From Squalus acanthias (lineage: Eukaryota): 64,000 nucleotides of DNA. This document shows positions 1 to 64,000 of the stretch, in pieces (positions within the stretch are counted from its first letter, which is position 1; each line of letters opens with the position of its first letter). Location of the stretch: the NCBI GenBank assembly GCA_030390025.1, contig CM059437.1, forward strand, positions 77,686,001 to 77,750,000, written 5' to 3'. The notes beneath the pieces are model-generated. The model worked only from the letters and a program-made list of their open reading frames with translations, did no database searches and was not told where the DNA came from. Position numbers and translations under genes: made by a program.

Positions 1-365
1 CAGGTGCTGGTTCAGGAATCTACTTGGTGTTTCTGGTTTAGTTCCTTGTAGGGCTGTTGTTTCTAGTAGTTCTCATTACTCTCTGGGTCAGAGAATGGGC
101 GCTACAGTGTTGCAGATACCTCTCCAACCTGCACTCCCTTTGAGAGTGACTCGTCGCTGGGAGCGCAGGATTGCTAGATTTACCTTTCGTAGTCTATTCA
201 GTTAATATTTCCTATTCACCCAAGCTATATCTGAATTATATTTCAGATCAATTTCTAGACTTGCCATGGAGTTCAAAAGCCAGGTCTAATTGTCCCCTCC
301 ACCCCCCAGATGGATGTTTGCATGGCTACGTATTGCTTCAGAATACTCTTACCATATTGGATCAA

Positions 366-455
366 AAATGAGAAGTCGCACAACACCAGGTTATAGTCTA
401 ACAGATTTATTTAATTTTACAAGCTTTCGGAGCTGTTCGCTCCTTCTTCAGGTAG
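366..455 (-). mobile_element. Penelope-like element terminal (pLTR) fragment containing a minimal hammerhead motif
   Basis: Minus strand reads CTACCTGAAGAAGGAGCGAACAGCTCCGAAAGCTTGT...AATAAATCTGTTAGACTATAACCTGGTGTTGTG, resembling the Penelope-derived terminal repeat common in sharks (recalled, not searched). Confidence 0.6.
418..455 (-). ncRNA. Minimal hammerhead ribozyme motif (Penelope type)
   Basis: Core CUGAAGA, one extra A, stem II GGAGC/GCUCC (loop GAACA), GAAA, palindromic AAGCUU in place of stem III, then GUA pairing with the UAC 5' of the core (stem I). Confidence 0.55.
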
Positions 456-1239
456 GGTAGCTGTGAGAGAATCTCCCAGAATTCACAATATAAACACAGA
501 AAAAATCTATTCAAATCTTTCCCTACATCAAAGACACACTAAGAGCACAGCCAAGACAATGAGATGTGTCCCAGGGGGTCCAACGTGTCAAAACACCTGC
601 TGGCTGCATATCCTCTCCATTTGTGTTGGTTCTTGTGTTAGTTTTTTTTTTTAAAAACCTGGAAAGACCGGCCATGATGTCAAGTCACGTTCTGTATCGT
701 GACTTCACATCGTTCTCCACATATTGGATCAGACCAAGAATGATTTTGCGTTCCAAATTTGAATTAATCAAAATGATTTTTTTTTTGTTTTAATAGGAGT
801 ATTATGGGGGGGGGGGGTTGTCAGAAGAATTGCTCTGTAATGGCATTGTAAATGCATTCAGAAAGATCATGTTTAAGATGTCATTACACATAGTAGCTAG
901 AACAATTTTTCCCCTACTGTGGATTTTTGTAGAGAACACAATTGTGTTTGCAATCATGGTAGGGTTTTGTGGGGGGGGAAATCTGCACAATAGAGTTCTG
1001 GTTGGCTATTATTTATTGCCCTAAAGTGAAATAACAGTTGTTTCCTGCTGCTATAGATAATGGATATAATACAAATCAGACGTAAGTGCCCCATTTAACT
1101 CTGGTTTACATTAACCCTGATAATATGCATTTACCAATTCCCATGGTATTGTGGTGGACACTGAAATGATTTGATTGAATGTTGAGTAGATTACTGAAAC
1201 ATGCGAGGTTCTCTCCAACACATTTTTCTGGTTTACTAG

Positions 1240-1362
1240 GCTACAAGTGCTTTGGACGCAGAAAGTGAGCACCTAGTACAAGAGGCCATTGATCGGGTTA
1301 TGCAAGAGAGAACGGTTTTGGTAATTGCGCACAGGCTTTCAACTGTAAGAAATGCCTCAAAG
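1240..1362 (+). CDS. ABCB-subfamily ABC transporter, penultimate coding exon (D-loop and H-switch of the nucleotide-binding domain)
   Basis: Acceptor tttactag, then 123 nt (phase 0/0) encoding [41 protein letters not shown], then donor gtaagt. SALD and IAHRLST are hallmark ABCB motifs. Confidence 0.95.
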
Positions 1363-1619
1363 GTAAGTTGAGAGAATTTTGGTTTGGGGGAGAATTGCAT
1401 GTCAAATGTCTTTTTTTAAAAAAAAAAATGCTATAGTCGTGTCAAATTAGTGTTCACTGTCGGGGAACCCCTCACTGCTGTGAATTGAGCCCACACATGA
1501 GCAATTAAATGTGGCCTGCATATTGTGTAAAGCAAGGTAACCTATGAGAAACCAAAATATTAAATGATAAAAGGTGTTGGTTGGTGAGTTGTGACAGTTA
1601 CTCAAGATGATTTTGGATT

Positions 1620-2300
1620 CAAAAATTTTACAGCACAGAAGGAGACCTTTTGGCCCATTGAACCTGTGCCAGCTTTCTGAAAGAGCTGTCCGCTTAGTCC
1701 CGTTCCCCTACCCTATTATACTTGAAAAGGAAAAAATTACAGGACTATGGGGAAAGAGCAGGGGAGTGGGACTAATTAGATAGCTCTGTCGAAGAGCCGG
1801 CATAGGCTGTATGATTCTAACCTTTGTTCTTTGGTGATTTTAAATTTACACTTCTAGTTACTGACTCAGTGGAAATAATTTTGAACACCTCTGTCAGATC
1901 TTCTATTAATATTCGTTGTTCTAATAAAAGACCCTCCACCCCACTGCTCCCCTCCCCTCCCCTCCCCTCCACTTTCCCTCATCTATTCTAATAACTGAAG
2001 TCTTCATCCCTGGTATCATCATAGTGAATCTTATCTGCACCTTCTTCATTATCTACCTCTTGGCTTTCTAAGGCTATTTTTATTTTTAAAACTTAGGATT
2101 TCATGGGCTTTTTTTATACAAAGAGTTTTAACAACTTGTCCACCCACTTTTAAAGATTTGTGTATCTGAACCCCTAAGCCTCTGCTCCTCTACTCCTTTT
2201 ACAATGTTACCATCTAGTGTATATGGCCCTATTCTGTCTCTCACTTCACATTACTCCACATTAGATTTCATCTGACATCTATCTACCCTCTTCCTCTTTA
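1620..2300. mobile_element. Decayed CR1-type LINE 3' fragments in both orientations
   Basis: GGGGAAAGAGCAGGGGAGTGGGACTAATT on + matches the CR1 tail seen at ~52280; it is flanked by minus-strand CR1-like sequence. Confidence 0.5.
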
Positions 2301-3381
2301 ATGTTGCATTGAATGTTATCTTAGGAACAGAAAGAGTGCAGGTAAAACAGACCAGTTGACACTGAGAATCCTTTTGCACTCTGAGAAAGATCATAAGTGC
2401 TACCCAGTGGAAGATTTGATCCTAGCACAGCACATTTTTTTGCTACTATATATATTTTTTTGCTTTTGCTAAAACACAACATAAACTTGGCAAAGATGAT
2501 TTTTTTTTTAATAAACAAAATTGATCTTGAAACAGACTAAACAAACTGGCGCTGATGATCGAAAGCATATGCACTCCGCAGGGATCCTCTTGGTTTAATT
2601 CACCAGAGTGTGGCTGCTTTACTTTTTAACCAGGGTAAATGTATGCACGCACGATTTTATAATGGGGAGTTCTTAAAATTTTATGCATACTTTTGTACAG
2701 GACTGGATTTTTTTTTTATTGCAAGAAGCAGATATGGAGGTCAGTTCTTGAACCATTTTTCTATCTCTAATGTATATTCCATGATCAGCTCTTGATTTTC
2801 ATACAAAATAGTCCTTTTGAGTAAGAGCTCTTTATTGTTGGATGTTAAATATTCAGTCTCCAGGGTCCTCGTAAGAAGAGTCTAACAGCAGCCGTCTGTT
2901 CTGTATATTGAAACCAGGGCTTCAGCTCTGCCAGTGCCCATGTCCCGAGACCTAGACATTTCTGTCAGAGGCAGACTTAAAATATCATCTCTCTGGGAGG
3001 AAATAACAGCTGATGCTTAGATCAAAAGGACTGTGGACATTATGTCTTTCACTTTGAAGGATCATATTGATTGTGCCTTTAGTTATATTAAAGGAGATAA
3101 CTACAGTGTTGGATATTAAAAGAAATGGAAGATTTCTTACATTGCCGTGTTATTAAAAAGGTGACTTGAAGCTGGCAGAAGTGCTTTTCTTTTTTAATAC
3201 TACACATTGCAAACTTAGGTTCCAAAGAGGACAGAAGAATTCAACCAAAGAAACTCGAGCAACACTGTCTGTCAAAATGCCTGTCAGTAATAGCTGTATC
3301 CCTAAGGCTTTATGGCTCGTGCAAGGTTTTGCACAGTTTCTATGCGACATTATTGGATCTTGGATGGTATAGTTGCTCCCT

Positions 3382-3603
3382 TGAATCTCTAACTTCTGGA
3401 ATTCCCTTCCTAAACCTCCCTGCCTCACTTTCTTCCTTTAAGATGCTCCTTAAAACCTACCTTTTTGACCAAGCTTTTGATCATCTGCCCTAATTTCTCC
3501 TTATGTGGCTCGGTGTCAAATGTTGTTTTAAAACACTCCTGTGAAGCGCCTTGAGATGTTTTACTACGTTAAAGGCACTATATTAATACAAGTTGTTGTT
3601 GTT
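3382..3603 (+). mobile_element. L2-type LINE 3' end
   Basis: CTGGAATTCCCTTCCTAAACC...CTCCTTAAAACCTACCTTTTTGACCAAGCTTTT...GTGAAGCGCCTTG...AAGGCACTATA tail ending in (GTT)n; the same tail occurs at ~4440, ~20460, ~30230 and ~59150. Confidence 0.8.
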
Positions 3604-3959
3604 GAATAGGCAGAAATCACAGTTGCAACTGGGCCAAATTAAATTTTCCTGCTGTATTATCTCCTCACTTTCCGCTACTTTCCCTTTCTTTTTAGAGCCG
3701 CCATTTTTTTCTGCTGCATTGTCTTCAGCCCCTTCTTTCCTGAAGACGTTGACTCCTTGCTGCGGTGCAGTTCTTTTGGTGCTGGTTATTTCACTGTGGG
3801 GGCATCCTGTCCTCACCTGATGTCCACACTTGCACTTCCAACAAGGTTCACTTGATAGTGATCAAGAATGTGAACCATGGTGCACTTTTTCCCTCCAAGC
3901 CCCGGGGTGGTGATAGCAAATGTAGCATAATCTGCTGTTTCATTTGAAATATCCCAAAC

Positions 3960-4615
3960 CCGCGACCTCTACCATCATCACCAAGATCGTCTACTTCCAC
4001 CTCCACGACATTGCCCATCTCCGTCCCTGCCTCAGCTCATCTGCTGCTGAAACTCTCATCCATGCCTTTGTTACCTCTAGATGCGACTATTCCAATGCTT
4101 TCCTGGATGGCCTCCCACCTTGCACCCTCCGTAAACTTGAGCTCGTCCAAAACTCTGCTGCCCATATCCTAATTCACACCAGGTCCTGTTCACCCATCAC
4201 CCCCTGTGCCCGCTGACCTACATTGGCTCCCGGTCCGGCAACTCCTCGATCTTAAAATTCTCTTGCTTGTTCTTAAGTCCCTCCATGTCCTCGCCCCTTC
4301 CTATCTGTGTAACTACCTCCAGCCCTACAATCCTCCGAAGTTCCTGCGCTCCTCCAATTATGACCTCTTGCGTATCCCCAGTTTTCTTCGCTCCACCATT
4401 GGCAGCCGTGCCTTCAGCTGGCTAGGCCCTAAGCTTGGAAATTCCTTCCCTAAACCACTCCGCCTCTCTACTGCTCTCTCCTCCTTTAAGAGGCTCCTTA
4501 AAACTACCTCTGACCAAGCTTTTGGTTACCTGCCCTAATATCTCTTTGTGACCCTCAGTGTCAAATTTTGTTTGATCGCTCCTGTGACGTGCCTTGGGAT
4601 GTTTTATTACGTTGT
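3960..4615 (+). mobile_element. L2-type LINE, frameshifted RT C-terminus and 3' UTR
   Basis: Translates to AAETLIHAFVTSRCDYSNA...LELVQNSAA...ITP..ADLHWLPV...KILLL..KSLH, typical of the L2-clade ORF2 C-terminus. Confidence 0.85.
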
Positions 4616-4890
4616 TATATGAGGACAAGGGCAGCAGGTGCATGGGAGCGCCATCACCTCCAAGTTCCCCTCCAAATCTCACACCATCCTGACTTGGACG
4701 TGTATCGTATCGTTGTTTCTTCATCGCTGGGTCAAAATCCTGGAACTCCCTACCTAACGGCATCATGGGAGTACCTTCACCACAAAAAGGACTGCAGCAG
4801 TTCAAGAAGGTGGCTCACCACCACCTTCACGAGGGCAAATAGGGATGGACAATAAATTGCCAGCAATGCCCATATCCCCAGAATGAATTT
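4616..4890 (+). mobile_element. LINE 3' end (CR1-group family; also at 11800-12097 and 44540-44765)
   Basis: CACACCATCCTGACTTGG...GGGTCAAAATCCTGGAACTCCCT...GGACTGCAGCAGTTCAAGAAGGTGGCTCACCACCACCTT is shared among three copies in the window. Confidence 0.8.
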
Positions 4891-4924
4891 ATTTTAAAAA
4901 AAAGTTCAGGGCAGACCTCTGGAA

Positions 4925-5098
4925 CAAAGTTCCCTCTAAGCTGCGCATGTGCACAGCTGCACAGTAATCTGCAAGGTTCCACGCAGGCCGCTCACAAGCT
5001 TTTCCATTGGAAATACTGTGCACGTGCAGAAATTTAAAGGGACCACGCATTGAAATAAACAGGCCGTGCACAACAAACTTAGCTTAGAGGGAGCGTTG
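4925..5098. mobile_element. hAT-like MITE inserted in a CR1 3' fragment (host ~4902-5295)
   Basis: Terminal inverted repeats CAAAGTTCCCTCTAAGCT / AGCTTAGAGGGAGCGTTG. The 8-bp flanks CTCTGGAA / GTCAGGAA match at 6 of 8 positions, consistent with an aged hAT target-site duplication. Confidence 0.7.
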
Positions 5099-6624
5099 GT
5101 CAGGAAGTGTTTCTTTACACAGAGAGTGACCAACAGCTGGAGCATTGCCAGGAAGAGTGGTTGAAACCAGGACATTTGGCTCATTTAAAAAAAAAAATGC
5201 CAGGTGCTATAGTAGGAAAATAGTAGAGATGGTGTACTGGAAGGATGAAGTCAAATAAGCTGAAGGGACTTCTTCATCCAAGCCAATCTTGTGAGGGAAT
5301 GCAACTGAACTTGTGTTCGCAAGTATAAAACTGTAGAATAACAGAAACAAGTGAACAGTCCAAGACGGGGAGAAAATGTCATCTGTAGAAATAGTTTTGC
5401 TGTGGAATTGCTCTGATCTAACTTTTTTCTCCCCCCATCTCAGAATTGCCTCCTCCTGCAGCCAGAGGATTTAGATGGTCTATTAATAGCGACATGATGT
5501 CCAATCAAAGATGTTTCTTTGGTAGCTGATACAAGATTCCCCTGTCCCTGTCCCCCGTCCCTTAGGACATGCAGGCTGCACTTGGGGACAAAAAGGCTTA
5601 AATGAACCTATTAACAATACTGTAAAAGTATAAATCCTTAAATCAGAGCTAAGTGATGCTGCTTGGAGGTTATGATGAAAATCATTTTAATGATCTCCCA
5701 ATGTTTCACCGAGGACAAGAGATAAATTGGAAATTCTACAGTTTGTAGTAACATAGAAATGGGAAAACAGTTAAATTGATTATTTAATTCAAACTTCATG
5801 ACCATTTGAGGACTGGAATTTTACTTTTGTGATTTAAACAAAACATCTGAATCTACTATAGTTTCGAGAATACTCTGATTCGATGTTTCTTGAACAGCAA
5901 TATAAAGTTCAACATTGTGGATTTGCAGAAATTCTTGTTGTTTGAAAGCATGTCTGCATTTTAAGTCTGAAAAAGTACCCGTCCTGGAAAAGTTAAACAA
6001 TGTTAAATTACTCATTTTAAATCCAGCAAAAAGTCTGAATACCTAATTGTTGGACCTCAGTTTTCCTATGAAATTTACATGCAAATAATACAGCTCATGT
6101 ATAGGAAGATCAAATGAAAATGTGAAGTAAATGTCAAATGTTCTTTGCCAATTTGACTTTACTTATAATCCAGTGGGAATTAACGCTACTATTGTGTTTA
6201 TCTTTTTTTCAGCTAAAATAACCCAAGTCAAATTGAGTACTGCCAAAGATACTGCAAACACTGCCTGCTTTGCTGGAAATGATTACTATTGTACTATTTC
6301 CTGCTTCTCTGTACTTTGAGAGTTGGGCCATAGAATTCCTAATTAAACTTCCTCAATGGCTAGCTCTGCAGAAATTATGTCGAGCTACTCATGCTGATGA
6401 GCATAATGTGACCTTTTTATAAAAGGATGCTGGTAAGGATTTGTGTTCATGTAGGCAATATTAAGTTTTTTTTTCCGAATTCCAGAATAAGTAAGGATTA
6501 CACAACAGTTTTAACATAAATGCTTTAGCAGATTTGGACCAAACTGAATACATGTCCTCTCTCAACCACTAGATTGCTTTAGAAAATGAACATGCTCCGA
6601 ACTGCCCTTCTGAATATCTACGAA

Positions 6625-6950
6625 GCACAGCATCTGTCTTTCGGATGAGACATTAAACCAAGGCCCCTTCTGGGGTGGACGGAAAAGATTTCATGGCACT
6701 ATTAGAAGAGAAGTAGGAAAGTTTGCCAGATGTCCTGGCCAACATTTATTCCTCAACCAACATTACCTAAAAGCAGATTATCTGGTCATTAATCTCATTG
6801 CTGTTGGTGGGATGTTGTTGCACATGAATTGGCTGCCACCTTTCAGTACATTACAACAGTAACTACACTTCAAAAGGCCTTCATTGGCTGTGAAGAGCTT
6901 TAGGATGTTCTGAGGTCGTGAAAGGTGCTATATACTGTAAATGCAAATTA
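6625..6950 (+). mobile_element. Deu-domain SINE (SacSINE1/AmnSINE1-like), 5'-truncated
   Basis: TCTTTCGGATGAGACATTAAACCAAGGCCCC...GGTGGACGGAAAAGATTTCATGGCACTATT...GTCCTGGCCAACATTTAT, followed by an L2-like tail. Confidence 0.8.
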
Positions 6951-9900
6951 TTTTTAATCTTTCTTTACGTGATCTCAATAATTGAGCTAATTGGATATTT
7001 CACAAACAATATTGTTTTTTTATTCTTTGTTTCTTCCAAATCTTAGACATATTAAAGCCATGATTGTGCCAGATTGAGTATCTAAAGCAGTCTACTCCAA
7101 TATCAAACTGTTACCACAATGTCATTTCACAAGCATCGAACTTAAATGAGTGATGTTCTCTCATCAAACTCTTGATTCCATACAATTTTGATTAGCTTAA
7201 AATTGGTGCCAATAAACAATTCTTTTCTAACATAACAATCCCTAGCCAGTAAAATGTTCCAGTTATCCAATTATTACTGCTGACTAAACACTATTAAAAG
7301 CATATGCACTGATCCAAATTGGAAGCAACCTGTTAGGCAAGTGTCTTAAGAATATTGGATAGTGAGAGGGATTAAAACTAACTCATCTGTGCTCTTGGGA
7401 ATTAGATCTATTATGTGGCAATAATATCACCTTGTATATTATCTGCTGACCTAATTGTTCAAAGTTATTCATTTAAGAAAAACCTAATGGGCACTAACTG
7501 CAAGAGCTCCCAGCACTTGAACTGCAAAAGATGAAATTCTGACTGTTGCTTTTGTTTAAAATACTTGCATCTGGTAACCCAAAAGTTGATCAGTTGTAGT
7601 GCTAGCTAACAATCGTAATTATAAAGCTATAAGCCCAAACTAAACTGTTCGACAAACCAACAAATCGCCTTTATTTAGAAAATATGCGGTATTAAATAAT
7701 CCCTGAATAGTCCATCTAAAGTCATGTTCCCAATGACCGCATGCCTATTAACTGTTTTCCACTGTAGCAATTGTGGTTCAGTAATTAAGCTTTCTAGACT
7801 ATCAGTTTTCAAAATCTAAACTTTGTCTGGCCAAAGAAGGAACATTCTTGTGGACTTCCCAGAAGTCATAAATATATGCACAAAAAAGGAAAGAAGATAG
7901 CTCGTACTGTGTATGTGTTTAGCTCTGCTGCAGCAATCTGGAAGGAAGATGGCTGGTACTGTGTATGTATTTAACTGTGCTGCTCAAACTGGAAGGTGTA
8001 AAAGTTAAACATTTACTGGCAGTACTTGAACTATGAAGTTTAATTTCTCTGCTTAGTAGAAGCAGATGCCTGCATTCTGTGTTTAAAATGAGTTTCCAAG
8101 CTAACGGCATGTTTTATAAATTCTGGCAACTAATGGGGCCCTTGTGGTTCTTATCTGACACCTCATAGTTTCTATTGAACTGGACAGCATTTTGAGACCA
8201 CTTTCAACGTAAAAGCAAGAACTTCCAAGTGCCCTTAAACTTATTAAATTTTTTTAAAGTTGTATATATAATCTGTAATCTTGATATAAACATATTCCTA
8301 GCAATGTTCTGATATAATGATACCTGGGAGTGAGTTATAAGAATAATATAATCAAGGGGATTAGAGGAAGTTATAAACGTTATCCGAACCCTGCAATTAA
8401 GTTACAGCCTTTGACTCACTACCAGGTATCTGTTGTTTAAATAGTAATGGATGACTGTACTGTACCATACTGTACTGGGAAATGAGCAGAAGCAGTTCAG
8501 TGTAAAAAATGAGACCACGGCCTGCTTTCCTCAAATCTCCAGTGCAGATGAAATATATTAATATTTGATAGCATTTGCTGCTACTGTTGGAGACACTGCC
8601 TTCAGTTTCTGGTCCTTTGCAGCTTCAAATCAGGCTCACACAGCAGGCAAGAAAACTATGAAGGAGGTAATTGGTTGTTCTTGGTGTTCTCAGTCAAGCC
8701 TGTCTATTCTGAATTGAATTTGAGTTAACAGTGTTGAATTAGTAAGAGTACTGCATTTTACAATACTGTGATTGAATTCAGATGGCCATTATACATTCAA
8801 TCAACTATTAATCCAAACTCTTAAGGTCTCATACCCCATTTTTATTACGGGTTTGCTGTAGACAGCACTACTGAAATTGGCAACAAGTTCTTAATGTAAA
8901 AGTAGTGATGCTTTGGAGGATGGAGGCAACAAGCTCCACATATCCTGGTGTTTCCAGTTCTACATCAAACAGCAGGTCTATTTCTGCTTGCAGTGTAACT
9001 CAACAGAGGCAGAGGTGGCAAATAAACATAGCCCCTGCCACACTGAGCTGATGAAGTGCATCTATTCCTCTCTGTGCAGACACTAAATAAAGGGGTTGCA
9101 CCCTGACGCATATGTTTGTAGCTTTCCCCAACCATTGGGTAAAGTACTACAGTGAGAAAATTTTTAAAACTTTTTAAAATTTTAAAAACTTTTTCCAAAA
9201 TGGCTGCATGCCACTGCTACTCGTTTTAAGACCTTCCTTCCACACAAATACAATGAAAAGACCAACTGATTCACTTCAAACTACTAAGCATGCTGGCAAA
9301 TAGCATTTGGTAAGGTATTGTGATAACATACTACAGGTTGCTTTTAGGTTTCTTCTAACTACCTCCGTCCAATATTTTGATGTCTGTTTTGGTGTATCTG
9401 TCAAAGTTAGCAATGGTTAGTTTGGTATCCTTTAGAAGTGGATCGCAGTAAAGTTTCCTACACCTGCACTAAAATGCCTGCATGAGATGTTGTTTATCAG
9501 CCTCCATTGTGGGTCTCTTTCTTTAGATTGAGAGAAGCTAAAAGGATAGTTAATTTGTAGAAATTGCTGTACTATTAGATTTTTTTTTTAAACTGGCTTT
9601 GCACCAACAGCAGTTATACTGCTTTTGGTGCAAAACTAATATGAAACAAGATCACCTCCAATACTGGTCCAAACTGGCAGCTCTATATTGCACAAACGTG
9701 CCAAAAATTATGATGCAGCACCAGTATCAATTGTATAAGTACAGCATTACTCCTTGTACTGCACATGTTTATCAGACTGAATTATCTAGACTGTTCTTAA
9801 AAGCTTATAAACCATTGTCAACTATTTTCTATTTTATCCATCTGTTCTCATTCAGCCCTTACCATTGTGTTGATCTGCTAAGTTCACATTTTTTCAGGGT

Positions 9901-10454
9901 TTTTTTTTAATGATTCTGTACTCTTGAGTCTCCACTTGCAGTGATTGTGCATGAAAAGCAAATTCTTTCTCAAGTATACCAATGACTATCCTGGGTCTGA
10001 ACCTTGGTAGTTTGATTTTTTTTCTTTGCAACTCCCCACAAAACCCTGGGGCACCTGGAATTTGCTGGTTTTGGGATGTGGTGGGCCTGTTCCATAGTGA
10101 GTGCTATCTTGGGGCAAGGCTTACCATGCACAAAGATCGCAGGGAACTTGTGGAACACCTCTACCTTCCCTCCCTTCCCGAATGCAAAGATTCCTTACAT
10201 TGTGCCAAGGTTTCCCATTCTACAAGCTGTTGTGCTTGGAGCAATCTCTTGATCTCTCTGTAGAGGGTAAGTGACCTTGCTTTCCAGGTCTAGGAGACTC
10301 TTGGCTCTAAGGCACACCTTTATTGCCTTTGAGCAATTGAACTTATCTTTTTGCTCCTTAACATTTTATTAATTTTAGGGCTCTTCCAAATGGAGATTAT
10401 TGTGCTTGGAAACAAAATCTCTTCCATCTCTTTGAACTCAGTTTAAATGGAACA

Positions 10455-10690
10455 CTTGAATTAGCTGATTTCACCCAGGGTGAAGATCAAATTGACAGTT
10501 AGACTTCATGCTCCTGGATAGAGAAGGGAAGCATCAGCCAGTGTTGCTGCTCCTTATGGCTATTTAGTAAGTCCTGCTGGAACTGGTGTGCACGTGTGAG
10601 CAGGTGTGTATTTTAAAGTAGTTATGTGCCTGACGAATAACTAATTAGGTGAGGGACCAGCGGTTGGGGAACTGTGACTCCAGCAGGGAA
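10455..10690 (+). mobile_element. LF-SINE-like element, decayed
   Basis: TTAGCTGATTTCAC...ATCAGCCAGTGTTGCTGCTCC...CCTGCTGGAA resembles the LF-SINE core and the other copies in this window. Confidence 0.5.
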
Positions 10691-11189
10691 GAGCGAAGAG
10701 AAAATACTTTTTTCCCCTCAAAGAGCACTGCAAAGTTAGGTATAGCGCACATCAGATGAAGGTCGAAGCTCGCTCGACCATCCCTCAACAACCTGCCATA
10801 ATTACAACCTCAGAAGAGTATCTCCTATCCCATCAAGGTAACAATTCTATTTCCCACAGCAGTTGTTCTTTTGAATGAGTGTTTCAAATTATGGCCTGTG
10901 AAGTCACCCACTAGGAAGTGGATTGAAAGTTATCAGCCATTTCACTTAGGATATTTCCTGCTGACAGAGAGGGGAAACTTTAATTCTTTCAATCAGGATC
11001 GATAAGTGAAAGCATGAGCATTCCTGATTCATTGTGCTACCCAATCTTAGTACTTTTTGTCTCTGCCTTGAAGGTTCTAACTTACTTTTTTATTGATGAA
11101 CCTATTTCAAGAGTCAAGGCCCTCCGTGCAGGACACCAGCAAGGTTGAACAGAGAAGGAATGAAGGTGAGGTAAATCAGGAACTATTGA

Positions 11190-11520
11190 TTAGGTGATAC
11201 CACGTTTGGGTTTTAATAGCTTGTAGATTGGAGAGGAAGCAAAGACTGAGGGAAGTAAGGCATTCCACAGTTTAGAGGTCCTGGGAAAGGCTAGATAAGG
11301 ATACTGAATTTTGAATTCACAGTGAGGATGAAGGAAAGAGAAAGAATGTGCTGGGTGATGATGCAGCAGTTTAGGAGAACAAGAGAAGGAAAGTTCAGAG
11401 CAGCGCTGTAGTACTGATAAAATAGGCACACAAGAAAAGTTGTGACAGAGAAAGAGTGGTTGGCAGCAAAAGGTGAGAGAAGATTGTCTTGAAAGGCCTT
11501 TCATTGTATTCTGCATAGGA
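11190..11520 (-). mobile_element. Non-LTR retrotransposon RT C-terminal remnant
   Basis: Minus-strand translation contains FPRTSKLWNALLPSVF, the usual end motif of CR1/Crack/L2-group ORF2. Confidence 0.6.
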
Positions 11521-11799
11521 GATTGAGAGAAGTGTTGGAAGAGTCAGATTTGCTAACTCGTCCATTACGGTTTCTTGTACTTTGCTAGGAGTGTCCTTAC
11601 TTCACTTCTGCTTGAGAGGCATGTTGTTGAGATATACAATGTGCCATATTGCCGCTTCGTTTGCCTTCTGTATGGTATTTTTTTTCTGCCAAACTAAGAA
11701 TTTCATTCTTTGCTAGTTATTTTGGATGCTGACGTCGTTCCTCTTTCTACAAGAGTGGCCACATAAAAGGCCTGTAGCGAATTAATTTATGATTTTTTT

Positions 11800-12097
11800 T
11801 TAATTCATTCATGGGATGTGGGCTTCGCTGGCAATGCCAGCATTTATTGCCCATCCCTAATTGCCCTTGAGAAGGTGGTGGTGAGCCGCTTTCTTGAACC
11901 GCTGCAGTCCGTGTGGTGAAGGTACTCCCACAGTGCTGTTAGGGAGGGAGTTCCAGGATTTTGACCCAGCGACGATGAAGGATCAGTGATCTATTGCCAA
12001 GTCAGGATGGTGTGTGACTTGGAGGTGGTGGTGTTCCCATGCGCCCGCTGCCCTTGTTCTTCTAGGTGATAGAGGTCACAGGTTTGGGAGGCGCTGT
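11800..12097 (-). mobile_element. LINE 3' end (same family as 4616-4890)
   Basis: Reverse complement of the 4616-4890 and 44540-44765 tail. Confidence 0.8.
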
Positions 12098-12787
12098 AGA
12101 AATTGGCCTTGATAAGTGCCCCCCCCCCCCCCTAAATATTTGAATAGTGCATAATATTCAGTTCATTGGATATTTGAAATCCATTAATAAAAATGTTAAG
12201 TTAGCTGAACAAGTGCAATATATGATGGAAGTGATTTATAAAAAGCCCCTATGCAACTCATCACAGTATTCAGTAGAAAATGTTCATATCACAAACAGCC
12301 TGATACTTTTATTTTCTAGGTTGTTCTGCATCTGTTCGGCAGAAGGATATGGGAGTACTACTGTTTTTTTAATCCATCATGCTTCATGTTCTTTCATGTG
12401 AAAAAGGATGGATACAAGAAACTGTACACAATAAATTATATACACATGCAGTACAGAGTTAGATGCCAGCTATAATATCTCGGCTTATGTAGTGAACGTC
12501 TTTTTTTATTAAGCATAAATACATCAAACCGATTTGTTGCTGTAGATTGTGCCTCATACTGGAGAATACGAGATTAACCAAAAAATAATTATCAATGCAC
12601 TTGATCCCACAAAGTCAGGAAGGTTTTACTGAAACTTTGAAGCAATGTTCATATGACTGGTTTGGGTGTGGAAAAATCAATAAAATAACGCTATTCATTC
12701 TTGTTTATAAAATATAATACTGTTTTAAAAAGTATTTGTGAACTATTTACATAAAGGTAATTTTTACGGCTTTTTTTTTAAATTAAG

Positions 12788-13021
12788 GTGATTGTTGTTG
12801 ACAAAGGAAGGATAGTGGAATGCGGTACCCATAAGAAGCTTTTAGAGAAGGGAGGAATCTACAAGAAGTTGGTCCTCCACCAATTGACTGCAGGCTCAGT
12901 AGAGTTTGGAGGTGATGATTTCCAGGGAGATGGCTCTTTGAATGGTACACAGGCAGAAGATGCCACAAACTCAGAGAAAGAATATTGGAGCAACGCAGGT
13001 ATTGATGTGGGAGAACAATGA
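12788..13021 (+). CDS. ABCB-subfamily ABC transporter, terminal coding exon
   Basis: Poly-T tract and ttaag acceptor; phase 0, in frame with 1240-1362. Encodes VIVVDKGRIVECGTHKKLLEKGGIYKKLVLHQL (canonical end of an ABCB nucleotide-binding domain) plus an acidic tail, with TGA at 13019-13021. Confidence 0.93.
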   Translation: MIVVDKGRIVECGTHKKLLEKGGIYKKLVLHQLTAGSVEFGGDDFQGDGSLNGTQAEDATNSEKEYWSNAGIDVGEQ

Positions 13022-13077
13022 AACGTTTAAATTATAATGGACACACTGAGAAGCTTTGAATATGTCTCGTGTTGATC

Positions 13078-13083
13078 AATAAA
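13078..13083 (+). terminator. Candidate proximal polyadenylation signal of the ABCB gene
   Basis: AATAAA ~57 nt after the stop codon. Other AATAAA hexamers lie further downstream, so usage is unknown. Confidence 0.4.
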
Positions 13084-16000
13084 AAGCGAATGGAATTGAT
13101 GTGAAGAGCACTATTTGTAACTAAACTGTGCAGCTCATTTGATTGTAAAATTACACGCTTGTTATTTATTCATATGTTAAAATTAAAACATGGAAGCTTG
13201 TCATTAAAAACTCTTTAACTACTAGACATCTGAGTTAAGTTAAGCAAACCACATTCACATTAATGCCATGCTCCAGTGAAAAGTATTTCTGTCCCATATA
13301 CTTGATGCTCTTGCGTCAGTCACCTCATGGCAATGTGCATTAGAATAGAATAAGAAACTTTAGATTATTCCTCTGTGGAATTCTAATTTGCATCAAACCG
13401 CTTAATGTAAATCGCTTCCTTGTTTTATATTAATATGCATGTATTGTAGTGATAATTTAGGGGTGTTATGCATGAGAACTGAAGCTAGGCCATGATCACT
13501 ACATTTGTTCTCATTATCTTGATGTAATCTTGATATAAACAGAGTAAGAGAGTGCTGCTAACAGCAAGTAGCTGTGCCGCTGTGGTGATGCTCGTCGTTG
13601 GCTCCGTTGAACTTGCAAGCACTGCCTATGAATTGCTTATAAATTGCATTTCGTTGTTTAATAGGAAGCTAGCATGTTGAAAAATTGAAGACTTGGGTTA
13701 ATACTCCTAAAGAAACATTGAAAACACACGATTTTTTTTCTTGCCAATTTTCTCCCTCTTCCTCCTCCACTGAACCCTACTGGGATACCGATCCACAGGC
13801 ACCAGCCACCATCTGGCACCTCACATACATGAGCTTTTACAGTGAGTGTCAGCAGCCTACTCAACCATGAAGGGCATCACGGGTAAACTGATCTTCTCCA
13901 CACTTGCAACAGGGATCACTGGATAGTGATAGAGCTGAAACCGCCCCCTCCCGCCACGATTGTCCCAAACCGGAGGTCAATTGTAGCACTCCTATCACTA
14001 TCGCAACAGAGATCAACCAAATGCAAAAAAAACCAGGAACCAATCCACAGCTCAGCTCCTCGGTCGATAGGTTTACTGAGCTACCTCTCATTTTCATTAT
14101 AGTATAGCAGTGTTTTTGTGTTACTGTCAGTCTTCCCTATATAAAAGCTGTTTGGGCTAATTAAAGGATTGGGTCAATTATTTAGAAAAATATATAAAAT
14201 CTTGTAAGCAGCAGTTGCTTTTTTATTTGATTAAATTACCCCTTTTAATTCAGTGGTAGACATTGTAAAAAGAAACTGCAGAAATTGCAATGAGTACATG
14301 ACATCTAAATGAACTTTCGTGTTTATTTATATAATCTGTCAGCACCAAATTGGCTTAACCAAGTTGCACTCCTTTGTGTCGAATTTTCCTCCTGCTGATT
14401 ATATGCCAAAAATTGCCTGTTTCCATAGCTTTGTCAGCAAGAGTTATACAAATTGGAACAAATCTCACATCATGACAGGTATCTTATTTTGTCTTAATTT
14501 ATATTTAAATCAAGAGAATTTTAAAAAGTTAAATGGTGACTATTGTGTGCGATTATATGATGTGCAGTTTATATATATCAAAATGCAAAATTGTACTTGT
14601 TAATTCTGTTTGGTATGGTGCTAGTTTTAAATTTTAGTATTTGAAGTTGGTAAACAAGTAACCATAGATCTGTAGTACTGAAAAACACATACTGAATGTT
14701 CCAAATTTTCACTAATTATATAAAATGGCTGCAGAGTTGTTTGAATTTAATGGCAATAAAATTAGAAAGTGGTTTATCACAAAATGAATACTATTCTTTC
14801 TGTTAACTATAAATAAAAATATTAATGTGAAATCATTTGAATTTGTACTAAACTTGTAAGGAACTGTGGTACTGAAATAGTGTCTATTTTGAAGAAAGTT
14901 GTTAGATACTAATTGTGTAAATATGCCAGAGGATTGCATTTATTCTTTTGTTTTGTTACCTCGAGTGTATTCTTGGCATACATATTTAAAATGCAAGATG
15001 TTTTATTCCTCCTTATAACACATCCTTTAGTGTTTTCACACCCTCCCTCCCAAAAGTTGTAACTTGGATATCGCCATAACATGTCAAGCACAAAAATAAT
15101 TTGCAGTCCTTGCCTGGTGCTGCTCTTAAATGCTCCTCGCACCATCTACCCTCATAAAGCTGAGCATCTCTCCCAAAAATGATGGGAAGGCAATAGGAAG
15201 AAAGGTCATTGTCCTGGGAGTTACAGCTGTTTGTGTTTTAAAATATATATAACAAAAAATTTAAAAGTGTGCTAAATTTCTACTTTTAACAGCTGTATTT
15301 TATGGATATACAATTAAACTAGAAGGCTGTATCTGGGGGAATCCAAACATTACCTGCCTCTATGCAGGTTCCCCATTCATTGTCTTTTTTTCCCTCCGAC
15401 AATAGGAACTAGATGCATGTCATATTCAGGACATTCCTCGCCCTCCTCAATTCTTAGCCCCTCCTTAAGTAAATATCTACTCTGAGGCTATTTTTCTGGG
15501 TCTATGGGGCAGGGGAGAGAGAAACTACGGGCATTTCTTACCCAATTGGGAAAATACACATCTTGCTTGCAAGCAAATCCATTCTTGTGCAGATCACAGT
15601 AAATCTTTCTGCATACTTTAAGGACCTTTTGCGTTGAGCAGTAGCGTACCATTGGATTTATTTCACGGGCAAGAGTGAGCTCTTATTTCAAGCTGTAATC
15701 CTTTTACACTTGTGAAATAAACCCAGTCATATATTAATAACTAAACATTTATTTTCTGAAAATTGCATCTCTGTGAACATTGTTTCTATATTGGAATATG
15801 AAGATTTTCCCATTTTATTTACACCTGCAGTGCCTGTTACCCATACTTGCACCTATTTGTTACTAGTAGCTGTTTCACTTGTGTGGTAATTTTGATGCAC
15901 TGCTGGTGATTGTTCACGAAGAAGGAAGAAAACTACATTGTGTGTGAATTCAGCAACATAGATTGCCGGATAATTACAAAGCTGGGGAGGTACCTTTTTA

Positions 16001-17057
16001 AAATTTTGGGCTTGTACACTGGGCTCTCGTGTGTACTAATTAAATTGGAATTAAACTCTAGATGGTATACAGCTCTGTACATCATCGGTTCTTCAATATG
16101 TCTATATTCAGAAACATAAAACATTTAAATTGTGCAATATCTTATGGGCCATATTTCTAACTACTGAGATTTGTATTTTTCAATGTTATTTTTCAGATGT
16201 AAGCTACTGTGATGACCATCATTAATGTTTGTGCACTTAATAACATGTTAACTGTATTCTGTTACAAAATAAATATCACAAAATATGTTTCAAATATGCC
16301 AACTTCTTTGGTGATTATGTTCAATAAATCACGAGGTAACTGGATGAGGAAGGCCTTTCACCCTATTTTAGCTCATCCATCACCATCCAACCACAGTCCC
16401 CATCACTTACACTGTCCCTCCCTGCTTATCCCAGACCGCTGCCTGTATCTGGCAAATAGCGCTAACCATTTGCCATTACTATAGGTGTCAATTACAAAGG
16501 CACTGCTTAAACCGTTAAACAGGCACTGAGGCATTTAGACAGTAAACGGAGAGACGGAGGATGAAGATTCCCAACACGCTTTCAGTGCAGCTAAATTTAT
16601 TCTTGTCCCGAGCCGCGTTGACACCAACGTGCTCGCCATATGTGGTGGGGACTGTATTAAATAATTCCAGGGCTTTTGCCTCTCTTTTCCTATTTAGAAG
16701 CCTATCGCATGTCTTGATCACTCTGTATGAAGAGGAGCTTCCTGATATCATTCCCAAATTGGTCATCTGCTGCTTTAAACGTGTTCTTACTGTCATGGTT
16801 TGAATTTGTAATATCGTGTGTCAAAATCCCTGAAATAGTCTACTTCAATGTCTATCAGCTGTACAGTGTACTTGATGTAGAAGGTGCCATGGTGTACAAG
16901 TGGATTGACAATAGTTTTGACCATACCTGATACTTTGATCTGCTAACCAGTATTTCTGTGCTGGTCACTATAATCAGAATAAAATAACATTATAGAAATG
17001 TCTTTTGTTGGAATAAAGGGTAAAAACGATATTAATTATGCTATATCTATAGCTGGT

Positions 17058-17440
17058 GCCAGGCTTGGCTCAGTGGTAGCAAATAGCCTCTAGATCAGAA
17101 GGTTGTGGGTTCAAACCCCCCTGAGACACTTGAGCACTTAATCTAGGCTTATACTTAAGTGCAGTACTAAGTGACTGGTGCACTATTGGAGGTCCTGTCT
17201 TTCAGATGAGATCTTAAACCAAAGCCCTACCTGCCCTCTCAGATGGACGTAAAAGATCCCCAGGTGCTATTCGAAGAGCCGGGGTGTGCCTCTCGTGTCC
17301 TGGCCAGCATTTATCCTTCAACCAACACCAATAAAAACAGATTATCTCGGCATTTATCTCACTCCTATTTGTGGGACCTTGCTGTGTGCAAATTGGCTGC
17401 CATATTTTGCTTACATTACAACTGTGACTATATTGACTGT
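17058..17440 (+). mobile_element. Deu-domain SINE (SacSINE1-like), near full length
   Basis: tRNA-like head GGCTCAGTGGTAGC...GGTTGTGGGTTCAAACCCC followed by the Deu core GATGAGATCTTAAACC...GGACGTAAAAGATCCC. Confidence 0.85.
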
Positions 17441-19896
17441 GAACCTCTGACACACTTGCAGTTTTTAATTGTTTTGTTGAGTTCATACAGGAACAACATT
17501 CATTTTCCCAGCACTTCTCCTATTCTTTTGAACAACTATCAAAATTTGTATTTGTAATAAAATCTTTTTACACTCGTGTTTATTCATTAATTTGATAAAT
17601 CTTTATTCATATATAAACAGAAAAATTTGGAATGTCTGACTCAGGCAGGAATGCATGGAATCTAAAACTAATGAAATATCACCAATAAAATGTTGAATTT
17701 CTATTTCTGCAGACCTGTGGACAATAGTTTGCATAGCCAACAATATTCACTGGTAGATTGGTAATGTTATAAACTTGGCTTGATAATACACACATATTTC
17801 AGTGTAACAAATATGGGTTAAAAAATAAAATGGTACTCTTAGTATTATTTAAACAACAGTCCTAGTCTGCTAAACAAGTTGTTTGCAAAAGAACAAAGGG
17901 GACGCCTGGCTTTACCAATGAAGATTGAGACTAAAATCCACACTTCTGCTTAAAGAAATTACTTCAGACCAGGAATAAGAAAAATAAATACCATTCTTTG
18001 GCAAAATACTTTCTGTGTTTACCAAAATGTATTTTTGCACACTAACGTAAAACTGATTTTGTTTTGAGAAAGTATTCAATCGTAGAAAATGAATAATTTT
18101 ATTAAATTGCATTTGCTAAGTCCTTGGACGAGTTGAATTGTTTCTCGAGTACCTGAATCAATTTGTTAGTTATTGATACGCCAACACCTGTTAATGATTG
18201 TTTTAGCATTGTAGTTGGTTATGAGGTTTATTAGAATGGATGTCTTTTACAAGATTTGCCTGGTATAAATTTTACCTGAGTAATAAGATACAACATGATG
18301 TAGCTATATAATAAAATCCAGACGTAGCCAAATAATTATTAACCAAAACTTAACTATTCTGATCTTTGTGTGAACAACTGTAACAAGTCCAAACAATTTC
18401 CTTTGGGATTGGAAGATCTGCTTTAGGTTTTCCTGCAACTACAACCAAGTAAAAATCATTTAGTTTGATTAATTCATGATGATTAGTATACATTTGTAGA
18501 AAGTAGAGTTACAGTAGTTTTACATTCTGCACACAATACTTAGAAAAGTCTGCAAAAGTGTTTCAATCTCATTTAGTAGATACACTTTTTAGGACAACCA
18601 GGTATTTTAGCACCACAAATTCTCAGACTTTTATTGGAAAACTCTTCAGTACAGTATGCATATGAAAGTTTTAACAAGCACATACATTGTTGATGTGATG
18701 ACAATAGAAACTCTAATTATTGGATCTATTTGCTACCTCTGAAAACTGATAAAACATTCATATACCGTGTTATGTAATAGTCAAACCAGCACTCCCTCAG
18801 CTTCCAATTGTATTGGAATTATTCCATTAAAACATCTTTTGTTAAAAGCTCAGTCAATTTATAGAATATAAATCATACCAAATTGATCTTCATTGTGTAA
18901 CCTCTATTATCAATGAGTCCTCCACATTTTTAGTGGAACGATGGGGGTGGGGGGGTGGAAGTGCTGTGATCAAAATAAGTATTTGACGGTAAATATTTAC
19001 AAAAAGTATGGTTGAGTTAACGGAACTTGGCAGTTACAGTTAGCTACATACCCTAAACAAATAATGTGATCATGTGGATCTAGTGCCCTTGATTGCTAGC
19101 CAGCCCCAAATGTGAGTCAAGTCTTCCCTCTTGCCAACGTGATGTGCTTCTGAATACCTGGGGAATGGGACTGCTCTTTCCTGCTCGTGGTGGTGCAGCT
19201 AAGGATTCAGAGAAGACAAAGTGGGGTTAGAGTCCCTGGAGTCTCGCTCTGCTTCACAGTCAATTTGGGCCTTCACACCCTATTTACATTCCAAGATTAA
19301 CATTGGTGCAATGAGGTTTTGGCTTTGCACTGATGCTAAGCTTGTGGAGTATGAATGCACTGTCGTTTGTTGAATCTCTCTATCCAAAAGCAAGAAGGAG
19401 TAGCTCCATTTCATGGATCCAAGTAAAGTGGATGGGAGGGTACACTTGGATGTATTTCAGACCAGAAGGACAGGGTGGAGCTTAAGCACACCAAGTAGGA
19501 TAACTGAAATAGAAGAGATCACGTAGTATTGTGGGCATATGGGACCGTATTACCTGGATTAGAAGCATTCAGAAAGTGGAGGGGGAAATAATTAGTCAAT
19601 GAATTAAAAGTTGGGTTCGGTTCAAGTGTTGCCTCAGTAGCCTTAACTTTGAATGACGGGATTTAATTGAGAAAAATGTAATAGTGATCTCATCCAATAA
19701 TTAATTTTGGGCGGGTACACCGGGTACCTAAAACTTGATCACTTGCTCCGTGCACATTGTTTAAGAAAAGTTCATGCTTAACCAGGATTACAATGAGTGG
19801 TTAGAAAGTGCTTTTAGATTTTCAGCTTTTATACTTCTAACAAAAATCTAAACTGATGAGGTAATCACTTATGTTATGTATAATTATTGGATAAAA

Positions 19897-20612
19897 TCTG
19901 CTGCTGAAATCTTCATCCATGCCTTTGTTACCTATAGACTTCACTTCTATCACACTCCTGTCTGGCCTCCCACGTTCTACCGTCGGTAAACTTGAGCTCA
20001 TCCAAAGCTCGGCTGCCCGTGTCCTAACTCGCACCAAGTCCTGTTCACCCATCTCCCCTGTGCTCGCTGACCTACATTGGCTCCCGGTTAAGCAATGCCT
20101 CAATTTTTGAATTGTCATCCTTGTTTTCCAATCCCTCCCTGGCCTTGCCCCTCCCTATCACTGTAATCTCCTCCAGCCCCACAACCCTCCGAGATATCTC
20201 TGCTCCTCTAATTCTGGCCTCTTGAGCATTCCTGATTTTAATCGCTCCAGCATGGGTGGCCGTGCCTTCAGATGCCAAGGCCCAAAACTCTGGACTTCCC
20301 TGTCTAAACCTCCATCTCTCTACCTTTCCCACATTACAACAGTGACTCCACTTCAAATAGTACTCCATTGGTTGTAAAGCGCTTTGAGATGGCCGGTGGT
20401 CGTGAAAGGCGCTATATAAATGTAAGTCTTTCTTTCTTACCTCTCTTTCCTCTTTAAGATGCTCCTTAAAACCTTCCTCTTTGCCCAAGCTTTTGGTCAC
20501 CTGCCCTATATCTCACGTGGCTCGATGTCATTTTGTTTTATAACACTCCTGTGAAATGCCTTGGGACGTAATACTACGTCAAAGGCGCTATATAAATACA
20601 AGTTGTCGTTGA
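19897..20612 (+). mobile_element. L2-type LINE 3' portion interrupted by a 5'-truncated SINE tail (20326-20437)
   Basis: Translation KLELIQSSAARVLTRTKSCSPISPVLADLHWLPV. The inserted SINE tail is flanked by the duplicated TACCT (20321-20325 and 20438-20442). Confidence 0.85.
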
Positions 20613-20629
20613 CTGGTCTCAGTTTCTTA

Positions 20630-23600
20630 TTGTCCACGGGCGAGGAACCTGTGATTTCTTCACGTCATTGGGTTGGTGTCAGGCATGTTCAGTAACACCC
20701 TCCTCAATTTAGGAGGACACCGCTTTAAGAAAACGGATAGTCTGTCCAAACTAAAAAAAATGCACACAACTGGGGTCACATCAGTTGCTAGCTGGGGGTG
20801 GATTGGGCAGCAAGGAATCCTGCAGTACCCACGGTCCCAGAGAGCTGCGAGCTCACCAGTGAAGAGCCTGAGACTCGGCAACTTGACAACGGCGCCCTCT
20901 CGCGGCCGCTTTGCGAACACGCCGCATGCTTTACAATGCCGAGGGACTTTGAAAGTATTTCCAAGTCTACCACAACTTTTGGATAATCTGAGGCCAATGC
21001 TAATGGCTAGGGCTAGCTGTTTTGTGCCAAGTATCCGAGGTGTTCTGGCTGGCCTTATCGTAACGTGCGGCGCTGAAAAGGGGTGTTTGTGCGTGAAGTA
21101 TATTTCTATTTACCAGGAAAAAAAATAAGCATATCTCGGCAAAGTATTTTAAGGCGATTCACGTTTTTGTGGATGAATAGGAGGGGCGGGATCTGCCGGG
21201 GAGTGCAAGATCTTTTCAAGGACCTGATTGCGCCGCGTCGTTAATCCAGTGTGTTGGGGGGGGGGGCGGGGGGGGCAGAGAAAAACCCCGTCTGATTCCT
21301 CGCTGCCAGCAATCCATCAGCGAGACGTCAATGAGATTCCTCCGGGGAAAACTACAAAACACACGCTGCCCTGACCAAAAAAAAAGTGGAGGCACCAGGG
21401 TACAACACTCAGTCGAGACTCTTCACACACTGAGCCAAGCAGCCCCCATAAAACCCTTCCCAGATTTCATCCTCAATGACAGTTAGAGTAAAACGCCAAT
21501 CGGTAATGACCAAAGCAGCCTTCGCCCTCGGATATTTGCAGCATTTTGGCAGATTGCATCCAATCTGAGCACCGCGGGCAGCTGAGATTGCGGCAGCACT
21601 CGGGACCTGAGGGGGTGCGGTGAGGAGAATCCGCTCTCTTTACACGCTGGGAGCCGGTCGGACGGAGCGGTGCTTTTGAGAAAGTTACAGGGATCATTCC
21701 AACATCATCTACTGAAAGTGTAACAGGGAATGGCCGGGAGTGTGCATGTTAGCACCTTCAGGGATCTCCAAGGGTGCGCAGCATCGTGGAGAGGCTTGCA
21801 AGTAACTTTCTTTCTGCTGCACTTAATCCCTCTGGTGTGCACTTCGTGGGGGACTGGTTTTCAGTACAAGTACCCATCGGGACTGCAGAGCAGCAAGGAT
21901 CAGCTCGGGGCTGTCAGCAATGGCTTTCACACTCGAAGGTAACCTTAGCTCTGCTTCACTCCCTTTTCTAACAGTAGAAAATTGGTAACCTTTTCTTAAA
22001 GAGAGTAAAAGCCGAGTTCTGATCCGGTACAAAAGGTTGGTTGTGAGTGGCTGCAGGCGGGTCCCTGGGTCAGTGCTTGTGGTTTGATGTGTGGGGGACG
22101 CAAACTGCGGGGAAAGGTTCATAGAAATGTAAACAGTTGGTCGGCCAGAATGCTGGATAAACACTTATTAATTCCCCTGATTTAGAGATATTTTCTGAAC
22201 CAGAGATTCGGGACTCACTAAACAGCCCAACCATCCAGGTGGCTGCCTGCACAACTCTTTAATCACTTTACAAGCGTTAAATAACATGAAGGAGTTTCTT
22301 CTCATTTAAAACTTTCATTTCCGACAATAGCTGCCGGGAACACGTGTTTTGATTGACAAAACTTTTTTTTTTAAAGAAAAAGGAGTGGAGCATTTAACCT
22401 CCCATTAAAGTCTTGGTCCGGTTTCATAATTCCAGATATGTTGGTCCGACAGGCTTTCTCATTGTTGGGTTTGTTTGAAATGGATATTCACACAGTCTGT
22501 CAATGGAATGGCCTCCCGAGCAGCCAGGGCTTGTGCCAGTGTCCTTGCCCGGTGTGTGATCCGAGTGGTGCGGGCGGCCACCGCTTCACATGTTCCAAAT
22601 AATAACGCGAACCGACACAATAAAAGCCCCTCATGGTCCGGGTCCATGTGTGGATCCAGAGACTCGGGGCTTTACGCATTGTCATAACTTGGCTGCAAAT
22701 ATGATGCAACCTGGGCCGTTTGTAATACTGGGCTTGTGTCTCTATCTCATCTATTCACCTTTAAAACCACAGGGTTTTTTGTTGTTGTTCTACTGTTAAC
22801 GTGGACAAACTCGTGTTCCTTAACTAGCTCGCTGCCTTGCGAAGCCTCCCTACTTTTGACAGGATGGGGAATCACCCTTGTCGGGCAAAATGACAATGGC
22901 TGGCTTTCCTACACAAAACCTTCATACAAAAGCAGCAGTTTAGGGCAGCGCTCCCGGAACAGCCGAGCAATCCCTTGTGGTTTGAAAGTTTGACACGGGC
23001 TGTGGTAATCTCCCTTCCAGCAATCCAAGGCAATCCTTCCTGTGAATATTCAAGACGCCGCCTGCTCCGTTCAAAGAAATCTCCAGAGAACAAATGCTCA
23101 GACCAATTGCAGCTTCACCCCGCATTCACATTCAGCCACGGCCTCTGTTGACTGATATTTCAGCACCCTCAGTGACTTGTATAGGACAGGGGGTCTAATG
23201 AAAGAAAGCTAACAGTAAACTGGCATTGTGTTCCAGAGCTCAAAGCTTCACTGTAAGATACAGCGAGAAGGACTAAATCCTCTCTCTCTCTGATGTACTT
23301 TGTCGGGTCTTTTTGATAAATTCGAAATTGTCCAGCTGATAATCTCTATGTGCCTGCCTGGGGCAATGTTCTAGGTTGGTTTCTGTATATTAAGATTAAC
23401 TAAAACTTTAATAGCCAATTAGTCAAAATTGTAGTCAGTTTTCAAAGGTTCGGAACTTCCATTCGTTCCATTTGCCTTAAGCAACCAACTTGACTGGAAC
23501 CCCTCCCCAAAAACCGGGCGGGGTTGAACTGAGACGGGCCAGATTAAAAGTAGGTCTGCAAAATCAATTGTGGGATGAGTCTGGGCCGGGTGGGAAGGCG

Positions 23601-23800
23601 TGCGTTTCGATTTGTCCTGACAAACTAGCTGGCCCATTTTACCACTACCGAGGACAGAGGAAAGTGGCGGGGGTAGACTTCATCTTAAATTAGTCAAGGC
23701 CATGGTACGGTCAGTTTTAAATAAATTCCTCATCAGTTATGCCAGGCTCGTTCTATTCGGGTGTCTTTGACATCTCCTTCCAGCAGTAATTGGAAGTGAA
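20630..23800. promoter_or_regulatory. CpG-rich region / promoter of the EMI-domain gene
   Basis: CpG density is visibly higher than in the flanks. GGGGCGG boxes near 21183 and 21263, CRE-like GACGTCA at ~21324, and CCAAT boxes at ~21496 and ~21560 precede the ATG at 21730. Boundaries are approximate. Confidence 0.65.
21730..21938 (+). CDS. EMID1: EMID1/COL26A1-family protein, exon 1 (signal peptide)
   Basis: Good Kozak context ggaATGG. MAGSV...VTFFLLHLIPLVCTSWG-TGFQYKYPSG...NGFHTR has a hydrophobic signal core. The AG|gtaacc donor is phase 2 and joins in frame to 29572 giving ...HTRRNWC. The symbol is tentative (EMID1 vs COL26A1). Confidence 0.8.
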
Positions 23801-24017
23801 TGTATCTCGCCCAAGCGGGAGCTAATGAATTCTTCTGGGGCCTCTACAGATGGGCCTTTTCACGGTGCTGTTGCGTGAAATTAAACTGCAAGGAACCACT
23901 TCATCAAATAGCTGTGTATCTAATCCCAGTCTAATGACCTTATAATTTCTACTTTCAAAAGATAACTCACTTTAACGCAAATGATCGAAGCAGAAGATGC
24001 AGTGTCTATTAGACCTG

Positions 24018-24845
24018 TCAGCTGTGTCTCAATTGGTAGCACACTCGCCTCTGAGTCAGAAGGTTGTGGGTTGAAGCCCCACTCCAGAGACTTGAGCACA
24101 TAAAGCTAGGCTGACACTCCAATGCAGTGCTGAGGGAGTGCTGCACTGTCGGAGGGACAGTACTGAGGGAGTGCTGCACTGTCGGAGGGACAGTACTGAG
24201 GGAGTGCTGCACTGTCGGAGGGACAGTACTGAGGGAGTGCTGCACTGTCGGAGGGACAGTGCTGAGGGAGTGCTGCACTGTCGGAGGGACAGTACTGAGG
24301 GAGTGCTGCACTGTCGGAGGGACAGTACTGAGGGAGTGCTGCACTGTCGGAGGGGTAGTGCTGAGAGAGTGCAGCACTGTCGGAGGGACAGTACTGAGGG
24401 AGTGCTGCACTGTCGGAGGGACAGTGCTGAGGGAGTGCTGCACTGTCGGAGGGACAGTGCTGAGGGAGTGCTGCACTGTCGGAGGGACAGTGCTGAGGGA
24501 GTGCTGCACTGTCGGAGGTACCGTCTTTCGGATGAGATGTTAAACTGAGGCCCCGTCTGCGCTCTCAGGTGGACGTAAAAGATCCCCAGGCACTATTTTG
24601 AAGAAGAGCAGGGGAGTTATCCCTGGTGTCCTGGCCAATATTTATCCCTCAATCAACATCACTAAAACAGATTATCAGGTCATTATCATATTGCTGTTTG
24701 TGGGAGCTTGCTGAGCACAAATTGGCTGCTGCGTTTCCCACATTACAACAGTGACTACACTTTTTTAAAAAAGCACTTCATTGGCTGTAAAGCGCTTTGG
24801 GAAGTCCGGTGGTCGTGAAAGGCGCTATATAAATGCAAGTCTTTA
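24018..24845 (+). mobile_element. Full-length Deu-domain SINE (SacSINE1-like) with internal tandem expansion
   Basis: tRNA-like head, Deu core TCTTTCGGATGAGATGTTAAACTGAGGCCCCGTCTG...GGTGGACGTAAAAGATCCC, and tail GTAAAGCGCTTTGGG...GGCGCTATATAAATGCAAGTCTTT. Confidence 0.9.
24125..24520 (+). repeat. Minisatellite, 12 copies of a 33-bp unit (CAGTRCTGAGGGAGTGCTGCACTGTCGGAGGGA)
   Basis: Directly visible. It produces the repetitive ORFs (VLRECCTVGGT)12 and (VQHSLSTVPPT)n. Confidence 0.95.
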
Positions 24846-25784
24846 TTTTTGGAGAGCCGTGCATCCCAGAGCAGTGCTCACTGTAGGGAGTTGGTTTTAT
24901 TGACATCACATCATTCCCTGTGGCAACTGATAAACGGATAGGTTTCCGGGCCTTGTATCCTAATGATAATGGGTCCTGGTCCCAACCGCCCACCAACTCT
25001 CTGTTATTATGGAAGCACTAACGCTGCTTCAGCTGGGCTGACACGGGCCAGAGGTTGAAGCCAGGCGCGGGGCATCAAAACATTGCAGATTCTCAACCCC
25101 AGCACCCGGTGCCTCTGCCTTGGAGACTCTGACTGGGAAGCTCCATTTGATTGAATTATTTCTGAATGGGATAGTAGGTTAAAGTCCATTAACAACGGCC
25201 GTGGCTCTGAGAATGTTAATGCGATTCCGATGTTCAAAGGTATCCTGTGAAAACGGCCCCTGCGCTCTCCCTCTTCAAAAATCAATGGGGATTGACTGAA
25301 GGAGAAGACAAAGAAATGTCGAGCGCAGAATAACTAAGAGTCTTATTCTCAACCCAGTCCGACAGGACACTGAGAATTCGACACAAACAAACAGGTCTGG
25401 AGTTTAGTCGTTTGGGCCTTGAATTTGTTTCGACTTTAAAGTTTGCTTAAAGTGGCGTGTTTATGTTGCTGATGGTACTCGTGATATCGTCGGTCTCCAA
25501 GTCAAAGCATGAACTTCTGGTGGGGTGACTTACTGGAGCAGTATTTACAGCCTTGACTGGCTCTCAGTATCTTCATACATCTCAGCTGTTGGAGGATGCC
25601 TTGTAAAAAAAAAGATAAACCGAATTGATGATTATCTGTTAACTGGAAATTCGCTTAACTTCTGTAAATTCACACTTTACATTCATTTAATGGGACAATA
25701 CTGAAATATTGCTGCAAATTTCATAAGAGAACACGTGGAAATAAATCACCCAGTGGCACCGACTGCATATCCCGAGTACCACAA

Positions 25785-25880
25785 GAAAGACTTGCATTTC
25801 TATAGCGCCTTTCACCACCTCAGCCCGTCCCAAAGCGCTTTACAGCCAATGAAGTACTTTTTTGAAGTGTAGTCACTGTA
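25785..25880 (-). mobile_element. Deu-SINE/L2 3' tail
   Basis: AAAGACTTGCATTTCTATAGCGCCTTTCAC...CCCAAAGCGCTTTACAGCCAATGAAG is the reverse complement of the SINE tail. Confidence 0.8.
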
Positions 25881-26369
25881 GGAAAAGTTGTGTGTTATGT
25901 TAGTTGGGATGCTAGTGTTTTCTGAAAATCACGACTCCCAACTTCTATTCATATACTGGATACATAATATATATAACATATTATTAGTCTTAGTATTTGT
26001 TTAAGCTATTGGTCTTAATCGATTTCCTAATTTAAAAAAAAGTTTAAAGTGGTTAAAGTGCCATTTTTTGGCTCACTTCCCATTCGATCTGTGGCCTGGT
26101 GCCCTTCTGAGGTTGGGTAATGTGGTCAGGCACAGTTTTTCAGCAGCTCTCCGAGGTTGGAGCGTGAGGGGAAAGTAATGCCATCGAACCTAGTGTACAG
26201 GGACATTGGAAGATTAAATGGAGTGGGGAGGGCGGTGGTTGCATGTGGTATCATCACTGTAGCTGTGTCACATCATCAACTTGAAACATTGCTGATGCGC
26301 TTAGCAGCTTTGTGTGATGCCAGCCTGTCAGGGAAAAATGTTCTGGAGTTCTGTTGGCCTATTGTTTAA

Positions 26370-26720
26370 AGACTAAGCCATGAAGATCAGAAGGTCCAAA
26401 GATCTTTTCCTGGTCTTGTGTTGAGTTAACTGATCTCAGCCGAAGCAGCAATTGGCAATTTAAGTTACCTCAGCGCCCTTGAGCGAGGAAGATAGGATAT
26501 TCAACCAGGTGTGCCACCCTTTATTGCTACCCAGCGACCCCTGAAGTACGCATTTGTAGATGTCCAGTTGGGACAGGACTGGGCTTTATTATGATGCCCT
26601 CCACAGTCAGATAGCTTTCTGATGCTGCCTGATCTCTCACATGAAGATTGACCACTTGGGTGGAGGGCTGTCAATGCATTTGAGTCTCAGCAAGTGGGGA
26701 GGGGGAGGGGGAGGGAGGGG
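26370..26720 (+). mobile_element. LF-SINE-like element
   Basis: GTGTTGAGTTAACTGATCTCAGCCG...CCTCAGCGCCCTTG...GACAGGACTGGGCT...CACATGAAGATTGACCACTTGGG follows the recalled LF-SINE consensus order. Confidence 0.7.
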
Positions 26721-27409
26721 GAATTGCTCTGGTGAATGCTCACAGGCAGGATAAACCAATAAACCATTGGCACTGGTCTCAAGGCCACATTTATTGTACA
26801 ATGATCTTCATTCCAGAAATGGGCAGCACAAATAGAATTCATTTAAAGAAATAACTTGCCTTTTATATAGCATTTCCTATCCTCAGGACATCCCAAAGCA
26901 CTTCACAGCCAAATCATTACCATTGAAGTGTTGGCACGGTTGTTTTGTTAGGAAATGTGGTAGCTAAATAATACTTTTTGCACTTAACACACATGAAGGA
27001 TGTTATTTTTCCAGTTCAGTGCTGCTGTAACACAGGGTGGGGTCCAATATAACAATATTGTGTGAATAAAGCAACATTTAAATAGAACGCTATTAAGTTT
27101 TGTCTGGAAATGAGAGTACCCACGCACGTGCTCATGCCCCCGAGTCTGAGTTTTGGAGCAAATCAGAGAACTTGGTGTAAATGGCTTCCTTCCCTGGCCA
27201 CACAAAAATCAAATTCATTATTGGCGCCAGTCTACCAGCCCCAAGGAGGGTTGGACTCTCTCCAAGTAACAAGCATGACCAAACTCCATTCACACTGTGT
27301 CAGCTCCTGCTGTTGTACTAGTGCCTGACACAATGTGCAAGAACTCTCACCTTTTAGCGGTGTATAGCAGGCAGTGAAACAAGAGTATTCATTCCAGAGG
27401 ATGGTGCCA

Positions 27410-27690
27410 CGTGTCAACTAGGCTCAGTTGGTCACCTCTGGGTCAGAAGGTTGCGGAGTCCAGCCCCATCGCAGGATTTCAGCAAATCAAGTAAAGATTT
27501 GTAGAAGAGCAGTGCGGTATTTTGGTGCGCTGGTCAACATTTCTTCCTCAAACACCACCAACCAAAAATAGACTAACTGATCATTCATTTTGTGGGATCC
27601 TGCTGTGTATACAATAATTGCAGTGAAGTCACAGCACCTAAAAGCAATTCATTCTATGTGAAGTATTTTGAGAGTTCCTTAAAGGTGTGA
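27410..27690 (+). mobile_element. Decayed, internally deleted Deu-SINE
   Basis: Head GGCTCAGTTGG...TCAGAAGGTTGCGGAGTCCAGCCCC, followed by degenerate body motifs. Confidence 0.5.
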
Positions 27691-27924
27691 TGATCATCTT
27701 AGTTTTCATTCACTTTTGTTTAATGACCATTTGGTGCTAGATTTACACCCAAAATACAAGAATTCAATGCCAAATTGCCAGTATAACAGCTACCATTAAA
27801 AGATCATAAGTGGAGTAACCAAAAAGGCTGGAATTTTTTTTAAAAAAGCAGAAAATGCTCGGCTTTAGGGTATGACTCTTCATCTGAGTAACAATAAACG
27901 ATTGGTCAAGAGCATTCACACATT

Positions 27925-28325
27925 GCTCATCAGATGGGTTCGTTGCTCAAAGCAGTAAGACATGGGCCATACAGATGATAAATACAGCTTGTATTGAGGA
28001 AGCTGATCACACACAGGTTGATGATAACGGTGTTACAATTGGTTTCCATGCTCAGTATTAGGGAAGGAAAAATCAATATTAAGGTCCCAGACCTGATTGC
28101 TATCAGCAACCTCAGCTGGAAGCACATGTGCAGATGTCAATTAAGAACAGGTTCCAGCTTAAAAGTGATGCTCCACACAGATAAGTCCACAGGCTGAGAT
28201 CACTATCCACGCTCTCACATAAAGAAGGTTAACTTGAGCAAGGTACTAGTGGGTGACTGATGACCATAGAGCCATCTGCCCAGCAAGGAGTCAATACCTT
28301 TACGACTGGAGGAGAAAGGAAAAAT
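27925..28325 (+). mobile_element. LF-SINE-like element, decayed
   Basis: AGGGAAGGAAAAATCA...CCTGATTGCTATC...CCCAGCAAGGAGTCAATACCTT...GGAGGAGAAAGG. Confidence 0.6.
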
Positions 28326-28642
28326 CTCCGGAAGGTGACTTTGCTGGGGTTAAGGACCAAATGTGCCAGGGTATTCTAATGCCTCACTCTCTAGTGGTGA
28401 TTCCTTGGGAATTTTAACCCTCTACCCCCCCCCCCCCCCCCCAGGATGGGTGGGATTTGGCGGTTCGCTGACCCACTCCCCGTCACGATCCAAAGCATCC
28501 CCAATATCCTGGCCAACCTGTGATTCCCCCGACCCGCGATGTCTTTTCCCCGCGATCTCCTCCTCCCCCCCTTCCCCTTCTCTCCACTCCCCAGCTCCAG
28601 CCTTTCTGGTCCGACAGCCAGCCAGTCTCTCAGTCTGTCATT

Positions 28643-28777
28643 AAAAACAGAAAATGCTGGAAATACGCAGCTGGTCAGGCAGCATCCATGGGGAGAGAGA
28701 GAGAGAGAAACAGAGTTAACGTTTGAGGTTGATGGTTTTTATTTCAGATTTCCAGCATCCACAGTATTTTGCTTTTG
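28643..28777. mobile_element. Short Penelope-derived element with inverted termini
   Basis: AAAACAGAAAATGCTGGAAAT...ATTTCCAGCATCCACAGTATTTTGCTTTT inverted ends, with internal GAAACAGAGTTAACGTTT; resembles a common shark repeat (recalled). Confidence 0.55.
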
Positions 28778-28934
28778 TCTCAATCTGTCAAGCTGCCGGC
28801 CGGGAAATGGAGAAAAAAAATTAAATGCGGTCCTGTCGTTAAATTCGTCAGGACCTCTGCATTTCCGGTCGCTACAATCCCCTCTCGCTCCGTCCCCACC
28901 TCTCCATAAATATCGGGGCCTTCATGTCTCTACC

Positions 28935-29215
28935 AAGCCGTCAACAGTGGGCTGGAAGAAATCACAGCTGGACCCAATCCTGCTCTCAATCAATGTGCAC
29001 AGATCTGTACTTTCCAGCAGGGGTCACTGGATAGCAATCAGGGCGGGAAACCACGGTTCATTTTCCCCTCCCTATCCCAAAGGTGCTGAGGCCAATTGCA
29101 GTGCCCCTATTGGCATCCAGGCTACTAGGACAGACTAGATATCTAAGCCAGGACATTTTGATGCATATAAATCTGTTATACACAATGCTTACTACTACTG
29201 AGCCACTGGGGGAGC
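28935..29215 (-). mobile_element. LF-SINE-like element
   Basis: TTCCAGCAGGGGTCACTGGATAGCAATCAGG...TTTTCCCCTCCCTA...GCTGAGGCCAATTGCAGTGCCCC...CTGAGCCACTGGGGGAGCC is the reverse complement of the LF-SINE 5' half. Confidence 0.75.
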
Positions 29216-29571
29216 CAAGTGTGCTATTTTAATCTCCAGATTTGTTACCTACATAATCACATCAACATAAGTCACCATAAAATTAAGTTACATTAAGAAT
29301 GTGACACCGTACATTTAAAGCTGTATGGGAAAATGTTATTTCAGAGTAAAATGGGAAAAGGCTGTAAATTCAAAGCAGTTTAGTGAGAAACAATTTAGCA
29401 CCTCTCGTGTGTCCCTTAATCAGAACTCTATCATTTGATTGCTCAACAAGTTGTGTTTTTTTTTTGTAAACTGCGCCAGTTTATTCTTTAGAGATTTTGG
29501 TTATTTTAATTGGTTACTCATTCAGTTTTGACCATTGCAATATATGTTAAATTATTCACTTTTTTTTAAAG

Positions 29572-29688
29572 GAATTGGTGTCCGTACACTGTCACGAAAA
29601 CAGTCTCCTGCCAAGTGCAGAATGGCACCTACGTGCAGAGGGTTTATCAGAGCTGCAGATGGCCAATGGGCTGTCCCGGTGGTATCAG
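29572..29688 (+). CDS. EMID1: EMID1/COL26A1-family protein, exon 2 (EMI domain, N-terminal half)
   Basis: Poly-T then aag acceptor; 117 nt, phase 2/2; gtatga donor. Encodes (R)NWCPYTVTKTVSCQVQNGTYVQRVYQSCRWPMGCPGGI(S), the EMI-domain NWC...VSC pattern. Not in the ORF track. Confidence 0.93.
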
Positions 29689-29899
29689 GTATGAATACAC
29701 TACTATGTTAGACATCTCGATCTGACCCCTGCATCATCTTCAATGGCGTTGGCATCTCTGCTGTGCAATCTAGCTGCCCAGGGTTACTTTTGCAGCTGGC
29801 GTGTATTTCCCTTAAGTCTGTATTAATAATATCAAAGTTATCTTCACTTTGGTATGAGACTAACTGCCAGTGTCCTCCGCAATGCTACAATTGCATCAC

Positions 29900-30085
29900 A
29901 CTCCTGACTTGCACCTTGTAGGTGGTGGAGAGGCTTTGGGGAGTCAGGAGGTGAGTCACTCGCTGCAGAGTATCCAGCCTCTGACCTGCTTTAGTCGCCA
30001 TGGCATTTATGTGGCTGGTCCAGTTGAGTCAATGGTGACCCCCAGGCTGTTGAAGGTGGGGGATTCGGGGATGGTAAGGCTGATT
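29900..30085 (-). mobile_element. LINE RT-region fragment
   Basis: GGGAGTCAGGAGGTGAGT...TATGTGGCTGGTCCAGTT...GGTGACCCCCAGG resembles the reverse complement of shark CR1-group RT sequence (recalled). Confidence 0.5.
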
Positions 30086-30145
30086 GATAATGATAATTGA
30101 CAAAGAGGCTGATTGTAAACTAACGAAACTGATTTATGTAAAGTA

Positions 30146-30372
30146 AGAAAGAACTTGCATTTATATAGCACCTACCATGACCTGAGGATGTCTTGATTTC
30201 CCTCCCTAAACCTCTCCACCTCTCTTTCCTCCTTTAAGACGCTCCTTAAAACCTACCTGTGACCAAGCTCTCCTTATGCAGCTTGGTGTAAATCTTTGTC
30301 TGATAACACTCCTGGAAAGCGCCTTGGGACGTTTTACTATGTTAAAGGCGCTATATAAATTCAAGTTGTTGA
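30146..30372. mobile_element. Back-to-back SINE/L2 tails (minus 30146-30195, plus 30196-30372)
   Basis: AACTTGCATTTATATAGCACCT and AGGCGCTATATAAATTCAAGTT are near reverse complements; an L2 3' UTR lies between them. Confidence 0.7.
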
Positions 30373-30564
30373 GTTAAAATCGGGGCTTTAAGAACCTGCC
30401 AAACGCTGCTCACATGCCTCAGGTCAACTGTGGGAGGGAAGTGTGTGTGTGGGCAGGGCTGGAAGATGGTGAGTGTGGGTGCCCGCTTCCCCGCCCCCTC
30501 TACTGTGCTTCAGAGAAGCATTTTATTTCTTTACTTACAGGGTTTTTTTTTAAACATTTTCCAG

Positions 30565-30668
30565 TTACAGGGCGGTGATACGACCAACTTACAGACTGAC
30601 GTACAAAACGGTGTCAGCAATAGAATGGAAATGCTGTGTTGGGTTCAGAGGGAGCAACTGTGAAGAAG
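30565..30668 (+). CDS. EMID1: EMID1/COL26A1-family protein, exon 3 (EMI domain, C-terminal half)
   Basis: ttttccag acceptor; 104 nt, phase 2/1; gtgaga donor. Encodes (S)YRAVIRPTYRLTYKTVSAIEWKCCVGFRGSNCEE, containing the EMI RPxY...EWxCCxGFxGxxC motif. Confidence 0.93.
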
Positions 30669-32317
30669 GTGAGAAGTACCCGTGTCACTCACTGAACATG
30701 TTGCATAGTAACGTCTGCCTTTGTGCACTGCTTACCACGGAGTGAGCCAAGATAATAAGATAATACTTCTTTCCAAAGGTGGCATTTTAATACTGTACCG
30801 GATTGTGAGCAAAACAAATTAGTTCTTAAGCAAAACAATAAGAATGTAATCACATTCAGTTTAAAACTGGGCTGTATGAAGGTAAGCTTTTAAATGTTGC
30901 CTCCTTATAAACATTCAGGTGGATGTTTGGGTGCTGGTGAAGTTCAGATCAGAATGGCTCAGTTCTGGTGCAAATCTAGCCAGACGTGTAGTGTAGTGTA
31001 CTGACTGCAAGCTAGTTTCCTGGGTCAGTTCATTTCCATAATCATTCACAGCTCCTTCTGAAGCATTGGCCTTGTACAGGGAGCTAGCTTAAGACAAGTT
31101 GTGGTCTAGGTGAAATTTAAAAGGATGCAGCCACCTAAAAGATGAACTGTCACCTGGCAGGTATGGTGCCATTTTGTTTTACTGCCTTAAGGATTGAAAA
31201 GGCATTTCAACTTGTTGGTAGCCTTTATCAAAGCTGAAGGAAAGAGAAGTGCCAGGCAAAGATGAAGTGCAAGCAAACCCAATGTGGGGGCACAATATGG
31301 ATTCTGGGGCAAGTGACAGAGTGGCACAGCAACCATGTTCATTTCACTGGCTGACTAAGTGGACATTGTGCTGCATTAGATGGGTGTGTGAAGGGTTGCC
31401 CTCTCTGGCACTCCCGGGTACCCACTCCATGGAGCAGCAGAACAGTATGCTTGAAATAAGCCTGAAGCATGAAAGGTAATGGCAGAAATGACCCGCATAG
31501 CCACAGGCCTATGTTGCAAGTTGGCCGCAAGGTCCTTCTAACAGATGGCAACGCTCTGCAACTGCTCCCTACTGACCTGGAGCCTTTAGGGGTAGTTTGC
31601 CTCCTTTGTTAGTTGGTAGGTGTGCCAAGGCCTGTAGGTTATGGCTATAACGGCAAATGGGTTCGGTGAAGCTTAGGTGGGATCAACTTGATTGTCGGAG
31701 GCCATGCATGAAATCTGAGCTTCTGCAAATAAACCTAAACCAAATTTTATACATCTTTTGCTTACCTTTAAACTAAGAAGTTCTGTTAAAAATGAGTGGC
31801 CAGTGCTTCAAGTTGTTTATGTATCAGTGTCACCTATTTGATAGTAAACTGTTAAGGAAAATGGTGAAGTTCAGACCAGAATGGCTGTTATTTCAAGATT
31901 CCTGACTTAGGAAGCATTAAAGCAGAGTGTTCCTTTTAAAAACAGATGAGGTGCCATTTCAGTGCAAAGTAGCAATGCATAAGTGGGAGGACTTTTCAAT
32001 AGGAAATATCTCCAGAAACCCCCCTGCCAACGCCCCCACAAATCTGTGTATTTTAAAATAAATCGTATTACTAGTTCGTATCATGTAGGCAATAGTTTCA
32101 ATTTTATAATCCATCTCCTATAAAACAGCAGAATTTTCACAATGTTTTGAAATTTGTATAAGTGGGGAAGAACTCCCCCTTAAGGCTTCTTTCTCTAATC
32201 TTGATTTCCTCTTTTAATTTGGTTCAGAACATTGTCCCAGCCTTTGTTTCATGTCTTGAAGAACACAGTACTGCCTGAACTGTAGTTGTTTGCCAAAAGA
32301 TTATCTAATTAAAATGA

Positions 32318-32439
32318 ATTACAATATATTAGACAAACATTTGATTTATGAATGTATAAGTATAGAGTAAATGTAGTATAATATACACACATTAATCCTA
32401 TACTTCCATGAATCAAATGTTTGTCTAATATATGGTAAT
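32318..32439. repeat. AT-rich inverted repeat / hairpin (MITE-like)
   Basis: ATATATTAGACAAACATTTGATT (from 32324) is perfectly complementary to AATCAAATGTTTGTCTAATATAT (to 32433), with imperfect extension on both sides. Confidence 0.85.
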
Positions 32440-32571
32440 GCGTTGTCATTTCCTCAAGTCGTTCCACCCTGCAACCATTCTCAATTATATTTGTCTTTGA
32501 AATTGGAACCCCTCCATTTTTGTGATACAGATGTCTCGTTTACACATTTTATTCATTTGGTTTGCAATGTT

Positions 32572-33325
32572 GGCCCTGAAATTGCAGTGTCTGTGATGGC
32601 GTACTCTGAGTACGCTGTCGTATTCCCTTTGAAATGGCTCGCAAGTTTGGGATATCTGCTTGCGCATGCGCGAAATCCGGAATCTGCGGCCTATCAATGT
32701 ACGCATTGACAGGCCATCCGCGGGGGCCCCGAAAAACCAATCACTGGCGCAGAGTTGGGCTATTTGCCCAGCGACTGGCCAGCAGTTGCCCATGTAAATC
32801 TTGCGGTTGATGCAAGCAGGCCAGGGCCTGCTTACATCAGCGTAAGTTGATATCTATGGCTTAAATTAAACATTTTCATATCCTAAATTATGCACAAATA
32901 CTGTATTAAATGAGCTTATGCAAATATTGGCCTGGATTACAGCTTTAATGATGTATAAAATTATTATCAAAAAATTAAAGTTTTATTGAGGTTGGCGTAA
33001 TGAAGGTAATTATGAATAAAATTCCAATTCTGTACATTGTATAATTATTAGATTTGGGGATTCCATTGCATATTATTAGGGGATTCCCTTCGTAAATGAT
33101 TGAAATGGAATTCTGCTTATTGATTGGAGGACCGGGCCCACGTGATCCCATGTATGCTTCCGAACTGCCTGCGTCCCTGGGATCTGTGGGCCATTAGGCT
33201 GCCCTCCGCCTCGAGGCCTGAGACCGCAACCTTTCACAGCCTGGGTACCAGGAGGTACTGTCGTAATTGTTTCGCGAGTTGGAGGTGTACTCCGGAGGTA
33301 TGCCTCCGACCGCAATTTCTAGCCC
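32572..33325. mobile_element. Harbinger-like non-autonomous DNA element
   Basis: Imperfect termini GGCCCTGAAATTGC / GCAATTTCTAGCCC, GC-rich subtermini and an AT-rich core. No clear target-site duplication. Confidence 0.6.
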
Positions 33326-34217
33326 ATCTACTTTTATTGCAAGATGCACATAATCAGACACCAACCCCAGTTTCTGATGCTGGCCACAATTGTTCCTTCA
33401 GGGGCCATGGATAACTGCTCTGTTATTTAAATGGCTAAAATTGATCTCCTCTTACTGCCTGCAAAAGATGATTTGTTCTAAAGCTTTGAAAAAATTCTCG
33501 CTCTTAAATAGGGAAAAATCCACCACATTGTTTAATTGCACCATTTAACTGCAGTTTAATTACATTCTTATAGTTGTGTAATTGCATTCTTTGGGCTGTC
33601 ATTGCCTCAGTTTGCAATAATAATTGTTTATTCAGTACCAGGATATTAAACAACATATTTTGGTGATTTCAATTATTGTCTCTCTTCATTTGATAAACAC
33701 ATAGAAAAGAAGTTTTGTTTTTGCGATGTGAGCCACTGTATTCACAGCTGAGCCCTAAATCTGGGTCATGAGTAAAGGCATTTACATGGATTCATGTATG
33801 TTCGTTGGAAACTGTTTTTGAAATTTATTTGATACATATCTGTTTTCTTAAGTACAAATTTGTGCAGCAGACCTATCTATAGTGAATCTGTATGTTTTTA
33901 TAACAATTATTTTCCCTTTATCTGCACAGTTTGCTTTATTAAATAGAGTTCAGCAAGCTATCAAAATAAACAGCAAACTTTGCCAAACAAATGCATTGCC
34001 TGAAGTCTAATGTATTTCTGTGATCTGAACTCAACTAGGCACTAGCTCAAGACTAGGTCATGTACTAAAATGTTGAACAGTTTAATGAACTTTAATCCTG
34101 CGTTCCATAAACTGTATCAAACTCCCAGCGTATTTGACCAAGCCAGTAGTGACTGGATGTGTTTTGATCTATTTGTGACTCATCTTTAGTGTTTAAAATA
34201 CGTACAGAAACTTAAAG

Positions 34218-34595
34218 GACTCCCCCCAATAGCTCAGCTACTCACTGTCTTAAACAGCTGAATCGTACAAATCGGGAACATTCACTCGTCACCTTGGGTT
34301 AGCCGGGGGCAGTAGGGGTGGTACAATTAACCTGAGGATCCCTAGGTTACAGAGATAAAAACCGGGTAGGTTTCACACTCCTGGTCACTATGCAGTGCCG
34401 CTTATGGATGCTGGTCATTGGATGATGAAGGGATCAGATTTAGACTTGGTGCGTCTGCTATCCAGGCTAATGCATGAACAATGAGTATCTAAATAAGGTA
34501 CCAAAGTACACGCAGTACTTAGAGAACCAAACCCCAGCAAGATGTCAAAGCCTTCACGAGTGGGGGATTGAAAACGTTGTTGGAAAAAGGGGAAC
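34218..34595 (+). mobile_element. LF-SINE-like element, decayed
   Basis: GACTCCCCCCAATAGCTCAG head...GGGGCAGTAGGGGTGGTACAATT...CTCCTGGTCACTATGCAGTG...ACCCCAGCAAG. Confidence 0.6.
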
Positions 34596-34992
34596 AAAAA
34601 CTTCTAGAACTAGCAAAGCAGAATAAATTTATATATTTTTTATCAAGAACAACATTATTGTGCCATTTCAGATTCTGTGCTTCCTGCAAGTACAATTAAA
34701 TCTATGCTGTACTTATGTGATCATTGACACATAATTCAATTCTTATTACAATAATTACTTCTTTATTTGAGTTTTTCATATTTGCACTTTATATATGTTT
34801 TGATATTTTGAAGTTGATTTATTCATGTTGTCTGATGAGTAGAGTGTGAAGGTTGGTTTGTGTGTTTCTGAGATAGACTCGTGACTGGAATTACTTTGTT
34901 TCCTCTCCACTACTAATGTGCGTCTGCCATATTCTGATGCCTCCTATCAGTAGTATTGCACATATGGTCAGCTGTATGGAAGTGAAGTACTA

Positions 34993-35351
34993 GACAGACT
35001 AGATGCAGAAGGAATGTTTCCCTTGGCGGGTGAGAACAGAACTAGAGGACATAATTTAAGGATAAGGGCTAAACCATTTAGGACAGAAATGAGGGGGAAT
35101 TTCTTCACTCAGAGGGTGGTGAACCTGTGGAACTCATTGCCACAGAGGGCAGTGTACGCCAGCTCATTAAATATATTTAAGAGGGAATTAGATATATTTC
35201 TACAGGCAAAAGGGGTTAAGGGTTACGGAGAGAAGGCGGGGACGGGATACTGAATTGGAGGATCAGCCATGATCTCATTAAATGGCGGAGCAGGCTCGAA
35301 GGGCCGGATGGCCTACTCCTGCTCCTATCTTCTATGTATCTATGTATCTAT
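34993..35351 (+). mobile_element. Relatively young 5'-truncated CR1 LINE
   Basis: Open RT C-terminus MFPLAGENRTRGHNLRI...FFTQRVVNLWNSLP, CR1 3' UTR, (CTATGTAT)n tail, and flanking GTACTA duplication (34987-34992 / 35352-35357). Confidence 0.9.
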
Positions 35352-35639
35352 GTACTAAGAGCAGCATTTACTTTCTGTACAGAAGCCAATGATGGATTTG
35401 AAGAGATATTTAGCTATTTGTCATTTAGCGCACAAATAGTAGCTTGAACATTTTGTGAGCTGAAGCTCATTCTCTCCCACTGCACCATGAACTTTTCCAT
35501 TTCCCACATCAGTCATTCTTTCTGACCTCTCTGACTGAAAGTGCTGATTTGTGGGCAGTTTTGTGATTTGCCCCGTGCTCCACCACTTGTAGCTGGGTTG
35601 GGAATGCAGCAACTCTGTTCACACAAGACTCTTTGAGCC

Positions 35640-35742
35640 AGCAGAGAGAGAGACTGTCACGTCGCGAGTCTGCGCTGGATTCAAACACAGGCCCCAGAGG
35701 TGAAAGGGCGATATGCTACGCCACCCACTACACCACCCACTG
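35640..35742 (-). mobile_element. tRNA-derived SINE head remnant
   Basis: Minus strand GGTGGTGTAGTGGG...CCTTTCACCTCTGGGGCCTGTGTTTGAATCCAG has A-box and B-box-like motifs but no intact cloverleaf. Confidence 0.5.
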
Positions 35743-36120
35743 CCCTCGAAACTGAAGTTCTAAAAAGCAGTTGCTATGGTTCAAGTGCAGGGAGGTTGGT
35801 CTTGCGACTGAAATATTCTTTTGGAAAGAATGCAGTCAGTTTTAGTTCATGCTCATAACTAGAAACTGAATTGGAAAATGTCTGAATCTGGGTTAAAGTG
35901 ATACTGCAGGAGTAGGCCCTGTAATAACCTGTTCCTCAAATATTCTCTATCAAAATACTCCCCATATTTTTTAACTCCCAATGACTTTTAAATATTAAAA
36001 CTATAGAGGGAATCGCCAATATGTCAAAACAAATAAGGTGAGTGGGAAATATTGTGCTGGATCAGAGTACTTGTCATTAATAAGCAATATGGTGGCAAAT
36101 CACAGTGGAGTACCAGTGCA

Positions 36121-36137
36121 GAGCGCCACCTGTTGGT
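36121..36137 (-). promoter_or_regulatory. Candidate CTCF binding site
   Basis: Minus strand ACCAACAGGTGGCGCTC closely fits the CTCF core CCASYAGRKGGCRSY, in otherwise non-repetitive sequence. Confidence 0.5.
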
Positions 36138-37164
36138 AGATATGGATTCCTTGTCCTCATCTCCCATACTCTTGAATTTCATCTCTGCTGTGTTATTGCA
36201 AAGCAGTACTTAGCAGAGGGAAAATTGAAGGGATCATTGTTACCAAGATACACTTGTGCATCTCATAGAAACTGGCTCAAAGTGGCAATGGCCCAGAGTT
36301 GGCAGCAGGTTGGCCTGACCTTCCTGTAGGGGAAATTAGGAAAAAAATGGGACGGGGGCAAGAGAAAACAAGAGAGATTCTGTGCTCGCCAAGTAAAGTA
36401 TCCTGCAATTTATTAGCCTTAGTTAGTAGAAAGTGGATTGTTTTAAGTCTGTACTAAGTATAGAGGAATAAGAAATATGTGGTGGGACTGATCTGGAGCA
36501 ATCCGTCAAATTACTTTTCAAATTACAGTTTTAGTAAAAAAAAAAAATACTCAAAGGACCATTATCTTTTGGTGTGCCTTTTTAGTTCTTAATGTGGGAG
36601 GAGGATGGGTGGTGTGTTTGGCAGAACCAGCAAACTACTAATATTTTGCAGTCTGGATTTTAGTCTAAGTAGATTAAACCATAAAATTAAACTGGTGTGG
36701 ATGACTTGTAATATACTGACAATTTAAGAGGTGAGTTATGGTGTTATCTGCCCTTATTAAATAAAAGTGATATTTCACAGTTTAATGCCTGTTGTGTTAA
36801 TTTATATATGTTTACATGTAATGGAAAGATGGAAGTTGTGTTCTGGAAAGCACAAAAGACATTTGGGACTCAACAGACAAAGCAATATCTTCACTTCACT
36901 TTATTTCTTTAGCCAGTGCCAACCTTTGCTGTGCATCTTTCACCAATACTAAGCAATTTTTATTTTGTGATATGATTCTTTCATCCTGAAACTGAGTGGT
37001 AAGGAAATAATTCAGCATTGTCCTTGGTGGAATTTCTCTCTGGGAAGTGGGAGAACATTCCTGCCTGAGCTGAAACCAAAACAGTGGATTTGTTGCTTCA
37101 CATGACTCCAATTCAAAAGTACCTCATTGGCTGTAAAGCACTTTGGGACATCCTGCAAGACTCT

Positions 37165-37270
37165 GTCTTTCTCTCTCTCTCTCTGTCTTTCTCTTTGTGT
37201 GTGTCTCTCTCTCTTTCTCTTTCTCTTTGTCTCTGTGTCTCTCCCTCTCTCTCGTCTCCCTCTCTCGTCT
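37165..37270. repeat. Imperfect (CT)n/(GT)n microsatellite following a SINE tail fragment
   Basis: Directly visible. Confidence 0.9.
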
Positions 37271-38038
37271 CTTAGCAATATTGCTTCCAAAGCTTAGACT
37301 TATGGTTGGGATTCTCAGATTTTGAGTTTAACTGATGATAATCCCAAATGCACAAATGCAATTTTTGTTCGTCTTAGTTTATCAGTTTATCAGTGTTATC
37401 AAACTATCAAAACTTATGGGAACAAAAGAACAAAACATTCTCACCAAGACCTTTCTGTGAGTCCACCAGGATGAATTAAGTTATCTCTGCTACCTGATTG
37501 TGCCAGGAAACTTGTATATTGCCAAGAGGTCCATGTCCATATTTTCTTTTACAAGGTGAATTGGGTATCTATTGCTTCCACTTACTGATGCCAAAAGATA
37601 AATGTGTGGGGATCATGGCTGAATTTTTAAAATCTGATTTTATGACCATGTTTAAGTTTTTTAAATGAAAAAATTACAGCAATTTATTAACGAAATGACT
37701 AAATTACATGTAGAATTGGTGAAACCTAAAAATCACTTGAAATGAATATTGAAACCAAAGAAAATTGGAAAGCTTAACTCTTATGTTTACACTTGGTAAT
37801 GCAGCTTTGTTAATTATTGATTCGCAATTGATAGAATTGAGGAGGTGAACTGTAAAACTGTGCACTTGACATAGATTACTCTGATTTTCTACTTTACAGA
37901 ACAAACTTCTGTGTAAATGAATGAAGGAAAATTTGCCTTTTAACCACATGAGCTAACACATGTATAATGCTTCTCACATCTTATGTCATGGATTTCCTAA
38001 CCCCTCTCCTTGTAAGCATTGAGTGGGAAGTAAACATT

Positions 38039-38418
38039 GGCCCGTAATTTGCGGTCACTGGCGATGCGCAGGCAGTCGCCGCTGCAATCAAAGAAAGCTG
38101 CCCACCGAGATCTCGCAATCTGTGACCAAAACCTTAGCTTCCTCAATGTGTAATTGATTGTAGCGCTGTCAATAGGGGATTCCTAGCATCGAGCAGCAAT
38201 GATGTCATCAAGCTGTCTAAGCAGCCAATCACATTGAAGAATTCGCACAGCCAGCAAACCAGGAAATGAAAAGCACTGATTATCTGCGCTTTTTAAAAAT
38301 GTTACAGAGAGCGAAATAAAGATTGGGACGTACACATGGGCTTAAGGTAAAAGCTGAAATATCAGGAACAAACTTTAAAAAAAAGTTTGCCATCATTACC
38401 CATCGCAAAATCCGAGCC
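38039..38418. mobile_element. Harbinger-like MITE
   Basis: Termini GGCCCGTAATTTGCGGT / ATCGCAAAATCCGAGCC are imperfect inverted repeats; 3-bp flanks ATT / ATA. Confidence 0.6.
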
Positions 38419-38961
38419 ATAGAGTGGGATGTAATGAAATTTAGGGGGAGGTGAGACCACAGGCTAGATCTAAAAGATAGGTTTTAAGGAGACTTTTGAA
38501 GGCATGGAGAGAAATAACAAGATGAAGTGGTTTTGCAAGAGTGTTCCATAGTCGGGCACAGTCGCTGAAAGATTAGCTTCTGATGGTGGAGTGAACGGGC
38601 AGCAGAGGAGCAGTATCCAGTCAGGGGAACAGAGGTTGTGAACTCATAAAGCGATGGAGAGGATATGGAGGTTGGAAACTCAGCTCCAGGTCATCTAGGC
38701 TGCTTAGATTACAAATGGTCTGTTTCAACCGGAGACAGTGGCCAGGGAAGGGGAAGGAGTCAATGGCAAGGGTACGGAGTTTGTTGTGGGAGCCAAAGAC
38801 TATGGCTTAATTATTCTCAATGTTTAACTGGAGTGCCTGAAAATGTTGCTGTTGGTCTCATTGCTAATTGCATCTTCATTATAGTTTCTGTTTTCTTTAT
38901 TTCCTTGAATAGCGTTTACTCTTATTCAGTGGCTTCTAATGCTGATGCTGCTTGCAGAATC

Positions 38962-39342
38962 TTTTCCCCTTCTCCCACCCCAAAGGTGTTGACTCCGAGG
39001 TATGGTTCCACTAATCGGGTATCATCCGGTCCCTCTCGCAAGTGACAATTATTCATAGGTGAACCTTGATGTCGAGTGGCTATTAGACCGTATGTGCATC
39101 AGAGTGGCGCCCAACCCTGTACTCGCATGACACCTATACGTGTTCACTTTCCCGAAGAGTTGCTGGATAACAATCAGGAATGGGATACCTGCCTGCTATT
39201 TCCCTACCTTGTGAGGTGAGCTGAGGGAATTGTAGCGACCCTGCTGCTGCCACTCTGGCTAACTCACCGCAGACTGGGAGTAGAACCTGGGACTCCCTGG
39301 TCTATAAGGCTCAGCTACACACTGATTTATTAACGGAGCCAG
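38962..39342 (-). mobile_element. LF-SINE-like element, near full length
   Basis: Reverse-complement LF-SINE motifs from tail (TTTTCCCCTTCTCC...GTGTTGACTCC) to head (GAACCTGGGACTCCCTGGTCTATAAGGCTCAG). Confidence 0.65.
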
Positions 39343-40799
39343 TTTGCATTTTAGTTCTAATAGTGCTTTACAAAATGCTTCACAGCCAATGAATTCTTCT
39401 TGACGTATAGTCACTGTCATGTAGAGAGTTCAGATAAGTGAATAATTCATATAACTGGCTGTGTATTGATGCTAATACAATGTTGCATTAAATATTAATT
39501 TAATGAAATGATTATCCACACAACACATACTGAGAAGCCCAGATCACCAGTCAGTTTGGATAATTGGTGTTCAGACCAGCTTTTGACAGTAGTGAAAGAA
39601 AATGTATAAATTAATCTTCTCCTGGTACAATTTTTTCCTCCCCTCTTCCTTTCCACAGGCATTGTTAAGATCTGCTGGCGTTACAGCTCAGAATGTGCTA
39701 TACTTAAATATGTGGTTAAAACTAACAAAAGTTGAATACTCCAGCAGCAGAACTTTTAATGAACAGTCTATCATCTGGTGGGCAGTCCCACAACCATGTC
39801 GGAAATGGAATCGCTCTGGTAACAGTAAATTTCACTCCTGCAGCTTCAACAGCAAATCCTGTCGTTAAAAGTAATGAGGGATAAAGAGTAAATAAAACAA
39901 TTAGGAAATCGGATGGAATAGAAAATGTGTAGAACAAAGAAATTAAAAAGCTAAAGCAGTGGAAGAACACTAAAATGTGACTGGGGGCAATTAAATCAGA
40001 GAAGAACCTATGTATAATCTAACAAAAAAGGACTAAAGTGAGAGGGGGGGGGGGGGTGGGTAGGTAAAGGAATGAAAGTCAGGAAAGAAAAATGCAAGAA
40101 TGAAAAAAGAAATTGCATAAACATGAAACACAGAACTTGGGAATCCAGTATAACTTTACTAGAGAAAACAAGAAAGCAAATTAAACTCAAATTATGGAAA
40201 CATTTTTGGAAAAAACGATGGTGGTAGCCCACCATGCACCATAAATCCCATGTACACGGTCAGTAGTTGAGCTCTGAATGATCCCGTGCACAAGATCAAG
40301 AGTCACATCACGCTCACCAGTCATAAAACCTTCGTGAAAGTGTAAATTATGTGCTGGATTTTATGCTATTTCTTTGCAGAATAAATGTCCCCTGGCCCCC
40401 AAACAATTGTTTTTTTTATTTCTATGTATGTCTTTTGGCGAGGGAGTGAAATTACAAAGATTTAAAAAAATAAAAAAATGTAATTGTGCATTCATGATCA
40501 CAATAGAATCTCATTACATAACATACAGAACATTTATTGTATTCTGTTAATAGACACGGGAGAGAGATTTGCTGCCCAGTTATGCTTGTAATTTTTAAAC
40601 CAGGGAAAAACGCCACTTGAATATGTCAGAAATCTGGCACCACGGGTCAGTTAGCTCAGACAGTCCTGGGGGAATTCTTTGCTGCTTTTCCCTAATCCAA
40701 CTGCTGCTCCTCTCTTCGTCGTTCTATCTGTGCTAATGAAGTAACTGATATTCTTGCTGGCATGAAAGGCTTCAAAACTTCCTCTTCCTCTTCTGCTAG

Positions 40800-42330
40800 A
40801 TCCTGAAGCCATCCTCGGTTCCGAGGGACTGCCTAGGAAGGGAGGGGACTCCACCTTGGTTTTAATCATGTCTGCTGTTTTTATTGTCTCTCAATAATTC
40901 TGCCGATCGCACCTGATGTCTTGATCAGTCTGAGAAATACTGAGCCAACTTTATTTCTGCTTGTAACCTCTCCAAATCAACTATTAGAGCTTTTAACGCA
41001 AGTTTGTTGAAAAGGCATGTCAACCGATGTCTTCCTGCTGCTCCAGTATCCACGCCTTCTTTGTTCTTTGATAAAGCTGTGCTTCAGATTTGTGTGAATG
41101 TTCCTTTCTGTCCTGTTGTTCACTCTCAAAGAGAAATCTGGCCTTGTCAGCTGCCTTTTTTTTGTCCAATTCTGATCCTGTTCCATAGCTCAATTCTGTC
41201 TACCATTATAATCAATATCAAGTTTATCTCTGGACTCCAGTAAGACCTCTGATCATGATTCGATGCTCCCTTCTGTTCTCTATGCATGTCCCTCCAAACT
41301 CACTCCTGCCCTACGCTATCTCTTCAATCTCTCTTACTCCCAGTCCACCTTTCCTATTCCTTCGAAATTGGCTTGCTTACAGTATCCTAAGAAAGTTGTC
41401 TCTTGCCTTTTAAAACTATCCCCTTGTTGCCCTTGTATTAGTACATTCTAAAGTTATGAAAGCTGCTGTTAACTCTCATTATTCATCATCTTAAATTCTG
41501 ACTTCATTAATGGTCACAAGTATAACTTTAGGCATAACTGTCCCACTGGTAATTCTGTTGCCTATGTTTTGTAAGTTTTTGTGAATTATGCCTTTGATGA
41601 ATCACCTGTCATCGCCCTGGACATGTCCAAAGGGATTAGCATCATGCTCTTCTAAGCAAGTTACCATCGTCTGACCTCCCACCAAAGCTATCCAGTTTCC
41701 TCTCGAATCACCCTGTGCTGTAATTGATAGGAGCTCATCCTCTGACTCCTTCAATTAATTCTGGGATTCCCAAGGCTTTGTCCTTACTCTGTTTCACATT
41801 GATGACCTCCTTCACTCATTATCCAACCCTATCCATACTTTTGTTGATGATTCCACTCTACATTTCTCAGTGTCCCTCAGACTGTACACCGTCAGAGCAC
41901 AAAATCTCTAGTTCTCTCTCTGTGAAATGATGAATTGATACATCTTGATGCTCCTTCCTGTCCTTTAATGGAGCAAAGAAAGTTTGTTTCATTCATTTTT
42001 TCAAAGAATTTATCTTTGTATCTCTCAAATCTAGTCAACGCCTTTTACAATTGTCATCCTTATTTGTTCAATCAACATTCATACCCTCATTATCTTCTCT
42101 AACCTCAAGTGGAATTCCCATATCTCAATGACGAAAGCTGATCTCAAGCAGATTGTTTTTTCTCTCTACCAAACACTTACTCGTTATCCCCCACTCCCCC
42201 TTTCAGTCTCCATCATCTCCAATATCTCGCGCACTCTCTCTTGCAACTATCTACAATTTTGTTGACACTGCTACGGTCAGTGCTCTTCTCAACTTCCCTT
42301 TCTTGTTCCTTCTTGGCATGAGAACTTCCT
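40800..42330 (+). mobile_element. Decayed non-LTR retrotransposon RT (CR1/Crack/L2 group)
   Basis: Interrupted frames give YLFNLSYSQSTFP...KLA...PKK...NY...SKVM...VIALDMSK...INSGIP...FVDDSTL, the RT motif order, with stops and frameshifts. Confidence 0.7.
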
Positions 42331-42412
42331 GATTTTTATCTTGCCCTTTTTTATTTTTCTCGCCCTTGGTGGGATCATGCGGTACAGGGCTTGGCACTGC
42401 ATCTTGATTCAA

Positions 42413-42560
42413 GAGCATAAGTAATAGGCGCAGGAGTAGGCCATACGGCCCCTCGAGCCTGCTCCACCATTCATTTAAGATCGTGGCTGATCTTTTACCT
42501 CAACTCCACTTTCCCGCCCTATCCCCATATCCCTTGATTCCCTTAATGTCCAAAAGTTTC
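42413..42560 (-). mobile_element. CR1 3' tail
   Basis: CATAAGTAATAGGCGCAGGAGTAGGCCATACGGCCCCTCGAGCCTGCTCC is the reverse complement of the CR1 tail at ~35260-35330. Confidence 0.8.
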
Positions 42561-43894
42561 TCGATTTTAAAAAAAATTGTGGTTGTTCAGAAAGTAAGAA
42601 AAAGGCAAAGAAGGTGACATTGGCTAATCCTGTTTCAGTCCTCCATTAGCAGAAGTATAATGACAAATCCTGACAAAGGTGCTGCCAGATCTGGTCATGT
42701 AGCTCGTCATCCTTCTCCACTAACTTTGGTCATCGCGAATGTTTTTCCTCCAACCACTAACTGTACCTGCTCAACCAGCAGATAGTAATAAAGTCCAGCA
42801 GTATATTTCCTGTAATTAGGGGCCACCTTGCGCTGTTATTTGTTTGCACTGATAAAACTAAAAATAAAAATGTCATTATAAAGCAAGGGCTTACTGCATG
42901 TTTCACAGTCTCTTCAAAATTGTACACTATTTACTGTGTTAGTAAATTTTGAACAGCTGTGGTATTCCACAGCAAATTTAGTGGCAAAGAAAACACTGTA
43001 CTAGTGTATGTATTTTTTCCCTTTTTAAAAATTTGGAAACACTGCCTCATTGTCTTTATCCATCAGACAGCTTTATACCATCTGTAGTGCAGTGTCGATG
43101 AGATCCCTATCTGTTTCTAACTTAGGTAATTACAGGCTCTGTAAAATTGACAGTATTGTCCATAGTCATGCTGGCAAGAAGTCTGTTAAATCTGCTGTTC
43201 TGCACATTTGATATACATTGGGGCTTGATTGCTTAAACCATCATCCCAAGTTAACTTCCCATAATTATTGGATCACCGATAAATAGAAGATGTACGTAGA
43301 ATTTGACATAGTGCAGTAATCTTTGCTGGCTTGTTAAGAAGGTTCAAAAACTATTATTGGATTTTTTTTCTTTTCATTCTGACTTCAGCCATTTAAAAGG
43401 GTAATGTTTTTCATTTAACATTGCAGTTACCGAGGATATGCATATAACCAGCACACTTTGTGCTCAAGAATTTTTTTGAATAGTTCGTTAAACTTAAAAG
43501 ATAATTCTTCTGTTGTCATTCTATCAAACTATTTCACTTAAAACCGAGTTAGACAATCAAATAAAGCTGAAATGCAAGCTATAATAAGACTTTGCGTGCC
43601 ATTTTGTATTCAGAGGGTCTGAAGTTCAAATATTGATATAACTGGATCCAATGCTAATACGCTGATGGTTCTTAGTTCTTACTTTTGCTTCTTATACAGC
43701 ACAGAAGCAGGTCATTCAGTCTATAAAGGCTGTGCCAGTGTTTTTCTCCACATGAAGCAACTTTTCTGCTTGCCTTGGCTTTTATTGCATATTTGCATTG
43801 GTGTGGTGCAGTCTCTTACTGGTTTCACAAACATTGGCAGTTTATCATTGACTATAGGGGCGACTTTAACATTACCCACTTGACACAAACATAA

Positions 43895-44330
43895 TCGAGG
43901 CCCGACTGCTATTTTAACTGGAGGCCTGAGCAGAGAAGTCATCAGGTGAAGTTAGCAGGAAGAGGAGTCGGGGCCAGAACAGGCCCAAAGTGCTAAGCTT
44001 TTTTTTTTTAGCTTTTTTAACTTTCCTTGTGGCGCCAGGAGTGCAGGAAAGTTGATGCCTCCCCTGCCCTGAGCTCCCCCTCCCTCCCTCCTCGATCACG
44101 AGACTCTCTCTAAACCTCCTCTTCGTGACTTACTTGAGTGCTGGGAACCGTTCCTTTGGTCCCAGCCAATGGCCTCTTGCCACTTCTCGCTGGATTCGTG
44201 GTGAGCAACTAACCGGAGGTATGCAGATGAGGCCCAGGAGTTAAAATCTCCCGGGCCTCAAGCTGCCGAGGTCAGATGGGTTTGACCTCTCACCTTGGCC
44301 CCGACCCACCTGATTCCTGCTCCAATCATG
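43895..44330. mobile_element. GC-rich DNA-transposon-like remnant
   Basis: GC-rich island with ATTTTAACT / AGTTAAAAT and AGGCCCG / GGGCCT inverted motifs like those in the other Harbinger-type elements; termini not resolved. Confidence 0.4.
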
Positions 44331-44539
44331 TCTTATGAGTCCACCTGATAAAGGTCCACCATCACACTAATTAACAGCACTCAATGAATGTGTTTGAGTA
44401 GGCATAATGGAGCCCCCCTTCCTAATTCAACAGCCATTTGAGCGGGCAGTATAACCATAACTTCTTAATCACATTGTTATTGAAATAGTGCACTGCTTGG
44501 TGAAGCGTAATTCCAATGACTGGGGAATAAGTTAAACCT

Positions 44540-44765
44540 ACACCAAGTCACACACCATCCTGACTTGGAAGTATATCGCTGTTCCTTCATCGTTGCTGTG
44601 TCAAAATCCTGGAACTCCCTCCCTAACAGTACGATGGGAGTACCTTCACCACACGGACTGCAGCAGTTCAAGAAGGTGGCTCATCACCACCTTCTCGAGG
44701 GCAACTAGGGATGGGCAATAAATGCTGGCCTTGCCAGCGACGCCCACATCACATGAATGAATTAA
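44540..44765 (+). mobile_element. LINE 3' end (same family as 4616-4890)
   Basis: Shared tail sequence ending ATGAATGAATTAAAAAAAAAAA. Confidence 0.8.
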
Positions 44766-45237
44766 AAAAAAAAAGAAAATTAGGTGGCTTCATCTACGCA
44801 AATAAACTTGTGATAATTGCTGTCACCATTCTGAGTAGGGGGCCTGGGTTGGATGCATTGCCCAATGAGTTCACATCCCCCTCCACTACTAGAGGTTGAA
44901 CAAAAACATTGTTATTGCAAGGTTTCATCTCTCTCCCCTTCCAAACCACAACTGACTAGACTACCCATGATGAAAGCATATTTCTTCAGTACCTCTGGGA
45001 AGAGAAAGCTCACTAGATTGCCAATTGCTGTGTTTTGTCATCTGCAATAATAAGTTTGTGAAGCTTTGTTCAACAACACAACGGGATTTGCTGTCAGGGA
45101 AGCAACATTGCGGCATGATGTGAAGGTGCTGAGATAAGAAAGTTGATATTAAATGATTAATATCTTATTTCCCATTAATTCCCATCAGTAAAAAAAAATC
45201 TTGTATCTTTCAATGGTGCCACAAATGTAATCTTTTA

Positions 45238-45931
45238 GGGCTGGATTTTCATTGACCTGTGGAGGCGGGTTTGGAGGTGTGTGGGGGGTTAAAATTGCAA
45301 AAACTGGCGGGCGGACACAAGTCCGCCTCCATCTCGCCTCCACGCAATTTTCATTAAATCGTGTCTGCTGGTCCCGACTCCATCCCGCCTTTAAGAGGCG
45401 GGATAGGCTGTTAAGGCCCTTAACAAGCACTAAATTGGCTCTATAATGCCATTTTGAAAGGCCTTTGTGATTTTAACCCTTGTTCTCCGTGAAGCACGCC
45501 TGTTGTGAACCACGAATGTGAAACCTGGCGGTAACACATTTCGAAAGCTGACTATCAGCTGCAGGTCTACTATTACAACGGAGTAGTAGTAGGAAAAATA
45601 TCTGGGAGCAGACCTATGGCTGCTGCTGGTCATTTTGCCTTCAGGTCCTCTCACAGCAAAGTCTCTCTCTCTCTCTCTCATTTTGCATCCAGGTCCTCTC
45701 ACAGCAAAGGCCAGGCAGTCTCTGACTTTCAATGCAGCAGCAATGATGACATCATCAAAGGCGACTTTCAGACTGAAAACACTAATTGGTTCATGGGTTC
45801 CCACATGCTGGAACTCAATTGCCCAATTAGGTGAAAATCGCATCAATCTCCCACATCCAATTGCAGTCGGGTGGATAACACGAAAAGTGGATGACACGAC
45901 CCCAACCCGCCCCAGTATCAAAATCCAGCCC
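45238..45931. mobile_element. PIF/Harbinger non-autonomous element
   Basis: Perfect 12-bp terminal inverted repeats GGGCTGGATTTT / AAAATCCAGCCC, with TTA duplicated on both sides (45235-45237, 45932-45934). Confidence 0.85.
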
Positions 45932-47859
45932 TTAGTGTCTGTCGCCGATGACAATCACTACTAATAGTGAGGGAGTAAAAAGGGGGAAAAAAATAAAATT
46001 AAACCATCTCCACAAACTCCAGTAAACAATTTCAAAAGATGGACAAGTAATTATCACTAAGGAAATTATTTTCCCCCTTGTGATTTTTGTCAGTTGAACT
46101 CGCTGTTCGATTTATTTCATTAGTAATCACTAGTTGCCACCCATTACTCTCATGTTTTAAAATACAATAGAAGGGGATTTAAACTATTTGGAGAAAAGTT
46201 GTTGAATTGTATTTGAAACTTCAAGTAAACTGAAGAAGGCAATTTAATCTTTAAAACATTGTACAGATCCCATCTCTAAGCAATGCCAAGTCCTGTTTTA
46301 TTAATAGTTTATTTTGACATTTTCGTGTAAGTTGATTGCTGTCAAACTGATATATTAATGCTAGTTGTTTGAAAATGCATTGATAAAGTTAATCTTGCAA
46401 GATACCAAAATATTATGCCTAACATGAGTAGAACATTGAACAGTAAATAAGAGGATCCAAATGTGAAAGATCTTGTATATAAAGGCTCTGATAAAATATA
46501 TTGTGGTTGAGATATCTATTTAACGTGTCTTGGTAAATTGGAAGCTAGTAAGTGTTGAAATTGCCGAATTGTCTAAACGTTTTGCCAAAAAAGAACTTCT
46601 AAGAGCATTTTATTGATTGCAAAACCATATTAACACAAAGTACACAGTGAGTCGTTATTTCCTTGGAGGACATCTACAAGCATGTTATTAGATAAATCAA
46701 TTGAAAGAAATGCTATTTGGAGACGCACAATATCATGGTTTAACAGGAGCAGGAATTATTAACACGAGGGCAAACGGCCAGTATCCATCTGCCAAATTTC
46801 TCAATATCTGTGCTGATGAGATAGAATCAAGAGACATTCTGTCAGGGAGTCTGGCCAACACTACCTGTCAGGTAACGTGCTTCCAAGAGCAGCTGCAGGC
46901 ACAACATCTCACAGGTGGGGCGAGAGTTTGCCAGAATTGCAGGAGTTGATGTCAATTATTTCAGTATGACCTCTGACAGACTGTTAGCATAGTGCGACAT
47001 AATTGGCCAATGGGTGATGAATGAGTTGTGTAAGTAGCTAATCTAAGAAATAATTCTGGAGTGTTTCAAATATTGGGAAGATGTACAAATGAGAGTCAAA
47101 GCAATAATTGACCAGACACCTTTTCCCTTCTTCTGGTTCTTTAATATTCAATTTCCAGAGTACCTTACAACAGCTACAAAGTTGGTAAGTAGCCAGTGAT
47201 ATGCGGTTTAATCTGGGAGCAGGGAATTAGAAATTTGCAGGCATAGACACCTGGGGTCATGAGGAAAGTTGGAGAGCTTCCATATATTGCTTTTGGATGT
47301 CTGCCAATCTTGACATGCTCAATTTTACTCCAACTCATTACTGTTCACATATTTTTACTTTATTTCTCAAGGTGCAAAACCATCAATTCTGTAGTGAATA
47401 CTTTTAATTTTTTTAAGTACTACTGATTTTTTTTTCCCTGAAGAACTTCTTTATTGTTTGAAGCTACCCAATTCTGGACTTGTTTCACTTTAGTGCACTC
47501 TGTTTAGAGTGTGCAGTTATTGTGATAGACATTTCCATATGCAACAGTTAAATTTAATTGTAAATCACAAGCCTTCTCCAGAGGTTTATAGAAGTATAAC
47601 TGCTTAATAGATGGAAGGGGCATGTTATGATGGGGACTGGAGTAGAGGAGATCGTGTCAAGCTGCAATGAACTCCGAAAGTAAACTCGCTGAACTTACTC
47701 ATTATCTGTCACTACTTGCCGTTAAGAATTTTTGAGTCATTACTGTGTCTGTCCTATGTTGCATAGCGTTTTGACATTACATTCACACTACTTAATGGAT
47801 AAACGATGGTCAGCAATGGAGTACAAAAAAAGTCAAACTGATAATAGTAGATTATTGAA

Positions 47860-48206
47860 AGAAAGAAAGACTTGCATTTATATAGCGCCTTTCACGACCA
47901 CCAGACGACTCAAAGCGCTTTACAGCGAATGAAGTACTTTTGGAGTGTAGTCACTGTTGTAATGTGGGAAACGCGGCAGCCAATTTGCACACAGCAAGCT
48001 CCTACAACCAGCAATGTGCTAATGACCAGATAATCTGTTTTTTGTTATGTTGGTTGAGGGACAAATGTTGGCCAGGACACCGGGGATAACTCCCCTGCTG
48101 TTCTTCGAAATAGTGCCATGGGGGTCTTTTACGTCCACCTGAGAGGACAGACGGGGCCTCGGTTTAACGTCTCACCCGAAAGACGGCACCTCCGACAGTG
48201 CAGCAC
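47860..48206 (-). mobile_element. Deu-domain SINE, 5'-truncated, well preserved
   Basis: Reverse complement of 24500-24845 at high identity. Confidence 0.9.
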
Positions 48207-48639
48207 TTATTGCTCACAAATATCACTGTCTTATTGTATATTTAGGATTTCGATTCTATTTTTCAGGTTAAACCAATAAAATCCGATTTTTAAATTCTAT
48301 CCTCCTTTTGGGGAAAAAAAATAATATTTAAAAAGGCAAAGAAAATGGCCAGGTGTATAGTGAGAAGAAGGCTTGATTCATTTTTGGCTTACTAAAAGTC
48401 TGGGTTATTTTTTTTTAAGTACAATTTCTGACATGCGCTTGGTTTCAAAGAAATATTTCGAAGCACAGGTATCATATTCTATCATTGTTGTTGGGTGCTG
48501 TTCTCTGGGTTTCAAATAATGGGCCCAAAATAAGAGAAAACGACCAGGAGAAAATAAAATGACTAATTTCCGCCCCCCCCCCCCACCCCCCACCCCCAAC
48601 TAAATAATCAAAAGAAAAGTCTTTCCATTCGGGGTTCTG

Positions 48640-50830
48640 AGCTTGGCCGAATCAGAAAGCTAACTTATTGGCCTCTAACTTTAAAACTGAGTGTGAAAGC
48701 AATGAGTAGGGTATTTTTTGATTTATAAAACTACCTGGACATCTGTACCAACCGTGTATCTCAGAAGGTGATAAATATGCAAAAAGTCTGGAATGCGGTG
48801 AACTTGTTGCACAGGCCAAATAATTGCCAATGCGTCCCGATTAATCCGGCTGTAGCACCGCTCTGCGGAATTGACTGATCAACTAGCATAAATGATGGAT
48901 CATCATAAGTATGGCTCTTAATTTCTAACTAGCATCAACATCGCTCTCCATTGGCCTATTAATGTATAATAAGCCATCATTGTATGATTAGACAATGGTT
49001 GCTTGATCTGAAGGAGGTCATGATCATGCTTGTCTTACCACTTGAAGATGATATGTTTAGTTGCTAGTTCTCACTGGTTCTGTAATTGTAGCCAAATTGG
49101 AATAAAATGGGAAGAGTAAGTAACCGTGCCTAGACGATTGCAGATTTTTGATGTTACTTGGAGCTGTGCATTGTGGGTTGTGTTGACTTTTTTGGGATCT
49201 GGTGGCATTGTCTGTTTTGCCCAGAATAGTCCAAAATAGTCTGTTTGTCCTTTTACAGGCTACAAGAATGCATTTGGTAAAAACCGTGCATAGGGCTGTG
49301 TCATACTCTGCATGATTGGCTACGTGTATCCGAATATCATAATTTGCATTCAAAATGCCTGGAATTCCTTTAGGAAAATGTTGGGTGATATCTTGAAATA
49401 TCTCTGCTTCTGAAGGGATACTGAACATTAGGTTTTGTTTTGCCTTAAACCAACAAGGGTTGCAAACATTATAATATAGTGCTCGCCTCATTGAGCTCTA
49501 GCTAATAATATTCAGATTTCAGGTATACCTTTTGAAAAAATTAATTTATTTCTGTGACAATTTCACCCATAGTTGGAGTACTATTTCATTTATGCTCAAT
49601 TGCTATGCTTTCTGCTTGTATATTGGCACATTTTCTTGGCTCAGGGACAATTACTAAAGGTAACATCCAAGGTGTAGGACCATTTGAGTCTTCTATTATA
49701 TCACTAAGGGAGCGGGCAGGGAAGTGGAGTTGAGGCCAAGATCAGATCAGCCATGATCTTATTGAATGGCGGAGCAGGCTCGAGGGGCCAAATGATCTAC
49801 TCCTGCTCCTACTTCTTATGTTCATTATCCTCCAACTCTTTCAGCTTTACTTCAATTTTCTTCCATAGAGGAAATGGTATCTTGCAATGACTACTTGAGA
49901 GAAAGCTACCACTTGCCAAATCGATAGAGTGCTGTTCCAATATAGCAAATAAATAAGCCTCACCGTCGCCAGAGTTCCATACAGTAGATTCTGTTTCAGT
50001 AACTTGCTGCACATTGTGCTATTTTGACTGGCTATATTTTTGTGGATATATACCTGAGCCAGTACATTTCATTGTATGTTTTTGTAGAGACCTGCAATTG
50101 GATAACTGACAGCTCTGGGAGGAGTGATTTTGTTTCCTGCATGCACAACATTCTTTGCCCCTTTGCTGGACAAGCACCAGTATGGGAGTAATTTGCACGG
50201 CAGTAATAACATATGATTAAAGTTGACCTGGCTTGACTGTAGTTTCACCTTGGCGTGATGTGGCTTGTGCTTGGCATTTATCTGCTTGATGGAGACTTCT
50301 TGCTTTGTGTCCACATCTGTTGCATGACATTCAGCTAGATCAAGTGCGTGGGCTGGTTTTGAAAGTTCATCTAAGGTGTGCTTTTTCTCCAGAGCTCGGC
50401 TGCACAAGATTTTAGACAAACCTCCTTCTATAATCTGTGTTTTGTCTTCATGACCTGTATCAGAAAAGTTGAGAGAGTATGTGCAAAGGCGTCTACAGAT
50501 GCACTCTTGTGTTGTGCAGCCCACTGAGATATGGTCAATTTATATGTTGTCTTTTGCTTAGGAATGAGATGATCAGCTGGAACTTTCTCAGCCTGATCAG
50601 TCTGCATCATTTCCAGTATCGTTTGATGAAAACCATAGGTTACTTGTGTTTGATTTTGGTCTTTGTTGAGAGGAAGGACATTCACCTATAATTTCATGTA
50701 TGGGGAAGAAGAAGCTTAAGGAGAGAAACCTCCTACTGTGGATTTTAACTTATTCTTGTAATATTACTGTCTTACACTAGAATGTTTAAGAAAATTGATA
50801 CTATTTGACACGTGTTAAATATCTTCAAAA
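48640..50830 (-). mobile_element. Decayed Ty3/Gypsy LTR retrotransposon internal region (gag, RT and RNase H remnants)
   Basis: Minus-strand broken frames, in order: gag KTQIIEG...RALEKKHTLDEL; knuckle remnants CYYC...CPAKG / KECCACRKQNH; RT KIPFPLWKKIE...DIIEDSNGPTPW...LMFSIPSEAEIFQ...GIPGILN; NLATITEPVR; RNase H YAS*S...ERCYSRINRDALAIIW. Confidence 0.85.
49710..49822 (+). mobile_element. CR1 3' tail inserted into the Gypsy fossil
   Basis: GATCAGCCATGATCTTATTGAATGGCGGAGCAGGCTCGAGGGGCC...CTACTCCTGCTCCT splits the Gypsy RT between LKELEDN and DIIE. Confidence 0.85.
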
Positions 50831-51984
50831 TGAGTACAACCCAAATGCTTCACATAGACCCGCTTTCCTGTAAGTAATTAAAAGGATAACCATAAAAATT
50901 CCTTGTACATTTGTCCTATCCGATGAATGTAGTGGCATAAATAACACGGAAGAAACATTTACATGTGAACTTATCACTTTAAAAGCAAAAATGTGTGTTT
51001 TTTGTTTTTCTATAAAATAAATTTCCAGTTTTTTTCCATTAATGCTCCAAGCCTGTTTCTGCAGTAGTAAGTTTACTTTGATTTGAGTTGGCACAGAAAC
51101 CGCCACAGTCCCATTTCATTATTGGATTTAGGTTCACGATCCAATGTTTCAAAGCCCACGGGCATGAATTCCATGTACTTGCATGCTTTTGTAAAGCTTG
51201 CAGACTGGGGTATTGGTTTGCTCAGTATTGACAAAAATGAACAGTGCTTCTTTTGTTTGAGCATTCACAAAAACTTTCACATTCTCCATTTGTTATTCTT
51301 CACAACAATGGGTAAATCAGGAAACCACTTGTCTGTTTTAAGAGATTTCTTTCTGTAACAAAGAGTTTCATTCTAATGTCCCAAAATATGTTGCTCCCAC
51401 ATGATGTTTCTTTCATTGTTTTTCCCAAGGCTGTCATCGGTTGTATTAGCATTGCTCCCATACGTTTAGAAAAAAACTATTGGCTTTGTCGATAAAGGTA
51501 CCACCTGGTTTAGTACTAAGTCATACCGACTAGATGGTCTAACGTTTGATGTTTGATGTTTGCTGAGCTACCTGATCTCCCGGATTCAATCTGATGTATC
51601 TAGCTTGGGAGTTATGACAGTCACACCAGCCTTCCCTTGTTGGAGCAGTTGGTTGTGTGTGCCCTGGGCTGCTGGTCAGCAAGTACCTCTGGAAATCTAT
51701 AAGACTTGACACATTTTTCTGAAACAGAGGAGGTCCATGCGCAGTAATGGGGCGACTCTGTAATGACTCGAGGCCTCTTTGCATGCGTACTACACAGCAT
51801 CTAGTGTGGCGATTAATTCCTTCACAGATACCATTTTTAAAAGTTTCTAGGAAAAATCATGAGGGTAAATTTCTCCCTCCAATTTTATTGCTAAATATTG
51901 ACTTTTTTTAAAAAAAAGCTGGTGTCTAGGTACACTTCAGAGTTAATTCTAGGCTTCATTTTAATTTGGATTAATTTTCTTAAA

Positions 51985-52376
51985 AGAAAAGCGGAGAGAC
52001 TAGAGCAGAGATTTGATTAAAGGGAGATTTGATAGAGGTGCTCAAAATTATGAGGGGTTTTCATAGAGTAGATAGGGAGAAACTGTTTCCACTGGCAGGA
52101 GGGTCGGTAACCAGAGGACACAGATTTAAGATTTAAGATAATTGGCAAAAAAATTCAGGGGGGAAATGAGAATATTTTTTACTTGCCGAGTTGTTATGGT
52201 GTGGAAGCAGATTCAATAGTCACTTTTAAAAAGGAATTGGATATATACTTGAAAAAGTGACATTTGCAGAGTTATGGGCAAAGAGCAGGGGAGTGGGAAT
52301 AATTGGATAGCTCCTTCAAAGAGCTGATCATACACGATGGGCCGACTGGTCTACTTCTGTGCTGTTGGATTCTATG
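51985..52376 (+). mobile_element. CR1 LINE 3' fragment
   Basis: AGGGAGATTTGATAGAGGTG...GAGAAACTGTTTCCACTGGCAGG...ACCAGAGGACACAGATTTAAG...GAGCAGGGGAGTGGG...GATTCTATGA. Confidence 0.8.
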
Positions 52377-54164
52377 AAAAGCATGCAAAAATTTACAAAC
52401 TTTCCCAAAATTCTTCATATTTAAGCAAATGGGTGCATTTATAGGCAAATTTCTACATGCCAGAAAAAAATAGTGGAAAATGAACAGGGTGATAGTAAAG
52501 CTCTTTTAGGTATAATGTTACTGTTACATAAAGAATAATGTGTTTACACTGGACGCTTTTGGTAAAAGAAATGTTTGCATTTGAAAAAATAATGTTCCAT
52601 TATCCATGAATAAAACACTTTTAATTATTGAAGAATGGTGGTATTTCAGTCTGGAAATAAAGGAGCTCTAAGTCCAGAGACAGATGCTGGTGTTTAAATC
52701 ATTAATGCATTATCTGCGGTCTCAAGGGTACGTGATCTTTTGGTGTCTTGGCTGGTTTTCTTATCATCCATACACTAGTTTCTTTAAAGACGCAAGTACA
52801 GTAACTTAATTTAGTTGGTTGGGACAGTAGCCAACTTTCAATATAATTGCTAATGTTCCCTTTCCTGTGTTTTAATCTTTATTTTATATGCATGTTGATT
52901 TTTGTTAAATGCTATGTTTACATTTCTTACAGAAAAATGTTTTTTTGAGGGAAACAATGCTACATTTCCCTCCCAGACAGGGTTCCTGTCTACATGAAAA
53001 CAAATCTGTATTGAAAGTCATAGCATGATGCGGCTAAGTACTGTACTGCATGGTATTTAAGTATTTATTGGCAGTAGTCAGCTTGAGGTCTATAAAACTG
53101 TACATCTGGCTATAATACTTGTGCAATTTCTATCTTTATACAAAAATACTTTCTGACTTATCAGATTATTTGTGTCAGATAGTATTACCTTAAAAGAGTG
53201 AGTGCCTCTCCCCCATGAAAATCAGCCACAAAAACATTTAGCATCATTTTTGTTAGTTCTGTTTTTATTTAAACAGCAAGGGATGGTAATATTAGTGACG
53301 ATCGTGGATCGGAGCAGTTACTGGGCCTGAACAGTGTAAAAGAGCTGAATTATCAGAAGATACATACATCAGCTGTCAAAACATTTCAGCTCTGTGTGTT
53401 AATTCATCTCCTTTGCAAAAGTCTGGCTCAGTAACTCTTTCAAGCAAGCCCCCTGGGTTTACATCAACACTACTCATTATTTAAACAAATATAAATCAAC
53501 GTAGTAGATAAAACAAGAGGATGTTCCAGCTAATCATAATTCTTTAAACCTTTGTTTAAGTCATACTCATGGACTCCTTTAATCTTGTAATCAACATCTG
53601 GTTGTGTTCATATGAGGAATAAGCCTCAAATGTTTTATATTTTTCTTTGTTTTATCATGATCAGTTTTTCACTCATTGAACCGCCTCCCATGTCATGCCA
53701 CACTCTTGCCATGTGGGCAGAAAGCCAACCTTTGTCCAGGCACATGCCACTTGAACTGGTTAATAATAACGGTGCCAGAGTTGCTCAGGGTGACTTCTGT
53801 TGCAAATTTTCCCTGCACGTAGGGAAGTATATGGCCTACACTCACTGTCTCCCATTAACAGCTCAGCAGAAATTTGGATAGTGTCCGGTCCATGCTAAAT
53901 TTGTAATAGTTGCCTTTTAGATTGCGAAGGGGGTTGGGGGGGGGGGGGGGGGCATCTGTCATGGATATTGAAGTGGTCACTGAACTTACTGTCCCATTTG
54001 CACTCGGCACTAAGACAGGCATCATCCCAGTTTCCGTTCAGCCTCCACCGGGTCTCGTGCTCCTTTGGTATTTTATTTTAATTGCGGATTAGTGGTAACC
54101 ACCAGCCACTGCTGATTTGATTAAAACATTTTAAAAACAAAAGGCGCTCGAGCTTTGTCCTGAG

Positions 54165-55100
54165 TGGTTTTTGTTAGGCAAGGTTATTAAGGGTTATGGA
54201 ACCAAGGAAGGTGGATGGAGCTAAGATCCAGATCGGCCATGGTCTGATTTGAATGATGGAACAGGCTTGAGGGGCTGAATGGCCTCCTCCTGTTCCTATG
54301 TAATGGAGCAGGACTTGATAGTTGCTTCCTCTGTAATCAGGAGCAAGAATTTCTGGATGTAGAATGTTACAGCGCAGAGGACACCATTCAGCCCATTGTG
54401 CTTATGCTTCAAAAGAACTACCCACTTATTCCGTTCGTCTGCCTTTTTCTCCCATACCCTTTTATATTCTTTTTTCAAATATTGATCTACTTCTCTTTTA
54501 AAAGCTATTATGAATTCTCTTCCACCACTGTTTCTGATAGGACAGTCCATTTCCTAACAATCCTCTGCAAAAAAAATTCTCCTGGCCTCTCCCTTCGTTC
54601 TTTTGGTGGTGATTCTTTTTGCCCTCTGACTCACCAACCAGTGGAAGTAGATTTTCCCCATTTACCTTATCAAAATCCTTCATCATTTTGAATAGCTCTT
54701 TCAGATCTCCTCTTAATCTTCTCTATTCTAATGAAAAGAGCCCCAGTTTCTCCAGTCTGTCAACACCTCTGGTATAATGGTTCCTTTTAGAAATCTGTAC
54801 TTGCTGTCTTTAGTTAACCCATGTCTTTCTAAGTGAGTATTAATTTTATCCAGTATTATGGCTTCTAGAAGCTTAAGCGTTACAGATGTTAGCCTGACTG
54901 GATTTATCCCTTAATCCTTTGTTCATCTGTGGTGTTAAATCAGCAACCCTCAAGTCCTCTGGCACAAATTCCATATCCAAGCATGTTTGAAAGATTGTGG
55001 TCAGCGCTTCTTCTATTTCCTTGAACCTTCTAGGATGTGTGCCATCAGGACCCAGCTCCTTCTCCACTTAGAATTCTACCAATTTTTTTCTGTACAAATT
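54165..55100. mobile_element. CR1 tail (+, ~54165-54300) followed by decayed CR1 fragments (-, ~54360-55100)
   Basis: CR1 tail motifs. Minus-strand translations GPDGTHPR...EALTTIFQ...VPED.RVADLTP and FDKVNGENLLPLVGES. Confidence 0.7.
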
Positions 55101-58100
55101 CCTTATCTAAAGTTATCCTTTCTAATAGCTCGACCTCCTCCTCTAATACCCTTTCATTTCCACTGCCACACTCTTTGGTGAAAACAAAAAGCAAGTATTC
55201 ATTTGGAATCTATGCCATTACTTCATTCTCCTTAAGAAAATGTCCTTTTTCATCTCTACTCAGCCTTACCCTTTCTTTAAGCATTAGAAAAAGTAAGCGG
55301 GTACTCTCTGCTCTGCACCTAGCCAGCTCCACCTGGCTCTGTGCAGATTTAGTTGTGGAATCTTAAGATTCCCTATTCTACCGCTGGCACATTCTATTCC
55401 TTTAACCCATTTCAATTCATAACTTGCAGCTAATCTTTCCTTGGTGACAAAATCTGTCAATGAGCTTATTGTGCCCAATCTTGTTTCGCCCAAACCTGTA
55501 AAATGGAACTTCAAAGCAATGGCTTCCTTAGACTGTAGTGTGTGGATCCATTCCCATTGTGTTTCATGAAAGGGTTGGTTTGTACGCTCATGATTGTCTA
55601 GATTTCTAAGTTACCATTCTAAAACCAAAATAAAGGCTTTCGTTTACTTTTACAATGAAATTTGTTAATGCATTACCATCTGTAACTGAGCCCATAAACC
55701 TTTTATTTGTGTTATGCAAGCCTATTGAATAAACGTCATTGGACATTTTGCTTCCTTGGCTCACTCTTCACTCCATGATGAAATGATGATGGAGGCCAGT
55801 TTTGTTTAAGACTCAAAGAATCCTAAATACTTTTATTTCTCAATTCAAACCCCTTTCTCCCCTCTTTTTCAAAAGGCACAGACTCCTGCTCCTTCCACGT
55901 GTGCTGGTAGTCCTCCAGTGCTAAACTTCGGTACAAGATGGAGAGATTGAATACTAACTGCAGATTAGGCCCGGCCACCACAAGTTGGCGAGGAAAGGAA
56001 AGGAAGAATCAAAAGCCAAGAGTAAAGATTCCGAGATAATGAAATGGAAAGACAGTGGGAAAAGAAAAAGAAACTTTAAAATTCAAATGGTCTGAAACCA
56101 CCCAGGTAAATGAGGAAAGGGAAGGCGGAGGGGATAGTAGTAGTGAGTTTTGGAGCTGCCAGTGAGACTTTAAGGGCAAAGCAGAATTAGCAGAGCAATC
56201 CAGTTGGAAGTACATAGAGTGTGAGAGGTGAGAGGGATTCTGCCAGGGAGAAGTACCGCATTAGGAGCAGCAGAAGATCCAGGGCTCTGTGTGTGCGTGC
56301 ATCATAATAAACCTGCAAATTCTTTGTTCGATTGTGTGGCGAATACTATATCAGTTTACGTAAATGATGCTTTTAAGTATTGCTGTGTGTGGGAAAATAG
56401 GTGTTTGAATTCACCATGTGGTGGGCATGATTGAATGTCCACAACAAATTGCATATGTAATGGTAGTTACAGAGACATGATGAGACCTACCAGAATTTTA
56501 ACGTTCTGTGGTAATTGCTAGTAACTCACTTTTTAAGCAATGAAGATTATAAAACCGATTATCAGAATTGTGCAGGCATCAATCCATTTGTTTGCTTTAA
56601 AAACAAAAATTAAACTCTAATCCAGTGGAATTCTGGTGGATTTGGTGCACTCTCTAATGAGACATACCCTGTAAAACAACAGTAATCTGATACTGAAACT
56701 GTTCTTTTGTATCTGCTTTTCAGGATCAGAGAGTTCTGTTAATACCAGCCTCTTAACTCTCCTTATATGCTGAAGAGAAATAAAACTGCTAAAGCAAATG
56801 GCTGTTACTCAAATCTTCCAGTGTGCATTTATAGTCCCATTATAGAATCAAGAACTCACTGAGGATCAATAGTTCAGTATTGTCTCTTCACTGAGTAAAT
56901 GCTCTTTCATTTCTCACAAGCTTTTTTGTAAATAAATAAATATAAACACAAATGCTGAGGGGTACTTTGTGCAATGAGGGCAATTGAATAATTCAAGAAC
57001 AATTTTCTGTCTTGTTTTGGCATACTCCAAATAAAGTTGAACATTTGTGATACTTAGTGACACAGTGTGGCAATCTTATTGAAATCTTCAAAAATAAAAT
57101 GTAGTATGGGAGCACCATGACAATCTGTGCTACAAATTCAGCCATCCGACATACTTGGCTTGTACGTCTGCTTAGCCTTCCCAGATACGGAACAGCAAAA
57201 TTGATAGACGTGAAACTGGCTGTTTAATGAGAGTTACATGAGAGAACAACTTGGGAGGGATCAATTTACTTCAGCCAAGTGTCTGCGAGGCTTTGAGCTA
57301 CCAAATGGAGCTTTCTACAAATTAGATCATTATTAGAATGTTAACAGATGGAAAGATTTAATTATCTCTGTAAATTCCTTGTTTAGGGAATTTTTATTTT
57401 TCTCACTAGGTGCAGAAAGCACCGGTGGCCCCTTGTTTTTGATCACTGAAGTGTGAATGGAGCCTTGTGCATTCTCTGGATCTTATCAGAAGCATATTGT
57501 CAGGGGAAATGGGGACAAAGGTCAGCTTGGAGCCTCCTATATCTAGCTTCTGTAGTCTACAGAAGAAACTTGAGCCAATAGAGTTGGATACGGTTGTCAA
57601 GAAAGTATATAAAGCATTTCTGAATTTAGGTTTTATGCTTGATAACATTTGCAGATGAAAAAATATCTCAATCCAGTATGTCCTGTATCTTGGTTAGCTG
57701 AATTTCATTAGTACATATGAAAGGTGACGTTCCCGTTAATAAATGTCTTTGACACCACCATCGACAGCAATATTCTTCAAGCTAGTTGAGGATTAAAGCA
57801 TGATAAACAGGATGCTGATATTTATACTACATGTTAGTTCACTAGTAGTGGCTTATAGTTTGGCGAGAACTCCTAAATAGATGTAGCATGGACGTAATGC
57901 AGAATGTAACTCCTTCTACTCTGCTGTAATAAAGATTAATTCCAAGTTCACGTTGAGTACCCTCTACCAACGTAAACCATCCTTGCATCTTCTCTGAGTA
58001 AGACGGCTGATTTCTGCATCTTTGTTGCGTCGTGAACCTGTATGCACTGGAAACTGGGCTGTTATTGCCTAAACCAATTCACTGGGATCCTTCTAGCAGG

Positions 58101-59039
58101 GAAAGGCCGCTATCATCATCTGAGACTGGACTGCAATCATTGCAGTCTCTTGGCTAACCAAATGCGCATATCTGAACCTCATCTACTCAGCCAAAAGTTC
58201 ATATATTTCTCTGCGTCTCTCCCTGTGTTTTTTGAAATTAGTTAAGGTGTAAAATCGTAGCGGGAAAATGCTCTGCAATAATTTTCCCTTTACTTTTATT
58301 GCAAAGAAGCCTAACAAAAGAAGCTCCTATCCACCCCTCGCTGTGGTATATATTTAAAAAGTAGCAATTTTCTGGGAGATTATTCGTGCAGTCAGCTGAT
58401 TAGCAACATTCAGTTCATACTTTCAGCTTCTGCGACTTTCAGTTTGGTCGTGTTTGCTTGTGAACCTGGAGGTCATTTCCTTCCGGTTGGTCAGAGGATG
58501 TAATAGCTTATAATAATTTTGAAGATTGTGTGCTATTTTGGTAGATTTATTAAAATAGCGTAACTTCTGCCCTATAGTCCACGAGAGAGATGTGTCTGTA
58601 GTTAATCATTTGTTTTCATCTAGTATTCTGATTTTTTTAAGATACTGTGTTGGGGGCGGGGATACTGTCGGTACACATTGCTCAGCAAACGTCATTGAGT
58701 ATAGCAATTTCCTCACCTATTTCAGCTATATTCTAGTCAAAACTTCTGATGCAGACTATTTGTTTGGTGCAACTACAGGGCCCAGTTGTAATTTTGTAGA
58801 ATGGAACTTTCCCTCTCACTCCATGTAAAGTAACATTTTATTAAGGTGAAATAGTGGCACTTTGATGATTGACCCAAAGGTAACTTCTTTCCAGCATCAG
58901 AAATCTGAAGGCACAGTTTTTATCAGTTGTTTACGACAGGTGCTGCCTTTTAGAAGCCCGAGTTCTTGAAAAAAAACCTCTTTTTTTAAAAATAAGACGC
59001 ACCTATTCACATTATGAGTTTAGAGTTTTGTCTGAAATG

Positions 59040-59350
59040 TCAGATCCCTCCGAGATCTCTGCTCTCTTCCAATTCTAGCCTCTTGCATATCCTGATTTTA
59101 ATCGCTCCACCATTGGTGGCCATGCCTTCAGCTGCCTTCAGCTAAGCTCTGGAATTCCTTCCCTAAACCTGTCCGCCTCTCTAGCTCTCTCGCCTCCTTT
59201 AAGACGCTCCTTAAAACCTACCTCTTTGACCAAGCTTTTGGTTACCTGTCCTAACATCATCTTGTGTGGCTCGGTGTCAGATTTTATTTGATAACGCTCC
59301 TGTGAAGCGCCTTGGGACGTTAAAGGCGCTATATACATACAAGTTGTTAT
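59040..59350 (+). mobile_element. L2-type LINE 3' end
   Basis: Same tail as 3382-3603 and 19897-20612. Confidence 0.85.
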
Positions 59351-60199
59351 TGGTAAACTATAGTTATTATAGAACCTAGACTAAGCAAAGGAATTAGAGT
59401 CTTTTTAATGACAAAACACCCTTTTGATCTTCAAGACACTTTTTGACTATTAGGAACTGTTTTCTATACAACCTCCTTGACTGTTCCTACAGTCCTCTTT
59501 CACAGTAATAGGACCAGGCTCCACTGAAGAAACAACCTCGCAGAGTAAACCCATTTTGCTATAATAAAACCCCACCACAGTGTGACCGTGGTATTGTGAC
59601 AATTGGATGACTGACAGAATCCATATTCTTCCTATGTGCCAATAATTCTCTGTTCAGTACTTTCAATGAATAGTGGAGTGAAATAAAGCAAGAGTAAAAA
59701 CATCCATTTTCAATTCCAAAACGTCATGAAAATGGTTCCAATTGATGGGAGGGAGAGGCAACCACCTTATGACAAGTTATATTTAGTTCCATGCTGTACT
59801 TGTCAGCTGAATACATGATGATGAGGTCATTGTAGAGCTATAGCCTGGAGTATGTATTCCTTTAAAGATATAACTTTATTTTTGTTACACATAATCTGCT
59901 TTGTCTTCAGAGTTAAAGGGAGTTAGGACTGTGTAGGTGTGGAATTGCTCACTGGTATTTCTGTACGAGTTGATCTCCCGTGATGTCTCTAGCAAAGAAA
60001 AACACTGCCTCTCTTGCTGTCTCTGCTATTGTCTGTACTTGTCGCCCACCCTGTTTCGTTTTTTTGTCTCTTTTTTTCATTTGCTCTTATTTTTTGATAT
60101 CACTGTATCTCTGACTTTTTCTCACTCTTTCCTCACTTGTTTTTCCCTCTTCCTCACAGGAAGAAAAAAATGGGCAAATACTTGTGTGTCGAAATAGCT

Positions 60200-62536
60200 A
60201 ATGATGAAGTTGATAGAGATCATGGGGCCCTGGTAGACTTGACATTCAACACATCCAACCACTGCAGAGCAGTATCAACAAAGCAAATAGAATGTTGAAC
60301 TACATAGCCAGAACAGGAGAGCATAAGTCAGAGTAAGCCATGCTCATGCTCAGACTACATAATGCTCTGGTCAGAATAAATTGATCACCCAGGCACAAAG
60401 AAGATATTCCAGTACTTCATAGAAGAGCCACAAAGCTAAACCTTAGGCCGCGATTTCACGGACCGGGGTCGGTAGCGCGGTCCCAGCCCGCTGCCTACCG
60501 CAGCCTGCACTCTCCAAATGATTTTACATTAATAGGGCTTGTTAAGTCCGCCCTGCGAGGTTCCCGGCCAATTAATAGGAAGCGGGTCTGATGACGTCAT
60601 TTGATGACGCGTCATCAGCCAGTTTCCTTAAAGGGGCCATGTCCAAATTTACTTTGACAGTTGTGCGGTCAGTGCTCTACAGCATTGAGCTGCAGCAAAC
60701 ACTGACAATCACTGCACAAAGGTGCACGACTGCACCCAAGCTCTCCCTCCATATACTTATGGAGGGAGTCACAGCACGCAGGGAGGTTTTCTTCCCTTCT
60801 CATGGGCGGAAGACACCTCCCCAGGAGATCAACGCAGCCTGGTTGCACAGGAGGGCACAAGCAGGGATGTTGTCAGGGGGACCAGGTTGCAGTGGCGCAA
60901 ACCTTTCAATGATCTGAGTAGATCACGAATCGTTACTGCCAAGCCACACTCAACCTCATCCTGCTTGTGCCACTCATCACATCCCCATCACTCTGCCTTC
61001 CCTACCCTACTCCTGCACATCCTTACTCACGCCAACTTACCTTGCACCTCCACCCATCTCTCTCTCTCTACATTATCACTTCCCCATCTCACTAGTCACC
61101 CCTCACACTCACCCTCATCCTACTGCAAGCATATGAACTAACAACACACAAGGGTAGGCACTTGGGTGGTTTAGCCAATATTCATGTGAAGTTTCTGTTA
61201 ATGTGTTGTCAAACATTAAAGTCTATATTTTCAACACTTTACCTTATTGGACAGATCTGTGCTCACCTTTGGAAGTGTCTTAGTGAGTTCCATTGAATGT
61301 TGAGACATAACTTCCCCCCACCCCACCATCCCCCCCCCCCCCCCACTCCAGTTGTGAGGAGTGTGAAAGGAATGGCTTGGACATTGTAGGGATGCTTTAT
61401 GGTGTTGGTGTGGAGTGGTGTCAACCTGGCGCAATCATGTGGCAGCCAGGGTGTTCAGCGTCAAGTGAAGTAAATCTGGCCATGGTGATGCCATCGCTGG
61501 CCTCTTGGGCAGCAATGTTGTCGGGTGCTGGTGCCCCGTGTCCTGTGCAGCATCAGATGATTGCGGAGAAGGTTGGTATTGTTGTTGGTGATGTTGGTGC
61601 TGGGGATTCAGAGGACCAAGGTGAGATTTTTTCAAGGGCACTGATGTTGCTGGAATAGATGGCAGCTGAAGTTGAAATGGCAGGAGCAATCTGTCAATGG
61701 TGGGAGAGCTTGCTCCAAGGAGGTGACAGTGGATAGAAAGTTTACTCCAAACACTTCCAAACTGCATACAGCTCAAAAGTGTCTTCCAAGTCCTGAAGGC
61801 TCAAGCTTCTGACATTGGAAAGTGACTAGCTGTGAAATGGTAGATTTCATACCACTTTTGCAGCTGTCACTGATTCACAGCAATGGGGAGACATAGAGAA
61901 CTCGACCTACTTACCTGATGAGATCTCCAAACAACGTGAACCTCGTTAAAAAAGTGGTAAAATAGAAATAGGCTGACAAAATAGTAGTTAACAAGCATTT
62001 AACTCTCATAAATGCCTCCCCGCCGCTTGGTGTCGGGTCTGTTCTGAAATCGTAGACCCGGCACTTTGGAAACTTACATGGAGGCGGGTTCGGAGCGGGC
62101 TCCCAACCCGCTGTGAATTATTTCGATTTTGACAGCGGACCCGCCTCCATACCCGCCCTCTGAGCGCAGGCAAAATCGTGGCCTTAGTGTCAGCAGATTG
62201 CGATATGAGGAAAAGCTGGAGAAATTGGGCTTTTCAGGCTCAAAAGGAGGCAATTGATGAATGACCTTATGAATCTATATGAGGATAAATGATATGGAAG
62301 AGATGGAGCTAAAAAAATACTTTAGACTACATTGTGAGTCGGGCAAGAAGATAACAATTCAACTTAGTTGAAGGCAAATTTAGGCCTGATGTCAGAAGCT
62401 CTTCACACACAGCATGATCAACGCATGGAATGGACTTCCAGATAGAACAGTGGAGGCAAAAACCCAAGGATTATTTGAGAAAAAGCCACAATAGGGAGAC
62501 TATAGGTTCTTTCTGGATGAGTGAATGAAAATAAGC
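60200..62536 (+). mobile_element. Decayed CR1 3' portion, split by a Harbinger element (60446-62183)
   Basis: AACAAAGCAAATAGAATGTTG...AATGCTCTGGTCAGA...AGAAGAGCCACAAAGCT resumes after the insertion as GATATGAGGAAAAGCTGGAGAAATTGGGCTTTTC...CTTCACACACAG...GCATGGAATGGACTTCCA. Confidence 0.75.
60446..62183. mobile_element. PIF/Harbinger deletion derivative with Myb/SANT-like gene remnant
   Basis: Terminal inverted repeats GGCCGCGATTT / AAATCGTGGCC with TTA duplication (60443-60445, 62184-62186). On +, ~60720-60925 gives broken APKLS...LMEGVTARREVFFP..GRK...AAWL...SRDVVRGTRLQWRKPFNDL, a Myb/SANT-like DNA-binding motif typical of Harbinger elements. Confidence 0.85.
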
Positions 62537-62730
62537 TGTGGTAACACAATACAGCTTCCTGTGACTCGAACTTTATTGCATCACTTCCTGTGATTAGTCC
62601 AGGATAAATACTGGACTGATCAGTTGGATCCTGGAGAGGCATAGAGTAAGACCTCTTTTGTATGTAGCACCTTTTTAGTTGATTAAAGCTTACTTTAAGT
62701 TCACCACGCGTAAGGCTCATTCTTACGACA
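62537..62730 (+). mobile_element. Putative 5' LTR of a Ty3/Gypsy element (194 bp)
   Basis: Begins TGTGGTAA and ends TTACGACA (imperfect terminal inverted repeat, TG...CA). Contains TATA-like GATAAATA and ATTAAA, interrupts the CR1 tail, and lies 78 nt before the gag ATG. The second LTR is outside the window. Confidence 0.75.
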
Positions 62731-62808
62731 ATTTAATCAACTTTGGAAAACTTCGCACTCAAACTTTTTGGACGAACTCGGAACTAAGGATCCAGGGAAT
62801 CACCCATC

Positions 62809-64000
62809 ATGGAAAACATCCTTAAACCATCGCGTCTTGACTTGGACCCAAACACCCCAGCAGCCGGTAAGGTGTGGAAACACTGGTATCGCATGTTTGA
62901 CAATTTTCTGGAATATTGTAAGGCTGATGATGACTCAAAGTTGCGGCTACTCATCAACTGTGTCACCCCAAATGTATTTCAGTATGTGGAGGAATGGGAC
63001 AGTTACGAGGAGGCAATTCAGAAGCTTAAGAGACTATATACTAAGACACCGAATGAGGTCTATGCCAGACATCTACTTGCTACAGCCCAACAAGGGCCGG
63101 AGGAATCCATTGATAAATTCCTCCAAGAGCTTCGCAGACTTAGTATGGACTGTAACTTTCGGGCGGCCTCAGCTGAGCTGTACCGTGAAGAAATGATCCG
63201 TGATGCTTTCATCTGCGGGCTTGCCTCCCCATTTATACGCCAGCGTCTACTGGAAAGTAAGACACTTGAGCTTCAGAGAGCTTATGACATGGCTTGCTCT
63301 CTAGATCTGGCAAAAAGAAATACAGACCTTTATACAGTGCCCAGACCTCGGTCTACTGCCTTAACTACAGTCAGGCAATTTAAGAGGCCACAGGTGAACT
63401 CTATTAGGGAGGTCTTTATCCCTGACGATCAATCTGATGACTTCACTGATGAAGAGGATGATGACCCCACTGTGGCAGCCTCTTGGCAATCTAAGAAATG
63501 CTTCTTTTGTGGTGATGAGTTCCACCCTCGGAAATTCTGCCCTGCTCGCAATGCGTTTTGCAGTCATTGCAACAAAAAGGGTCATTTTGCAAAGGTTTGC
63601 CTATCAAGAGCCTCTACGAGGGCTTATCAAGCTAAGTCCTACCGAACTGCTCCGGTAAGGGCCTATCAAGATGTTCCGGCTAAAATCTATCGTGCTTCCT
63701 CTCGAAGAAACACACCTAGAGTTTCAGCCACGACACCAATTACAGCTGCTTGTCCTCAGAACCTATTCCATGCAGCTACAAAAGCATCAATTAATGGACA
63801 TACTTTAGATGCCTTAATTGACTCAGGTAGCACTGATAGTTTCATTAGGGAACAGATTGTTGCAGAGTTAAAGCTACATGTTTTCCCATCGGACCAGGCA
63901 GTTGCGATGGCTCAGTCATCACTTAATACCAGAATTTCTGGCTTTTGTATGGTTGAAATAACACTTAATGGTCGCAGGTATCCCTCCACCCGGCTTTCGG
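62809..64000 (+). CDS. Ty3/Gypsy Gag-Pol polyprotein, N-terminal part (runs off the window)
   Basis: Hand-translated 397 codons with no stop: MENILKPSRLDLDPN...WKHW...YARHLLAT...IRDAFICGL...IRQRLLE; two CCHC knuckles CFFCGDEFHPRKFC and CSHCNKKGHFAKVC; aspartic protease ALIDSGSTDSF in the same frame. Missing from the ORF track because it has no stop in the window. Confidence 0.95.
   Translation, partial: MENILKPSRLDLDPNTPAAGKVWKHWYRMFDNFLEYCKADDDSKLRLLINCVTPNVFQYVEEWDSYEEAIQKLKRLYTKTPNEVYARHLLATAQQGPEESIDKFLQELRRLSMDCNFRAASAELYREEMIRDAFICGLASPFIRQRLLESKTLELQRAYDMACSLDLAKRNTDLYTVPRPRSTALTTVRQFKRPQVNSIREVFIPDDQSDDFTDEEDDDPTVAASWQSKKCFFCGDEFHPRKFCPARNAFCSHCNKKGHFAKVCLSRASTRAYQAKSYRTAPVRAYQDVPAKIYRASSRRNTPRVSATTPITAACPQNLFHAATKASINGHTLDALIDSGSTDSFIREQIVAELKLHVFPSDQAVAMAQSSLNTRISGFCMVEITLNGRRYPSTRLS

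What the first reader, a model, noticed from the sequence alone, without database searches (positions are those of the whole stretch)
62677..62742. Intact Gypsy element with no tRNA primer site but an 11-nt LTR/PBS complement: candidate self-priming retrotransposon
Seen: directly after the LTR end (..ACA, 62730) there is no TGG-type tRNA primer-binding site. Instead TTTAATCAACT (62732-62742) is the exact reverse complement of AGTTGATTAAA inside the LTR (62677-62687). A further hairpin CGTAAG/CTTACG (62709-62727) lies between them, and the A at 62677 sits in an Inr-like TTAGT context. Established: fission-yeast Tf1 primes reverse transcription with the first 11 nt of its own mRNA annealed to the PBS, released by RNase H cleavage. 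Inference: this element starts transcription at about 62677 and self-primes. Its two-knuckle Gag does not look like a Tf1-type Gag, so this could be an independent use of the mechanism. I cannot verify whether this is already described for this clade.
Basis: partly seen in the sequence, partly recalled or inferred. Interest (0 to 1): 0.72.

Follow-up and report, generated by a model that had tools for sequence, protein, structure and literature searches.

The report
Self-priming Gypsy clade with mapped nick
This young, intact jumping gene and its relatives in many animals carry, where a host tRNA normally docks, a short sequence that pairs with the element's own end-repeat, so they likely start copying themselves with a cut piece of their own RNA.

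Summary
Confirmed. This is a full-length, young Ty3/gypsy element: identical 194-nt LTRs, a 5-bp target duplication, one Gag-Pol frame and no chromodomain. The 11-nt LTR/PBS complement is real and belongs to the whole clade. 42 of 50 related loci have a perfect stem of 10 bp or more at this place. In 21 anchored rows with 15 different 11-mers, 227 of 231 positions pair Watson-Crick. No TGG site was found in 30 two-LTR loci. Aberrant genomic copies add more. In 19 fold-backs the LTR arm is extended across U5 from the PBS. Six of nine jump junctions fall one base inside the duplex end, which points to a nick at 62686/62687 and a 2-nt spacer (inferred). The proposed start at 62677 is unsupported; footprints suggest RNA starts 12-19 nt further upstream. 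The clade lies outside the plant and algal chromoviruses; Tf1/sushi were not in the tree. Best reading: Tf1-like self-priming, probably of separate origin. Nine literature searches found no description for this clade, but Repbase/GyDB could not be searched. This scan noted the same thing before, in this genome and others.

The parts
62532..62536 (+). left target-site duplication (5 bp; repeated after the 3' LTR at L001:4993-4997)
62537..62730 (+). 5' LTR, 194 nt, TG...CA, identical to the 3' LTR (L001:4799-4992, beyond the window)
62603..62610 (+). TATA-like box in U3 (two sister families have a canonical TATA box in U3); use as a promoter is inferred
   Evidence: sequence
62658..62660 (+). 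left end of two 5'-truncated copies of this family, one with a 5-bp target duplication; candidate RNA 5' end (inferred, weak)
62677..62687 (+). LTR arm complementary to the primer site; holds a poly(A)-signal variant at 62682-62687; inferred primer 3' end at 62686
62686..62687 (+). inferred nick between these two bases; 62687 is the inferred 5' end of the cut template, where minus-strand strong-stop DNA would end
   Evidence: junction copies L208/L220, L213, L214, L241, L230, L231
62688..62700 (+). short helix starting directly after the arm; the base after the arm is paired in the predicted loop fold in 16 of 21 rows
62709..62727 (+).
62731..62732 (+). inferred 2-nt spacer between the LTR end and the primer 3' end, mirrored by two A bases between the polypurine tract and the 3' LTR
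62732..62742 (+). primer-binding site, perfect complement of 62677-62687, no TGG
62809..64000 (+). start of a single 1308-aa Gag-Pol frame (two zinc knuckles, PR-RT-RH-IN; runs to L001:4735); no chromodomain or env by Pfam

Best explanation
This is an intact young Ty3/gypsy retrotransposon whose primer site is a perfect complement of a stretch of its own LTR, and it likely primes reverse transcription with a piece of its own RNA released by an inferred nick at 62686/62687. Shown: the pairing, its co-variation across the clade, the absence of a TGG site, and genomic copies in which the arm has been extended across U5 from the primer site. Inferred, by analogy with Tf1: the 5' part of the transcript folds back over a 44-nt loop, and the element's RNase H nicks the duplex one base inside its end. 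The upstream piece then primes minus-strand DNA two bases outside the LTR, and the downstream piece is copied up to 62687 before strand transfer. The plus strand would copy the primer into the next primer site, which would keep arm and site matched by Watson-Crick pairs without wobble. The RNA start is not determined and is probably 12-19 nt upstream of the arm.
For: Co-variation: 42 of 50 loci with a Gag start have a perfect stem of at least 10 bp at this place. 25 of 30 two-LTR loci reach 11-15 nt against shuffled means of about 5. In 21 anchored rows, 227 of 231 positions are Watson-Crick, 1 is G-U and 3 mismatch; there are 15 distinct 11-mers; mismatched family pairs average 8.2 of 11; 0 of 10,000 permutations reach the observed sum. 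Two within-family double changes: L004 vs L011, and a subfamily in which 21 of 21 copies with a changed arm base also carry the changed PBS base, 20 of them Watson-Crick (one event). A second Gypsy family in the same genome has an ordinary TGG site. Fold-backs: 17 copies in two sister families and 2 in this family join U3 plus arm to inverted U5; at least 10 have exact 5-bp target duplications; the reciprocal junction was found 0 times in one family. Nick: 6 of 9 jump events rejoin R one base before the arm end. Two of them (L230, L231, this family) join it without overlap to the LTR start plus its two extra A bases. Tf1 precedent: passage in PMC7175516.
Against: No RNA 5' ends were seen: the only raw-read run gave 0 reads, and contigs cannot show starts. 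Fold-backs can also arise by template switching at any perfect inverted repeat, so they show extension from the arm but not which molecule supplied it. Of the 9 jump events, 1 is ambiguous and 2 rejoin 3 and 6-7 bases upstream. The L230-type junction was not found in the two sister families (0 of 5 hits were elements). 8 of 50 loci lack a 10-bp stem; most are decayed, but L062 looks intact and pairs only 8 bp. The 21 rows were anchored on stems already found. Stems run to 13-18 bp in many families, longer than Tf1's 11. Five subfamily copies carry an extra arm base in the 3' LTR only, which the simple model does not explain. Four copies carry a G-U change in the PBS that was not corrected.
Confidence: 0.66

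Rival explanations
1. Self-priming, but the primer is the arm in the 3' R region (of the same or a second packaged RNA), nicked at the same bond, so that minus-strand DNA starts covalently on the genome's 3' part.
For: Some fold-backs read as LTR, PBS, then inverted U3, polypurine tract and internal sequence (L207, L218, L219), which is what copying a long 3' primer would give. The arm holds the poly(A)-signal variant. Footprints suggest the RNA start is not at the arm. An earlier agent read it this way (e1-7857552; its footprints were not rechecked).
Against: If the 5' arm is transcribed, it lies 44 nt from the PBS and pairs with predicted probability 0.68-1.00 in local folds, against a 4-kb reach for the 3' arm. 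Strong-stop ends one base before the arm end are expected directly if the 5' template is cut. Pairing stops co-varying at position 13 in one family (of 15 copies with C in the arm, 11 have G and 4 have A in the PBS).
Confidence: 0.2
2. The duplex is regulatory: it hides the poly(A) signal of the 5' LTR, and priming uses something else.
For: The arm contains a poly(A)-signal variant here and in many relatives, and the complement exists only at the 5' end.
Against: In L002 and L007 the arm has no canonical signal and a hexamer lies downstream, outside the duplex, yet the pairing is perfect. The complement starts at a fixed place, two bases after the LTR end, in the anchored rows. Wobble pairs are nearly absent, which is unusual for a purely structural stem. 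No other primer site exists. Occlusion may still be a side benefit.
Confidence: 0.09
3. A host tRNA, tRNA half or other small RNA primes, and the LTR match is incidental.
For: Only 4 tRNA isotype classes (17 distinct sequences) could be collected, so tRNA fragments were not excluded directly. Half-tRNA priming exists in some copia lineages (PMC6317226 passages).
Against: No TGG in 30 of 30 two-LTR loci. Fifteen different primer sites each match their own LTR. No tested tRNA matched at the primer position.
Confidence: 0.03

Closest known systems
Tf1/Tf2 of Schizosaccharomyces pombe and Tj1 of S. japonicus (self-primed Ty3/gypsy elements)
   Same: PBS complementary to about 11 nt of the element's own LTR, no tRNA site, release of the primer by a cut (Tf1: RNase H between bases 11 and 12; passages of PMC7175516 and PMC4600332).
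   Different: No chromodomain, a two-knuckle Gag and a very different RT. The inferred cut lies one base inside the duplex. The RNA start is probably upstream of the paired stretch. Stems reach 13-18 bp in many families.
Tf1/sushi group and Tcn1 clade of chromoviruses (fungi, vertebrates, mosses)
   Same: Self-priming described or predicted from the same kind of LTR/PBS complement. The criterion used in PMC6317226 (at least 10 bp starting 0-5 bp after the LTR) is met here.
   Different: This clade lies outside a 100/99-supported group of nine algal and plant chromovirus-like RTs, on a long branch, at about 30-34% RT identity. Tf1 and sushi themselves were not available for the tree.
TAR lineage, Houba and Osr-1 (plant Ty1/copia), predicted self-primers
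   Same: Self-priming predicted from complementarity, outside the chromoviruses (PMC6317226 passages), so more than one origin is already proposed.
   Different: Copia superfamily and plant hosts; here the domain order is gypsy and the hosts are animals.
Mag-lineage and MolGy clades of animal Ty3/gypsy elements
   Same: Compact non-chromovirus elements of marine animals. A two-knuckle Gag as a Mag trait is recalled, not tested.
   Different: The clade could not be named: no reference sequences could be compared. PMC6238403 has no mention of PBS in its main text, and its readable supplements gave no match to the RT motif searched.

Membership tests
Ty3/gypsy LTR retrotransposon | PR-RT-RH-IN order in pol | tested here: met
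   closest solved RT is Ty3
Ty3/gypsy LTR retrotransposon | two LTRs with TG...CA ends, polypurine tract, target duplication | tested here: met
Self-primed LTR elements (works like Tf1) | no tRNA-type PBS | tested here: met
   no TGG in 30 of 30 loci; the tRNA-fragment test covered only 4 isotype classes
Self-primed LTR elements (works like Tf1) | PBS complementary to own LTR over at least 10 nt, starting 0-5 nt after the LTR | tested here: met
Self-primed LTR elements (works like Tf1) | paired stretch is the very 5' end of the mRNA | tested here: inconclusive
   no RNA ends seen; junction footprints suggest starts 12-19 nt upstream
Self-primed LTR elements (works like Tf1) | a cut at the 3' end of the paired stretch releases the primer | tested here: inconclusive
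   6 of 9 jump junctions fall one base before the arm end; indirect
Self-primed LTR elements (works like Tf1) | cut made by the element's RNase H | not testable with these tools
   needs biochemistry
Tf1/sushi group (chromoviruses) | chromodomain on integrase | tested here: not met
   no PF00385 hit at E up to 0.1; none listed among the precomputed domains of the 120 homologues shown
Tf1/sushi group (chromoviruses) | RT nested within chromoviruses | tested here: not met
   nine chromovirus-like RTs form one side of a 100/99 branch without this clade; Tf1 and sushi absent, deeper order unresolved, no AU test run
Mag lineage / named MolGy clade | RT groups with Mag, SURL, Gulliver or MolGy references | not testable with these tools
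   no reference sequences held; supplement searches empty

The most novel reading that the evidence does not exclude
A widespread animal Gypsy clade evolved tRNA-free self-priming apart from Tf1/sushi and does it differently. The RNA starts upstream of the paired stretch and is nicked inside the duplex, ten bases into the arm, so that the primer ends exactly two bases outside the LTR. The genome holds fossil reverse-transcription intermediates that map that nick to the base.
Probability: 0.45. Interest if true: 0.72.

Novelty: new variant of a known kind. Interest (0 to 1): 0.57.

Why it matters
Self-priming has been shown experimentally in Tf1 and otherwise predicted mostly for chromoviruses and one plant copia lineage. 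A large non-chromovirus clade that does it, with homologues in crustaceans, cnidarians, a nematode and a flatworm (source names), would make loss of tRNA dependence a repeated event. Such elements would lack the tRNA site that 3' tRNA fragments use to silence LTR elements (PMC7472051 passage). The junction copies give an exact, testable prediction for the cut site and spacer. Annotation pipelines that require a tRNA PBS would score these elements as defective.

Tried and rejected
RNA evidence: 16 runs listed, 4 laid. The raw-read run and the metatranscriptome gave 0 records; the two contig runs cannot show starts. The viral contig scan found no relative. Single-copy arm variants as a test of automatic compensation: in 9 of 9 with a 3' LTR recovered, the 3' LTR lacked the variant and the PBS was not compensated, so these are post-insertion changes and uninformative. 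The idea that the two LTRs of a copy routinely come from different templates was rejected for one family: 27 pairs agree at most upstream U3 sites, with 0-3 discordant against 8-18 expected. Truncations upstream of the arm in a sister family: of 11 hits, 2 are insertions of other DNA into U3 and most others are small indels, so they were not counted as start-site evidence. The same truncation scan was not completed for the third family, so its start site is open. The tRNA collection covered only 4 isotype classes. Clade naming through papers, supplements and the protein atlas failed. The last homologue search returned algal and plant chromoviruses only, no Tf1 or sushi. The primary Levin papers, the Tf1/Tf2 review and one schistosome paper were not held. 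The first tree was a quick one with unresolved outgroups and was replaced.

Full report
The element. The window ends inside it, so I took the next 8 kb from the genome. It spans window 62537 to L001:4992 (4,456 nt). It has two identical 194-nt LTRs, the same 5-bp duplication on both sides, a polypurine tract followed by two A bases before the 3' LTR, and one 1308-aa frame. Pfam gives protease, RT, RNase H and integrase in gypsy order, and no chromodomain or env. Gag has two zinc knuckles. The family is young and abundant: 3,030 first-look candidates, and the 40 scored are 98-100% identical. The 11-nt match exceeds all 300 LTR shuffles (mean 4.8, maximum 10).

Relatives. A homologue search gave 255 proteins at E up to 1e-50, of which 120 were listed at 46-67% identity. 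The few with source names come from shrimp, woodlouse, anthozoans, a nematode and a fluke. DNA came from 80 metagenome loci and 20 stretches of the own genome, which holds two further families of the clade. Fifty loci had a Gag start with at least 120 nt upstream. Of these, 42 have a perfect stem of 10-18 bp between the LTR and the sequence just after it, and 8 do not. Four of the 8 are decayed copies with partial matches (L071, L072, L076, and L047, which matches 16 nt in its 3' LTR). Three have no recognisable LTR at that place (L024, L064, L068). L062 looks intact but pairs only 8 bp. Among 34 loci with a direct repeat, 4 were dropped because no LTR end could be set. 25 of the remaining 30 match 11-15 nt, and none has TGG in the first 8 nt (the script set the end of L008 wrongly).

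Co-variation. I anchored 21 rows, one or two per family, on stems found, so this set is selected. Over the last 11 arm positions, 227 of 231 are Watson-Crick, one is G-U and three mismatch. There are 15 different 11-mers. Arms against other rows' sites average 8.2 of 11, and no permutation in 10,000 reaches the true sum. The site starts two bases after the LTR end, and the tenth base from the arm end is G in all 21. Changes on both sides occur within families: L004 vs L011, and a subfamily of 21 copies (one event). Beyond 12 bp the pairing is not maintained in one family. A helix starting right after the arm is predicted in 16 of 21 loops, whereas the terminal U5 hairpin is patchy, and the loops fold no better than shuffles (median z 0.07). 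As a control, another Gypsy family of the same genome has an ordinary TGG primer site (my label CsRN1-like rests on recalled motifs). The direct tRNA comparison was thin, with 4 isotype classes and no match at the primer position, but fifteen different sites that each match their own LTR cannot plausibly all be tRNA sites.

Fossil intermediates. There were 17 hits in the two sister families and 2 in this family, and none for the reciprocal junction in one family (a somewhat longer pattern). None of them is a simple inversion between the arms. Six are single LTRs with about 20-28 nt of inverted U5 inserted right after the arm; two of them look like one event. Six carry a complete or near-complete inverted LTR, and five end 22 nt upstream of the arm end. 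At least ten have exact 5-bp target duplications. Adding L241, L258, L230 and L231 gives nine jump events back into R. Six rejoin one base before the arm end, one is ambiguous between that base and the next, and two rejoin 3 and 6-7 bases upstream. L230 and L231, from this family, join that base with no overlap to the inverted LTR start plus its two extra A bases, as if two natural DNA ends had been joined. In L241 the arm was extended from an internal look-alike of the primer site after its tenth base. I infer a template end at 62687, a primer 3' end at 62686 pairing with 62733, and a 2-nt spacer matching the 2-nt extension at the other end. This is indirect. Template switching at an inverted repeat gives some of the same products, and the L230-type junction was not found in the sister families.

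Start site. No RNA ends could be seen. Five independent insertions in a sister family stop 22 nt upstream of the arm end, which would put an RNA end about 12 nt before the arm. Two copies of this family begin at the equivalents of 62658-62660, one with a clean target duplication. Integrase needs a CA near the end (established knowledge), which biases what survives. A TATA-like box at 62603-62610 would predict a start further upstream still. So a start at 62677 is unsupported, though not excluded.

Descent. In a 25-row RT-RNase H tree, nine members of this clade form one side of a 100/100 branch and nine algal and plant chromovirus-like proteins form one side of a 100/99 branch. The order among these and seven other gypsy RTs is unresolved. 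PMC6317226 (passages) places Tf1/sushi, with Tcn1, among the chromoviruses, so the element is not a member by the two features tested. A sister position or an old shared origin of self-priming is not excluded, since Tf1, sushi and Mag were not in the tree and no AU test was run. I could not name the clade.

Literature. Nine searches listed no paper describing self-priming for this clade; most listed papers were seen only as listings. Seen as passages only: PMC6317226, PMC7175516, PMC4600332, PMC3601003, PMC7472051, PMC6934838, PMC6238403 and PMC13524379. Supplements were searched by term for PMC6238403 (one scanned PDF unreadable), PMC8556966 (file 2 only; two FASTA files unreadable and possibly able to name the clade), PMC2577118 and PMC13524379. 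The primary Tf1 papers were not held. Repbase and GyDB could not be searched. I recall, without a call, that Repbase notes mention self-priming for some Gypsy families, so prior description is possible. This scan has reported the same reading many times, in this genome and others. Those notes are not counted as support.

Verdict. This is a real, clade-wide feature. Self-priming with the element's own RNA is very likely (about 0.85 summed over the 5' and 3' versions). The Tf1-like 5' version with a nick at 62686/62687 is the best single model (0.66). It is a new variant of a known mechanism in a lineage where I found no description of it.

Noticed in passing
L001:4717-4767 (just beyond the window, before the 3' LTR): A second purine tract plus the first 40 nt of the LTR is duplicated upstream of the true polypurine tract; other copies share it, and L229, L232 and L257 carry a further such duplication.
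   Followed up: partly
L246-L250: Five separate insertions of one subfamily have an extra base in the arm of the 3' LTR only, and some U3 differences also lean the same way between 5' and 3' LTRs. Standard reverse transcription gives identical LTRs; unexplained.
   Followed up: partly
L206, L211, L212, L215, L216, L217, L221: Short (about 250-390 bp) hairpin-like LTR pieces, most with 5-bp target duplications; five use a cryptic end inside U3.
   Followed up: partly
L143-L154: An abundant second Gypsy family with a TGG-type primer site and about 31% RT identity; used as control.
   Followed up: partly
L062:1325-1525: A clade member at 61% identity whose post-LTR sequence pairs only 8 bp and lacks the usual arm ending; possibly a different priming arrangement.
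   Followed up: no
L001:596-730 (contigs of runs X1 and X3): A second LTR variant with about ten differences, including one base inserted just before the arm that could lengthen the duplex to 12 bp.
   Followed up: no
L004, L005, L011, L037: In this family the Gag start codon lies only 3 nt after the primer site, so the duplex sits against the translation start.
   Followed up: no
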